51,610 bases of DNA from a virus (Duplodnaviria > Caudoviricetes). The notes beneath the pieces are model-generated. The model saw only the letters and a list, made by a program, of their open reading frames with translations. It searched no databases and was not told where the DNA came from. Below, piece after piece: positions 1 through 51,610 of this stretch. Both the position numbers and the translations under genes were made by a program. Location of the stretch: IMG/VR virus record IMGVR_UViG_3300008107_000554, positions 1 to 51,610 of that record; one strand, 5' to 3'. Numbering within the stretch: the stretch's first letter is position 1; each line of letters begins with the position of its first letter.

Positions 1-1
1 C

Positions 2-331
2 GGCGATACGGTGGAGATTGCGGTGGATTTTCTCCCGTCGCCCCTCCCGCCCAAGCTCTCGATCCGCGTGATGGGCATCGACACGCCGGAGAAGGCACCG
101 CGCGCCCAGTGTGATGCCGAGGCTGCACTTGCAAAGAAGGCCAGCGCCTTCACTAAGAACGCCGTGGCCAACGCCCTTGAGGTCGACATCAAAATCCTCA
201 AGTGGGACAAGTACGGTGGCCGTGTGCTGGGCGACGTCTATCTGGATCACCAGAGTCTCGCCGAAAGTCTCGTCTCCGCTGGGCTGGCCCGGCACTACAA
301 AGGTGATGCCAAGCAATCTTGGTGCGAATAG
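2..331 (+). CDS. Thermonuclease (SNase-like) family protein, 5'-truncated by the window edge
   Basis: The frame is open from base 2 (GDTVEIAV, the tail of the DGDT motif). It also has IRVMGIDTPE, DKYGGRVLG and LVSAGLAR, all SNase motifs. Confidence 0.85.
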   Translation, partial: GDTVEIAVDFLPSPLPPKLSIRVMGIDTPEKAPRAQCDAEAALAKKASAFTKNAVANALEVDIKILKWDKYGGRVLGDVYLDHQSLAESLVSAGLARHYKGDAKQSWCE

Positions 332-341
332 GAGAACATAG

Positions 342-1199
342 ATGAGCCTGATTACCGTAGACCAGCTGCGTGCCATGATCCCAAACAACAAAGAGGTCGA
401 GGCTTGGTGCGAGGAGCTGAACAAGGCACTGCCGAAGTACGACATCACCACTGACCAGCGCATCGCTGGCTTCATCTCGCAGTGCGCCCATGAGTCGGCG
501 GACTTCACTGCCATGAGCGAGAACCTCAACTACCGCGAGGAGACGCTGAACAAAGTCTTCCCGCGCTACTTCGGCCCCGGCAAGCGCAACGCTGCAGAGT
601 ATGCCAAGAACCCCGAGAAGATCGCCAATTACGTCTACATGGACGAGTTCCGCACATCCAAGCTGGGCAACACCCAGCCGGGCGACGGCTGGCGCTTCCG
701 CGGCCGCGGACTCAAGCAGCTCACTGGCCGTGACAACTACACTCGCTTCGCCAAGGACTACGACATGACGGCAGAAGAAGCCGCTGTGTGGGTGGAGACT
801 AAAGAGGGCGCACTTGCCTCGGCTCTGTGGTTCTGGAACACCAACAAGCTGAACGCCATCGCGGACACCGGCAGCGTTCCGGCGCTCACGAAAAAGATCA
901 ACGGCGGTGACATCGGCCTCGCCGATCGTCAGGCCCGCTACACCCGCGCCATGGCTGCACTTGGTGGTAAGATCACAGCGCCCGCACCAGCTGCCGCAGC
1001 CGCTGCCGCCTCGGGTGGCACGCTACGCAAAGGATCGAAAGGCGACGACGTCAAGCAAATGCAGGCCAAGTTGGGTCTCGCAGCTGATGGCGACTTCGGC
1101 CCCGGCACTGAGGCCGCACTCAAGAAGTGGCAGGCCGCAAACGGACTTACCGCCGACGGCGTAGCTGGCCCTAAAACATTGGCTAAACTGCTCGGGTGA
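342..1199 (+). CDS. Endolysin: glycoside hydrolase family 19 with C-terminal peptidoglycan-binding domain
   Basis: GH19 motifs AGFISQCAHES, GDGWRFRGRGLKQLTGRDNY and TKKINGG. An Ala linker leads to LRKGSKGDDVKQMQ..DGDFGPGT..DGVAGPKT (PG_binding_1). GGAG RBS. Confidence 0.92.
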   Translation: MSLITVDQLRAMIPNNKEVEAWCEELNKALPKYDITTDQRIAGFISQCAHESADFTAMSENLNYREETLNKVFPRYFGPGKRNAAEYAKNPEKIANYVYMDEFRTSKLGNTQPGDGWRFRGRGLKQLTGRDNYTRFAKDYDMTAEEAAVWVETKEGALASALWFWNTNKLNAIADTGSVPALTKKINGGDIGLADRQARYTRAMAALGGKITAPAPAAAAAAASGGTLRKGSKGDDVKQMQAKLGLAADGDFGPGTEAALKKWQAANGLTADGVAGPKTLAKLLG

Positions 1200-1278
1200 T
1201 GTAAGGTAACTGCCCGGGCTGCCCCAACCCGAAGAAGTGCACCGCCATGGGCAAGTGCATGAAGAAGGCTGCCAAAAA

Positions 1279-3717
1279 GTGACAACGAGTAAGATCGCCG
1301 AGTTCAAAGGGACGTTGCCGCGCATCTCCCCGGAGCTTCTTCCGGGGACAGCGGCGCAGATTGCGACCGACGCAAAGCTCTACTCCGGCGATCTTATTCC
1401 CATCCCCACCCCCGTGGTGGCTGCGGCCGCTGGCCGTACCGGCACGATCAAGACGCTCTACGCATTGCGCGATCCATCGACGAGCGTACTCAAGTGGCTG
1501 ACTTGGGCGGGCGAGATTGACATCGCTACCCCTGCGGCAGACGAGCTGAACGAGCAGCGGTTCTACTACACCGGCGACGGCGTGCCTAAGGTCAGCACCT
1601 ACGCGCTGGCCACTGCTGGCCTTGCTCCCTATCCGGCCACGGGTGGGTACTACGAACTCGGGCTGCCGCTGCCTACGGCAACCCCCACGGCTACGCCGAC
1701 CTCGTTCACCACGGTCAGCTCTGCGAGCTTCGCCCGCGACGGCGGCGGTAACGTGACGCTTGTCACCGGCACCGCGCACAACGTCAAAGACGGCGCTCTG
1801 GTGACTGTGTCCGGGTTTTCGTACCGGACCGGGACTTACTCGCGCACCGGCACCACGATCACGGTAACGATTAGCGACCACGGGTTGGTGACTGGCGGTC
1901 GTATTTACATCGAGTTTACCTCGGGCACCGCAACCACCAACGCCTACACCGTGACCGTCACTGGCACCAACACCTTCACTGTGGTCGACACCGTGTCAGG
2001 CTCCACCTCTGGTGACTGCCGCTGGGACATCCGCGACCTCAACGTCACCACGACAGCGACGGTCATTAACTCCACAACGCTGACCTACTTCTCGCCCGGG
2101 GCACAGATTGGTGCTACCACGAGCACAGCAGGGCGACTCGATCTCGGCGGATCGGTCCAATCACGCAACTACCTCTACACGTGGTACACGCCGTGGGATG
2201 AGGAGTCGATCGGCTCAGAGCCGTCGACTGCTATCTTCATTAAGGAAGGTCAGATCGTCACGGTGTCCGGCCTGCCGACTGCACCACCTGCTGGCGACAA
2301 CTTCATCCGTGGCATCCGCCTCTACCGAACTTTGGCTACGACCGCGCAGACAGCCGAGGCGGACTACTTTCGCTTGGCCACCTTGTGGTTCCCGCAGGCC
2401 ATCGCTTCCGTGGCGCGAACGTCTAACACTGTCACGCTCAAGTTCGCAGAGCCACACAAGTTCATCGTGGACGACAGGTTCAAACTGTCCGGCTGCAGCG
2501 AGGCTGGGTTTGACATCACCGGGGGAGTTGTCCTCAGCACCCCCGATCGGTTCACGATCACATACACCCTAGCTGGCTCCAACCTAGCGACCACGACTGC
2601 GACCGGTACGGTCTACTACGACGTTTCCGAGAACCCCCCAGTGGATGCGGCTCGATACTGGGGCGATGCGTCGTACAACTTTACCGATGACTTCAACTAC
2701 CGCAGCTTGCTCGACACACTGGCGTCCACTGAGTACGATCCGCCGCCCGCCGATCTGCAGGGCATCACGGTTATCCAGAACAATATCATGGTCGGGTTCG
2801 CAGGCAACGACGTCTACTTCTCTGAGCCGGGCGAGTTCCATGCGTGGCCGGTCAAGTACAAAATCTCGCTGGAATATAACATCGTCGGCATGGTCGCCCT
2901 TGGTAGCGACCTACTCGTGATGACTGAGGGCTTCCCCTATGTGATCTCCGGGTCCGACCCGGCAGTTCTGTCAACCACGCGGTACTCGACCAACTACCCC
3001 TGCCTCAGCAAGCGCAGCATCGTGCAGACCGATGTCGGTGTCATGTACGCTACCCACGAAGGGCTGGCGCTGGCATCGTTTGTAGGTGGTGTCCAGATCG
3101 CTACAGCCCCAGCGCACAGTCCAGACACGTGGAACGCAGCACTGAACCCCAGCACGGTGGTGGGCGCGTTCTATGACAGCATGTACTTCGGCTCCCACAG
3201 CACGGGCGCGTTCTTCTATCGCCGCTCGCAGGACGGGCAGTCCCCGGGCGACTTTGTCAACTTTGACCTGACGTTCACTGCCACGTGGTTTGATCCCGTT
3301 ATGGGGGCGCTTTACTATGTCACCGGAACCAGTGGTGACATCGTGCGCTGGGATGATCCGACTCAGCCGAACGCGGACTACGCGTGGAAGTCCAAAGTGT
3401 TCGTGTCGCAGGTGCCGTTCAACCTCGGCGCCGCGCGTGTAATCGGTGACTACACCGGCGTTACACCGTCCCCGATCTGGGGGCAGTACGACGAGGAGTG
3501 GCAGGATGCTGACGTACTTTGGGCCGTAACAGAGCCGGTCACCTTCACGCTGTACGCGAACAAGACCGCAGTGTTAACAACAACGCTGGCGTCAAGTGAT
3601 GTGTTCCGACTGCCTGCAGGCTATAAGACAGACACCTACGAGTTCCAAGTTGCGGGCACTGTCCGAGTGCGTGCAGTCCACCTTGGTGAAACACCGGCTT
3701 CACTGGCGAGATCGTAA
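1279..3717 (+). CDS. Tail tubular/nozzle (DNA stabilization) protein with inserted Thr-rich beta repeats
   Basis: About 810 aa with beta-propeller-like segments (VYFSEPGEFHAWP, PCLSKRSIV, VMYATHEGL). It lies upstream of the ejection genes. GTG start at 1279 is chosen over 1237. Confidence 0.65.
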   Translation: MTTSKIAEFKGTLPRISPELLPGTAAQIATDAKLYSGDLIPIPTPVVAAAAGRTGTIKTLYALRDPSTSVLKWLTWAGEIDIATPAADELNEQRFYYTGDGVPKVSTYALATAGLAPYPATGGYYELGLPLPTATPTATPTSFTTVSSASFARDGGGNVTLVTGTAHNVKDGALVTVSGFSYRTGTYSRTGTTITVTISDHGLVTGGRIYIEFTSGTATTNAYTVTVTGTNTFTVVDTVSGSTSGDCRWDIRDLNVTTTATVINSTTLTYFSPGAQIGATTSTAGRLDLGGSVQSRNYLYTWYTPWDEESIGSEPSTAIFIKEGQIVTVSGLPTAPPAGDNFIRGIRLYRTLATTAQTAEADYFRLATLWFPQAIASVARTSNTVTLKFAEPHKFIVDDRFKLSGCSEAGFDITGGVVLSTPDRFTITYTLAGSNLATTTATGTVYYDVSENPPVDAARYWGDASYNFTDDFNYRSLLDTLASTEYDPPPADLQGITVIQNNIMVGFAGNDVYFSEPGEFHAWPVKYKISLEYNIVGMVALGSDLLVMTEGFPYVISGSDPAVLSTTRYSTNYPCLSKRSIVQTDVGVMYATHEGLALASFVGGVQIATAPAHSPDTWNAALNPSTVVGAFYDSMYFGSHSTGAFFYRRSQDGQSPGDFVNFDLTFTATWFDPVMGALYYVTGTSGDIVRWDDPTQPNADYAWKSKVFVSQVPFNLGAARVIGDYTGVTPSPIWGQYDEEWQDADVLWAVTEPVTFTLYANKTAVLTTTLASSDVFRLPAGYKTDTYEFQVAGTVRVRAVHLGETPASLARS

Positions 3718-5399
3718 TGGCACGGTTCACAGGTATCCCCTCACTGCCACAGATCGGCGTAGAAGAATGGCAGTTCCGTACCCTCGGCGCCATGAAACAA
3801 AACATCGAGCTTCTGATCGGCACTCGTGGCGAACAAGACTTGTCCAGTCGGGCATTGCTAAAATCGTCAGTCACTATTACCGGTACACCAGAACCTTCCA
3901 TTCGTGCAGTATCTGCTGTAGGATCGGGGTTTACAATCAGTGGTGCACAGGTACCGTCCTTGTCCGACTATCAGTTGCTGGTTCGTGACGTGCAATCTCT
4001 GACAAAGATACCCGGCATGGCAAAGGCCCCTTCTAAAGGCGGATACACCGGCTTCAAGGACATGTTTGACGGCGGCGGTCCGGGCAAGTCTGGTCCTACG
4101 TTCTCGGGTGGCGGTGCGATCTCGGCGGGTGGTAATGCTTTGGGTATTGCTCCGGCCGGGCAGGGTGGCGGCGGCAGCTATAACCCCGGCGGTGTAAACA
4201 CCAACAAACCGGGCAACAAGGTGAACCAAGCGGTTGCAATGCTAGGCGGCACTCAGGGTGCGCCCACGGCGGCGGACCGCCCTGCCCCTAATCCAACGTA
4301 TGCAACTGCGGCCCCCGCAGCTATGCCAGCGCCAGCCGGTGGTAACTTTGGCGGTGGCGGTGGCGGTGGCGGTGGCGGTGGCGGTGGCGGTGGCGGTGTT
4401 ACGATTACCCCCACGACGCCAATCATGCCAGTGGTCCTTCCGGTAACTCCCCCGGTGACGCCGCCAAGTGGTGGCTCGGACTCCATTGACTCCGGTTACA
4501 TAGACCCTGCCATCTCTGGTTACATAGACCCTGCTATTGGTGAGGAAGTGAGCCGTCGCAACGCCGAGCGTTCGCGCGTCCCCTCTTACGCAGCTGGTGG
4601 CTACGTGGGCAAAGACGGTATGCCGATCCGCCCAACGACAGCGTCGCTTGATCTGCCTCCGGCGCTCGCTCGCATGCTTGACATGCCGATGCAGTCTTAC
4701 GCTGAGGGCGGGATGGTCGGTCCCGGCGGCATGCCGCAGCGCCCGATGACTTCTCCCATGGCTATGAACGTGGCCCAGCAGGGCGGTGCTCCTGTGGTTG
4801 GTCTCGCCCCGCAGGGCGGTCAGGGCCGTCCGCTTAACTTCGCTGCCATCGACCAGCAGGCGCAGCAGTTCATGCAGCAGAACCCGCAACAGGTCGAACA
4901 GATCAAGGCCACTGTCCAGCAAGCCATGGATGCCGGCGAGATCGACGCCCAGAGCCTCAACATGTTCGTGCAGGTTGCCACGACCGCGCTGCAGAACCCG
5001 GAGATGTGGCCGCAGCTGCGCCAAGTTCTGATCCAGCAGGGCATGCTGGACGCTGAGGACGTCGCTGCTGAGTACGACCAAGGGTTCCTCATCATCCTCT
5101 ACATCATCGGCAAGACCATGGGTGGTGGGCAAATGACCACGCCTGCGCAAGGCAACATGCCGATGTCCGCAGGACAGGCGCCTCAGATGTCGATGGCTAA
5201 AGGTGGCCCGCTGCCCGCCAAGAGCAAGAACCCGGACGGGTCGATCCCGATCAACGCTCACGAGGGCGAGTACGTCATCCCTGCTGACGTGGTTCGGAGG
5301 CTGGGCACTGACCATCTCGACAAGATGATTGCCAAGACGCGCGGCGCGGACGGCAAGGGGAAGATGAACGACGACGATTACGAAGAAGGAGAGATGTAA
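3717..5399 (+). CDS. Virion-associated Gly/Pro/Gln-rich protein; probably two genes joined near 4000
   Basis: Composition changes abruptly after VRDVQSL. The distal part has DMFDGGGPG, (Y/M)AxGG three times and GEYVIPADVV. There is a candidate internal ATG at 4017. Confidence 0.5.
   Translation: MARFTGIPSLPQIGVEEWQFRTLGAMKQNIELLIGTRGEQDLSSRALLKSSVTITGTPEPSIRAVSAVGSGFTISGAQVPSLSDYQLLVRDVQSLTKIPGMAKAPSKGGYTGFKDMFDGGGPGKSGPTFSGGGAISAGGNALGIAPAGQGGGGSYNPGGVNTNKPGNKVNQAVAMLGGTQGAPTAADRPAPNPTYATAAPAAMPAPAGGNFGGGGGGGGGGGGGGGGVTITPTTPIMPVVLPVTPPVTPPSGGSDSIDSGYIDPAISGYIDPAIGEEVSRRNAERSRVPSYAAGGYVGKDGMPIRPTTASLDLPPALARMLDMPMQSYAEGGMVGPGGMPQRPMTSPMAMNVAQQGGAPVVGLAPQGGQGRPLNFAAIDQQAQQFMQQNPQQVEQIKATVQQAMDAGEIDAQSLNMFVQVATTALQNPEMWPQLRQVLIQQGMLDAEDVAAEYDQGFLIILYIIGKTMGGGQMTTPAQGNMPMSAGQAPQMSMAKGGPLPAKSKNPDGSIPINAHEGEYVIPADVVRRLGTDHLDKMIAKTRGADGKGKMNDDDYEEGEM
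4350..4397 (+). repeat. (GGCGGT)8 microsatellite encoding Gly16
   Basis: Perfect hexamer tandem repeat read directly from the sequence. Confidence 0.95.
4491..4538 (+). repeat. 24-bp in-frame tandem duplication (SGYIDPAI x2)
   Basis: tccggttacatagaccctgccatc / tctggttacatagaccctgctatt, differing only at synonymous positions. Confidence 0.9.
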
Positions 5400-6352
5400 T
5401 GGGCTTCCTGTCAAAACTATGGAAGGGCATTAAGAAAGTGGCCGGGGCTGTGGCCATGATCGCCGCTCCCTTTATCGCTGCCCCAATCGCTGGCGCCATC
5501 GGTATTTCCGGGGCCATTGGTACCGCCCTGACAGGTGCTGCCATTGGTGGTCTCGGTGCGTCTGCAGCGGGTGTTAACCCCATGGTCGGTGCCGCCATTG
5601 GTGGTCTCGGTAGTTTCCTCGCCGCTCCTGCAGCCGGCGGGACAAGCGGTGGTCTGTTCGGCAAAGGTGGTCTGTTCGGTGGTCCAGCTCCGGGCTCGAC
5701 TGCGTCTATGCTTGGCACCACTGGCGCTGCCGGAACTGCCGGAACTGCTGCTACCGCTGCTGGAACTGCCGCCGCGCCCGCTGCCGCCGCCGGACTTACT
5801 GCCGCGGCTCCCGCTGCTCGTGGGTTCTTCTCCGGCCTCAACATTGGAAACCTCGCTCCGGTCGCCATGGCTCTGTTTGGCAAAGCGCCGCAGGACCTGA
5901 CCCCGGTCGAACGGGAAGCCGTGGAGCGCAACATGGAGACTGCCGCCGTTGAGCGCGGCGTGTTTAACGAGCGCCTTGGCGCTGCGCGTTCTCTGCTCCA
6001 AGCCGGTGAGGCCAACCCCGAGCGTGCGTTTGCTGAGGCTCAGATGGGTACTCAGCGTGGCCTGCGTGATGTCGAGCGGACTGCTGCCATCTCTGGTCGT
6101 CCGGGTCTCCAGACTGCGGAGCGTCGTCGTGCTGCCATCGAGGGCACCCGTGTGGGCACTGCCGCTGTCACTGGTGAGCAGGCTCGTGCCGCACAGACCA
6201 AAGCCGCGGGGCTTGCGCAGTTGCCCACCGACGTACCTACGACCGGCGCAGAGCTGAACATGGCGATCTACGAAGACCTGTACAAACGCCGGTCCAATTT
6301 TGCTAAAGACTTGGCTGGCGGTTTCGGGCAGATGTACGGTAATATCGCCTAA
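5399..6352 (+). CDS. Putative DNA ejection / internal virion protein (Gly/Ala-rich, hydrophobic N-half)
   Basis: Amphipathic MGFLSKLWKGIKKVAG start, Gly-rich hydrophobic segments and a helical C-half. Its position is analogous to P22 gp7 / T7 gp14. Confidence 0.6.
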   Translation: MGFLSKLWKGIKKVAGAVAMIAAPFIAAPIAGAIGISGAIGTALTGAAIGGLGASAAGVNPMVGAAIGGLGSFLAAPAAGGTSGGLFGKGGLFGGPAPGSTASMLGTTGAAGTAGTAATAAGTAAAPAAAAGLTAAAPAARGFFSGLNIGNLAPVAMALFGKAPQDLTPVEREAVERNMETAAVERGVFNERLGAARSLLQAGEANPERAFAEAQMGTQRGLRDVERTAAISGRPGLQTAERRRAAIEGTRVGTAAVTGEQARAAQTKAAGLAQLPTDVPTTGAELNMAIYEDLYKRRSNFAKDLAGGFGQMYGNIA

Positions 6353-6364
6353 TAGGAGGCACTC

Positions 6365-8329
6365 ATGGTCCAGACGTTCGGTAAGCGCATCATCGGTGGC
6401 ATCGGTGCCCCGGGCGGTGGCATGTCGGAAACCTTCGGCGCGGGTGTCAACACCGCACTTGGCCAGCGCGAGTCGCGCCAAGCCATGCGGCTTAACGACA
6501 TCGACCTGCAGTGGAAAACTGAGGACCGTGAGGAAGCCAAGCGTCGTCGCGCTGCGGCAGACGCTGCTGCGGCTGCAGCTCGTGCAAAAACCGCAGCGCT
6601 CAATGAGCAGTACATAAAAATCTTTGGCGACGGAGCAGGCGCGAGTCGCGCGCCCGGGCTCAACCTCAACACACCGGCCGGGCCGGGCCGGGATCGGCAA
6701 GGGACTGCGGCGCCAGCACCAGTAGCTACTCGCCCTGCAGCGGCGGGCGTGCGGATCGAGGCTGGTCCGCGTCCGCGACTGTCCTACGGAGCCACTGGCG
6801 GCGGCGTGGTAGCCACTGGTGCTGGCTCGGGTTCGACCAGTGGAGACGCTATTAGCGGGGGCGCGGGTACTGACCAGCTCGGCGGCGGCACTGGCACCGA
6901 CCAACTTGTCGTGCCCTCGTGGGCCAATAGGCCTATCTACACCACCGAGGTTGACCCGAACGCCCCACAGTTTAGCCAAACTATGGGCGGCATCTACCGC
7001 AGCGGGGACATCTCGCGGGAGGTAGAGCGCATCACACGTGGGCTGCTGAACGGAGACTACGGTTTGTCCGCAGGCACTGTCGGCGGCATGATTGGATATT
7101 TTACCGACTCGCCAGCGGATGTCGAACGTCGGCAGGCGCTGACTGATGCACTGGACTGGTTCCAGAGCAGCGAAGCGGACGCAATCTTCCAAAAGACTCC
7201 AGAGCTGCTGTACGACGCGAGGCAAGACCCCGTTGGGTTTGCGGCTCGTTTTAAAGGCGGCGCCGCTCCGGCGACAGCCGGAGTTTCCGTCGGTGCGGCA
7301 GATACCATACGCGCAACGGAGTTCTTCACGCCGACGCCGACAGTGACCATCCAAGGTCCTAATGGCCCCATGACTGTTCCGGCCAGTGAAGTGGTGGACG
7401 AAAACGACGCCACGTTCCCCACGGGCACCGTGGACCCCAACGCTGTCTCCACAGACATGGCACGGGTTCGGTTCGGACCGCAACTTGGTGCCACTCCGCG
7501 CTCATCTGAGCAGATTGCGATGGATGAGTTTGTACTTGCCACAGGGTTCGACCGTAATCCCCCGCCAAAAATGGGCGAACCCGGGCTGCCGGGGAAAGCC
7601 ATCACTGACCTGCTTGCGCAACGTGACAAGCAAGTCCAGTGGGCGCAAGCGCTTATTGCCGCCGGACAGTACTCTGATGCGCAGGCTGTGCAGGAGCAGA
7701 TCGCCTCCATCGACAGCAGATTGGAAGCATCCGTGGCTCGGCAGGCTGTTGAGGAAGCCCGCGATTTCAACGCGCCGCAACGTCTGAACGCGATCTGGTC
7801 GGAGAACACGGCCCGTAACTACGAGTTCGTACCCACCGCAGCTGGTGTGTTTGACGTCTACGTCGACGGACGACTGCAGATCACCGGTGCGCAGATGAGC
7901 GACATCGCCGAGCAGACCCTTATGATGTCTGACCAAGTTTACGCGCAGCGTCAGGCAGACTTGGCGGCTAAATTCGCTGAGGCTGAGGCTACAGCTGGCG
8001 GTACGGCTTCGGGCGAAGCTCCGTTCGCGGAGCAACAGGCGCTGCTAGAGGCTGACATCGCGGTCACGCAAGCCGGTCTCATGGCTCAGATCGACGTCGA
8101 CAAGGACATGAACATCAAGGTCAACGACCTCACCAAGCAACGCCTAGAGGCGGCGTTGCGCGCAAATGGTGTTCTCCCACAAGAGGCACGCGAGTTTACG
8201 TACAAAGACACCGCAGCTGGTGGTATCGTCGTACTAGACGGCGGTACAGTCGTCGTGGAATACATACCGAGGGTAAACAAGAGCGAAGACGGCACTGAGT
8301 TCGTCACTCTTGTACCCGTGAACCAGTAA
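6365..8329 (+). CDS. Putative internal virion / ejection protein
   Basis: 654 aa, Ala/Gln-rich and helical, AGGAGG RBS, lying between the other ejection-type genes. Confidence 0.55.
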   Translation: MVQTFGKRIIGGIGAPGGGMSETFGAGVNTALGQRESRQAMRLNDIDLQWKTEDREEAKRRRAAADAAAAAARAKTAALNEQYIKIFGDGAGASRAPGLNLNTPAGPGRDRQGTAAPAPVATRPAAAGVRIEAGPRPRLSYGATGGGVVATGAGSGSTSGDAISGGAGTDQLGGGTGTDQLVVPSWANRPIYTTEVDPNAPQFSQTMGGIYRSGDISREVERITRGLLNGDYGLSAGTVGGMIGYFTDSPADVERRQALTDALDWFQSSEADAIFQKTPELLYDARQDPVGFAARFKGGAAPATAGVSVGAADTIRATEFFTPTPTVTIQGPNGPMTVPASEVVDENDATFPTGTVDPNAVSTDMARVRFGPQLGATPRSSEQIAMDEFVLATGFDRNPPPKMGEPGLPGKAITDLLAQRDKQVQWAQALIAAGQYSDAQAVQEQIASIDSRLEASVARQAVEEARDFNAPQRLNAIWSENTARNYEFVPTAAGVFDVYVDGRLQITGAQMSDIAEQTLMMSDQVYAQRQADLAAKFAEAEATAGGTASGEAPFAEQQALLEADIAVTQAGLMAQIDVDKDMNIKVNDLTKQRLEAALRANGVLPQEAREFTYKDTAAGGIVVLDGGTVVVEYIPRVNKSEDGTEFVTLVPVNQ

Positions 8330-8340
8330 GGGAGCCAACC

Positions 8341-15797
<7,457 letters not shown>

Positions 15798-15801
<4 letters not shown>

Positions 15802-18677
15802 GGCACTGCCCGCAGCTGACCCAGCGTCATGCTCTCCGGCCGGTTATCCTCATTCTCCAAGAGAGTGTGGAGCCGGTCGTGCGCAAGGTTGATGCCAACC
15901 ACGTAGGTCTGGGGGAGCCGCAGTTCTGGGATGCCCCGGCCAAGGATGGCCTTCTTGGATGTAGGGGTGGCGTCGATGCTTTCCGACACGAGCACGTCGC
16001 TAAACTTCTTCCAGTCCCCACCACGGCTGGCCATCCACTGACGGAAGTGAGTGCGGTCCACGAGCAGGATGCCCCGATCGTTCTTGGCATTGGTGGCCTT
16101 GCGGTGCAGGTCGAACCGCACCCGGACCTCTGCGCGTGGCAGCCTGCTGGGATCGTAGATCGGCAGATCGTGGCCGTCGATGTGGGAGACGAGAACAGTG
16201 GCAGCACGCATCTCGTTGAGGTACTCACCCAGCAGATCGAACTCATCCAGCTTGGCGGCGCTGATGCTGCGGCGGATCATGCCAGCCTGCTCCAGTGCGA
16301 ACTCAGTGGCCTTGGTGTAGTCGTAGTCCACCCAGCCATTCTGCACGGCGATCATGTTCATCAGATCGGATAGCACGATCATGACTTCCCAGTACCGCTC
16401 CTCGCCGCTGAACCGAACCTTGTACTTCTGCTCGAAGGCGACCATGTGGTCGGCGATCATCTTGGTAACCGCAGCCTCGCCCATAGCCACCAGCCACATG
16501 AGGATCAGCAGGCCGACGTGCCCGTAGTTGCGGGTGATGGTGTTGTAGAACTTGCGCCCCACATCCGTGCTCTTGGTGAAGATGTCCGAACTCTCCAACG
16601 AAAGCTCCAGCATCCGGGCCATCTGCGCGTCAGTCTCGAAGTTACCAGCCAGCAGCTTGCCGCCCATGGGGCGGTTGGTTGACAGGGTCACAGGCGTAGC
16701 CCATGTCTTTGGGTCACGCTCCTCCACCCGGGCATTGAGGCGGCTCTTGTCCCGGCCCTGCGTCACACCGTAGATGAAGTCACCGACCTCTTTATCGGGC
16801 ATCATGGTGGTTTCGTCGATCGTCATGGGCAGGTTGTTCAGGAACGACAGGCGGGTGAACAGCGCGTTCTGTGTGTACTTAGACTGGAAGTGCAACTCGA
16901 CAGGGTCGCCCCAGATGGACTGCATCGCCAGCTGTGCCAGCGACTTGCCGCTGCCCGTCGGCCCGTAGAGCGAGAGCACTGCACCCTTGAGCCCGGTGAA
17001 CTGGTAGAGCGGGGCGGACATGGACACACCCATAGCGAAGATGTGGGCCTTGAGCCCGGCAGCTTCCATGAGCTTGGTGATCTTGATCCACTTCTCGTGG
17101 TCACCCTTGGAGCCATACATCCCAGTGCCGATGCGCTGCACCGCAGAGGATAGCACGACATCCTCGACCACGGTCTGGCCTTGCTCGTCCTTACGGACTT
17201 GCTTGTCGCCGAGCACGAACAGGGAGTTCTCCTCCTTCCACCCCAGCGTGGTGTAGAGGTTGGTGGTTGTTTTGAGCCTGCGCAGTTCGTCCATGTAGGA
17301 GCGGAGCATGAATTGAAACCTCTCGGTTATACCCTTGAAGGGCAGCACGATACCTTGGTCAGCGATGGCTGTGGGGAACTCGCGGTTCCCGTCGGCGAGG
17401 TAGGCTTGTCTGAACTTGAGTTCCTGCCAGCCTTTGTGCGGGCGCTTCCAGTGGTAGCGGACCACCTCGTAGCCAAGGGCTTCATCCTTGCCGTAGCTTA
17501 CAGGGTACAGGTCGAACGGCACGACCATGATGTCAGTGTCGTCGATGGTCTGGGCGATGCCGCCCTTGGCCACACGCTTGAAGCCCGGAGGCATGGGCAC
17601 TTCGTGTGCCACTTCGTCAAGCGCATCCTCGGCTGGGCCTTCGGCCTCAGTCAGCTTGCGTCCGATCTGACAGGGCGACGTGATCTTGCCAGCGAAGGGG
17701 CACTTGTTGCAGCCAGCCGAACGCAGGTCCTTGAACTTAGCACAGGTGGTTGGCCCCGTGGCCTTGCCTCTCCACTGCTCCACCTTGAGGACAGTACGAC
17801 TATAGTCGTAGTCCGGGTGCTGGTCTGACCACGCAACAGCCGTCCCTTCCGGATCGTCGCAGAAGGCAGCGATGCCAAGCAGCGCGTACCAGAACGGCTC
17901 CTCCACATCCTTTTGGTTATTGGCAGCCCAGCGCACCTGTGCGCAGCCCTCGATGATGTTGCCCGCAACGGCAGGCTCGTACTCCTGCCCGGACGCAAGC
18001 GCTCCCGTGATGCTCGACACAGGCTTGACCTGCGCAGCGAAGCCGCGGGGAGTGCCGCCTAGCAGGCGCTGCTTTGTGATGTAGGGGAGCAAGACTTGAC
18101 GCAAATCGTCGGGGTCGTTGTCGGGTGCGTCCTTGATGAGCGTCACTTCCGCCCCGTTCTTAGGGTTGTGAGTACCCACGGGGCGCAGCACTCGGGCGCT
18201 GTCGGCGGTCACCGCCGGGTCGATCTCGAAGCCATGCTGCTTTGCGCACTCCTTGAGTGCATCAGCCAGAGGCTGCCAGTCTGCGGGCGCAAGCGCCTCG
18301 GTCAACGGCCAGTACACGTGGAGACCACGGCCTGAGTTGACCACCATGGGTGGCGGCAAGCCACTGGCTTTGAGGAATGTCTTGAGGGCCTTGGCGCCCT
18401 CGCGCTGGTCGGCGAAGGGCTTGTCCTCGCCACAGTCGATGTCAATGAACAGAGCTTTGGTCTGCTTGACGTTCACCTGCTTGCGATTGCCCGCCTCGAT
18501 GAACGAGGACATTGCGTAGTACACGTTACCACCAGCAATGTCGATCCGGATGACCGCGCCGGACAGCGCGTCTATGGTCTCGTAAGACTTCTGCGCGCGT
18601 TTGTCCGGGTTGATAACTGTCGCTACGTAATACCCTTCGTCGGGCAGCACCCTGCCCAAGAACTCTGCTGTGTCCAT
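15798..18677 (-). CDS. Primase-helicase: RepB/AEP-like primase plus DUF927 helicase domain
   Basis: FIDIDCG, NSGRGLHVYW and ARVLRPVGTHN (AEP/RepB motifs); Cys cluster (TCAKF..GCNKCP); Walker A GPTGSGKS and Walker B MTIDE. Start set at ATG 18677. Confidence 0.85.
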
Positions 18678-18697
18678 GTCCCTACCCTGCTCGGTGT

Positions 18698-18720
18698 GTG
18701 GGGGGCTCGACACCCCCCAC
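18698..18720. terminator. Intergenic G/C hairpin upstream of the primase gene
   Basis: gtgggggg-ctcgaca-ccccccac inverted repeat, followed by a T-rich run on the + strand. Confidence 0.4.
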
Positions 18721-18722
18721 CT

Positions 18723-19010
18723 TTATTTTACGAGAAGCAACTTCTGCAATGCAATCAGTCTGTCGTCCTGATCCATCGCCACGATGGCCGGTGCCGGCCA
18801 CTCGTGTTCTGTCATAACACGGAGCATGTCCTTTAGGATAGCCCGCGTTTTCGTGGCGTTGCGCTCGGCAGGGTGGCCCTCTTTCTTCCAGTTGTAGTAG
18901 GTTACCCGGGATACCCCGAGTAACCTTGCCATCTGGGTGTGCGTGAGCAGCATGTGCCTACGGAGCGCGTCGATCTTCTCGAACGTGATCCGCTTCTGCT
19001 CAGTCGTCAT
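18723..19010 (-). CDS. XRE/Cro-like helix-turn-helix protein
   Basis: LRRHMLLTHTQMARLLGVSRVTYYNW. Confidence 0.8.
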   Translation of the reverse strand: MTTEQKRITFEKIDALRRHMLLTHTQMARLLGVSRVTYYNWKKEGHPAERNATKTRAILKDMLRVMTEHEWPAPAIVAMDQDDRLIALQKLLLVK

Positions 19011-19986
19011 CGTCCATGTCCGACATCAGGTTGGCGATCTCGTCGGCGAGGGAGCCAGTGCCAGCCTTCTCCACCTTGGGAGCAGCGGCCTTGGGAGCAG
19101 CAGCCTTCGGCTTGGGGGCCGGAGCTTCCTCCTCCTCCTCGACGGGTGCAGCCTTCGCACCGAACCCACGCTTGGGTGCCGGGGCTTCTTCTTCCTCGAC
19201 CGGAGCGGGCTTCGGCTTGGCAGCGACAGCGGCGGGCTTGGCGGCAGCCTTCGGCTTGGCTTCGGCCTTGGGCTCAGCGGCGCTTTCTTTCTCGCCAGTA
19301 ATCTCCATCACCTTGTCTGAACCGAACAGCCCTTCGACCGCAGCGTACTCACCCTCGTCGAGGAAGCCGCCGTATTTGAACACCAGCTTGGGGTAGCTGG
19401 CGTCAGTGTCGAACGTGACCACGGTCTTGACTGCCTCGACCGGGATGCCCCGCATCTGCAGTTCCTTCTGGTAGGCACCCAGACCCTTGAGCGCAGAAGC
19501 CGGGACTTGCAGCAGGTAGATCGGACCTTCGGGGTCGTTGGACGCCACGACAGCCAGACGCTTGTGGTCAGCGCAGGCTTTGACCTGCGTGCCCATCGGG
19601 GTGATCTTGGAACCCCATGCGTTCATCGGGCAGCCAGCGCAGGTGTCATTCTGCGGGTCGGTGCTCTCACCATGCGGGCGGATGCCGTCCAGCGAGTAGC
19701 AGTCAGGCGACACAGGCTCACTGTCCGGGGTCCACTGCTTGGCGTAGTAGGTTTTCGACTTGCCGGGGTTAGCACCCACGATTATGACCGACAGCTTGGT
19801 GTCCTCAAGCACAGTCTCGGCACCGCCCTCGATGATGCGGAAGCGGCTGCCCTTGATGGAGATGCGCGGGAACTCCGCGCCACCTGCCAGACCACCGGCC
19901 AGAGCGGCCGACAGAGCAGAGGGTTGACCCACCACACGTGCGAGGTGTGCCGGGATTTGGATGTTGGAAGGTACGATGTTGCTCAT
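19000..19986 (-). CDS. Single-stranded DNA-binding protein (phage type)
   Basis: PRISIKGSRF, CAGCPMNAWGS..KAC Zn motif, Ala/Pro/Lys linker and acidic tail MSDMDDDD, in the replication cluster. Confidence 0.7.
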   Translation of the reverse strand: MSNIVPSNIQIPAHLARVVGQPSALSAALAGGLAGGAEFPRISIKGSRFRIIEGGAETVLEDTKLSVIIVGANPGKSKTYYAKQWTPDSEPVSPDCYSLDGIRPHGESTDPQNDTCAGCPMNAWGSKITPMGTQVKACADHKRLAVVASNDPEGPIYLLQVPASALKGLGAYQKELQMRGIPVEAVKTVVTFDTDASYPKLVFKYGGFLDEGEYAAVEGLFGSDKVMEITGEKESAAEPKAEAKPKAAAKPAAVAAKPKPAPVEEEEAPAPKRGFGAKAAPVEEEEEAPAPKPKAAAPKAAAPKVEKAGTGSLADEIANLMSDMDDDD

Positions 19987-20003
19987 GTTGTCCTCTCTGA
20001 GCG

Positions 20004-20285
20004 TTACTTGGTGAGACGCCGCGCCGCCATTTCGGCGACGAGCAGGGGCCCGAGTTCGTCTGCGCTTGCTGCGTAGACTGCGTCGACTTTGTCCGGACCA
20101 TTGGGGTTGTAGCTGCGGGTGCTGACGAGGAAGCCATTGCGGATCGGCGTCACGACGTGCGTCGCCGGGTTCTCCGCAGAGCTAAGCATGTGGAGGCACA
20201 TGTGCTCCGCGCCACCACGCCCAATGGTTACTTCTGGCATGGGCCCTTCCAGCCAGCGGCGCACCATTCTGCGAAGCCACCTCAT
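20004..20285 (-). CDS. Hypothetical protein
   Basis: ORF packed tightly into the operon with overlapping stop/start. Confidence 0.6.
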   Translation of the reverse strand: MRWLRRMVRRWLEGPMPEVTIGRGGAEHMCLHMLSSAENPATHVVTPIRNGFLVSTRSYNPNGPDKVDAVYAASADELGPLLVAEMAARRLTK

Positions 20286-20683
20286 TCGTCACCCCCTGAC
20301 GCCTTGCGGATGTTGACGCCCAGCTTGGTGCCATAGGTAATACCGGGTGGCACTTCGCCAGTCTCATCCATGTGAGACCGGACCGCGGTTTTGGACACAC
20401 GCTTCTCCAGCATGTCGAACGCGTCATGGTTCTTGATGAAGGTCAGCACAGCATCCCAGTCCGCCACGTTGGCGAAGTCAGTGCTGGTCACGAAGGCCGT
20501 GCCAGCCGAAGTCTTGAACGAGGTAACACCCTCGTCGTCAGCCTTCTGCATCAGCCACGCTTCCAGCTTGGACATCTTGGCCTTGAGTTCAGCGACCTTC
20601 TCCTTGGTCTCGTTCTCAACTGCCTCCTTCTTCCTCCGCAGTTTGAGATAGGTCTCCACCACCTGCTCGACCGTAAAGCTCAT
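20282..20683 (-). CDS. Conserved phage coiled-coil protein (Gam/Gp157-like)
   Basis: N-terminal coiled coil, then SFKTSAGT, VADWDA and LEKRVSKTAV..VPPG. Start set at ATG 20683. Confidence 0.65.
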   Translation of the reverse strand: MSFTVEQVVETYLKLRRKKEAVENETKEKVAELKAKMSKLEAWLMQKADDEGVTSFKTSAGTAFVTSTDFANVADWDAVLTFIKNHDAFDMLEKRVSKTAVRSHMDETGEVPPGITYGTKLGVNIRKASGGDE

Positions 20684-20907
20684 TCCATCCTCCACACCCG
20701 GACGCCCTGCGCCCCATCCTTGTCCACCTTGGCAGTGACGAACCGTGCTTCGAGCCGCTTGCCTGCCCGCTTGCACAGCGCAGACATCTGCGTGGTGTCC
20801 TTGTTCACGACGAAGAAGCTGTCACCAACTTCCATCTGGTCGAACGGGTACTTCCAGCGCACGTTCTTCTCCGGCAGCGGAACGTCCTTCTCGATGCTAA
20901 ACGACAT
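20680..20907 (-). CDS. Conserved small phage protein, putative DNA-binding
   Basis: IEKDVPLP..KYPFDQMEVGDSFFV..GVRVWR, a motif set common in phages. Confidence 0.75.
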   Translation of the reverse strand: MSFSIEKDVPLPEKNVRWKYPFDQMEVGDSFFVVNKDTTQMSALCKRAGKRLEARFVTAKVDKDGAQGVRVWRME

Positions 20908-20908
20908 G

Positions 20909-22456
20909 TTATTCCTTTCCCATCTGGGCTATCAGGTCTAGCAACACACCCTGTAACTTCTGCTTATTCTGCAGACGTTCATAGATGCGATGCTCCACCT
21001 CAGTTGCTTCAATGTGTACGACGTTCGACACGTGCTTCTTGCCGATACGTTCGACACGACCGTTGGCCTGAACATACTGTTCATTACTAGTGATCGGACC
21101 ATACCATACAACGGTTGACGCCGCTGTCAAGGTCAATCCATGCGCCATTGTCGCAGGATGTGCAATTAGTACGCGAGGGTCGCGGGCGTTCTGGAAGTTG
21201 TGGAAGATGTCATTGCGCTTGGCAGACGACACCTCACCGTTGACCACGCCCACCGTCCAGTCCTTGGACAGTTCGCGCTCCAGCATCCGCAGAGTGCCTG
21301 TCAAGGGGACGAAAAGAATAACCTTCTCGCCTGCTTCCTCGATGACTTCCTTCACGGCGCTGATCCGTGGACCACAGTCCAGTTCGAGCAGCTCTCCATT
21401 CTCCCCGTAAGCTACACCCAGTGCGATCTGGATCAGCTTCTGCGCCTTTACTGCTTCGTTAACAGCAGTGATCGTGCCGCCTGCCACCTCGGTGACCAGC
21501 TGCTTGACCATCTGCTTGAAGTGCTTGGCCTGCTCGGGTGTCAGTGGCACCTTGCGGGTCTGGGTCACAGTGTCTGGCAGGTCAAGACACTCCTCCCGGG
21601 TGAAGCGGATGGATGGCTGGAGCACGTGCTTCACAACGTCCACGCTCTCAGGGCGGGGGACAAACTTCCACTGGCCCATCTTCATCATGACCTGCTCACG
21701 GAAGCCGGTGTAGCTCTTGCTCATGTGCGGGCTGTTCACCAGCTTAGCCAGTGCCCACGCATCGGTGGGTTCGTTCGGGGTGGGTGTGCCCGTCATCAGC
21801 CACAGGTTCATGTGCGGCTGCACCTGCAGCCAGCGATAGAACTGCTTGAAGCGCCGGGTCGATGGGTTCCGGTAGACCGCTGCCTCGTCGATGATGACAA
21901 GGTCGAACATGTCCAGTGCTTCCTTGGCGATGATGGGGAAGCCATCGTGGTTGATGATGTAGAAGTCCGCCTCGGTGTTGAGCAGCTTAAGCCTACGCTT
22001 GGCGTCACCATAGAGGGTCACCGACTTGCGGTGGTACAGCTCCTTGAACACAGCGTCACCCCACACCCGCTCAAGGGTGGACAGGGGCGACAGGATCAGC
22101 ACCTTCTTGATGAGACCCATGTTCATCAGGTAGTCGGCAGCCCACAGGGCGCTGACAGTCTTGCCTGTCCCGATCGAGTTCAACACTAGGCAACGCTTGT
22201 TCAGTGTAAGGAACTCAGCCGTGGACTTCTGGTGTTCGTATGGCGTGAAGCGCCCGGGCCAATCGTACTGGTAGGCAATGGGCGACGGCGGGTTGAACCC
22301 CAGTTCCTTGAGGCGCTGCATCTCCTTCACCCGGTGGGGTATCACGACGATGCGTGGGTCAGACGGCAGCTGCCTCGCCTTGGGTATGCACTCTAAGACC
22401 CGGTGTGGGTCACTCAGTTTGAGGGCCACGGCCCTCGCGGACTCGACGACAAGCAT
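20909..22456 (-). CDS. SF2 (SNF2-like) helicase
   Basis: IGTGKT, IIDEA, MTGTP, HGLTLTAA and QANGRVERIG motifs. Confidence 0.9.
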   Translation of the reverse strand: MLVVESARAVALKLSDPHRVLECIPKARQLPSDPRIVVIPHRVKEMQRLKELGFNPPSPIAYQYDWPGRFTPYEHQKSTAEFLTLNKRCLVLNSIGTGKTVSALWAADYLMNMGLIKKVLILSPLSTLERVWGDAVFKELYHRKSVTLYGDAKRRLKLLNTEADFYIINHDGFPIIAKEALDMFDLVIIDEAAVYRNPSTRRFKQFYRWLQVQPHMNLWLMTGTPTPNEPTDAWALAKLVNSPHMSKSYTGFREQVMMKMGQWKFVPRPESVDVVKHVLQPSIRFTREECLDLPDTVTQTRKVPLTPEQAKHFKQMVKQLVTEVAGGTITAVNEAVKAQKLIQIALGVAYGENGELLELDCGPRISAVKEVIEEAGEKVILFVPLTGTLRMLERELSKDWTVGVVNGEVSSAKRNDIFHNFQNARDPRVLIAHPATMAHGLTLTAASTVVWYGPITSNEQYVQANGRVERIGKKHVSNVVHIEATEVEHRIYERLQNKQKLQGVLLDLIAQMGKE

Positions 22457-22739
22457 GTATCCACTCCCTTACCTGCTCGATTGTGGCCTTGTCATAGACC
22501 ACGAAACACTTGCCACCCGCAGCTTCGATGTCCGCCATGCACTTTATCTGCAAGGCGGTGGGCTTTTTGGTGGCGTCAGCTTTACACTCGATACCCAAGA
22601 ACAAACCTTCCACGACCGCAACTCGGTCGGGGATGCCTGCACTACCAAATGGTCCGGCCTGCGGGGGGTAAAACCACACCCGCTCAGCCTTCAACATCCG
22701 GTCTAACGCTGTCTTGATCTTGCCCTCTGGAGTGGCCAT
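22410..22739 (-). CDS. VRR-NUC family nuclease (Holliday junction resolvase-like)
   Basis: TPEGKIK, GIPDR, GIECKA, PTALQ and AAGG motifs. Confidence 0.85.
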   Translation of the reverse strand: MATPEGKIKTALDRMLKAERVWFYPPQAGPFGSAGIPDRVAVVEGLFLGIECKADATKKPTALQIKCMADIEAAGGKCFVVYDKATIEQVREWIHACRRVREGRGPQTE

Positions 22740-22741
22740 CG

Positions 22742-23423
22742 TCAACTCGCAAATTCACAGAAGCCCTTGCACGGGCAGAATTTGCACAGCCCACTGGGCT
22801 TGGCCGGCCAGTTGTCAGTCTCCAAAGACTTCTCCACCCGATTGATGCGCGTCATCAGTCGCGTCCACATCTCGTCCTTGTGCTCGACCCGGTACATCTC
22901 CTTGTCGATGGCGTTCTCCTTGGTCCACACAAACATGGAGGAGACCTTGGTGATCGACGGCCAGAAGCTGAACACAGCGAGGGCGAACATCTCCAGCTGG
23001 TCGAAGTCAGGGCGGCGCTTGCCTGTCTTCCAGTCCACCACCACAGCCGTGGAGTTGCCGCGGATCACGAGAACGTCGAGCTTGAAGCGCAGCCATGCGT
23101 CCTTGGCAAACCAGCTGGTGGGTTGCAGGTCACTGGTCAGGGTGTACTCCTGCTCGACGAGCAGCATCCCGCCGCCGTCGGCACCTGCCTTAACCTGATC
23201 GCACAGTGGCTTGAGCGCAGCCGTCTCCTCGGGCAGGCCAACAGCCGGAGCCTTGAGGTATTCCTCCAGCTGCTTGTGCACCCGCTCACCGTACACTGTC
23301 GCCGTGCCCGGCTGGTCCACCACTTCCTTGGTGATGCGCTGGTGGTAGTACCTCTTGGGGCAGTTCTCATACATCTTGAGGGCACATCTTGAGGGCAGTG
23401 TACGAGTGAGCGAGTTTAGTCAT
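22742..23423 (-). CDS. PD-(D/E)XK (Cas4/RecB-like) exonuclease; N-terminus frameshifted by a 13-bp duplication
   Basis: CPKRY, GERVH, KLDVL, VVDWKTGK, QLEMFA and C-terminal CKFCP..C. MTKLAHSYTALKM (ATG 23423) joins YENCPKRY only if one repeat copy is removed. Confidence 0.85.
23372..23397. repeat. 13-bp perfect tandem duplication (catcttgagggca x2)
   Basis: Copies at 23372-23384 and 23385-23397. Confidence 0.95.
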
Positions 23424-23646
23424 TACGTGTCTCCATGGGCATCCACCCGAGGGGTTTCTCAAGAACAAAGTTCAGTACATCTGGGTCATCCGCGCGCCAT
23501 TGTCTGGCGCGATAGCCCCAGCCTTTGCCACTACGCTCCGCGAACGGTACGACTCCGGCATGCTGGTAGTAGAGGACCACTGGGTTCTCCCGAGTGGCCT
23601 CGGGTGCAGTGTCCATTGGTTGGAAGGTGGGTAAGGTAGTCATCAC
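23416..23646 (-). CDS. Small DUF551-like phage protein
   Basis: FQPMDTAP...GWMPM resembles the WQPIETAP...WMPLP pattern. Confidence 0.6.
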   Translation of the reverse strand: MMTTLPTFQPMDTAPEATRENPVVLYYQHAGVVPFAERSGKGWGYRARQWRADDPDVLNFVLEKPLGWMPMETRND

Positions 23647-25404
23647 GTGTCTCCATAGTTGTCAGCCGTGCCTGCCTCGCAGGCCACGGGCAAGTCGGGT
23701 GCCCAAGTCGGGGCGGTGGACATGATCTCGACGATGTCCTTCTCTGCCTGCTCAGCCTTATCCTCAGGCACTACGCAGACGTTCTCGTCATGCACTTGGA
23801 AGGCGACGTGGTAGCCAGCGTCTCGGATCGCCAGCATCTGCTCTGCCACAACGATGCGTGCCAGTGCTATCAAACATGCGGCGGTCTTGGATGTAGGTGA
23901 ACTGCCGATCGGTGGCCGACAGGCCGTGGTAGCGCAGCTTCATCCCGTTGGGCAGGAGGACACCATCAGCATCGTAAGTCAGGATGTTACCGATCCGCCC
24001 CTTGCGCCCAGCCACCATGCTGGACAGGGCGTAGCCACACTCACCCCAGAGCTTGACGATCTGATGGTAACCCGTGCGGTAGGTGCGAACCAGACGCTCG
24101 ATGTCCTCCTCCGGCAGGTTGACGGGTGGCTTGCCACGCTTGAGCGTCAGCCCAAACTTATCAGCCGACATGCCGTAGCCCAGCCCAAGGATGGCTGCCT
24201 TGCCCACGTGACGCTCCAGCATGTCGGCCTTGGTGATCTTGCGACCGTAGAACGTCGTGGCAAACTCTGAGTAAACGTCCCGGCCCTCACGGAACCACTG
24301 CACAAGGTCAGCCTGCCCGGCAAGGTAGGCCACCATGCGGGCTTCGATCTGGCTGCTGTCACAGCTGATGATCTTGTATCCCTCGGGTGCCCGGAGGGCA
24401 TGGCGCAGCACACCACCACGAGGCAGGTTCTGTAGGTTGAGCTTGTCCCCACCAGAGAAGCGGCCAGTGTGGGCACCATAGTAGTTGAGCATGATGGGCA
24501 GCCGACCACGTGACTGCACCCCCAGCAGAGATGCTGTGCGCGTCTCCTCCAGAGTGGACTTGAGCCCCAGCCGTGCGGCCACCAGCGTCTGGACGATGGG
24601 GTCGTGGTGATCTTGCAGTGCAGTGAAGGCGAGGTCGGTCTTGGCGAAGGCGTAAGTCTCCTTGCCCGTGGTCCCGCTGATCTTGGTCGGTGGCTCCACC
24701 CCACGCTTGCGCAGCAGCTTGGCGAACTTGTCGTTCGACATGATGTACTCTTTGCCCTTGCCACCGAGGGTGTCGAGCAGTGCCTGCTTCTCTGCCTGCA
24801 CCACGACGAGGTGCGCAGCCAGCTTGTCCTCGTCCAACTCCACTGTCGGCTCGGTGTACATCCGGATGGCGGTGTCGATGACGCGCATCTCTGAGACAGG
24901 GAACCCCTTACGCAGCTTCTTGAACAGCTGGTAGGTCAGCTCGATGTCGTTGGCACAGTACTTCATGTACGCAGCCAGCTCTGCTGGGGAGAAGTGCCTG
25001 CGGCGTTTGCCCAGTGCTTGGATAACTTCCTCGCCCTTGGCCCCCAGCCCGTAGTGCTGAGCCAGTGCCTTGAGGCTGCCGCCCACCGTCGCCTGATGCA
25101 GAGGACGCGCCATAGATAGCGTGTCCAACCACAGCTTGGGCTTGATGCCGTAGTGCCACGAGAGGATAGCCCCGTCGAACATGGTGTTGTGGCAGAGGAT
25201 GGCCTTGTCGCTGTAGTCCAGTGACTTGAGGAACCTGCCCACGTTGTCACCACTGTAGGTATCTACGGGCCCGTCGTTGACCTTGACACCCACCCCGATC
25301 ACCTCGAACAGGTCAGACCTGACGTAGGCTTCCGTTGTGATCTTGGACAGCGAGTATTCCCTGTCGTAGAAAGTCTCGAAGTCGATGGTTACAATGTCCA
25401 TCAC
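23643..25404 (-). CDS. polA: Family A DNA polymerase with 3'-5' exonuclease domain, broken near 23870
   Basis: Exo I TIDFET, HTGRFSG, NLQNLPR, motif A CDSSQIEAR and motif B RHVGKAAILGLGYG in ORF 23788-25404. ALARIVVAEQM and motif C QVHDE lie in another frame (23643-23873). Confidence 0.9.
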
Positions 25405-25691
25405 ACCACATCCCCCCTAAGGCGCCGCGCTGTACGCCACGCTGTGTATCTCATCTGCGTCTCATGATCTTCTGATAGGAACTGCAACATCTGCACCAGC
25501 CCATTGGCGGACATGTTGCTCTTAGCTGCCAGCTCGTCGAGCGCATACTTCGCTACTTGCGACGCGATCCTACTGTCCAGCTCTGCTGATACAATATGGC
25601 TCATACTAGCTGTGTCTTCGCGTATGCGTACATCCGCATATGGTATGCTCATATACGACCGTACCGCGTCCTTCATGTCATCTGGATTCAT
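25401..25691 (-). CDS. Hypothetical protein
   Basis: ORF overlapping the polymerase start, with locally lower GC. Confidence 0.6.
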   Translation of the reverse strand: MNPDDMKDAVRSYMSIPYADVRIREDTASMSHIVSAELDSRIASQVAKYALDELAAKSNMSANGLVQMLQFLSEDHETQMRYTAWRTARRLRGDVV

Positions 25692-25697
25692 CCTGTC

Positions 25698-26024
25698 TCA
25701 CCCTGTCTTATGCCTGTCGTCTGTCCCTATTGCACGGCGCTCGTATGAAATAAGAAACGCAATGCAACATGCTGCGTGTGCGAGGTGTGAATACCCCGTC
25801 TCCGGATCGTTATCTTGACCACGCCACCACGCCCACATATGTCGCATGAGTGCACCGAATGGACGGTGCCACGCCATACCCTTCTCCCAGTTACGTTCAC
25901 TATACTTAACAGCACCGTAAGTCAACACTCGTGCTGTTTCTTCTAGCAGTTCAGGTGGGATCAGGTCGAAGCGCAGCTTGTCGCCGTCGAACTTGACGCC
26001 TTCTTCGAGTGGGGGCTTGGTCAT
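25698..26024 (-). CDS. DUF5664 (dATP/dGTP diphosphohydrolase-type domain) protein
   Basis: GVKFDGDKLRFDLIP, VLTYGAVKYSERNWEKG and DPETGYSHLAHAACC. GGAGG RBS before ATG 26024. Confidence 0.85.
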   Translation of the reverse strand: MTKPPLEEGVKFDGDKLRFDLIPPELLEETARVLTYGAVKYSERNWEKGMAWHRPFGALMRHMWAWWRGQDNDPETGYSHLAHAACCIAFLISYERRAIGTDDRHKTG

Positions 26025-26042
26025 TCGATCCTCCAGTGGGGA

Positions 26043-26130
26043 TCGTGAGGGGCGCTGGTGGATGATAAGCCGTAGCGCAGTCTGATCTTCGACCAACACA
26101 AAACCGCAGGTTTCGCTGCGCCCCTCACGA
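26043..26130 (-). ncRNA. Candidate structured intergenic RNA closed by a perfect 13-bp stem
   Basis: tcgtgaggggcgc (26043-55) pairs with gcgcccctcacga (26118-30), with nested hairpin potential inside. Confidence 0.45.
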
Positions 26131-26143
26131 CATTGGTAGCGGG

Positions 26144-26455
26144 TCAGGTGGTGGCCTGCAACCGCGATTTCTTTTCTGCGGCCAGCTTGGCCAGTGCTCT
26201 TTCGACAGCGGCCGTCCCGGCTGACAGCTTGACCTTGGGCTTGTCCTCGATCTCGTCAGTCCACACCACGATGGGCTTCGGCTTGGGCGGCGGTGCCCAT
26301 GTCATACCCAGAGGTAGGGCAATCCCGAAGCGTTCGGCTGCGGCGTCGATGGACTTGCGGTGCATGCCATAGTGCCGGGAGGTTTGGGTTGCGTTCCACC
26401 CCTTGTCCCGTGCTGCTTCGATCATGTCACGGGTAATCTTTTTGCGGCCATTCAT
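26144..26455 (-). CDS. Hypothetical protein with HTH-like N-terminus
   Basis: GWNATQTSRHYGMHRKSI; GGAG RBS. Confidence 0.6.
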   Translation of the reverse strand: MNGRKKITRDMIEAARDKGWNATQTSRHYGMHRKSIDAAAERFGIALPLGMTWAPPPKPKPIVVWTDEIEDKPKVKLSAGTAAVERALAKLAAEKKSRLQATT

Positions 26456-26621
26456 AGGCTCTCTCCTTGATCTTGTTTATTTCCGGTAGGTTCTGCCTCA
26501 GCATATACATGATGAGGTCGAGTTGTTCTTGGGTGGCCCACATGCCACCCGGCACCCGGACATAGCCCGCCGCACGCAGTGCACTGGCACCGGGGCTAGT
26601 GTCGCTAGGTGCTCTGCTCAT
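26427..26621 (-). CDS. Hypothetical protein
   Basis: Translationally coupled ORF (ALRAAGYVRVP). Confidence 0.55.
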   Translation of the reverse strand: MSRAPSDTSPGASALRAAGYVRVPGGMWATQEQLDLIMYMLRQNLPEINKIKERAYEWPQKDYP

Positions 26622-26794
26622 CAGTCGCTGTCCCTTGTGATCTCGTAAGCCACAAGATGCAGGACACCAACGGCAGCGGCGAGGGGCATTCGTCCGCTAT
26701 ATTCATAGATCAGGGCTTTGATGCGGTCGCCCAGTTCCCCCGTCACGTCCTCGGCCCTCTTGCCGTCGCCCTTGAAGATGCGGATGTCAGTCAC
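26621..26794 (-). CDS. Hypothetical protein
   Basis: GTG start after GGAGAG RBS; VTDIRIFKGDG...LAAAVGVLHLV. Confidence 0.55.
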   Translation of the reverse strand: MTDIRIFKGDGKRAEDVTGELGDRIKALIYEYSGRMPLAAAVGVLHLVAYEITRDSD

Positions 26795-26957
26795 GGCTCT
26801 CTCCCTTGTTCTTCCCGAAGGCGAAGTCGATCCACTCCTCGCAGGCATCGAAGGCGTGTTGGATGCCCTCGATATTCCCTTCACGAACAGCTTCTCGCAA
26901 GCGGTTCCACTCAGTCAGCATTTTAGAGACACGTCTGTTCCCGTAACGGTCACTCAT
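26787..26957 (-). CDS. Hypothetical 56-aa protein (not in ORF track)
   Basis: Translated by hand: MSDRYGNRRVSKMLTEWNRLREAVREGNIEGIQHAFDACEEWIDFAFGKNKGESRD. AAGGAG RBS; fills the gap exactly. Confidence 0.6.
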   Translation of the reverse strand: MSDRYGNRRVSKMLTEWNRLREAVREGNIEGIQHAFDACEEWIDFAFGKNKGESRD

Positions 26958-27138
26958 GGCTCGCTCCTTTCAGCGCCTCTCGGCCTTTGCCTGTGATCTG
27001 GGGGCGCGACCCTCTGGTGACGTAGCCTTGGCCCTGCAACCACTCAAGGGTTTCCCCCATCGCAGCGCCCCAGCGCAAGTCCTTACCAGAACCCGGCTCG
27101 GCAATCTCTCTCAGCACGTTTCGTTCATAGGGGGTCAT
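26950..27138 (-). CDS. Hypothetical small winged-helix-like protein
   Basis: MTPYERNVLREI...LEWLQGQGYV..ITGKGREAL; AAGGAG RBS. Confidence 0.6.
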   Translation of the reverse strand: MTPYERNVLREIAEPGSGKDLRWGAAMGETLEWLQGQGYVTRGSRPQITGKGREALKGASHE

Positions 27139-27497
27139 GGCTCTCTCCTTTTGATTGTCGCAAGCGCAGCAATGGCGTCGAGGTAGTAGGTGTGGGCCAT
27201 GTAGTCGCCCTTGGCCCGGTCGCGGATGGTCTCGAACCAATCCACTGCCTGCGCCAGCTTGGCTTCGAGGGCGTCCCGCTCTTTCTCAAGTTTGAGGTAG
27301 TCGTTCTCCATCATGCAGGCTTCTTGCTCCTGCATTTCCAACTCATCCTCCGCAAACTTGGCGTCCTGACGTGCGGCGGCGAGTTGTTCGGTCAGGGCTT
27401 CGATGCGGTCCAGCATGTTCTTTTCCACGCAGTCACATACGTCTAGCGTGGCAAACTTGAAGGGACAGTCATCTCTGTGGTCGTGATACTCAGTCAT
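27135..27497 (-). CDS. Hypothetical coiled-coil protein
   Basis: HxxxC..CxC at the N-terminus, then a DRIEALTEQL coiled coil. Confidence 0.6.
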   Translation of the reverse strand: MTEYHDHRDDCPFKFATLDVCDCVEKNMLDRIEALTEQLAAARQDAKFAEDELEMQEQEACMMENDYLKLEKERDALEAKLAQAVDWFETIRDRAKGDYMAHTYYLDAIAALATIKRREP

Positions 27498-27715
27498 GCT
27501 CGTGCCCTCTCCCATGCAAGCCGCCCGATGCGGTTGGCCAATACCTCAAGGTCCTCGGCACTCAGGTCATCCTTGTCAGCCAGTGCTGTGTAGACAGAGT
27601 TGCACGCCGGCCTCGATGGCAGCGCCCGGATACCATCCATCACCATGACGGCACTGGCAGCGGTGGACTTCATGTCCCGCAGAAACGGAACGTCAGATTG
27701 TTTGGTTCTAAACAT
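27494..27715 (-). CDS. Hypothetical protein
   Basis: Coupled ORF with GGAGG RBS. Confidence 0.55.
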   Translation of the reverse strand: MFRTKQSDVPFLRDMKSTAASAVMVMDGIRALPSRPACNSVYTALADKDDLSAEDLEVLANRIGRLAWERARA

Positions 27716-27927
27716 CAGTTATCCTCCAAGAATGTGTCGTAGTCTGCGTCTTGCATGGTGACCCCCCGGCATGTGGCCTTGCTCCTGACATGCGCTGAGA
27801 ACAGGGGGTCGTCGGGGTGGAACTGCCCACCCCAACTGCTTACTGCGTCTGCCACGTAGTTGGCCATTGCGTCAGGCTCGATGTGGTCCAGCGTGCGGAC
27901 CGAGACAGTCAGTCGATAGACAGGCAT
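27715..27927 (-). CDS. Hypothetical protein
   Basis: Coupled ORF; YVADAVSSWGGQFHPDDPLF. Confidence 0.55.
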   Translation of the reverse strand: MPVYRLTVSVRTLDHIEPDAMANYVADAVSSWGGQFHPDDPLFSAHVRSKATCRGVTMQDADYDTFLEDN

Positions 27928-28523
27928 CACTGCCCCTCCCACTCATCAACGTCAGCCCGGTCAGGGTGACAGGTGAACCACTCCCGGCTCGGCTTGCTCT
28001 GGTCAGAGGTCCGCCACAGTTGGAACTTGGCACACTCACCCTTGGCATACATCGCCCGGACAGCAGCCGAGATGGAACTGTATTCTGTCAGGCCCTCGGT
28101 CCGGACCTTACCGGGCACAAGCTCTGAGTAGAGGGACGACACTGTCCATACCCCACCCTTACGCATGGTGCTCCGCACCCGGTCCGCCATCGTCGGCTCC
28201 GCCGGAACCGAGGGCTCGATGTCGAACTGGTCGAAGGGCATGGCATACTGCACAGGCACTGATGTCTTAACAGGGGTGGGGTTGCGAGACAGGAACACAG
28301 TCAGCCAAGGCGTGCGTTCTGCCTTGTCAGGGAAGCGGTTGGGCACCAGCTTGGCGGTGACCTCCATGCCGACTGACACCTGCGTTGTCGTGGCGACGTT
28401 GACCGGGATGTAGCAGTTCTCTCCGTTGTCCATGCGGACACCGAACGCTGACCCTGAGGGCAGCACATTGGCGATGACCAAAGCGGTCTCGACCGGGACG
28501 AGGTGGGGGTATGCGTGTTCCAT
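27927..28523 (-). CDS. Hypothetical protein, OB-fold-like N-terminus plus winged-helix-like C-terminus
   Basis: GSAFGVRMDNGENCYIP..VGMEV; strong AAGGAG RBS. Confidence 0.65.
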   Translation of the reverse strand: MEHAYPHLVPVETALVIANVLPSGSAFGVRMDNGENCYIPVNVATTTQVSVGMEVTAKLVPNRFPDKAERTPWLTVFLSRNPTPVKTSVPVQYAMPFDQFDIEPSVPAEPTMADRVRSTMRKGGVWTVSSLYSELVPGKVRTEGLTEYSSISAAVRAMYAKGECAKFQLWRTSDQSKPSREWFTCHPDRADVDEWEGQ

Positions 28524-28543
28524 TGTGTATCTCCTTGATGTGA

Positions 28544-29005
28544 TTAGTTGTCGAACCAGAACACCACGCGATAGTCCGCAGTGTCAGCATCGCCGTCGTA
28601 GACGTTGATCGAAGCCTTATACAGAAGGCGGAAGTAGCTTGTGTCCTCACCTTCCAGACGTTCTCTTGTCATGGTAGCAATGAACTCCGAGTTGTCAGCG
28701 CACCAGCACATGGCGAACTCCTCAAGTGGCAGCCACGAGTGGCTGTGTGCATCAACACCCCAGCCTTCGGACAGCGCAACGCTCAGGTCAGAGGCGTCAT
28801 CAGGTAGGCCCACAGGTTCAGGGCCATCACCCCGCACCCCAGCCAGTCTGGCAAAGAAGGCATAGTCACGATCGCCCACCGCCGGAGCGTGGTAGTCCCA
28901 GCCCGGCTCGTTGTAAGAGAGCTTCGGGATGCCGCCATCAGTGCGGACACCGATCCACTTGTCCCCATACTTGCGCTCGACCACGATGTGTATGTCAGCA
29001 CCCAT
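28544..29005 (-). CDS. Conserved phage protein (MGxDIH...HSHSW...VFWFDN family)
   Basis: MGADIH, RDYAFFARLAGVR, GLPDDAS, HSHSWL and terminal RVVFWFDN. Confidence 0.75.
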   Translation of the reverse strand: MGADIHIVVERKYGDKWIGVRTDGGIPKLSYNEPGWDYHAPAVGDRDYAFFARLAGVRGDGPEPVGLPDDASDLSVALSEGWGVDAHSHSWLPLEEFAMCWCADNSEFIATMTRERLEGEDTSYFRLLYKASINVYDGDADTADYRVVFWFDN

Positions 29006-29595
29006 TACGCATCCTCCTCCTCTACTTCTTCAATAAGATCGTTTGCTACCAGCGTATCCCACACACCATCGTCGCTGGTGAGGTAGTCGTGCTCCTCCTC
29101 CAGCTTGGTGTAGAGATCGTTCATGTAAGTGCGCCACTGCTCAGCCAGTGCTGCCTCGAAGTCCACGATCTCCTTGTCCACCATGTCATCCCAGCGTTGG
29201 ATGACAGCCTCTTGCAACTCAGACTTGGGGTTCGCACACTGCCAGAACGCTTCGCACTCAGCGTTGATGCTGACGCTGCTGGAGTGGTAGTAACGACCGC
29301 GATGGTCACTGGTGGCCCAGACAGCGCCGCCCATCTCGATCAGCTTGCGAAGCATGGGGAACTGATCCACGTGGTGGTGGTTGAGGTAGGTCAGGGCGTT
29401 GTCCAAGGAGCCGACGAAGCAGGCGCCGTCACCCTGTGACCAGAAGCCGGAGAAGTATGTCTTGTCCACTTGGATGCCGACCTGCTTCATGTCCTCGATG
29501 AAGTCAGACTCAACACAGTCCCACCAATCGTTATACTCGACGTTAATGAAGCGATACTTTTCCAGCAGAGCAGTGCGTTGCGATGATGCGACCAT
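29005..29595 (-). CDS. Conserved acidic phage/plasmid protein (FSGFWSQGDGA family)
   Basis: YFSGFWSQGDGACF, RYYH and LEEEHDYLTSD; very Asp/Glu-rich. Confidence 0.75.
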   Translation of the reverse strand: MVASSQRTALLEKYRFINVEYNDWWDCVESDFIEDMKQVGIQVDKTYFSGFWSQGDGACFVGSLDNALTYLNHHHVDQFPMLRKLIEMGGAVWATSDHRGRYYHSSSVSINAECEAFWQCANPKSELQEAVIQRWDDMVDKEIVDFEAALAEQWRTYMNDLYTKLEEEHDYLTSDDGVWDTLVANDLIEEVEEEDA

Positions 29596-29803
29596 CGTTG
29601 GTTACCTCCAGAGTTGCATGTCCAATAGCTACATCCCGTAGGATGTTCTGATACAGTTCGAGTGTCTTGTCCGCTGCCTCCAGTGCAGTCTCTGTTTGCT
29701 CAAGGATGTCGTCACGATCCCTGAGTTCCTGCCACTGGTGGATGATCCATGCGGCGGCGATGACCAGCGCCACCCACGATACAAAGAGTTCAGTTGGTAT
29801 CAC
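29543..29803 (-). CDS. Small membrane-anchored coiled-coil protein
   Basis: Hydrophobic LFVSWVALVIAAAWII followed by a coiled coil. Confidence 0.55.
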   Translation of the reverse strand: MIPTELFVSWVALVIAAAWIIHQWQELRDRDDILEQTETALEAADKTLELYQNILRDVAIGHATLEVTNDGRIIATHCSAGKVSLH

Positions 29804-30120
29804 TTCATGTGTCCTCTCATACGGTGGAGCGTGCACAATGCAGTCACCACCTGTTGCAGTGTTCCTTCAATAGGTGGTGGTGCGTCGCTGGGACGGCCCC
29901 CGGGCAGGTCCCCGAACAGTATACCACGAATTGGTGTGTCGTTGTTCTCCTTTCTGATGAAACCAATAGCGGCGAAACGGTAGGGTGAGCGACGGCGCGA
30001 CTTGACATCCCACTCGTTGACCTTCCGAACGAACACCCCGATGTCCACCGCGAAGCTCTCCTGCATCAGCTTGGCCTTGCCACCCGGCTCGAACCCATAG
30101 CCTTCGGGAAAGTCCACCAT
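29800..30120 (-). CDS. Hypothetical protein
   Basis: ORF coupled to the stop of the vWA gene. Confidence 0.5.
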   Translation of the reverse strand: MVDFPEGYGFEPGGKAKLMQESFAVDIGVFVRKVNEWDVKSRRRSPYRFAAIGFIRKENNDTPIRGILFGDLPGGRPSDAPPPIEGTLQQVVTALCTLHRMRGHMK

Positions 30121-31247
30121 CACACACGCACCCGGCAGTGCTCACCGAAGGGAGCCGTCATGTCAGTGGTCATGGCCCAGATAACCGGGGTGGTGCAGTC
30201 GTCAGGGTAGGGGGTGTAGCCATCAGTCAGCACGATGGTGCAGGCGAGGTTGTCAGCATGACCCTCTGCATCGAGGAAGTCGAAGGCAGCACGCACATCA
30301 GTGCCGCCACCACCGTGGAAGCTGATGGACACAGTGTCATCAGGCAGGAAGCAGTCGTAGTGGGTGACCACGGCATCGAAGTAGACCACATGCAGCTTCT
30401 CAGGACGCAAGTCCTCATGGACAGTGCGAACCTCGGCAGCCATCTGTGCAAGGATGTCATCACCAATGGAGCCGGAGCAGTCCACGAGGAAAGCGATCGG
30501 ACCCATGCGCTCACCCGTCCGGCTCGGCATGTAGAAACCCTGAGACAGGAACCTACGGTTGGGCCGGGCGAAGCTGCGCTCGTCAGTCTTGTGCTTGACC
30601 ACGAACTTCTGGAGCACCTCGCGCCAGTCAACCGTTGGATTGAGGATTCTGTCCACAAGCCGGGCCATGCCAGCCGACAGTTTGCCCATCATCTTGGCAG
30701 CCTGTGCAGCCTGTGCCACCTTGACCTTCCACTCGGCAGCCTCTTGGGCTTGGTCAGAGGCAGTGCCCTCACCATCCTCAAGGTCTTGGCCAGTGCCACC
30801 CATGTCACCGCCGCCACCCTCGCCATCACTCTCGGGCAGCAAGGTGTAGATGTGCTCACTGACACCCTGACCTGCGTCATAGAGCGCCTTGTTGAGGCAG
30901 CCACCCTCGATGAACTTACCAATGCCCTCGTCGGTCAGCAGTTGGTTGATGACGTAGTCAGCGGCCTTGTTCCAACGCTTAGGGTCACGGGACTGACGGC
31001 GGAAGTTGTGCTCCAGCATGGGGTGCATGCACTCATGAGCCACGAGGAACTTAAGCTCCTCATCAGACAGGCCGGAGACAAACTCCGGGTTGTATAGCAC
31101 ACGCTTGCCATTGGTGGCAGCGGTAGGGATGATGTCAGAGTAGGTGTGCGGCATACCCAGTGCGATAGCACCGACAAAGGGATGCTCAAGGATGAGGCTG
31201 GTCTTGGCCTTGGCCAAGCGGGTCTTGAGTGTGTCGAGAGACTGCAT
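30120..31247 (-). CDS. DUF2201-type metallopeptidase-vWA protein
   Basis: TAATNG, HECMH (HExxH) and WNKAADYVIN; Gly/acidic linker; vWA MIDAS DCSGS, GGGGT and LTDG. Confidence 0.9.
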   Translation of the reverse strand: MQSLDTLKTRLAKAKTSLILEHPFVGAIALGMPHTYSDIIPTAATNGKRVLYNPEFVSGLSDEELKFLVAHECMHPMLEHNFRRQSRDPKRWNKAADYVINQLLTDEGIGKFIEGGCLNKALYDAGQGVSEHIYTLLPESDGEGGGGDMGGTGQDLEDGEGTASDQAQEAAEWKVKVAQAAQAAKMMGKLSAGMARLVDRILNPTVDWREVLQKFVVKHKTDERSFARPNRRFLSQGFYMPSRTGERMGPIAFLVDCSGSIGDDILAQMAAEVRTVHEDLRPEKLHVVYFDAVVTHYDCFLPDDTVSISFHGGGGTDVRAAFDFLDAEGHADNLACTIVLTDGYTPYPDDCTTPVIWAMTTDMTAPFGEHCRVRV

Positions 31248-31252
31248 GTGTG

Positions 31253-31681
31253 TTACTCCTGTGTGTTGTTAAGAAAGTCTTTGATCGAGGTGCCGTGGTC
31301 TACCGCTCTGAGCCTGCGGTCCACACCATACAAGTCCCAGAGATCGTGCTGGTCGCTGGCCCCGCCGTCAATCTCCACCGTGATGTCATTGTATTCCTCA
31401 CCGATACGGACGAAGGCAGTGCCAGCACCTCGATCAGCCGCAGCACCAAGCAAGGCATGGTGACACTTCACATCATCGTAGTTGTCATACCACTTGACAT
31501 TCTCGAAACTTGCGTGGAGCAGGGTCATCACATCGACGATCTCAGTGATGCTGTAGTGCGCCAAGTCCTCAGGCGAGATCGTATTGTTGAGCCTGACCTC
31601 AGCAAGGAAGGCGATGACCGCCTCCCGATTGGCAAAGGCCATGCCTATAGCCACGTCACTGTAGTATCCCATGTGTGTCAC
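31253..31681 (-). CDS. Conserved phage protein (MGYxSDV...KWY...FVRIGEE family)
   Basis: MGYYSDVAI, VKWYDNYDDV and FVRIGEEYNDI. Confidence 0.7.
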   Translation of the reverse strand: MTHMGYYSDVAIGMAFANREAVIAFLAEVRLNNTISPEDLAHYSITEIVDVMTLLHASFENVKWYDNYDDVKCHHALLGAAADRGAGTAFVRIGEEYNDITVEIDGGASDQHDLWDLYGVDRRLRAVDHGTSIKDFLNNTQE

Positions 31682-32538
31682 ACTCCCATAAAAGCGCCCA
31701 TCCGGGCCATGATGTCAGAGGCTTCGTCGATCTTGGACTGACGCAGCACCGGGTCGTTGACCACGGCATCCTTGCTCAGACCAGCCAGCTTAGCCTCCAC
31801 CTCGTAACGCATAGCTTCGAGGTTCGGGTCGTCCATAATATTCAACCGAGGCAACAGCTTACACAGTTCTGTGATGTGCTCAAGCGTGCTCTCATGGAAC
31901 CGAGACTTGGGGTCGTCGATCTTGGAGAGACGCTCAACCATATGCTTAACACGATCGTAAAGGCGTTGCCAAGCATCACGCATGGCGATGCCAGAGTTTT
32001 CTTCCACCCTGCGCTGGAGGTCAGCCTTGATACTGTCAAGCTCATCGTCTGCCAGTTGGACACGGAAGTCAGCAGTCGGCACAGGCAGGACCACCAAGTC
32101 CATGCTGAACTTAGACCGCAGGTCGCGGACATCGGGGTAGTCCTCGATGTTGTAGAGGGTGCCGAGGAACCGCTGAGCCGTGGTCTGGAGGGACGGGTAG
32201 TCCGCCAAGAACTTACTCACCACCTGCTCCCACTCAGACTTGCGCTTGCGGAAGGTGGTCATGAAGCTGAGGTAGTTGGAAGTGGGCAGCATGTGTGTGT
32301 TGTTCAGCCCCCACGGCAGGGTGTTGGTCAGGAAGTCCTTGCGGATGTCACCTGTCATGGTGTGGATGTTGGCGAGGCTGTCACTCATGGGCAGCAGCTT
32401 CTTGTGGTAGTTACCCACGTCATAGCCAGCGCCGTTGATGTCGGATACTGCCTTGGTGGCCTTCTTGTCCAGCTTGCGTGCTGTCCACTGGGAGATGTTA
32501 AGCTGCACCAGCAGTGCACGATCAGAGAGATGTGTCAT
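31678..32538 (-). CDS. DUF3150-like helical protein
   Basis: TLPW..MLP..F..FLADYP..DYP...RSKF pattern typical of proteins encoded beside AAA+/vWA genes. Confidence 0.65.
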   Translation of the reverse strand: MTHLSDRALLVQLNISQWTARKLDKKATKAVSDINGAGYDVGNYHKKLLPMSDSLANIHTMTGDIRKDFLTNTLPWGLNNTHMLPTSNYLSFMTTFRKRKSEWEQVVSKFLADYPSLQTTAQRFLGTLYNIEDYPDVRDLRSKFSMDLVVLPVPTADFRVQLADDELDSIKADLQRRVEENSGIAMRDAWQRLYDRVKHMVERLSKIDDPKSRFHESTLEHITELCKLLPRLNIMDDPNLEAMRYEVEAKLAGLSKDAVVNDPVLRQSKIDEASDIMARMGAFMGV

Positions 32539-32553
32539 GGTCTGTGTCCTTGT

Positions 32554-32859
32554 TTAAGAGATACGGTGAGCAGTGAGATCAGCCAGCACTTCGTCTGCTG
32601 ACCGGGCGGTCCAGCCATCGGGGATACTGATCGGGATTTCCCCGGTCAGGTAGTTGTCACTCGCGTCATCGGTGGCGATGATCCGGGCGTTGAACGAGGT
32701 GGAGTAGTCCATCTCATCAACTAAGTCCCATATGGACTTGCCACCATGATCGAGGTCAGCGCGGACTTTCTCCACGGCGGCAGCGAGGTTGTCTGCTTCC
32801 ACCTCAACGTGGCCATAGACACTGACGTCATGGGCTAGGGTGAAGTTGAATGTGGGCAT
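32554..32859 (-). CDS. Hypothetical protein
   Basis: VEVEADNLAAAVEKV; AAGGAG RBS. Confidence 0.6.
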   Translation of the reverse strand: MPTFNFTLAHDVSVYGHVEVEADNLAAAVEKVRADLDHGGKSIWDLVDEMDYSTSFNARIIATDDASDNYLTGEIPISIPDGWTARSADEVLADLTAHRIS

Positions 32860-32862
32860 GTG

Positions 32863-33072
32863 TTACTCCTTGTTGATGAGACGGAGATAGGCTTGGTAAG
32901 CGGTCCACTGGTCAGGGAACTGTTGCTTGAGGTAGTCGGTGAGGGAGAGCATACGATCGGACCAGTCACGACTGTCCCGATACTCGATATACTCACCAGT
33001 CATGCGGCCAAGGCCACCGAACCCGTCGATGGCCTTGATGTAGACGAGATACCCTGCAAAGGTGCCTGTCAT
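32863..33072 (-). CDS. Hypothetical protein
   Basis: MTGTFAGYLVYIKA.. starts immediately after the ATPase stop. Confidence 0.55.
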   Translation of the reverse strand: MTGTFAGYLVYIKAIDGFGGLGRMTGEYIEYRDSRDWSDRMLSLTDYLKQQFPDQWTAYQAYLRLINKE

Positions 33073-33073
33073 A

Positions 33074-34066
33074 TCAGAACAGCACCGACTGATGCTTGAT
33101 GGACCAGTCAATGAAGCCCTTGGTCGAGGTGACGGCGGGATCACGACGGACAGCCATCGACATAGCCAGCACTGAGAACTCAGCCGGGCAGCGGGACAGG
33201 TAAGTGACAGCCCGGTCGATGTTGGCCTGAGAGATGCGTGATGCGATGGCACCAGACAGAGCGTAGAGAGTGGCCGGATCGGACGGCACATCGGCACCAT
33301 CGGGGTTGAGTAGGATGGCATCAGGGTTAGGCAGCTTGCGGTAAATCTTGAGGAACCCCACGAACTCAGCCGCAGCCCCCTCACCAACGGCACCCTTGAA
33401 GCAGTCGAACTCAGCCTCAGCAGGGACAGCACCGAGCACAGCACTGACACCCTCAGCCCACGAACGAGGCGTTGGGTTCTGGTCCTTGTTGGCATCGAAG
33501 TCATGGAGCAGACCGGGACGGAAGCGGATGAAGGCCACGACCTCAGACTTGACACCATGTGTCAGTGCCCACGACGACCAGTCATCGAGGTTGGTGTCGA
33601 ACTCTAGGACAGTCTCACGATTGCGGAGGTGGGACAGCACCCGGTTAGCCCCGGCACGATCCGACTGCCTGTTACCAGTGGAGACGACAGTCCAGCCCTT
33701 GGCAAGGGGTGTGCCGTGGAGATTGCGTGCTTGGCAGATGTTAGCCAGCACTTTCTGGATGTCGGCCGGGGCTTGGTTACGATCATCGAAGCAGAGCACA
33801 CCACCACGACCGTCGTCGTAACGAGAGCCAACGGCAGGGAACCAGTCGGGGATCATGTAACGCAGGGTCTCGCCCCCAATGACAGGGATGCCGAAGTCCT
33901 CGACCAGCATGGTCGGCAGGTGACGCTCGACGTAGTGCAGACCGAGAGCCTCAGTCACAGACTGAACGAGGGTGGTCTTGCCACCACCCGGCGCCCCCTC
34001 GATAGCCACGGTGCGGTTGATCGAGATGAGGTCTTTAAGTGTGTCAGACAGAAGGGATGGACGCAT
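33074..34066 (-). CDS. MoxR-like AAA+ ATPase
   Basis: Walker A GAPGGGKT, Walker B LCFDD, sensor I TGNR, Arg finger LRNR and sensor II TPRSW. Confidence 0.9.
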   Translation of the reverse strand: MRPSLLSDTLKDLISINRTVAIEGAPGGGKTTLVQSVTEALGLHYVERHLPTMLVEDFGIPVIGGETLRYMIPDWFPAVGSRYDDGRGGVLCFDDRNQAPADIQKVLANICQARNLHGTPLAKGWTVVSTGNRQSDRAGANRVLSHLRNRETVLEFDTNLDDWSSWALTHGVKSEVVAFIRFRPGLLHDFDANKDQNPTPRSWAEGVSAVLGAVPAEAEFDCFKGAVGEGAAAEFVGFLKIYRKLPNPDAILLNPDGADVPSDPATLYALSGAIASRISQANIDRAVTYLSRCPAEFSVLAMSMAVRRDPAVTSTKGFIDWSIKHQSVLF

Positions 34067-34087
34067 TGTGTATTACTCCATGTGTTG

Positions 34088-34151
34088 TGGCTTGTCTCAT
34101 CAGTGCCACGGTAGCCATCCGTGGCAGACTGGGGTTGCCCCCAGTTTCGAC
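34088..34151 (-). ncRNA. Type II hammerhead ribozyme with loop I pseudoknot
   Basis: The minus strand reads GUC-GAAA-CUGGGG(GCAA)CCCCAG-UC^-UGCCACGG(AUGGCUA)CCGUGGCA-CUGAUGA-GAC-AAGCCA. All core nucleotides and three stems are present. Confidence 0.92.
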
Positions 34152-34167
34152 TCATAGGGAATTTGCC

Positions 34168-34950
34168 TCACCCCCACCGCTTCTTGCTGGACTGGATGGC
34201 AGTAAGCTGCTTGTAGGCAGTGACATAGGCCACCTCGGTCTCCTCGATGCAGTCGTGATAGGTCAGCACTTGGCGCCGGATGGCGTCGAGGTGAGAGTCA
34301 ACAGTGACATAAGTGGACATGCCACGGGCAATGTCAGCGTAGCGATCCGGCTCATCGAGGCAAGCCAAGGCGATGTTAGACAGGCTGACAGTGCCCCAAC
34401 GCTCACCTTGTCTAGGGTCAATGCCCAGTCTGACTTGGGTCTGGACCCACAACTTGAACTGGTCGAAGCCCTTGGCACAGGCAGCATTAGCCTTCTTGCG
34501 GTTGACACTGTAACGGGTGAAGGGCTTGGTCCCAGCGATGATGTTAAGGTTCTTGTCCAGTGTGGCACAGCCATCGACCAGATACCCCATGCTGGTGTTG
34601 TTGATAGCACTGTTGCGTATCCACAGGACAGGACCAACAGGGTTGGTGTAGCTGGCCCAGACAGCACCGCGGAGCACTTGGTTGACCGCCTCGTCTGTCA
34701 GCTTGGAAGCATAGGGTTCGAGGTCAATGGTGCCATCGTCATGGTAAGTGATGATGTCAGTCTGGTAGAGCCGGATGGCGACAGAGCCATTGTCAAGTTT
34801 GCGGATGGTGAGGTTGTCATTGCGCCGCTGACCAAGGGGTCTCGTGTCAGTGGACCGCCCCCTGATGGGGACGATGCTGTCATACTTAGCCAGAGCTTGC
34901 TCATAGGAAGTGATGCCGCCACGGGGCAGGACGATGTTAGAGCCGAACAT
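34168..34950 (-). CDS. Hypothetical early protein
   Basis: 260 aa; YDSIVPIRGR..RPLGQRR, LYQTDII; AAGGAG RBS. Confidence 0.7.
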   Translation of the reverse strand: MFGSNIVLPRGGITSYEQALAKYDSIVPIRGRSTDTRPLGQRRNDNLTIRKLDNGSVAIRLYQTDIITYHDDGTIDLEPYASKLTDEAVNQVLRGAVWASYTNPVGPVLWIRNSAINNTSMGYLVDGCATLDKNLNIIAGTKPFTRYSVNRKKANAACAKGFDQFKLWVQTQVRLGIDPRQGERWGTVSLSNIALACLDEPDRYADIARGMSTYVTVDSHLDAIRRQVLTYHDCIEETEVAYVTAYKQLTAIQSSKKRWG

Positions 34951-35177
34951 TACAGGGTCTCCTTGATAGCGTTGATGCTGTTGTTGGTGGCGTTGACCAC
35001 GGACCAGAGGGCAGTCTCGTAGGGGATGGTCGGGTCAGACTGGATGACCTTGTCCACCTTGCGGTAGAACTCATTGACGCCGAGGTAGCCAATGACTGAC
35101 ATGGTGACACGTATCGTCTTGGGGTCGAGGACGGCGGTGGAGACGAAGGTGGTCGTAACGGTGACGGTGGTAGGCAT
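34950..35177 (-). CDS. Hypothetical early protein
   Basis: Coupled ORF with AAGGA RBS. Confidence 0.55.
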   Translation of the reverse strand: MPTTVTVTTTFVSTAVLDPKTIRVTMSVIGYLGVNEFYRKVDKVIQSDPTIPYETALWSVVNATNNSINAIKETL

Positions 35178-35178
35178 G

Positions 35179-35388
35179 TCAAAGTCCTTTCAAATGTGAG
35201 AGCCACTTGTAGACAGTGGACTGGCCGACGTTGAACTGAGCGGCAGCCTCCTTGACAGAGACACCCTCCACTCTGACGAGGCGCAGCACTTCGGCTCTCG
35301 TGGTGTCGTCGAGACCATAGGCTGGGTGGTAATCAGGGACGACTATGAGATAGTCGGGGCTGGATGGTGTAAAGGCCAGCCGCATCAC
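35179..35388 (-). CDS. Helix-turn-helix protein
   Basis: EGVSVKEAAAQFNVGQSTVYKWL. Confidence 0.75.
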   Translation of the reverse strand: MMRLAFTPSSPDYLIVVPDYHPAYGLDDTTRAEVLRLVRVEGVSVKEAAAQFNVGQSTVYKWLSHLKGL

Positions 35389-35657
35389 AGTGCCACCTCT
35401 ACCGGAGCAAGGCCGGGGTTGAACTGGATGTTAAGATGAGTGACGCCATAGTGCTGCTTGAGGTCGTGACGGTCACAGACAGTGATCCGGCAGTTGTTAA
35501 GCGGGGAAGACTGGTCGACCACTACGAGTTCATGACCAACGGTGTAGTCATAGACGGCATCAGCCTGACTGATGTAAGGGCGGCGAAGTGGCTTGACAGT
35601 GAGGGACTTGGTGTAAACCTGAGCAGCGAGGTCAGCGAGTTTGGTCCAGTTGGCCAT
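35385..35657 (-). CDS. Hypothetical early protein
   Basis: First gene downstream of the 35770 promoter; ATG 35657 after GGA. Confidence 0.55.
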   Translation of the reverse strand: MANWTKLADLAAQVYTKSLTVKPLRRPYISQADAVYDYTVGHELVVVDQSSPLNNCRITVCDRHDLKQHYGVTHLNIQFNPGLAPVEVAL

Positions 35658-35741
35658 GATAAGGGTCCATAGTTGTGTGTTAAGATTGATAAGCATTGTC
35701 AGGACCAGACTGTTTACAAGGTAGAGTCGGCCTGAGCCATG

Positions 35742-35770
35742 ACCTTAGCCGATTCCGCTGGCCGTGTCAA
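35742..35770 (-). promoter_or_regulatory. Sigma70-type early promoter
   Basis: TTGACA-N17-TAAGGT on the minus strand. Confidence 0.75.
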
Positions 35771-35789
35771 GTTTCGGAGGGTAGGGAGG

Positions 35790-36400
35790 TTTAATCCGCG
35801 CGGATAATGGGTTAGTCCGCGCGGGAACTGTGTAAAGTATCTACGAATTGGGCGCGCGATAGGCGAAGTATCTTTACAGTATGGATAGTGCAAGTGTTTG
35901 ATTTTGTTAGCGTTTTTTGGGGTGTATCTAAACTATCTACGATTTTTCAGAAGATAGACCCACTAAAAGAGCGCAACTGGAGCGGTTGTATTGTAAAGGT
36001 TTACACTCAACCGAGTTGATTGACGATTTCCGTCACGTATCTTCAAAAAAAACGTGTATATTATAGATAGTTTAGATACTTTACTACTACTACACACTGG
36101 TTTGATATGCTTTACACAAGCTAACCCCTTGGTTTCATTGGCTTTTCCATTTTGGTGTAAACATGTAAACTATCTAAATTTTACACATTCCGTGTAAAGG
36201 TAGTGTAAAGGTAAAATAGATAGTTGTTTAATATCAATGACTTACTGGGTGTAAAGACATAGGCCCCCGACAAATGGCACTCGATACGAGACGCTTTACA
36301 CTAGAGCTACAGGCCCCCGACGTATGGCGAGTGTAACGAGCAAACTTAACACGCAACCGCTACCTATGCGGGCGGTGTAAAGGTGTAAAGGTGTAGAGCA
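35790..36400. repeat. AT-rich non-coding region with GTGTAAAG/CTTTACAC and TATCTA repeats; putative replication origin
   Basis: Eight perfect octamers (35830, 36110, 36192, 36203, 36249, 36294, 36375, 36383) plus variants. 16-bp inverted repeat at 35924-39/36064-79. 18-bp near-identical direct repeat at 36261/36311. Confidence 0.7.
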
Positions 36401-36406
36401 GACAAC

Positions 36407-36438
36407 AAAAAACCCGCCCGGTGGTTAGCCGGGCGGGT
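36407..36438 (-). terminator. Rho-independent terminator
   Basis: ACCCGCCCGG-ctaacca-CCGGGCGGGT followed by a U-run on the minus strand. Confidence 0.85.
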
Positions 36439-36443
36439 CAGGG

Positions 36444-36635
36444 TTAGGTCAGGGCGAAGAAGAGGAACAGCAAGGTGGCGATCACGCCCATCAGCGCTTG
36501 GCCTATCATTTGCCAGTCCACCTTGCGGTGGTGAGCGGCGAGGTAACGCTGCGCGTTGTCCTGTCCGCGCTTGGAAATGTGCGTGTCGATCTTGAGCTGG
36601 CGATCGCGCAACGCGGCTTTGGTGTCGTGCTTCAT
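36444..36635 (-). CDS. Small early protein with C-terminal transmembrane helix
   Basis: Ends MIGQALMGVIATLLFLFFALT; AAGGA RBS. Confidence 0.65.
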   Translation of the reverse strand: MKHDTKAALRDRQLKIDTHISKRGQDNAQRYLAAHHRKVDWQMIGQALMGVIATLLFLFFALT

Positions 36636-36661
36636 TCTGTCAATCCTTGTGTGAGAGGTGA

Positions 36662-36692
36662 GGCGGGCCCTTGTGGGGCCCGCCCTGTTTTT
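36662..36692. terminator. Intergenic GC hairpin (U-run on the + strand)
   Basis: ggcgggccc-ttgtg-gggcccgcc-ctgttttt. Confidence 0.5.
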
Positions 36693-37050
36693 AGAACTCT
36701 ACCTTGGGCGCGGCGGCCTTGGCGGGCCGCGATCCGGTGCCTTTGGTGAACTTGAGTTTCGGCTGCGGGAACTTGCCGCGGACCAGAACCAGCTCGATCA
36801 TGTCGGCCTCTTTGGCCAGCTTGGCGAACACTGCCGGAGTTACGTCGGCACCAGCCGCAAGGGGCTTTTCAAAGCCGTCGGCCCAGATGGACCAGCCGGA
36901 CATGGTCAGCTTGTTGCCCTTGATCGCGTCGACCAAAGTTTTGGGGTTGCCGGCATTGTGCTTGCCGTCGGCTTTCCCCGTGATCCGGAATATATCCGAA
37001 CCAGCTTTGACCGGAACGATTGCGACTTGACCTTCGAAAAGTTTAGCCAT
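36691..37050 (-). CDS. First early gene, basic hypothetical protein
   Basis: MAKLFEGQVAIV..; GAAAGGA RBS before ATG 37050. Confidence 0.7.
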   Translation of the reverse strand: MAKLFEGQVAIVPVKAGSDIFRITGKADGKHNAGNPKTLVDAIKGNKLTMSGWSIWADGFEKPLAAGADVTPAVFAKLAKEADMIELVLVRGKFPQPKLKFTKGTGSRPAKAAAPKVEF

Positions 37051-37126
37051 TGTGTGTCCTTTCATATGGCATAAGGTTGATACTTCTGCCACCCATCATC
37101 GGCACTACGTGCCTAGGGTCAGGTTA

Positions 37127-37157
37127 ACGATGTCAAAGAGCGCCGGGGCTTCCCCCG
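37127..37157 (-). promoter_or_regulatory. boxB-like hairpin plus boxA antitermination signal
   Basis: The minus strand reads CGGGG-GAAG-CCCCG then CGCTCTTTGACATCGT, close to the boxA consensus GCTCTTTAACA. Confidence 0.6.
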
Positions 37158-37190
37158 TCCCGTCCAGCGATCGTTTGCTGTTCGGTGAGA

Positions 37191-37221
37191 TCTTTATCCG
37201 CTTTCCTGTCGGCCGTGTCAA
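37191..37221 (-). promoter_or_regulatory. Sigma70-type early promoter
   Basis: TTGACACGGCC (identical 11-mer to the 35770 promoter) followed by a GATAAAGA -10-like region. Confidence 0.6.
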
Positions 37222-37455
37222 CTGCTAATTTATAAAAATCTGCGACAATTTATAACAAAAAACGCGCGCCGCGCGGTCGCAGGCAGGCATGGGGGGTGGG
37301 GGGTTGGACAGCGGTCGCGCGGCCCCCCGCTATTGTAGTAAACCTCTTACAACACAACCCAAAAATACCAATCTTTACACCTGTACATCACCCGAACATT
37401 TTATAACACCCCTGCCAAAAATTTTCCCGGCCCAAAAAACCAAATCTTTACACTA

Positions 37456-37485
37456 TTGACCGCCCCCGCCTCCAAGAGTTACCAT
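37456..37485 (+). promoter_or_regulatory. Rightward promoter for the packaging genes
   Basis: TTGACC-N18-TACCAT, 6 nt before ATG 37492. Confidence 0.6.
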
Positions 37486-37491
37486 CCCCCC

Positions 37492-37968
37492 ATGTACATG
37501 AGCCCTGTTCACACCAAATGGACCGATCGGTTCGCCTTTGAACTCGCCCTTCTCATGGAAGGCAGCGGGGAAAAGCTCGACGAACTGCTGGATCGGCACG
37601 AGTTCGAGGCATCAGACCTCCTCACCTTCAAGAACGACGCCACTTTTCTCAAGAAAGTGGAGGCTTACAGGGAGGAAGTACGCACCAAGGGCCTCACATT
37701 CAGGGTCAAGGCGCGTGCACAGGCCGAAGAACTGCTCAAGACCAGCTGGATTCTCATCCACGACCCCATTGTGAGCCCCGCGGTGAAGGCCGACCTCATC
37801 AAAAGCACGGTCAAGTGGGCCGGACTGGACACAACCCCCGCCGGAGAGGGTCAGAACAACGCCGGTGGCGTCACGATCAGCATCAATTTGGGTGGACAGA
37901 CGCTGGATGTGACCGCCAAACCCGCCCCGACCGAGGTCGAGGACGCCGATGTCGTCGAAGAAGATTGA
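37492..37968 (+). CDS. Putative terminase small subunit
   Basis: Upstream of terL, helical, with a GGVTISINLG beta-strand near the C-terminus. Confidence 0.6.
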   Translation: MYMSPVHTKWTDRFAFELALLMEGSGEKLDELLDRHEFEASDLLTFKNDATFLKKVEAYREEVRTKGLTFRVKARAQAEELLKTSWILIHDPIVSPAVKADLIKSTVKWAGLDTTPAGEGQNNAGGVTISINLGGQTLDVTAKPAPTEVEDADVVEED

Positions 37969-38122
37969 TCCGATCGAGGTCTGCAAGCTGGACAGCACAT
38001 TTGCAGTGCAAGCGCTCGTCGCCACCCTACGGGACACCAATAAGTCCTACAGAATCATGAAAATTCCACGGCCGAAGCCTAGGTCTCCCCTCTATACGGT
38101 GATTATCTACAATGCCGCTTGA
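37949..38122 (+). CDS. Hypothetical 57-aa protein (not in ORF track)
   Basis: Translated by hand: MSSKKIDPIEVCKLDSTFAVQALVATLRDTNKSYRIMKIPRPKPRSPLYTVIIYNAA. GAGG RBS; bridges terS and terL. Confidence 0.5.
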   Translation: MSSKKIDPIEVCKLDSTFAVQALVATLRDTNKSYRIMKIPRPKPRSPLYTVIIYNAA

Positions 38123-39509
38123 TATTTCCTACACACCCACCCCTACGGTCACCCGGTTCATGCAATCGGACAAGAAGATGCGGGTCATCATGGGTCCTGT
38201 CGGCTCCGGCAAGTCCGTGGCCTGCTGCTTTGAGATTATCCGGCGTGCCAGCCAGCAAAAGCCCAATGCCAATGGCATCCGCAAGACCCGCTGCGCTGTG
38301 GTCCGCGAAACTGTCCGCCAACTCTCCGATACCACGATCAAAACCTTCCTCGACTGGTTCCCTCCGGGGGTCTGTGGTCACTTCATGCGCACCACCAAGA
38401 CCTACTTCTTCAAGGTGGGCGATGTGGAGTGCGAGATCATGTTCCGCGCGCTGGACGACGCGGATGACGTGGCCAACCTCAACTCTCTCGAACTGACCTT
38501 CGCGTGGTTCAACGAGTGCAGGGACATCCACCCGGATATTGTGGACGCGATGTCCAAACGTGTGGGTCGTTTCCCCTCAGCCAAGGATGGCGGGGCAACG
38601 TGGCACGGGATGTGGGCGGATACCAACCCGCCGACCATGGACACGTGGTGGTTCTACCAGATGGAGAAGATCGACCCGAAGGATGGGGTCAGCCCCAACA
38701 ACAACGGGTGGGATGTGTTCAAGCAGCCGTCGGGGCGCAGCCCCTACGCGGAGAACATCGAGAACCTGCCGGAAGGGTACTACGACACCCAAGGCCGATC
38801 GGAGGAGTACGTCAGGGTCTTCATCGACGGGGAGTACGGGCTTAGCCTTGCCGGCACGCCGGTGTTCAAATACTTCCGGCCGGACTACCACATGGCCAAG
38901 ATGCCGCTCAAAGCCATCACCAATGGCACGAGACCGATTATCGTGGGGATGGACCTCGGGCTCACGCCCGCGGCCGTCATCGGACAGCAGGACCCACGAG
39001 GCCGGGCGCTGGTGCTCGCAGAGGCGGTCAGTTACGACATGGGCATCCAGAGGTTCATGCGCACGGTGCTCAAGCCCCTGCTCTACGAGAAGTTCGCCGG
39101 GGCGCCAATCATCATCGTGGTTGACCCAGCCGGTACACAGCGAGCCCAGACCGACGAGCGCTCCGCGGTCGACATCATCAAGGCCGAAGGGTTCAGGGTC
39201 ATGCCCGCCCGGACCAACAACATCACACCGCGCATCGCCGCGGTCGACGACTACCTCATGCGACAGGTCGACGGTGATCCGGGGTTCCTCATGGACCCCA
39301 GCTGCATCCGGCTTAAGGCAGCTCTGATGGGCGGCTACCGGTTCAAGAAGAACGGCGACGGGTTGGAGAAGTCGGGCGATGCCGGCAAGCACAGCCACAT
39401 CGGTGACGCGATTAGCTATCTGATGATGCACATCGGCAGTCTCGACAGTGGCGCGATGATGCACACGCGGCGAGAGGTGAAGCGAGTTGACGCCAAAGGG
39501 TGGGCATGA
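38112..39509 (+). CDS. terL: Terminase large subunit
   Basis: Walker A GPVGSGKS, Walker B AWFNE, DTNPP, nuclease GMDLG and HSHIGDAISY. Confidence 0.92.
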   Translation: MPLDISYTPTPTVTRFMQSDKKMRVIMGPVGSGKSVACCFEIIRRASQQKPNANGIRKTRCAVVRETVRQLSDTTIKTFLDWFPPGVCGHFMRTTKTYFFKVGDVECEIMFRALDDADDVANLNSLELTFAWFNECRDIHPDIVDAMSKRVGRFPSAKDGGATWHGMWADTNPPTMDTWWFYQMEKIDPKDGVSPNNNGWDVFKQPSGRSPYAENIENLPEGYYDTQGRSEEYVRVFIDGEYGLSLAGTPVFKYFRPDYHMAKMPLKAITNGTRPIIVGMDLGLTPAAVIGQQDPRGRALVLAEAVSYDMGIQRFMRTVLKPLLYEKFAGAPIIIVVDPAGTQRAQTDERSAVDIIKAEGFRVMPARTNNITPRIAAVDDYLMRQVDGDPGFLMDPSCIRLKAALMGGYRFKKNGDGLEKSGDAGKHSHIGDAISYLMMHIGSLDSGAMMHTRREVKRVDAKGWA

Positions 39510-39562
39510 TACATAAAGTGTACCGGCGGATTCCCCTCCCTCGTCCGCTGCCTGCTCGACCT

Positions 39563-39597
39563 AACCCCTCCGGCCCACCCCCGGAGGGGTTTCTCTT
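39563..39597 (+). terminator. Rho-independent terminator after terL
   Basis: aacccctccgg-cccaccc-ccggaggggtt-tctctt. Confidence 0.7.
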
Positions 39598-39624
39598 GCT
39601 AGATGCGCGCAGCCGGGTTATATT
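39596..39624 (+). promoter_or_regulatory. Putative promoter for the head operon
   Basis: TTGCTA-N17-TATATT upstream of the GGAGG RBS and ATG 39651. Confidence 0.55.
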
Positions 39625-39650
39625 CTGTCAACTTGCAAGGGAGGTCCGTC

Positions 39651-39869
39651 ATGGACAAGAAGAAATCACTGGCGCCGAAGAAGTCCCCGCGCCCTATGGA
39701 CGCAGAGACGGGACGCGCAAATGCGACCCTGACTCGCGCCATGGGCGGTGCTGCGGCACGTGAGCGGCAGGATGCCGAGGCCGGGCGCATGGACGCTAAG
39801 CCTAAGGCCAAAGCCACCAAGGCTGGCATGAAGTCCAGCCCGCGCCCCAAGAAAAACCCGATGTACTGA
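39651..39869 (+). CDS. Small basic protein
   Basis: MDKKKSLAPKKSPRP..SSPRPKK; GGAGG RBS. Confidence 0.65.
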   Translation: MDKKKSLAPKKSPRPMDAETGRANATLTRAMGGAAARERQDAEAGRMDAKPKAKATKAGMKSSPRPKKNPMY

Positions 39870-39879
39870 GGAGTTCACC

Positions 39880-40095
39880 ATGGCACCGAAGACCCCAATC
39901 AAGACCGGTCGCAAGCCGACCACCGTCAACAAAGATAACTTCGGCACCGGCTACGCGAAGATGGTGACCGCAAACAAGCTGGACAAAGCTGGTTTGCCGG
40001 GTGCCGCGAAGAAGATGTCGCGGGAGGCGCTGGACATGATGGACAAGGGATCGCACCGCCTGCAGAAAGACTTTGGCAAGCGCAAGAAGCCGTAA
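39880..40095 (+). CDS. Small basic protein
   Basis: Lys-rich, 71 aa; GAGGAG RBS. Confidence 0.65.
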   Translation: MAPKTPIKTGRKPTTVNKDNFGTGYAKMVTANKLDKAGLPGAAKKMSREALDMMDKGSHRLQKDFGKRKKP

Positions 40096-40108
40096 ATAGG
40101 AACTCACT

Positions 40109-42136
40109 ATGGCAGGTCTGACAATTCTCCGCGTCGTTGGTAACGATGAGCTTGTGCGCCAAGAGCGCGAACAGGCAGAGCGTGAACTCGCAGCGCGGCA
40201 GAGCAGCCCCGTCATGGTGGGTCTGACAGCGCACCTCAAGGAGTGCTGGGACGCAGCGCGCATCTCGCGTGACCCCATCACCGACATCATGCTCAAGGCC
40301 ATGCGCCAGCGCAATGGTGAGTACGAGGCCGACAAGCTCCAGCGCATCCAAGAGCAGGGTGGCTCGGAAGTCTTCATGATGATTACCGAGGTCAAGTGCC
40401 GCGCTGCGGAGAGCTGGCTGCGGGACATCCTGCTCGACAACGGCACGCCACCGTGGGACATCGTGCCCACACCCATCCCAGACCTGTCGCCCAAAGAGGC
40501 GGAGGAGCTGCAGATGGCCTTCGCCGAGCGCGTGATGGAGATCGTCCAGTCGTCAGGGCAGGCTCCGAGCAAGAGCCAGATCGGCGAGCTTAAGGAGATG
40601 GTCGGGCAGGAGTTCCGGTTCAAAATCCTGCAGGCGGCGCAGAATCGCGTCGACAAGATGCGGATCAAGATCGAGGACCAGTTCGCTCAGGGCGGCTGGT
40701 CGGACTCGTTTAACGAGTTCATTACCGACCTCGTGACTTTCCCGGCAGCCTTCATCAAGGGGCCGATCGTTCGGCGCCAGCGGTACCTCAAGTGGGAGGG
40801 CAGCAAGCTCGTCCCCGGCGAGCGCATTGCGCCTGAGTATGAGCGGGTCAGCCCGTTCAACATCTACCCCGAGCCGGGCATCACCCGGATCAACGATGGC
40901 TACATCTTCGAGTACCACGAACTGACCCGCACCCAGCTGGCCGATCTCATCGGTGTGCCGGGCTACGACGACGCTGCCGTCCGCAAGGTGCTCGAAGTGG
41001 GCAACACCCAGTCATGGGTGCAGGAGTGGCAGAAGGACTCACGCGAGGAGGAGGAGCGCAAGTTCCACACCGAGCTGCGCCCGACCGAGGTCTACGACAC
41101 GCTGGAGTTCTGGGGCAAGATCAGCGGCCGGATGCTGCGCGAGTGGGGCATGACCGAGGAGGAAGTGCCTGACGTCGACCGCGAGTACGACGCCAACGTC
41201 TGGACCGTGGGGAACTATATCATCAAGGCGGTGCTCAACTACGACCCGCTCGGCGAGAAGCCCTACGCCAAGACCAGCTTCATTAAGCAGCCCGGCGCCT
41301 TCTGGGGCAAGGCCATTCCCGAGATCATCGAGGACATCCAGAACGTCTGCAACGCAGCAGCCCGGGCTCTGGTCAACAACATGGCGATCGCCTCCGGGCC
41401 GCAGGTCGAGGTTAACCTCGAACGTCTGCCTCCCAACGAGGACATCACCCAGCTGCAGCCGTGGAAAATCTGGCAGGTTATGAACGACCCGCTGGGTTCG
41501 TCGGCTCCGGCAGTGCGGTTCAACCAGCCCAACGACAACGCCAACACGCTGGTGGGGGTCTACGACCGCTTCTCACGCATGGCGGACGACCACAGCGGCA
41601 TCCCGGCCTATATCTACGGCGACACCAACGTGCAGGGGGCAGGACGCACCGCGTCGGGCCTCTCCATGCTGATGGGCTCCGCGGGCAAGGGCATCCGGCA
41701 GGTGGTGATGCACATCGACAGCGACGTGCTCAAGACCATCGTGCAGCGCCAGTTCGTCTACAACATGCGCTACGATCCGGATGAGTCGATCAAGGGCGAT
41801 GCACAGGTCGTTGCCAAGGGCGCGGTTAACCTCGCTGTCAAGGAGACGGTCAACGTCCGCCGCGTGGAGTTCCTCAACGCCACGGCCAACGAGTTCGACA
41901 TCAGCATCATCGGGCCGCAGGGTCGCGCCGCGCTGCTGCGTGAGGTCGCTAAGGGGCTGCAGATGTCGGTCGACGACATCGTCCCGTCGCGTGAGAAGCT
42001 GGCGATGAACGAGCGGCTCGCTGCTGCGTCGCAGCAGATGCCGGCACCCGGGGGCGGGCAGCCCGCGGCACAGAACACGGACCTCGCCGGTGCGCCGGCC
42101 GGTGGTACCAATCTCATAAACGGGGGGCCGCAGTGA
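40109..42136 (+). CDS. Portal protein
   Basis: 675 aa between terL and scaffold; ERVSPFNIYP, IQNVCNAAARALVNN and GRTASGLSMLM. Confidence 0.85.
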   Translation: MAGLTILRVVGNDELVRQEREQAERELAARQSSPVMVGLTAHLKECWDAARISRDPITDIMLKAMRQRNGEYEADKLQRIQEQGGSEVFMMITEVKCRAAESWLRDILLDNGTPPWDIVPTPIPDLSPKEAEELQMAFAERVMEIVQSSGQAPSKSQIGELKEMVGQEFRFKILQAAQNRVDKMRIKIEDQFAQGGWSDSFNEFITDLVTFPAAFIKGPIVRRQRYLKWEGSKLVPGERIAPEYERVSPFNIYPEPGITRINDGYIFEYHELTRTQLADLIGVPGYDDAAVRKVLEVGNTQSWVQEWQKDSREEEERKFHTELRPTEVYDTLEFWGKISGRMLREWGMTEEEVPDVDREYDANVWTVGNYIIKAVLNYDPLGEKPYAKTSFIKQPGAFWGKAIPEIIEDIQNVCNAAARALVNNMAIASGPQVEVNLERLPPNEDITQLQPWKIWQVMNDPLGSSAPAVRFNQPNDNANTLVGVYDRFSRMADDHSGIPAYIYGDTNVQGAGRTASGLSMLMGSAGKGIRQVVMHIDSDVLKTIVQRQFVYNMRYDPDESIKGDAQVVAKGAVNLAVKETVNVRRVEFLNATANEFDISIIGPQGRAALLREVAKGLQMSVDDIVPSREKLAMNERLAAASQQMPAPGGGQPAAQNTDLAGAPAGGTNLINGGPQ

Positions 42137-42243
42137 AGCAGGCCACCCCCGAAGTAATCCTCGCGCTGGCGGTTTTAGGCGAGCTTTACAAGCTCGTCAG
42201 TGAGTCCCCTGACTTAGCAGCACAGCCCCGTAGGGGCAGCTGA
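42133..42243 (+). CDS. Small post-portal protein, apparently internally deleted (36 aa)
   Basis: Translated by hand: MKQATPEVILALAVLGELYKLVSESPDLAAQPRRGS. GTG overlaps the portal stop. Confidence 0.5.
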   Translation: MKQATPEVILALAVLGELYKLVSESPDLAAQPRRGS

Positions 42244-42275
42244 TCCAATCACGCACACCGAGAGGAGCGTAAAAA

Positions 42276-43265
42276 ATGGCTATTCCCGCACAAATTCGCA
42301 AGCAGTCCGAGGCTATCTCGAAGCTGTACGAAGACTTGAACCCGACCGAAGGAGAACAATCTCCGGCGGAGGGTGAGGTCCAGCAGCCGACCGAAGCCGA
42401 CGGTGGGGGCGATGCTGCGGCTGCACCGGTGCCTACAGGGCAAGGGCAATCCGGTAACACAGACGAAGACCTGACCTACGAACAGCGTTGGCGATCCCTG
42501 CAAGGAATGTACAACGCTGAAACGGCTCGCCTCAAGGCGGAGAACAATCAGATGGGCCAACGCGTCAGTCAGCTCGAACGGCTGATCGCGACGCTTTCCG
42601 CGCCCCAGCAGGCACCTGCACAGGTGGCCGCGGCAAAGCTCATCACCGACAAGGACGTTGAGGATTACGGCGACTCGATCGAGGTCATGCGCCGTGCCGC
42701 CCGCGAAGAAGTTGCTGCATCGCAGCAGGAAGTCGCGGAACTCAAGCGCTTGGTCATGCAGTTGCAGACCAACGTCGTCCCCAAGGTGGAGAGCGTCGTG
42801 CAGCGACAGGCCCTCAACGCTGAGCAAATGTTCTGGTCAGAACTGTCGGCGGAAGTCCCAGACTGGCGTGAAATCAACGCCGAGCAAGGCTTCCACAGCT
42901 GGCTGCTTGAGATCGACCCGCTGTCCGGCGTATCCCGGCAGTCGTACCTCGATAACGCGCAGAATCAGCTGGATGCACGGCGGGTCGCAGGGTTCTTCAA
43001 GACGTGGCAGTCAATGAATGGCGGTTCTGTTGCTCAATCACCTCGGAACGTTGCCAGTTCTCAACTTGAAAAACAGATCGCACCGGGTCGCGGTCGTACA
43101 GCGGCGAGCACTCCTGCCGCCAATGACGGCAAGACCTACGCCCGGGCGGACGTCGCCAAGTTCTTTGACGACGTGCGCAAAGGTCTGTATAAGGGTCGTG
43201 AGCAGGAGCGTGACCGGATCGAACGCGACATCTTCGCTGCACAGCGAGATGGCCGCATTACATAA
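42276..43265 (+). CDS. Capsid scaffolding protein
   Basis: Acidic low-complexity N-terminus, coiled coil (WRSLQGMYN), VPDWREIN and C-terminal AQRDGRI; directly before the capsid gene. Confidence 0.75.
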   Translation: MAIPAQIRKQSEAISKLYEDLNPTEGEQSPAEGEVQQPTEADGGGDAAAAPVPTGQGQSGNTDEDLTYEQRWRSLQGMYNAETARLKAENNQMGQRVSQLERLIATLSAPQQAPAQVAAAKLITDKDVEDYGDSIEVMRRAAREEVAASQQEVAELKRLVMQLQTNVVPKVESVVQRQALNAEQMFWSELSAEVPDWREINAEQGFHSWLLEIDPLSGVSRQSYLDNAQNQLDARRVAGFFKTWQSMNGGSVAQSPRNVASSQLEKQIAPGRGRTAASTPAANDGKTYARADVAKFFDDVRKGLYKGREQERDRIERDIFAAQRDGRIT

Positions 43266-43289
43266 ACTGGCTAAGTGAAAGGACACCAC

Positions 43290-44216
43290 ATGGCCTATCC
43301 CGTTGCTCCCGGCCGCCCCAACTACTCGGGTAACTTCATCCCCGAGATTTGGTCCGGCAAACTGATCGAGAACTTCTACGACGCCACCGTGCTGTCGGCG
43401 ATCTCGAACACCGACTACGAAGGCGAAATCCGCCGCATGGGCGATACGGTTAACATCCGTACCCAGCCCAACATCACCATCCGCGAGTACGTCAAGGGTC
43501 AAAACCTCGTCGTCGAAAACCCGGACTCGCCCAAGCTGCAGCTCCTGATCGACAAAGGCGAGTACTTCTCCTGCGTCGAAGACGACATTGACCGCGTTCA
43601 GTCGGACATCAAACTGATGGACATGTGGTCGAAGGATGCTTCGGAGCAGATGAAGGTCAAGATCGACCAGCGCGTTCTGACCGACATGCTGCCGGACATC
43701 GACGCTGCCAACAAAGGCGCGACCGCTGGCGCACAGTCGGCTGCGTTCAACCTCGGCACCACCGGTTCGCCGCTGACCGTGACCAAGGATGGCGCTTCGA
43801 GCACCACCCCGGTCATCGACCTGATCGTTGACATGGGCACCGTGCTCGACGAGGCCAACGTGCCGGAGTCGGACCGCTTCCTCGTGATCCCGGCCCGCAT
43901 GGCTGGTCTCATCAAGAAGTCGGAACTCAAGGACGCTTCGCTCTCGGGCGACAGCGCGAGCCCGATCCGTAACGGCCGTCTCGGCATGATCGACCGCTTC
44001 ACGCTCTACGTGTCGCACAACCTGAACGTCTCGTCCGGCAAGACCTCGATCATCGCCGGTCACAAGATGGGCTTCACCTTCGCGTCGCAGATGACTGAGA
44101 TGGAAACTATCCGCGCTCAGTCCACCTTCGGCAACATCGTGCGCGGCCTGCAGGTGTACGGCTACAAGGTCACTAAGGGCGAGGCGCTGGCACAAGCCGT
44201 CGTCCAGTTCGCATAA
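43290..44216 (+). CDS. Major capsid protein (P22 coat-like, HK97 fold)
   Basis: FIPEIWSGKL, NTDYEGEI..GDTVNI, GRLGMIDRFTLYVS and FGNIVRGLQVYG; AAGGA RBS. Confidence 0.9.
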   Translation: MAYPVAPGRPNYSGNFIPEIWSGKLIENFYDATVLSAISNTDYEGEIRRMGDTVNIRTQPNITIREYVKGQNLVVENPDSPKLQLLIDKGEYFSCVEDDIDRVQSDIKLMDMWSKDASEQMKVKIDQRVLTDMLPDIDAANKGATAGAQSAAFNLGTTGSPLTVTKDGASSTTPVIDLIVDMGTVLDEANVPESDRFLVIPARMAGLIKKSELKDASLSGDSASPIRNGRLGMIDRFTLYVSHNLNVSSGKTSIIAGHKMGFTFASQMTEMETIRAQSTFGNIVRGLQVYGYKVTKGEALAQAVVQFA

Positions 44217-44228
44217 GGAGAACAGATC

Positions 44229-44705
44229 ATGGTTGCCTACACTGACTCCCTTGGGTTCTACAAGAACTCGGCTGGTTTCTCGGCCAACTACACCGACCGC
44301 GTCAGCGTGATCGAGATCGACCTCGACTTCGCAAAAATCGCGGCAGCCCGCACCGCCGCCAGCGCAGCCGCGCTGGGCTCCGGCGACACGCTGGTCATCG
44401 GCACCCTGCCCAAAGGCTCGTTCGTTCTGTCCGGCGTTGCTACGCTGGTCCGTGCGGAAGGCGCTGCGGCCAACATCGACGTCGGCATCAGCGGCGGCAC
44501 TGTCGACTTCTGGGTCGACGGTTTCGACCTGAACGGCACGGTTGGTTCCACCGGTGGCTACGCTGATGCAACGGCCTACTATGTAACCGCTGACACCGGC
44601 ATCCTGTTGACCCTCAACTCTGCCAGCGTTGACGCAGCTCGCGTCAAAATCTCGCTGGCAGTGGTCAACATGGGCGCCGAACTCGGCACCATTCCGTCGG
44701 CCTAA
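44229..44705 (+). CDS. Capsid decoration/cement-like protein
   Basis: Follows the MCP gene with TAAGGAG RBS; beta-rich (GDTLVIGTLPKGSFV). Confidence 0.6.
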   Translation: MVAYTDSLGFYKNSAGFSANYTDRVSVIEIDLDFAKIAAARTAASAAALGSGDTLVIGTLPKGSFVLSGVATLVRAEGAAANIDVGISGGTVDFWVDGFDLNGTVGSTGGYADATAYYVTADTGILLTLNSASVDAARVKISLAVVNMGAELGTIPSA

Positions 44706-44706
44706 T

Positions 44707-44728
44707 GGTGGGGGCTTCGGCCCCCATC
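44707..44728 (+). terminator. UUCG hairpin after the capsid genes
   Basis: ggtgggggc-ttcg-gcccccatc, with a weak U-tail. Confidence 0.55.
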
Positions 44729-44750
44729 TCCCAACAAAAGGAGACTGAAA

Positions 44751-45227
44751 ATGGGTGTCTATAGCGGTATCTCGCAGGACAACGTCCGGATCAACAGCGG
44801 CAATGCAACCCTGCAGACGCTGGCTGTCACCGGGTCGGTCGTTGCGGCCGGTGTGGTTATGAATGTGCGTCAGCGGTTTACGATCGCTGAGGTGAACGCC
44901 GGCGCGACGCTTGTCGCCGCCGTCGCTGGCAAGTCCATCCGCATGGTGTCGTGCAAAGCTATCGCCGTTGGCGGTGCTGCTGGCGCCGTGACCACGGTGG
45001 ATGTGCTGGGAACTCTGAGCACTGGGCGCAAGCTCGTTGCCTTTGCGCAGGCTAACCTGACGCAGAGCGCTGTGCTCACCGATGGCGGCACTGGTGCGGC
45101 TGTCCTCGCAGATGGTGCGTCCTACACCGCAAACGACGCGGGTACGGCCGTCACTGTCGGCAAGACCGGCAGCAGCGTGACGACTGCAACGCACATCGAC
45201 GTGATCTTTGATTACGTCCTTGTCTAA
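44751..45227 (+). CDS. Virion structural protein (decoration-like)
   Basis: Ala/Val/Thr-rich beta protein; AAGGAG RBS. Confidence 0.6.
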   Translation: MGVYSGISQDNVRINSGNATLQTLAVTGSVVAAGVVMNVRQRFTIAEVNAGATLVAAVAGKSIRMVSCKAIAVGGAAGAVTTVDVLGTLSTGRKLVAFAQANLTQSAVLTDGGTGAAVLADGASYTANDAGTAVTVGKTGSSVTTATHIDVIFDYVLV

Positions 45228-45232
45228 AATCT

Positions 45233-45259
45233 GCGAGGCCCTTCGGGGCCTCGCTTCTT
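45233..45259 (+). terminator. Rho-independent terminator
   Basis: gcgaggccc-ttcg-gggcctcgc-ttctt. Confidence 0.7.
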
Positions 45260-45272
45260 CAAGGAGCGCACC

Positions 45273-46235
45273 ATGGCCACCAACCTGACAGCAGAAAAAG
45301 TTAAAGACAGCTTCTCGCAACTGCTGCATATCGACGGCGGGCCTGAGGCTACGCCCAAGACGGTGTACAGCGGCACGGGCACGGCGACTGCGCTCAAGGT
45401 CGGCACAACCAACGTCGAGGTCGACAACATCCGGGTCGATGGCAACACCATCAGCACGACGGACACCAACGGTAACTTGACTCTGTCTCCGAACGGCACC
45501 GGCGCCGTCGTGATGGGCAACGTGAATATCACCGGTGGCACGATCACCGGAACGAGTTTTCCCGGCAGCTTCACGGGTATCACACTTATCGAGTCCACAA
45601 CGCTGGCCACCAGCGATGCGGAGACTGGTCTCACGATCACCGAGAACACGATCTCGGCAGACGGCACCGACACCAACATCGACATCAACATCACGCCCAA
45701 AGGTACGGGCGAGGTGAACGTCACGAACATCGACGTCCTGAGTGGCAAGGTGCCGTTCAGCACGATCACTGGCCGGGCCTTTGCCTGTTTCTCTGACATC
45801 ACAGACCAGACCGGCAGTGTGTCTGCAGGTACGGCGGTCAAGTTCGGGACCACTGAGGTCGCAGGTTCTGGCATCACGATGGTTACGGACGGTACCAACC
45901 TCACGCGCCTCACCTTCGCTGCGGCCGGTACGTACATGGTCGCTCCGAACCTGCAGCTTGCGAACTCCGATACGGCCGACCATGACACCACTGTTTGGCT
46001 GGCGTTGAATGGCACCAACATCGCTCGGTCGGCGACTAAGGTCACGGTGCCCAAGGCCACCGACGGCGGCAATACCTTCTTCCAGATCATTTTCTACGTC
46101 ACTGTGACAGCCGGGCAGTACGTCCAAGTCCTGTGGCTCCCCGAGAGCGTCGCAGTAACTATCGACCACACCGCTGCGGGGGCCATCGCTCCTGCCATCC
46201 CGTCGTCCATCATCGTAGCCGAGAGGATCGCGTAA
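45273..46235 (+). CDS. Head fibre/spike protein with C1q/BclA-like C-terminal domain
   Basis: Repeats NTISTTDTNGNLTLSPNGTG / NTISADGTDTNIDINITPKGTG; C-terminal AAGTYMV..AGQYVQV. Confidence 0.6.
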   Translation: MATNLTAEKVKDSFSQLLHIDGGPEATPKTVYSGTGTATALKVGTTNVEVDNIRVDGNTISTTDTNGNLTLSPNGTGAVVMGNVNITGGTITGTSFPGSFTGITLIESTTLATSDAETGLTITENTISADGTDTNIDINITPKGTGEVNVTNIDVLSGKVPFSTITGRAFACFSDITDQTGSVSAGTAVKFGTTEVAGSGITMVTDGTNLTRLTFAAAGTYMVAPNLQLANSDTADHDTTVWLALNGTNIARSATKVTVPKATDGGNTFFQIIFYVTVTAGQYVQVLWLPESVAVTIDHTAAGAIAPAIPSSIIVAERIA

Positions 46236-46489
46236 TGGCTAAGACACCCGCATGGCAACGCAAAGAGGGTAAGGCCGAGAGCGGCGGGCTCAACGCCAAA
46301 GGGCGTGCGTCTTACAACAAGGCGAACCCCGGCAAGCCGGGGCTCAAGGCACCGCAGCCTGAGGGTGGCCCGCGACGCGACAGCTTCTGTGCCCGGATGG
46401 AGGGCATGAAGAAGAAGCTGACGTCGAAGAAGACGGCCAACGACCCGAACAGCCGGATCAACAAATCTTTGCGCGCGTGGAACTGCTGA
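46235..46489 (+). CDS. DUF6321-like small basic protein
   Basis: PAWQRKEGK..GGLNAKGRASYN..SFCARM..DPNSRINKSLRAWNC. Confidence 0.8.
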   Translation: MAKTPAWQRKEGKAESGGLNAKGRASYNKANPGKPGLKAPQPEGGPRRDSFCARMEGMKKKLTSKKTANDPNSRINKSLRAWNC

Positions 46490-46490
46490 C

Positions 46491-46661
46491 ATGGCCAGCC
46501 CCAAGCCAACCAACCCATCGCTCTGGAGCAAGGTCAAGTCGGAGGCTAAGGCCAAGTTTGACGTGTACCCCTCTGCCTACGCCAACGCGTGGGCGTCCAA
46601 GGAGTACAAGAAGCGCGGTGGCGGCTGGAGCGGCCCCGACAACCGGGTGAAGAAAAAATGA
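46491..46661 (+). CDS. DUF5872-like small basic protein (not in ORF track)
   Basis: Translated by hand: MASPKPTNPSLWSKVKSEAKAKFDVYPSAYANAWASKEYKKRGGGW... Confidence 0.75.
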   Translation: MASPKPTNPSLWSKVKSEAKAKFDVYPSAYANAWASKEYKKRGGGWSGPDNRVKKK

Positions 46662-46888
46662 GCGGCGGGCTGGGCAAATGGTTTGGGGAGAAGTGGGTCG
46701 ACGTCAAGACCGGTAAGCCTTGCGGCCGCTCCGGGCCTGAGAAGTCCTCACGCTCTTACCCTGCTTGCCGCCCGGCCGCAGCTGCAGCCAAGATGACCGC
46801 CGGTGAGAAGCGCACCATGGCAGCCAAGAAGACCAGCTCTGAGCGCAAGTCGTGGCCGGTGACACCCTCGGGCAAAAGGAAAAAGTGA
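46658..46888 (+). CDS. Small basic protein (GLxKWFxEKWVD family)
   Basis: MSGGLGKWFGEKWVDVKTGKPCGR..YPACRP. Confidence 0.75.
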   Translation: MSGGLGKWFGEKWVDVKTGKPCGRSGPEKSSRSYPACRPAAAAAKMTAGEKRTMAAKKTSSERKSWPVTPSGKRKK

Positions 46889-46889
46889 T

Positions 46890-47030
46890 ATGCCGCTGAA
46901 CGCCAAGGGCAAGAAGATCAAGGCTGCCATGCAGAAGCAGTATGGGAAAGAGCAAGGTGAGCGGGTGTTCTACGCATCCGAGAACAAGGGCACCGTCAAG
47001 GGTGTCACCAAGAAGGGAAAGAAGAAATGA
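46890..47030 (+). CDS. Small basic protein, 46 aa (not in ORF track)
   Basis: Translated by hand: MPLNAKGKKIKAAMQKQYGKEQGERVFYASENKGTVKGVTKKGKKK. Confidence 0.7.
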   Translation: MPLNAKGKKIKAAMQKQYGKEQGERVFYASENKGTVKGVTKKGKKK

Positions 47031-47272
47031 GATACCTGCGGAACAAAGTCGACGGCTTCATCTACGAGTGGAACGAAACACTCGCTCGGCACCCGAAGTG
47101 CGAGGAGGTGACCGAGGAGGAAGCGTACCCGGAGCGCTTCGCCACGGCAGTGGTAGAGAAGGCCAAGCGGCGGGTGAAGAAACTCGATCTCGCCACGGAT
47201 GACATCCCTGAGCAACCCGTGTATACTTCGCCGGAACTGTCGGCCGACGCCTCAAGGGACTTGCCTGAATGA
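47027..47272 (+). CDS. Hypothetical protein
   Basis: Coupled ORF; DGFIYEWNETLA..EVTEEEAYPERF. Confidence 0.65.
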   Translation: MRYLRNKVDGFIYEWNETLARHPKCEEVTEEEAYPERFATAVVEKAKRRVKKLDLATDDIPEQPVYTSPELSADASRDLPE

Positions 47273-47910
47273 CACCAGCGGACATCATCGACGAAGCGCG
47301 GAAGTTGCTGCAGGACACGCGGGCCCCCCTGCGTTACAGCGACACCGATCTGCTGGGCTACGTGAACCAGACCGTCAAGCGCATGCTGAGCATGCGCCCT
47401 GATCTGTTCAACAAGATGACCACGGTCGCGCTGACGGCGAATGATGTCATGCAGGAACTCCCGGCTGACGCTCACCGACTGGTGGACATCTACTACGTCG
47501 TGGGGCGCAACTCCGTCACGGAGGTCGAGCGGCCGATGTTCCAGCGTGCGTATCCGCAGTGGGTCTCTGATCCGGCGGGCACGCCCCTCAACTTCATGCG
47601 CCATGAGCGCAACCCGACCAAGTTCTTCGTGTACCCCAAGCCGCTGCCCAACACGACGGTCATGCTGGAGTACGTCGCAGTGCCGGGGGACTACACCCTT
47701 AACGAGGCGATGGACGCCCCGTCCGATGGCTACCTGCCACAACTGGTGGATGGTGTGGTGTTCCTCGCCTCGTCGATCGACGACGAGAACGTCGACTCCG
47801 GCCGCGCTAAGCTGTTCATGGACTCGTTCAGCCAGTCACTCGGTGTTGACCTGCAGGCGCGCGTCGTCACCGACAAAGAAACGATGCCCATGCAAAGTAG
47901 AGGTGCCTGA
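47269..47910 (+). CDS. Head-tail adaptor-like protein (DUF6682-like)
   Basis: ARKLLQD..RYSDTDLLGYVNQ..RPD and FFVYPKP. Confidence 0.65.
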   Translation: MTPADIIDEARKLLQDTRAPLRYSDTDLLGYVNQTVKRMLSMRPDLFNKMTTVALTANDVMQELPADAHRLVDIYYVVGRNSVTEVERPMFQRAYPQWVSDPAGTPLNFMRHERNPTKFFVYPKPLPNTTVMLEYVAVPGDYTLNEAMDAPSDGYLPQLVDGVVFLASSIDDENVDSGRAKLFMDSFSQSLGVDLQARVVTDKETMPMQSRGA

Positions 47911-48581
47911 TGGAAACGCGTGCCTTCTCCACGCTCAGCGCCAAAGTCTCGGCCAGCGCCCCTTCTTGCGCCTATCCGATGCTCGTGGACTATATCCGCG
48001 ACTCGGCCATCCGGGTCTGCGAGCGCACCTTGGCGTGGCGACACACTGCCACACCTATCGCTCTAACGCCCGGGCGAGCCGAGTATGATTTTGCGCCACC
48101 GCCCGATACGACGGTGCAGGCTGTGGTGCGGGCTGACATCAACGGAACCCCCGTACAGGTCTTGTCCTACGACGCCGCGGCCGCGATGATTACGGAGTGG
48201 CCGGCCACCACCACAGTGGCAGCGGAGATCGCCGAGCTTGGCTCTGAGCCACGCATGATCGCACAAGTGGGCGCCAACCGGTACCGTGTCTTCCCGATGC
48301 CCGACGCAGAGCGGACCTACACGCTGTCAATGACGTTCGCACTCAAGCCGACTCGCAGCTCGGCCGACATGGATCAAGATGTCTTCGACGAGTTCGAGGA
48401 TGCCATCCTGCACGGCACACTGCAGCATCTGCTGGTGCTGCCGAACGTGGACTGGACCGATCGGGAACTTGCTGCCTACCACGCAAAGCAGTTTCTGTTC
48501 GCGGTCACGTCGGCACGGGCCAAGACCAACCTCGGTGCGTTCCGCTCTGCGCTTGTCGTCCGCGGCCCCAAGTTCGCGTAG
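47910..48581 (+). CDS. Head-tail adaptor / tail tubular A-like protein
   Basis: SAIRVCERTLAW, VFPMPD, LKPTR and AILHGTL. Confidence 0.6.
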   Translation: METRAFSTLSAKVSASAPSCAYPMLVDYIRDSAIRVCERTLAWRHTATPIALTPGRAEYDFAPPPDTTVQAVVRADINGTPVQVLSYDAAAAMITEWPATTTVAAEIAELGSEPRMIAQVGANRYRVFPMPDAERTYTLSMTFALKPTRSSADMDQDVFDEFEDAILHGTLQHLLVLPNVDWTDRELAAYHAKQFLFAVTSARAKTNLGAFRSALVVRGPKFA

Positions 48582-48590
48582 GAGGAAACA

Positions 48591-48938
48591 TTGGACCCAC
48601 GCATCTCTGATACTCGGATCAAGTTGGTCCGTAACGACACCGGCCCGCAGGTCAGCCTCACGCTGACAGACGAATCCACGGGTGCCGCGATCAACTTGTC
48701 CGGCGCCACAGCAACGCTGCACTTCCGCGAGGTCGGGGGTGACACGCTGTTCTCTCGTGCGCTGACGATCCCGTCGGCAACGGCGACGCAAGGCGTGGCC
48801 GTCATCGTGTGGCAGGCAGGCGACCTCAATCACCCTGCGGGGTACTACGAGGGCGAGGTTGAGGTCCTGTTGCAGACCGGCGTGCGCCAGACTGTGTACG
48901 ACCCGCTGCAGTTCCGGATCAGGGACGACTTCGAGTGA
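48591..48938 (+). CDS. BppU-like Ig-fold virion protein
   Basis: NDTGP..INLSGAT..G.YEGEVEV; TTG start with AGGAGG RBS. Confidence 0.65.
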   Translation: MDPRISDTRIKLVRNDTGPQVSLTLTDESTGAAINLSGATATLHFREVGGDTLFSRALTIPSATATQGVAVIVWQAGDLNHPAGYYEGEVEVLLQTGVRQTVYDPLQFRIRDDFE

Positions 48939-49573
48939 AGATAAACGAGACCATACCGCGCATCCGCGCGGCGATCTCAGCGGTACAGGTTCGAGCTGCG
49001 GCCGCGGTACCCGTCATGTCTGCTGCGGTGCAGGTCCCGTACATCGTCTACAACTATGTGCTTGGCGTCTTTGTTAAATTTTTGACGCGCGCCGACGTGG
49101 TCAGGCTGTTTTCAGACACTGACATGTCGCTGTCGAAGCCGTTTGCTGACCAGTACACAGTGGCGGACTTTCCAGATGTGGTGCCCAACAAGCGGCTCCC
49201 GGATGGCGTAGAGGCGGCTGACGCGCTATCACCGTTTCAGATCGGCAAGGGGCTGTTTGAGAACCCCAAGATTGAGGAAGGCGCGTACTTCGCAGAGGAC
49301 TACACCGATGTGGGGTACACGATTGTATCGTTCCAGCTGTCGTTCACCAAGGCGCAAGCGGAGACCGTCACTGCTACCGACGCGGGCGTCGTGCTGGGCA
49401 CGACACTCGGTCCCACAGACACCGCCACCATGGCTGACACTGTTGTATTCGCCGCAAATCTTGGTATTGTGGACGCAGCGTCTATCGCGGATAGCGGCTC
49501 TATTCGGATGCAAGACTACTGCGATTTTACATACTTCGCAGAGGACTACGTCGGTGAAGCCCGAACCTTCTAA
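48935..49573 (+). CDS. Tail-associated protein
   Basis: YFAEDY repeated twice; located in the tail cluster. Confidence 0.55.
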   Translation: MKINETIPRIRAAISAVQVRAAAAVPVMSAAVQVPYIVYNYVLGVFVKFLTRADVVRLFSDTDMSLSKPFADQYTVADFPDVVPNKRLPDGVEAADALSPFQIGKGLFENPKIEEGAYFAEDYTDVGYTIVSFQLSFTKAQAETVTATDAGVVLGTTLGPTDTATMADTVVFAANLGIVDAASIADSGSIRMQDYCDFTYFAEDYVGEARTF

Positions 49574-49584
49574 GGAGATACTAG

Positions 49585-50046
49585 ATGAACTCGAAAGAAA
49601 GACTCGGCCTCTCCGGACGCCTGACCATCGTCCTCACCGGACCGGACGGCGCGGTCAAGGACCAGCGCGAGATCAAGAACTTGGTCGTGGCCACCGGACT
49701 GGCATATATCACGACCCGCATGCTGGGCACGGGACTCGGCGTTATGAGCCACATGGGGCTCGGCGCCGGTACGACCGCGGCGTCTTCGGGCGACACTAAC
49801 CTAGGCTCACTGCTCGGGTCGCGCAAGGCGCTAGGTAGCGCCACGCAGAGTGGCGGTAGTAACGAGAGCATCATCTACGTTACGACGTTCAACCCCGGTG
49901 AGGCCACCGGTGCGGTCACGGAGGCCGGCATCTTCAACGCATCTTCAAGCGGAACGATGCTCTGCCGCACTGTGTTCCCGGTCGTCAACAAGCAGTCGGG
50001 CGACACCCTGCAGATCACGTGGACCGTGACCCTGTCGGCAGCATGA
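49585..50046 (+). CDS. Tail fibre-associated structural protein
   Basis: KNLVVATG..MSHMGLG..AVTEAGIFNA..GTMLCRTVF..DTLQITW. Confidence 0.65.
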   Translation: MNSKERLGLSGRLTIVLTGPDGAVKDQREIKNLVVATGLAYITTRMLGTGLGVMSHMGLGAGTTAASSGDTNLGSLLGSRKALGSATQSGGSNESIIYVTTFNPGEATGAVTEAGIFNASSSGTMLCRTVFPVVNKQSGDTLQITWTVTLSAA

Positions 50047-50054
50047 GGTGAACC

Positions 50055-50546
50055 GTGGCAACCATCGTAACACGCTCAGGTAAAGGCTCCCCGCTGACCA
50101 ATGCGGAAGTCGACGCCAACTTTACCAACCTAAACAGCGACAAGGTCGAGACCTCGACCATCTCTGTGTTTGGGGCGTCTCTCATCGACGACGCGGATGC
50201 GTCGGCTGCGCGTACTACTTTGGGGCTTGGCACAGCAGCTACGACAGATAGCACGGCCTACGCGACCGCGGCGCAAGGCAGCACAGCTGACAGCGCTCTC
50301 CAGCCGGGGGACGCAGTTCCCCAAACCTCGGCTACAGGTTCCGCTGACATCCCGACGGGCACGACTGCTGAGCGCGACGGCTCACCCTCGGCTGGTTACT
50401 TCCGCTTCAACTCTGATGTCACCAAGTTTGAGGGCTACAACGGCACAAGCTGGGGCAGCGTAGGCGGCGGTGCGACGGGCGGCGGTTCTGACGAAATCTT
50501 CATTGAGAACGGTCAGCACAACTGGCATCGTTGCACCTGCATTTGA
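50055..50546 (+). CDS. Tail fibre protein, C-terminus apparently lost near 50518
   Basis: GSPLTNAEVDANF, IPTGTTAER, G.FRFN..FEGYNG and GGATGGGSDEIFIENGQ, followed by unrelated residues. Confidence 0.65.
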   Translation: MATIVTRSGKGSPLTNAEVDANFTNLNSDKVETSTISVFGASLIDDADASAARTTLGLGTAATTDSTAYATAAQGSTADSALQPGDAVPQTSATGSADIPTGTTAERDGSPSAGYFRFNSDVTKFEGYNGTSWGSVGGGATGGGSDEIFIENGQHNWHRCTCI

Positions 50547-51594
50547 TGGGGCTGTCGATGCGGCTGATCTAACTGGCACTGTGCCGAGCAGCGCCGTTCC
50601 TTACGTATCGGGACGCAACCGCATCATCAACGGCAACATGGTCATCGACCAGAGGAATAACGGGGCGAGTGTAACTGGAAGTTATGCCGTAGACAGGTTT
50701 GAGTTTCAGGAAAATAGTGGGTCTGGATACACTGTTCAAAGAAGCAGTGTTGCCCCTTCCGGTTTTTCAAACTCGCTCTTGATTACTGTTACAACGGCGG
50801 CATCCGCAAGCGCCGGGCAAACTAACAGATTAATTCAACGAGTAGAGGGTCACAACATTGCAGATTTAAATTTTGGCTCTGCAAACGCCTCTACAGTTAC
50901 GCTTTCTTTTTGGGTGCGGTCATCCTTAGTGGGAACTTACTGTGCGGCTCTTGTAAATAATGCGGCCAACCGCGCTTATGTTGCGGAGTATTCCATCAGT
51001 GCAGCCAACACTTGGGAATACAAAACAATTACTGTGGCTGGAGATACGACAGGCACTTGGGAAACAGGCACAGCTTCTGGGGTTCAGGTGACTTTTGACT
51101 TTGGCTCTGGCTCTGATTTTAACGCTACGGCGGGAAGTTGGGTTGCTGCTAATGATTGGCGCACCACCAACCAAGTAAATTTTGCAAACACCTCTGGCGC
51201 AACCTTCTACATCACAGGCGTCCAACTCGAAGCTGGCTCCATCGCCACGCCTTTCGAGCGCCGTTTGTATGGGCAGGAGTTGGCACTGTGCCAGCGGTAT
51301 TACTACATTCGCCCGCGTAATGATTTTGAAAGTGCAAGACATCATGGTTTTGATGTCGGCACAAACAGAGACAAGAAGCAACGTTTTCATCCAGTAACTA
51401 TGAGAGCAGCTCCATCCGTTACCTTTACCTCATCAACAGCTATACGAGATGACGGACTAGGCATAACCGCGACTTTTGTGGCATCTGCCGACGCATCGAA
51501 CATCGGCGTTCACATTAACACATCCCCAACGCAATATGGTGCTGGAACTGTTCATAGCATTGGTTATGGCTACACAGCAGATGCGGAGTTGTAA
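50518..51594 (+). CDS. Tail fibre / receptor-binding protein, start missing
   Basis: RNRIINGNMVIDQR, TLSFWVRSS, ITGVQLEAG..ATPFERR..ELALCQRYY and PVTMRAAP; no convincing start or RBS. Confidence 0.75.
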   Translation, partial: TTGIVAPAFDGAVDAADLTGTVPSSAVPYVSGRNRIINGNMVIDQRNNGASVTGSYAVDRFEFQENSGSGYTVQRSSVAPSGFSNSLLITVTTAASASAGQTNRLIQRVEGHNIADLNFGSANASTVTLSFWVRSSLVGTYCAALVNNAANRAYVAEYSISAANTWEYKTITVAGDTTGTWETGTASGVQVTFDFGSGSDFNATAGSWVAANDWRTTNQVNFANTSGATFYITGVQLEAGSIATPFERRLYGQELALCQRYYYIRPRNDFESARHHGFDVGTNRDKKQRFHPVTMRAAPSVTFTSSTAIRDDGLGITATFVASADASNIGVHINTSPTQYGAGTVHSIGYGYTADAEL

Positions 51595-51610
51595 GAGATG
51601 AACACCATGA

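Follow-up and report, generated by a model that had tools for sequence, protein, structure and literature searches.

Background

What does a minus-strand run of phage genes encoding an AAA+ ATPase, a DUF3150-like protein, and a zincin-vWA protein accomplish, and does the hammerhead ribozyme in front of it belong to the same unit? The question is raised by the virus record IMGVR_UViG_3300008107_000554, analysed here over its entire 51,610 bases (hereafter, the window), which has a CheckV completeness of 94% and is the near-complete genome of an uncultured freshwater podovirus-like phage. Its plus-strand arm carries terminase, portal, capsid, and tail genes, and its leftward minus-strand arm runs from small early ORFs through the module to DNA replication genes (DNA polymerase, exonuclease, helicase, and primase). 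A sequence-only reading had assembled this module from a hammerhead, a MoxR-like ATPase, two small ORFs, a DUF3150-like protein, an MGYYSDV protein, and an HExxH-vWA protein, all on one strand; every element is present on the minus strand where that reading had put it, and Pfam and PHROG matches bear out its gene identifications, that to PF11348 being sub-threshold but near full-length.

Characterised MoxR-vWA chaperone pairs include CbbQ-CbbO, NorQ-NorD, CobS-CobT, and BchI-BchD. In the general scheme, the vWA domain captures and the ATPase remodels (PMC7159879). In prophages, hammerheads are described at the borders of single genes or of blocks of genes (Perreault et al. 2011, PMC3088659), and in the haloviruses HF1 and HF2 one lies 13 nt 5' of an early helicase gene, the mapped transcript 5' end being no more than three nucleotides from the site of cleavage (PMC3088659).

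Results and discussion

Conserved motifs of the ATPase and the zincin-vWA protein

The first gene of the module (33074..34066, minus strand) encodes a 330-aa MoxR-class AAA+ ATPase, which matches Pfam AAA_5 (27.2 bits; cut-off 22) and phrog_1297 (6.3e-65) and is 27% identical to coliphage N4 gp24 by BLASTP (E 4e-30). Walker A (GxPGGGKT), Walker B (F-D-D), N132, and R137 are invariant in all 54 unique relatives. Walker B thus ends in D-D throughout this lineage, as it does in two plasmid homologues, rather than in the usual D-E that is found in N4, and ATP hydrolysis may for this reason be slow or regulated.

The last gene of the trio (30120..31247, minus strand) encodes a 375-aa protein with Pfam DUF2201_N (2.6e-50) and DUF2201 (7e-19) domains, 27% identical to N4 gp25 (BLASTP, E 1e-31). 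It also matches phrog_1314 (2.6e-92), whose label, "HNH endonuclease", is a misnomer for what is a DUF2201 zincin-vWA protein. The zincin residues H71, E72, H75, and H80 and the MIDAS residues D256, S258, S260, T316, and D342 are invariant in 58/58 relatives, and E79 is kept in 57. Residues 246-375 of the AF2 model fold as a vWA domain (Z 14.9, rmsd 2.3 Å over 127 residues aligned to 6rhv_C); for the N-terminal part, the nearest solved sequence is MJ1213, a weak match (E 0.009) covering a strand and the HExxH helix. The invariant HExxH fits a zincin predicted to be catalytically intact.

The DUF3150-like protein and conservation of the trio

The third trio component (31678..32538, minus strand; 286 aa) matches PF11348 across profile positions 3-245 of 257, with an E of 0.0019 and a score of 18 bits that lies under the cut-off of 24.9; the same family is matched at E<=0.01 by 9 of 25 relatives. 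It is 31% identical to a cyanophage MinM2 protein that GenBank names "DUF3150 domain-containing", has 126 relatives in IMG/VR, and retrieves 8,501 cluster representatives (E<=0.001) in a profile search. Its AF2 model (pLDDT 77.7) begins with an alpha/beta part, continues in long helices, and ends in a four-helix bundle. A fold search with this model returned generic helical-bundle matches only, so that any role given to the protein is a guess.

In 74 of 80 IMG/VR viral loci selected by their DUF3150-like gene, the ATPase, DUF3150-like, and zincin-vWA genes follow one another in this order on one strand; in the other six, the missing gene would fall past the contig end, and the arrangement is thus more than chance. 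The genes are joined by stop/start overlaps or separated by 10-15 nt gaps in many relatives, and mean column identity of the three proteins is 67-68%. Beyond these loci, the same three families occur in the same order in the cyanophages MinM2 (about 30% identity across the trio), Pag-Yong1, and Pra-JY27 and on Burkholderiales conjugative plasmids and megaplasmids, with DUF3150-like proteins 31-37% identical to that of the window. On plasmid pBVIE02 the trio (Bcep1808_7108-7110) lies beside type IV secretion genes, and on a Simplicispira plasmid it sits amid small ORFs, a DNA cytosine methyltransferase gene, and a DUF4942 gene, flanks unlike those in the window. Of 59 plasmid records with a DUF3150-like gene, 29 are typed conjugative and at least 52 also hold a zincin-vWA gene, the two alignments being 54-116 nt apart in 50 of these. 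The earlier statement that similar trios occur on phages and conjugative elements therefore holds. As judged by homology and gene order, the ATPase, DUF3150-like, and zincin-vWA genes constitute a conserved three-gene operon, in which the first and last genes correspond to N4 gp24 and gp25.

One explanation for so compact an operon is assembly or maturation: ATPase and vWA protein would load or remodel a complex of the phage or plasmid itself (replisome, virion, or secretion parts), and the zincin would mature a phage protein by cleavage, perhaps the DUF3150-like one. Such a role would accord with characterised MoxR-vWA pairs, which act in complex assembly, including archaeal virus tail assembly (PMC7159879), with the adjoining or overlapping DUF3150-like and zincin-vWA genes, as would suit a dedicated substrate or partner, with the abutting secretion genes on pBVIE02, and with the position of genes for virion proteins close to the gp24/gp25 homologues in roseophage RPP1 (PMC4193335). 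We nevertheless consider it unlikely. The module lies in the replication arm, distant from the structural genes. Furthermore, a DUF3150-like gene was matched in only 3 phage records, most of the 664 with a zincin-vWA gene having none detectable, and the two ORFs between the N4-like pair of phage SABI show no resemblance to the DUF3150-like protein, which excludes the latter as universal substrate.

Variable inserts and flanking genes

The remaining ORFs of the module are variable inserts by the distribution of their relatives, and the earlier inclusion of the small ORFs and the MGYYSDV protein among its members is not supported. A 46-aa ORF (32863..33003, minus strand; 69 aa if translation begins at the ATG at 33072, which shares bases with the ATPase stop) has relatives in just 3/80 loci (L003, L004, L010), as does a 101-aa ORF (32554..32859, minus strand; L006, L007, L008). 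A contig of run X16 links 32542 to 32867, hence the 101-aa gene is absent from a near relative. Neither small ORF matches a family above cut-off in Pfam or PHROG. The MGYYSDV protein (31253..31672, minus strand; 139 aa from the ATG at 31672, the listed GTG start being at 31681) has relatives in six loci (L003, L004, L009, L010, L011, L065) and no family in Pfam, PHROG, PADLOC, or NCBIfam; its Atlas copy begins at residue 4, read as M, and falls into phage-only clusters without a Pfam family.

Upstream of the ribozyme lies a gene for a 260-aa protein (34168..34950, minus strand), homologues of which precede the ATPase in 17/80 loci; it has no family in Pfam, PHROG, PADLOC, or NCBIfam and appears in the Atlas in phage-only hypothetical clusters only. 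Downstream, a 107-aa ORF (29800..30123, minus strand; no family in Pfam or PHROG) begins with a GTG overlapping the zincin-vWA stop, and is possibly coupled to that gene; its relatives occur in 7/80 loci (in the L004-L008, L010-L011 region).

A type II hammerhead ribozyme before the ATPase gene

A type II hammerhead (34081..34154, minus strand) occupies the 101 nt that separate the stop codon of the 260-aa ORF (34168) from the ATPase ATG (34066); it matches Rfam RF02276 at 34152..34085, scoring 40.0 bits where the gathering score is 37 (E 9.3e-05). This is the sole Rfam match at gathering score in the window, and one hammerhead only is found there at E<=1; a custom model, R1, scores it at 87 bits. 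The core (CUGAUGA / GAAA / GUC) is complete and can be read straight off the sequence, and the hammerhead fold is the minimum-energy fold (-28.4 kcal/mol, z -3.09). Each of 24 distinct homologues retains pairing at all 18 stem pairs, 14 of which show two-sided changes, against 28-45% pairing in slid controls; the alignment was model-fitted and hence biased towards pairing. The pseudoknot that joins loop I to the 3' tail (UGGCU / AGCCA) is 94.7% paired across homologues, one of its pairs changing from CG to UA in two sequences. The above-threshold Rfam match, the retained stem pairs, and the compensatory changes among relatives together identify a genuine type II ribozyme, whose self-cleavage in vivo we infer. 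Among the sequencing runs listed as carrying this DNA, none is recorded as RNA. The predicted cut, after GUC between 34127 and 34126, would leave the ATPase message a 60-nt leader.

In core, open stem II, loop I / 3'-tail pseudoknot, and placement between co-directional phage genes near a start codon, this ribozyme is like the phage and prophage type II hammerheads (RF02276), and shows no structural difference from the intergenic phage examples described in PMC3088659.

Spread of the hammerhead among relatives

The R1 search covered 83 sources (the window, the 80 viral loci, and two phage-record loci) and returned 31 matches in 21 of them, every one on the gene strand; the 20 positive sources outside the window (of 82) are all viral loci. 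Every match is accompanied by an ORF of 40 aa or more that starts -6 to +32 nt from the model 3' end. A ribozyme lies 7-44 nt 5' of the ATPase ATG in 16 of 65 testable relatives, belonging to two clades, and is retained at this junction by L081 and by all eight members of the window's ATPase clade. Searches with the type II model, with a pattern for the type II motif, and with Rfam at its gathering score gave no hammerhead in 45 of the 65, nor in the cyanophage and plasmid trio loci (MinM2 and two plasmid loci) or the SABI locus of an N4-like phage; Rfam at gathering score missed 5 of 6 R1 matches in one checked set of loci, so that weak type I or III motifs may escape these negatives. The ribozyme is thus dispensable for the module. 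The sequence-only reading had called the module ribozyme-headed and suggested surveying phage genomes for co-occurrence of trio and ribozyme: the ribozyme at the ATPase is genuine, its placement in the window's clades is non-random, and the trio does recur as a unit, but the ribozyme does not define the module and in relatives also precedes other genes.

This last observation invites another reading: the ribozyme may be tied to the 260-aa gene, or may form with a ribosome site a portable cassette carried along by inserted genes, and would then stand before the ATPase as a by-product. In six distinct loci (L020, L036, L037, L039, L043, L052), a second hammerhead precedes the 260-aa gene, which is hence flanked on both sides; L006 and L007 both contain an inserted gene (~143 aa) headed by a separate hammerhead, and a second copy of that gene's leader and first codons stands before the ATPase; of the three hammerheads in L075, one lies between the ATPase and DUF3150-like genes; and in L052 and L054 the ribozyme leads three additional small genes 5' of the ATPase. 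Yet the only hammerhead found in the window, at its high completeness, is that before the ATPase, and the window's clade and L081 keep theirs at the same junction. We regard this reading as possible, if doubtful. Copies before other genes point to operon punctuation rather than to a defining part of the module, and the ribozyme most likely serves to trim a long messenger RNA.

Comparison with known systems

The nearest described relatives are the gp24 (AAA ATPase) and gp25 (vWFA) genes of N4 (Schitoviridae; PHROG 1297 and 1314), which show near full-length homology to the window pair, likewise place the ATPase first and precede nucleotide and replication genes, and conserve the HExxH and the DxSGS MIDAS motif. 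N4 and SABI differ in having no detectable DUF3150-like gene between the pair. Both genes are listed in PMC2784036 and are among the 14 N4-like core genes in Table 3 of PMC4193335, a status found in literature of 2009-2014, so the claim of an undescribed system cannot be upheld. The label "early" draws on gene position only; PMC4193335 terms N4 gp24/gp25 middle transcripts.

RavA-ViaA-type MoxR-vWA pairs also set an AAA_5-type ATPase gene beside a MIDAS vWA gene (PMC7159879). The window differs from the chaperone pairs in the N-terminal zincin of its vWA protein, with intact HExxH, in a third conserved protein, and in being carried by mobile elements rather than metabolic operons. The MoxR-vWA ternary conflict systems (Kaur et al. 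2020, PMC7159879) likewise build three components on a MoxR-vWA core. Their third component, however, is VMAP, iSTAND, or FtsH rather than a DUF3150-like protein, peptidase effectors are occasional (metallopeptidases rare) and C-terminal to the vWA domain, and the systems are chromosomal in multicellular bacteria.

The carriers of the trio bear on the earlier proposal of an anti-defence role, in which the trio would, shortly after the DNA enters, recognise, unfold, and cleave an immune protein or complex of the host. Phages and conjugative plasmids must establish in new cells, the Simplicispira trio lies near a methyltransferase gene, the protease and MIDAS motifs are intact, and the module precedes the replication genes, all of which would suit such a role. 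Against it, gp24 and gp25 are core to all N4-like phages over many hosts (PMC4193335), which is more readily reconciled with a housekeeping step than with a counter to a single defence system, and the trio proteins are well conserved rather than fast-evolving. No component has a credible PADLOC match (three faint, P-loop-only hits, E 0.00095-0.0033), a weak test given a library of defence models, and the main text of PMC11541004, on leading-region anti-defence, is without the terms vWA, von Willebrand, MoxR, AAA, peptidase, and protease. We therefore judge an anti-defence role quite unlikely. A recognise-unfold-cleave machine as such accords with the motifs; nothing here indicates a defence target.

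Proposed mechanism

The invariant HExxH, MIDAS, and Walker A fit a scheme of capture, remodelling, and cleavage, and the steps are most likely those of MoxR-vWA pairs in general. By that analogy, the MIDAS site of the vWA domain would bind an acidic residue of a target protein, an ATPase ring would remodel the captured complex, and the fused zincin, its motif intact, would cut the target or a partner; the DUF3150-like protein could be an adaptor, a regulator, or the first substrate. The machine would be produced before or during replication, and since the trio is common to conjugative plasmids it probably serves the establishment of incoming DNA. What the analysis establishes directly is gene identity, synteny, motif conservation, and the structure and covariation of the ribozyme; the protein-protein contacts, proteolysis, timing, and target in this scheme are what we infer.

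At the RNA level, the hammerhead would split a polycistronic transcript 60 nt 5' of the ATPase start. The upstream product would carry the stem III hairpin and a 2',3'-cyclic phosphate at its 3' end, and the module message would open at a 5'-OH with the stem I hairpin, immediately before the ribosome-binding site. Cleavage should decouple the stability and dosage of the module mRNA from those of the upstream genes.

Conclusions

The best overall explanation, which we hold to be somewhat more likely than not, is that the trio is an ATP-driven machine for capture, remodelling, and cleavage, and that the hammerhead is a separate, optional layer of punctuation. What is new is the setting: a conserved hammerhead junction before a gp24-like ATPase gene, in two clades of one uncultured phage family.

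Conservation of the three large genes and lineage-specific inserts

All of the elements named in the sequence-only reading (a hammerhead ribozyme, a MoxR-like ATPase, two small open reading frames (ORFs), a DUF3150-like protein, an MGYYSDV protein, and a metallopeptidase-vWA protein) are present on the minus strand, an observation confirmed by Rfam, Pfam, and PHROG matches together with ORF calls. The ATPase gene (34066..33074, minus strand; AAA_5 and phrog_1297) is separated from the DUF3150-like gene (32538..31678, minus strand) by a 46-69-aa ORF and a 101-aa ORF on the same strand. The MGYYSDV orphan protein (probable start 31672, minus strand) is followed by the zincin-vWA gene (31247..30120, minus strand), which carries Pfam domains DUF2201_N and DUF2201 and matches phrog_1314 at 2.6e-92. 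The start of a further minus-strand ORF of 107 aa overlaps the stop of this DUF2201 gene.

With the DUF3150-like protein as query, 126 relatives were confirmed in IMG/VR, from which 80 loci were retained for comparison. The proposed co-occurrence of the three large genes is borne out across these relatives: in 74 of 80 viral loci, tblastn located all three on a single strand, with the ATPase gene first, the DUF3150-like gene next, and the zincin-vWA gene last, and in the other six the absent gene would fall past the contig end. In many loci the three genes are separated by gaps of only 10-15 nt or have overlapping stop and start codons. The window keeps the order of the trio with three small genes inserted, and these inserts are sparsely distributed among the 80 loci (46-aa ORF in 3, 101-aa ORF in 3, MGYYSDV protein in 6), as is the 260-aa gene that lies directly upstream of the hammerhead (17 loci). 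A near relative without the 101-aa ORF is indicated by a contig from run X16 that joins position 32542 to 32867. Atlas clusters of the MGYYSDV and 260-aa proteins were phage-only with no common Pfam family and gave one weak lead, to Kyano_Gp96; an NCBIfam search of the module proteins returned no informative match, and blastn of the module against phage records returned no match.

The trio is also found outside this set of loci. Cyanophage MinM2 carries it at approximately 30% identity, and 59 plasmid records, most of them from Burkholderiales and 29 typed as conjugative, contain a DUF3150-like gene. At least 52 of these 59 records also carry the zincin-vWA gene, with the two lying 54-116 nt apart in 50 of the 52, and the trio of pBVIE02 (Bcep1808_7108-7110) abuts type IV secretion genes. 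In the phage collection searched, relatives of the zincin-vWA protein occur in 664 records and relatives of the DUF3150-like protein in 3, so the trio is a subset of a wider ATPase/zincin-vWA pair.

The ATPase and zincin-vWA proteins

The ATPase matches AAA_5 over residues 21-150 (27.2 bits against a cut-off of 22), its MinM2 homologue is annotated as a 'MoxR family ATPase', and it is 27% identical to N4 gp24 (E 4e-30). PDB sequence and profile searches with the ATPase gave nothing. All 54 ATPase relatives keep the Walker A motif GxPGGGKT, N132, and R137 unchanged; from their positions, N132 is the probable sensor 1 and R137 the probable arginine finger. Walker B reads F-D-D (residues 93-95) rather than the D-E of the hhhhDE consensus in all 54 viral relatives. 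This D-D variant also occurs in the homologues of two Burkholderiales plasmid loci (L083 and L084), in contrast to the D-E of MinM2, N4, and SABI, and its presence in both groups links the phage lineage of the window to the plasmid versions.

The zincin-vWA protein comprises DUF2201_N (residues 8-243; 172 bits, cut-off 23.2) followed by DUF2201 (residues 251-371; 68.6 bits, cut-off 26.4), and is 27% identical to N4 gp25 (E 1e-31). The HExxH residues H71, E72, and H75, as well as H80, are invariant in 58 of 58 relatives, and E79 is kept in 57 of 58; HExxH is also retained in the N4, SABI, MinM2, and plasmid homologues. The MIDAS motif (DxSxS...T...D; D256, S258, S260, T316, and D342) is likewise complete in 58 of 58 relatives. 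In the structure model (pLDDT 75.7) residues 246-375 adopt a vWA fold, which superimposes on 6rhv_C with a Z of 14.9 (rmsd 2.3 A, 127 residues aligned) and matches VWF A2 in Foldseek at E 2.4e-04. The fold-search list was filled by vWA domains, none of which bears on the peptidase part; the closest solved sequence to the latter is MJ1213, which we take to be the minigluzincin selecase, with a weak match (E 0.009-0.09) across a strand and the HExxH helix. The strict conservation of all catalytic motifs suggests an active enzyme rather than a scaffold.

PHROG 1314 and many GenBank phage annotations, including that of N4 gp25, label this family 'HNH endonuclease'. That name is a misnomer, at odds with the Pfam assignments, with the presence of HExxH and MIDAS, and with the vWA fold.

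The DUF3150-like protein

The DUF3150-like protein of the window aligns to positions 3-245 of the 257 of Pfam PF11348 without reaching its gathering score (18 against 24.9 bits), and just 9 of 25 close relatives match the family at E<=0.01 (best 3.4e-04); for these two reasons we call it 'DUF3150-like', while noting that a 31%-identical phage protein is annotated as DUF3150. The family is large: out of 1.84 billion proteins, a profile of this protein recovers 8,501 cluster representatives at E<=0.001. The structure model (pLDDT 77.7) combines an alpha/beta part at the N terminus with long helices and, at the C terminus, a four-helix bundle. Foldseek returned no match to this model at E<=0.001, and VIA-align matched residues 164-286 only to generic four-helix bundles (Z up to 10.4) and barely covered the N-terminal half; PDB sequence and profile searches gave nothing meaningful. 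A predicted complex of the zincin-vWA and DUF3150-like proteins, both supplied as alignments, scored 0.00 against a mark of 0.32, a value that is evidence neither for nor against binding.

Identity of the hammerhead

The spacer between the stop codon of the 260-aa ORF (34168) and the ATG of the ATPase (34066) is filled by a type II hammerhead (Rfam RF02276; 34152..34085, minus strand), which aligns over model positions 1-66 of 66 with 40.0 bits against a gathering score of 37 (E 9.3e-05). The consensus catalytic core is present, with CUGAUGA, CGAAAC (GAAA), and the cleavage triplet GUC (GUH), and, the CUGAYGA variant aside, the core columns are invariant in 31 hammerhead homologues. The minimum-energy fold (-28.4 kcal/mol, z -3.09) has type II topology, in which stems I and III are loop-closed and stem II is open. 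All 18 stem pairs are paired in all 24 distinct hammerhead sequences and 14 show changes on both sides, in an alignment that was fitted to the model and is thereby biased toward pairing; sliding the partners by 1-3 columns as a control reduced pairing to 28-45%. A pseudoknot between loop I and the 3' tail (UGGCU with AGCCA) is paired in 94.7% of cells, and one of its pairs changes from CG to UA in 2 distinct sequences. Such a pseudoknot is described as a feature of type II hammerheads in the available text of Perreault et al. (2011; PMC3088659).

Our own covariance model of this ribozyme (R1), built from 17 relatives, and a pattern scan agree on the same set of sites; the matches number 31, come from 21 of 83 sources, and without exception lie on the coding strand. 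Judged by core, fold, and covariation, the hammerhead is genuine, and it is predicted to cleave itself; the predicted cut at 34127/34126 would leave a 60-nt leader with the stem I hairpin at its start. Contigs of four possibly RNA-derived sequencing runs showed no transcript ends, and none of the runs recorded with this sequence is registered as RNA.

Placement of hammerheads across relatives

Placement was assessed in the 65 of 80 viral loci with a complete ATPase gene preceded by 300 nt or more of sequence. A hammerhead ends 7-44 nt before the ATPase ATG in 16 of these, and in 4 hammerheads occur only at other positions. In the ATPase tree, positive loci account for 8 of 8 rows in the clade of the window, to which locus L081 is added, and for 6 of 9 rows in a second clade; a clade of 30 rows has none. 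R1 gave no match in MinM2, one N4-like phage, two plasmid loci, or two metagenome-assembled genome (MAG) contigs, and Rfam at E<=1 found no hammerhead in MinM2 or the N4-like phage. Eleven loci of the negative clades returned nothing by Rfam at the gathering score, a setting that recovered 1 of 6 R1 matches in one set of loci, so that these negatives hold for type II motifs and are weaker for other types.

The description of the module as ribozyme-headed thus stands in part. A hammerhead does occupy the ATPase junction throughout the clade of the window, but we dropped it as a defining part of the module because none was detected in 45 of 65 testable loci, the positives are confined to two clades and L081, and other copies precede other genes. 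The ribozyme could just as well be tied to the upstream gene, or form a portable cassette, readings favoured by hammerheads located before the 260-aa gene (L020, L036, L037, L039, L043, and L052), before an inserted gene (L006 and L007, where leader and first codons recur ahead of the ATPase), before a block of three small genes that precedes the ATPase (L052 and L054), and before the DUF3150-like gene (L075). Each of the 31 matches has an ORF of 40 aa or more that begins between -6 and +32 nt from the 3' end of the R1 model. We read the hammerhead as operon punctuation that is tied to a ribosome-binding site and has become fixed at the ATPase junction in the lineage of the window. Perreault et al. 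(PMC3088659) report comparable arrangements, with prophage hammerheads that similarly flank single genes or short blocks, and a hammerhead of haloviruses that lies 13 nt ahead of the gene for an early helicase, with a mapped transcript 5' end at most 3 nt from the cleavage site.

Several further features were observed at these junctions. In L006 (4028-4642; the same in L007) an inserted gene of ~143 aa lies between two hammerheads, and both of the ORFs that follow begin MENTM...; the repetition of leader and first codons after each hammerhead suggests that ribozyme, ribosome site, and start codon move as a cassette. In 28 loci tblastn detects a gene for a small protein whose C terminus carries the conserved motif '...YFDDK..AK....VVSYGPDH..Y'; in 26 of them this gene lies 12-34 nt ahead of the ATPase. 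Carriers include L021, L023, L038, L052 (3849-4163), and L065. The two exceptions are L052 and L054, with a distance of 421 nt to the ATPase and a ribozyme in front of the gene. In clades without a hammerhead, this gene occupies the slot held by the ribozyme in the window, where the protein has no credible match (best E 0.91), and it may be a fourth, optional gene of the module. A repeated GC-rich hairpin-like unit (tcaggggcagcggc.ccctgcgac) is found just upstream of the ATPase in L015 (4790-4946) and L075 (4770-4926), and L075, as a member of this clade, also carries three variant hammerheads. Between the 260-aa gene and the second hammerhead of L052, a low-complexity stretch (3037-3671) with several open frames (Gly/Tyr/Asp-rich; Arg/Leu-rich) is probably a simple-repeat insertion.

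Genome and host setting

The window, a virus record of 51,610 bases, has a CheckV completeness of 94%, and no tRNA genes were found in it. Plus-strand PHROG matches include an endolysin, internal virion protein, terminase large subunit, portal/adaptor protein, major head protein, and tail fibres. The minus-strand arm runs from ~36.4 kb down to 15.8 kb and ends in genes for a DNA polymerase, exonuclease, helicase, and Prim-Pol/DUF927 primase; within this arm the module has the replication genes on one side and, on the other, small ORFs close to the divergent control region. Among these small ORFs upstream of the module, a 69-aa helix-turn-helix protein (35179-35388, minus strand; HTH_23 at 9.1e-10, also resembling sigma-70 region 4) is, by sequence, a candidate early regulator. 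Two strong terminator-like hairpins, each followed by a T run, lie between the divergent arms on the minus strand, one at 36411-36439 (11 pairs, 9 of them GC) and one at 37263-37275 (5 GC pairs).

Elsewhere in the window, a 133-aa protein (25698-26099, minus strand) matches the dATP/dGTP diphosphohydrolase N-terminal domain (PF18909, E 8.8e-36). Enzymes of this type accompany phage DNA-base replacement pathways (2-aminoadenine genomes). A 2,486-aa protein (8341-15801, plus strand) has no Pfam family and matches, through its C-terminal 500 residues only, phrog_11358, a family of 3,431 positions with no assigned function. The protein may be a giant component of the virion or be injected.

The DUF3150-like profile matched only two loci among genome contigs, on MAG contigs labelled actinobacterium and Burkholderiaceae, too few for a host call. 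These relatives from the genome collection are phage-sized contigs binned into MAGs, the Burkholderiaceae one (L087) being 56.4 kb. One relative in a Burkholderiaceae MAG, together with plasmid homologues that are almost all from Burkholderiales, gives a weak hint of a betaproteobacterial host.

Possible functions of the module

By analogy with MoxR-vWA systems in general, whose scheme is outlined in the available text of PMC7159879, the MIDAS site of the vWA domain would capture a target, the ATPase ring would remodel it, and the fused zincin would cleave it; the DUF3150-like protein could serve as adaptor, regulator, or substrate. At the RNA level, the hammerhead would cut the message of the module away from upstream genes and leave it with a 5'-OH and a terminal hairpin. 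Such an end is expected to slow 5'-end-dependent mRNA degradation in bacteria.

The position of the module ahead of replication genes and its sharing with conjugative plasmids point to a role in establishing incoming DNA. One rather improbable version of this idea is that the trio acts as an establishment protease common to phages and conjugative plasmids, in which a protein encountered by, or travelling on, incoming DNA (a sentinel or repressor of the host, or else a pilot or terminal protein) is grasped by the MIDAS-vWA domain, pulled out by the ATPase, and cut by the zincin, with the DUF3150-like protein as specificity adaptor; in the phage lineage of the window, the hammerhead would set dose and timing through a hairpin-capped 5'-OH message that starts at the module. 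The arrangement would be akin to AAA+-assisted metalloproteases that clear DNA-protein adducts.

The sequence-only reading had proposed that the module attacks a host (defence) complex early in infection. An anti-defence role is possible, but specific support for a defence target is absent: PADLOC-DB 2.0 gave no credible match, since the ATPase had only three faint hits confined to the P-loop (E 0.00095-0.0033, 19-42 residues) and the other five proteins had none; genes of this kind are not mentioned in the main text of the plasmid leading-region paper; and the trio proteins show good conservation, not rapid evolution. A role as chaperone or in the maturation of proteins of the element itself would fit known MoxR-vWA precedents, although it leaves unexplained the absence of the DUF3150-like gene in most carriers of the pair.

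Relation to described systems and significance

The module had also been singled out as the best candidate for an undescribed system, a description that does not apply to the ATPase/zincin-vWA pair, known from publications of 2009-2014 as N4 core genes; phage hammerheads in intergenic positions have been known in the literature since 2011. Chan et al. (2014; PMC4193335, Table 3 and text) place N4 gp24 and gp25 among the 14 N4-like core genes and describe them as middle transcripts, and Zhao et al. (2009; PMC2784036) give both the function 'Unknown'. No function is assigned to gp24/gp25 in the available portions of the bacteriophage N4 papers found, and the titles listed for DUF3150 and DUF2201 include no work on function. 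VMAP-type MoxR-vWA ternary systems (Kaur et al. 2020) use VMAP, iSTAND, or FtsH as the third component, with the vWA followed by effector domains on its C-terminal side, whereas in the window the peptidase is N-terminal to the vWA. None of these third-component families was among the Pfam matches of the module proteins at E<=0.01, in a Pfam copy that may lack VMAP models.

The gp24/gp25-type pair is among the few genes common to all N4-like phages; together with a DUF3150-like partner represented by ~8,500 cluster representatives, it also rides on plasmids. The window separates a conserved core of three genes from lineage-specific inserts, and the catalytic motifs of the ATPase and zincin-vWA proteins prove to be strictly conserved. 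It further provides a well-supported natural type II hammerhead that is fixed at a single junction between genes, at a constant distance from the ribosome-binding site, and this junction offers a clean system for testing the effects of phage hammerheads on operon expression.

Follow-up and report, generated by a model that had tools for sequence, protein, structure and literature searches.

What would a self-cleaving RNA be doing in the short gap in front of a phage ATPase gene, and does the gap hold one at all? The window considered here, by which we mean the whole stretch of DNA that was analysed (51,610 bases; IMG/VR record IMGVR_UViG_3300008107_000554), carries on its minus strand a compact element for which a sequence-only reading had proposed a type II hammerhead ribozyme, cutting a polycistronic early message before the start codon of the ATPase gene and leaving the downstream part with a hairpin-capped 5'-OH end resistant to 5'-monophosphate-dependent decay. 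Our own reading, to which we give a probability of about 0.85 on the basis of comparisons of sequence, is that the element is a functional type II hammerhead on the minus strand which would probably uncouple the message of the ATPase module from the genes upstream of it. Its parts, in the order in which the RNA would be made, are the following.

34085-34152, minus strand: the whole type II hammerhead, from an Rfam RF02276 match and the MFE fold
34149-34151, minus strand: 5' strand of stem II, GUC, read directly and pairing with GAC at 34094-34096
34145-34148, minus strand: core GAAA (G12 A13 A14 A15.1), read directly
34129-34144, minus strand: stem III hairpin, CUGGGG (34144-34139) with CCCCAG (34134-34129) and the loop GCAA (34138-34135)
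34127-34129, minus strand: cleavage triplet GUC, with the cleavage-site C (C17) at 34127
34127/34126, minus strand: predicted scissile bond, after C17 and before U34126, placed by alignment to the Rfam consensus
34104-34126, minus strand: stem I hairpin of 8 bp, in which UGCCACGG (34126-34119) pairs with CCGUGGCA (34111-34104)
34112-34118, minus strand: loop I, 7 nt, AUGGCUA, read directly
34097-34103, minus strand: core CUGAUGA (C3 to A9), read directly
34094-34096, minus strand: 3' strand of stem II, GAC, read directly and from the alignment of relatives
34088-34092, minus strand: 3' tail AGCCA, separated from stem II by a single A (the linker)
34076-34079, minus strand: GGAG, a Shine-Dalgarno-like motif 9 nt before the ATPase ATG and outside the ribozyme fold

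Both the 5' and the 3' end of the element lie in stem II, which is the open stem, and stems I and III are capped by loops; this arrangement is the type II permutation. Within the core, A34145 pairs with U34128, and direct reading together with alignment to the consensus recovers CUGANGA, GAAA, the pairs A15.1-U16.1 and G10.1-C11.1 and, at the cleavage site, a nucleotide other than G (C17). The tail AGCCA (34092-34088) is fully complementary to UGGCU of loop I (34117-34113), which gives a pseudoknot of 5 bp.

The assignment does not depend on inspection by eye. When the whole window was searched on both strands with all 4227 Rfam families, Hammerhead_II (RF02276) matched 34152-34085 over the full model (1-66) with 40.0 bits, above its gathering score of 37, and an E value of 9.3e-5; no other RNA family is credible in the window, where a permissive scan adds just two noise matches (E 0.24 and 0.57). 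The modest score follows from the 3-bp stem II and the one-nucleotide linker, both of which align as insertions relative to the Rfam consensus. Folded alone, the 68 nt of 34152-34085 adopt the hammerhead three-way junction both as MFE and as centroid structure (-28.4 kcal/mol, z -2.99), and one of 200 shuffles did as well. Our own covariance model, R1, matches 34084-34153 at 88 bits, a value that is high by construction, the model having been built partly from the window sequence. The record, estimated to be 94% complete, holds this single hammerhead in its 51,610 bases.

The genes on either side are both encoded on the minus strand.

34168-34950, minus strand: upstream gene, a 260-aa ORF without a family match, whose stop codon lies 16 nt before stem II
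33074-34066, minus strand: downstream gene, a MoxR-like AAA+ ATPase of 330 aa (PF07728 AAA_5, E 4.3e-6; phrog_1297, E 6.3e-65), with its ATG at 34066-34064

The ribozyme stands in sense orientation and fills most of the 101-nt gap between these two genes, in which (34067-34167) a simple consensus scan found neither a sigma-70-like promoter nor an intrinsic terminator. Elsewhere in the record, the plus strand encodes a terminase, an SU10-type portal, a major head protein, an internal virion protein, a tail fibre and an endolysin, and the minus strand from about 35.4 down to 15.8 kb encodes an HTH protein, the MoxR-like ATPase, a DUF3150-like protein, a DUF2201 VWA/metallopeptidase, a family A DNA polymerase, an SNF2 helicase, an exonuclease and a primase-polymerase; every family-supported gene between 15.8 and 35.4 kb is on the minus strand. 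The record is thus the genome of an uncultured phage, and the ribozyme sits within its leftward regulatory and replication operon. Calling the transcript early is a guess, and the scan of 49 ORFs brought up none that was recognisable as a phage RNA polymerase. A megablast of 32000-36000 against phage records returned no match, and tblastn with the ATPase listed matches of about 30% identity or less, many of which, going by their names, we take to be N4-like podoviruses. A search of sequencing runs gave DNA data and a few runs labelled as RNA, all in the form of contigs, and the four compared with the window (X15, X17, X19 and X20) show neither transcript starts and ends nor strand; contigs X19 and X20 cover 33414-33665 only, inside the ATPase gene, contig X15 is marked as probably DNA, and the loose contig ends at 34103 and 34105 are ribozymes of relatives that bear other stem I sequences.

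Some further features of the record may be listed for completeness. The minus strand has, at 36411-36439 and 37263-37275, two strong hairpins with U-runs that resemble terminators, one of them with an 11-bp stem containing 9 G-C pairs, and the region of 36.4-38.1 kb that holds both separates the leftward from the rightward gene cluster. Weak sigma-70-like promoter matches occur at 36198-36169 and 35683-35656. On the plus strand, an ORF of 2486 aa (8341-15801) matches neither a Pfam family nor a PDB sequence, and its C-terminal 500 residues are the only part that matches PHROG (phrog_11358, function unknown); the product may be a giant protein of the virion or for ejection.

How firmly the ribozyme belongs to this gap can be judged from relatives of the phage. 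Scanning IMG/VR with the ATPase protein gave 22 loci of 38-98% identity from 26 pattern matches, and 21 of them are informative, L015 having no upstream DNA. A hammerhead on the ATPase strand and in the same slot was found by motif search and R1 in 18 of the 21, and nine of the 22 loci reach the RF02276 gathering score, with 39.2-41.2 bits. The end of CUGAUGA falls 23-66 nt before the ATPase ATG in 16 of these 18 loci; in L019 and L021 the distance is 203 nt, with a 57-aa ORF between. By the same two methods the hammerhead is absent from L017, L020 and L022, each of which has its upstream DNA, and none was found at any of five distant ATPase loci (30-33% identity) in Gammaproteobacteria MAGs, where a search of genome contigs with the ATPase recovered relatives of 30-33% identity only. 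The ribozyme is therefore dispensable for the ATPase module. Nor did the ribozyme-less relatives reveal a replacement RNA among the Rfam families at E <= 1, except for one noise match.

Two of these ribozyme-less loci have leaders of their own. L022 carries, at 2350-2500 and just upstream of the ATPase, about four tandem copies of a unit of about 12 nt, of the form CGCAGTACC..., and in L017 the ATPase is preceded by another kind of leader (2390-2500), some 100 nt long and rich in hairpins, which matches no Rfam family.

Where the ribozyme is present, its pairings are preserved through changes on both sides. A MAFFT alignment (A2) comprises 10 distinct ATPase-linked copies out of 13 distinct sequences; L001, L002 and L008 are left out of it, the last two for a shorter stem III that MAFFT misaligned, and all three are included in a model-based alignment (A3). 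In A2, standard pairs account for 97.4% of the cells, a share that drops to 33.8-45.2% on sliding the partners, and 11 of the 23 pairs change on both sides, a figure that none of 500 shuffles matched. Compensatory two-sided changes are seen in six of the eight pairs of stem I, the middle pair of stem II goes from U-A to C-G in two of the 10 relatives, both from one clade, and stem III has compensatory changes in both alignments. The four core pairs of the pseudoknot form in all 10 copies of A2, and three of the four change on both sides, loop AACC and tail GGUU replacing GGCU and AGCC, with all the double changes coming from a single clade, the same one that shows the switch in stem II; the fifth pair (U-A in the window) is formed in only five of the 10. 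Core GAAA is invariant in all 10 relatives, as is the catalytic core as a whole bar the variable position 7, where L018 has C.

The same picture emerges from a wider set, obtained by a core-pattern scan that gave at least 132 stretches, in which R1 found at least 143 matches from 91 sources, 133 of them distinct among those listed. These 133 copies make up A3, an alignment fitted to R1, whose loci were picked with a search pattern in which the core and stem II are fixed; with that proviso 97.8% of its cells are paired, sliding the partners lowers this to 27.9-51.5%, and two-sided changes occur in 16 of 18 pairs. Positions A15.1 and U16.1 pair as A-U in all 133 listed copies. In 90 of the 133 listed copies (67.7%), loop I and the 10-nt tail can form at least four Watson-Crick pairs in a row, compared with 12.9% in a permuted-tail control, and some 40 different pairs of loop I and tail sequences are used among them. 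The stems in A2 and A3 also accept G-U pairs, a tolerance that fits pairing in the sense-strand RNA and not in the DNA or the antisense strand.

Could the motif nevertheless be a chance look-alike, or the inactive relic of a ribozyme? An Rfam score only 3 bits over the threshold might suggest so, but the E value was obtained for the whole window, all core positions are intact, 18 of 21 relatives have the element, and compensatory changes occur in all three stems and in the pseudoknot, which together make this explanation extremely improbable. We conclude, as far as comparison of sequences can establish it, that the element is a real type II hammerhead maintained by evolution, and it is very probably an active ribozyme. 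The sequence-only reading is thereby borne out in its structural claims: every element and coordinate that it listed is present on the minus strand on direct reading, the type II assignment is upheld by the Rfam model that it had proposed as a check, by the MFE fold and by covariation, and the pseudoknot of UGGCU in loop I with AGCCA in the tail, formed by 5 bp in the window, covaries in relatives.

A different question is what selection has kept the element for, and here the neighbouring genes are informative. The ATPase, DUF3150-like and VWA genes downstream are conserved, and the 260-aa gene upstream is variable, its homologues in relatives being 35-85% identical, with extra inserts before the ribozyme; the ribozyme therefore marks the border between a variable and a conserved block. 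The first 300 nt of the ATPase gene are 94-96% identical to the window in L001-L006, and in L002, L003 and L005, where this value is 96%, identity falls to 60-66% over the 300 nt upstream of the ribozyme, so that a sharp mosaic breakpoint is located at the ribozyme (window 34067-34400 against these three loci). The ribozyme itself is 70-86% identical where the ATPase start is 94-96% identical, and the slot stays occupied; its stems can be wholly different between phages with near-identical ATPase genes.

Such a border invites the explanation that the ribozyme, real as it is, is kept mainly as a portable junction between modules, the cutting of RNA being secondary or serving to free the expression of inserted cassettes. 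The core and tail with the ribosome-binding site would form a unit of short homology for swaps of upstream modules and insertion of cassettes, and the sharp break in homology at the ribozyme (94-96% against 60-66%) speaks for this, as do the inserts of varied size that separate the 260-aa gene from the ribozyme in L002/L013 and L009/L011. In L003, and identically in L004, the 260-aa gene and the ATPase have an additional ORF of some 140 aa between them, within 1888-2504. A hammerhead stands on each side of it (1888-1955 and 2384-2453), and so does one copy of a 25-nt direct repeat made up of ribozyme tail, GGAG and ATG; the two copies, at 1945-1969 and 2480-2504, are 96% identical. This looks like a cassette inserted by recombination within the unit of ribozyme and start region. 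It is, however, one case in two near-identical loci, and mosaic breakpoints in phages fall in intergenic regions in general. Moreover, a strict catalytic core and compensatory changes in the stems point to selection on the RNA fold and not on DNA homology. We therefore regard a role mainly as a junction as quite unlikely.

A combined form of this idea, in which hammerhead, tail, ribosome-binding site and ATG make up a cassette boundary at the levels of both RNA and DNA, draws on the homology break, the insert in L003/L004 and the different stems beside near-identical ATPase genes; we think it unlikely. If it were true, cutting of the RNA would free the message of each module, the conserved 20-45 nt of core, tail and start region would be the point of crossing over for swaps of upstream modules and insertion of genes, and newly acquired genes would arrive already insulated for expression.

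We favour separation of messages, which is the simplest role for a ribozyme in this slot. When the polycistronic minus-strand RNA is made, the element would fold into its three-way junction, braced by the pseudoknot of loop I with the 3' tail, and would cut itself after C34127. The stem III hairpin would then lie at the 3' terminus of the upstream RNA, which would bear a 2',3'-cyclic phosphate, and the downstream RNA would have its 5'-OH at the base of the stem I hairpin; because the first nucleotide of the 3' product is also the first of stem I, the message downstream would open with an 8-bp hairpin. With the cut at 34127/34126 and the ATG at 34066, this product would carry a leader of 60 nt (34126-34067). 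Once cut, the products would be joined by nothing more than the 3 bp of stem II and so should part. In the predicted fold of the cleaved leader GGAG is not stably paired, and the ribosome-binding site would thus stay accessible. In this way the message of the ATPase module may be uncoupled, physically and kinetically, from the fast-changing genes upstream, in the manner of an insulator and permitting the two parts to have different stabilities. The claims of the sequence-only reading about position agree with the gene map and coordinates: the element is in sense orientation in an intergenic gap of the minus-strand cluster, the predicted cut lies 60 nt before the ATPase ATG, and the 3' product would, as it proposed, be capped by a hairpin, starting at the base of the 8-bp stem I, with the 5' product ending in that of stem III. 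That such processing or insulation benefits the downstream message is, in our estimate, somewhat better than an even bet.

The accessibility of the ribosome-binding site also bears on whether the ribozyme might be a switch, in which translation of the ATPase is turned on by cleavage, or by some alternative fold or factor that keeps cleavage from happening, for example through unmasking of the initiation region. The MFE fold of a 126-nt context (34050-34175) does pair the end of the upstream ORF with codons 2-5 of the ATPase gene. That fold has an ensemble frequency of 0.002 and a z of -1.75, though, and of the 12 loci tested only the window, L001, L006 and L009 give a pairing better than that of shuffles (fraction <=0.07), the other eight having fractions of 0.16-0.985; GGAG, moreover, lies outside the ribozyme and is not masked by stable pairing in the cleaved leader. 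We consider a switch very unlikely, and the long-range pairing itself was rejected because it is not conserved in relatives.

The proposed separation of messages can be set beside both a natural and an engineered system. Between the early genes of phage T7 lie sites for the host RNase III. As in T7, a polycistronic phage RNA would here be cut between cistrons, with a hairpin left at the end of the upstream message; in T7 the cut is made by a protein enzyme of the host and leaves 5'-phosphate and 3'-OH ends, whereas here the RNA would cut itself and leave 5'-OH and 2',3'-cyclic phosphate ends. RiboJ is an engineered ribozyme insulator derived from a different hammerhead. It shares with the present element the position of a hammerhead before a ribosome-binding site and a 5'-OH leader that starts with a hairpin and is independent of the upstream sequence; RiboJ is synthetic, whereas the natural function of the present element is something that we infer.

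Whether the 5'-OH and hairpin cap do stabilise the message is a separate point. By analogy they may do so, as a general statement in a preprint (bioRxiv 10.1101/2020.07.22.216051), in the part of it used here, is that a ribozyme-made 5'-OH slows end-dependent decay; the argument presupposes that decay in the host depends on the 5' end.

The closest comparison is with the class itself. Natural type II hammerheads were described by Perreault et al. 2011 (PMC3088659); the sections of that article on which we draw report that the pseudoknot of loop I with the 3' tail was tested by a mutant and a compensatory mutant, that these ribozymes are often placed around single genes in prophages, and that they may cut long phage transcripts into mRNAs of the length of a gene or an operon. 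As far as those sections go, the present element has the same catalytic core, the same topology with a short open stem II and capped stems I and III, the same pseudoknot, in which loop I forms four or more pairs with nucleotides just 3' of stem II (a common and non-obligatory feature of the class), the same setting between genes of phage or prophage operons and the same proposed role in processing. It differs in being single in its genome rather than one of a cluster, and in nothing categorical. Judged by its sequence, then, it has each of the features by which the type II family is recognised, and both the class with its phage intergenic setting, known since 2011, and the idea of processing are already contained in that paper (PMC3088659), within the sections referred to. 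In Desulfovibrio vulgaris, in vivo cleavage of three type II hammerheads with phage-like genes close by is shown by the cyPhyRNA-seq results in the portion of PMC8782182 considered here, which indicates that predicted copies of this kind work in living cells. These three share the ribozyme type and the phage-like neighbours with the present copy; they are chromosomal copies in a cultivated bacterium with cleavage shown, whereas the present copy is known from sequence alone.

The present case adds one well-supported and cleanly placed example to a large set of phage hammerheads, and existing knowledge of ribozymes or of phage gene expression is not changed by it. Its attraction is practical: a single copy, at the border of a variable and a conserved block, with relatives that naturally lack the ribozyme, lends itself to a simple comparison of stability and expression with and without it.

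Is the position before an ATPase gene itself characteristic? A survey of layout covered 121 distinct copies among the matches listed, at loci not chosen through the ATPase. In 86 of the 109 listed copies that have a same-strand frame of 60 codons or more nearby, that frame closes between -2 and +6 nt relative to the first base of the model, and the next ORF (at least 50 aa) starts at most 30 nt past the last base of the model in 94 of 111 listed. The gaps between the R1 match and the flanking genes in the window (14 nt upstream, 17 nt downstream) are typical of the surveyed copies. Of the 111 listed downstream ORFs, 81 have no PHROG match at E <= 1e-5, and two, at L086 and L083, are phrog_1297 ATPases, which we think are kin of the present phage, going by model score and contig size only; the others listed are scattered over a single-strand DNA-binding protein, an anti-restriction protein, a RusA-like resolvase, a methyltransferase, an anti-repressor, GroES and others. 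Since the downstream ORFs are so scattered, the class appears as a general punctuation of phage operons that is untied to the ATPase. A specific link between type II hammerheads and MoxR ATPases was accordingly rejected, with two of 111 listed downstream ORFs and a hammerhead at none of the five distant MAG loci.

Some viral contigs carry many type II hammerheads spaced 300-900 nt apart, among them one IMG/VR contig of 38.5 kb (L067-L069) and that of L070-L071. On one contig there are at least seven hammerheads of this subtype, one in each intergenic gap.
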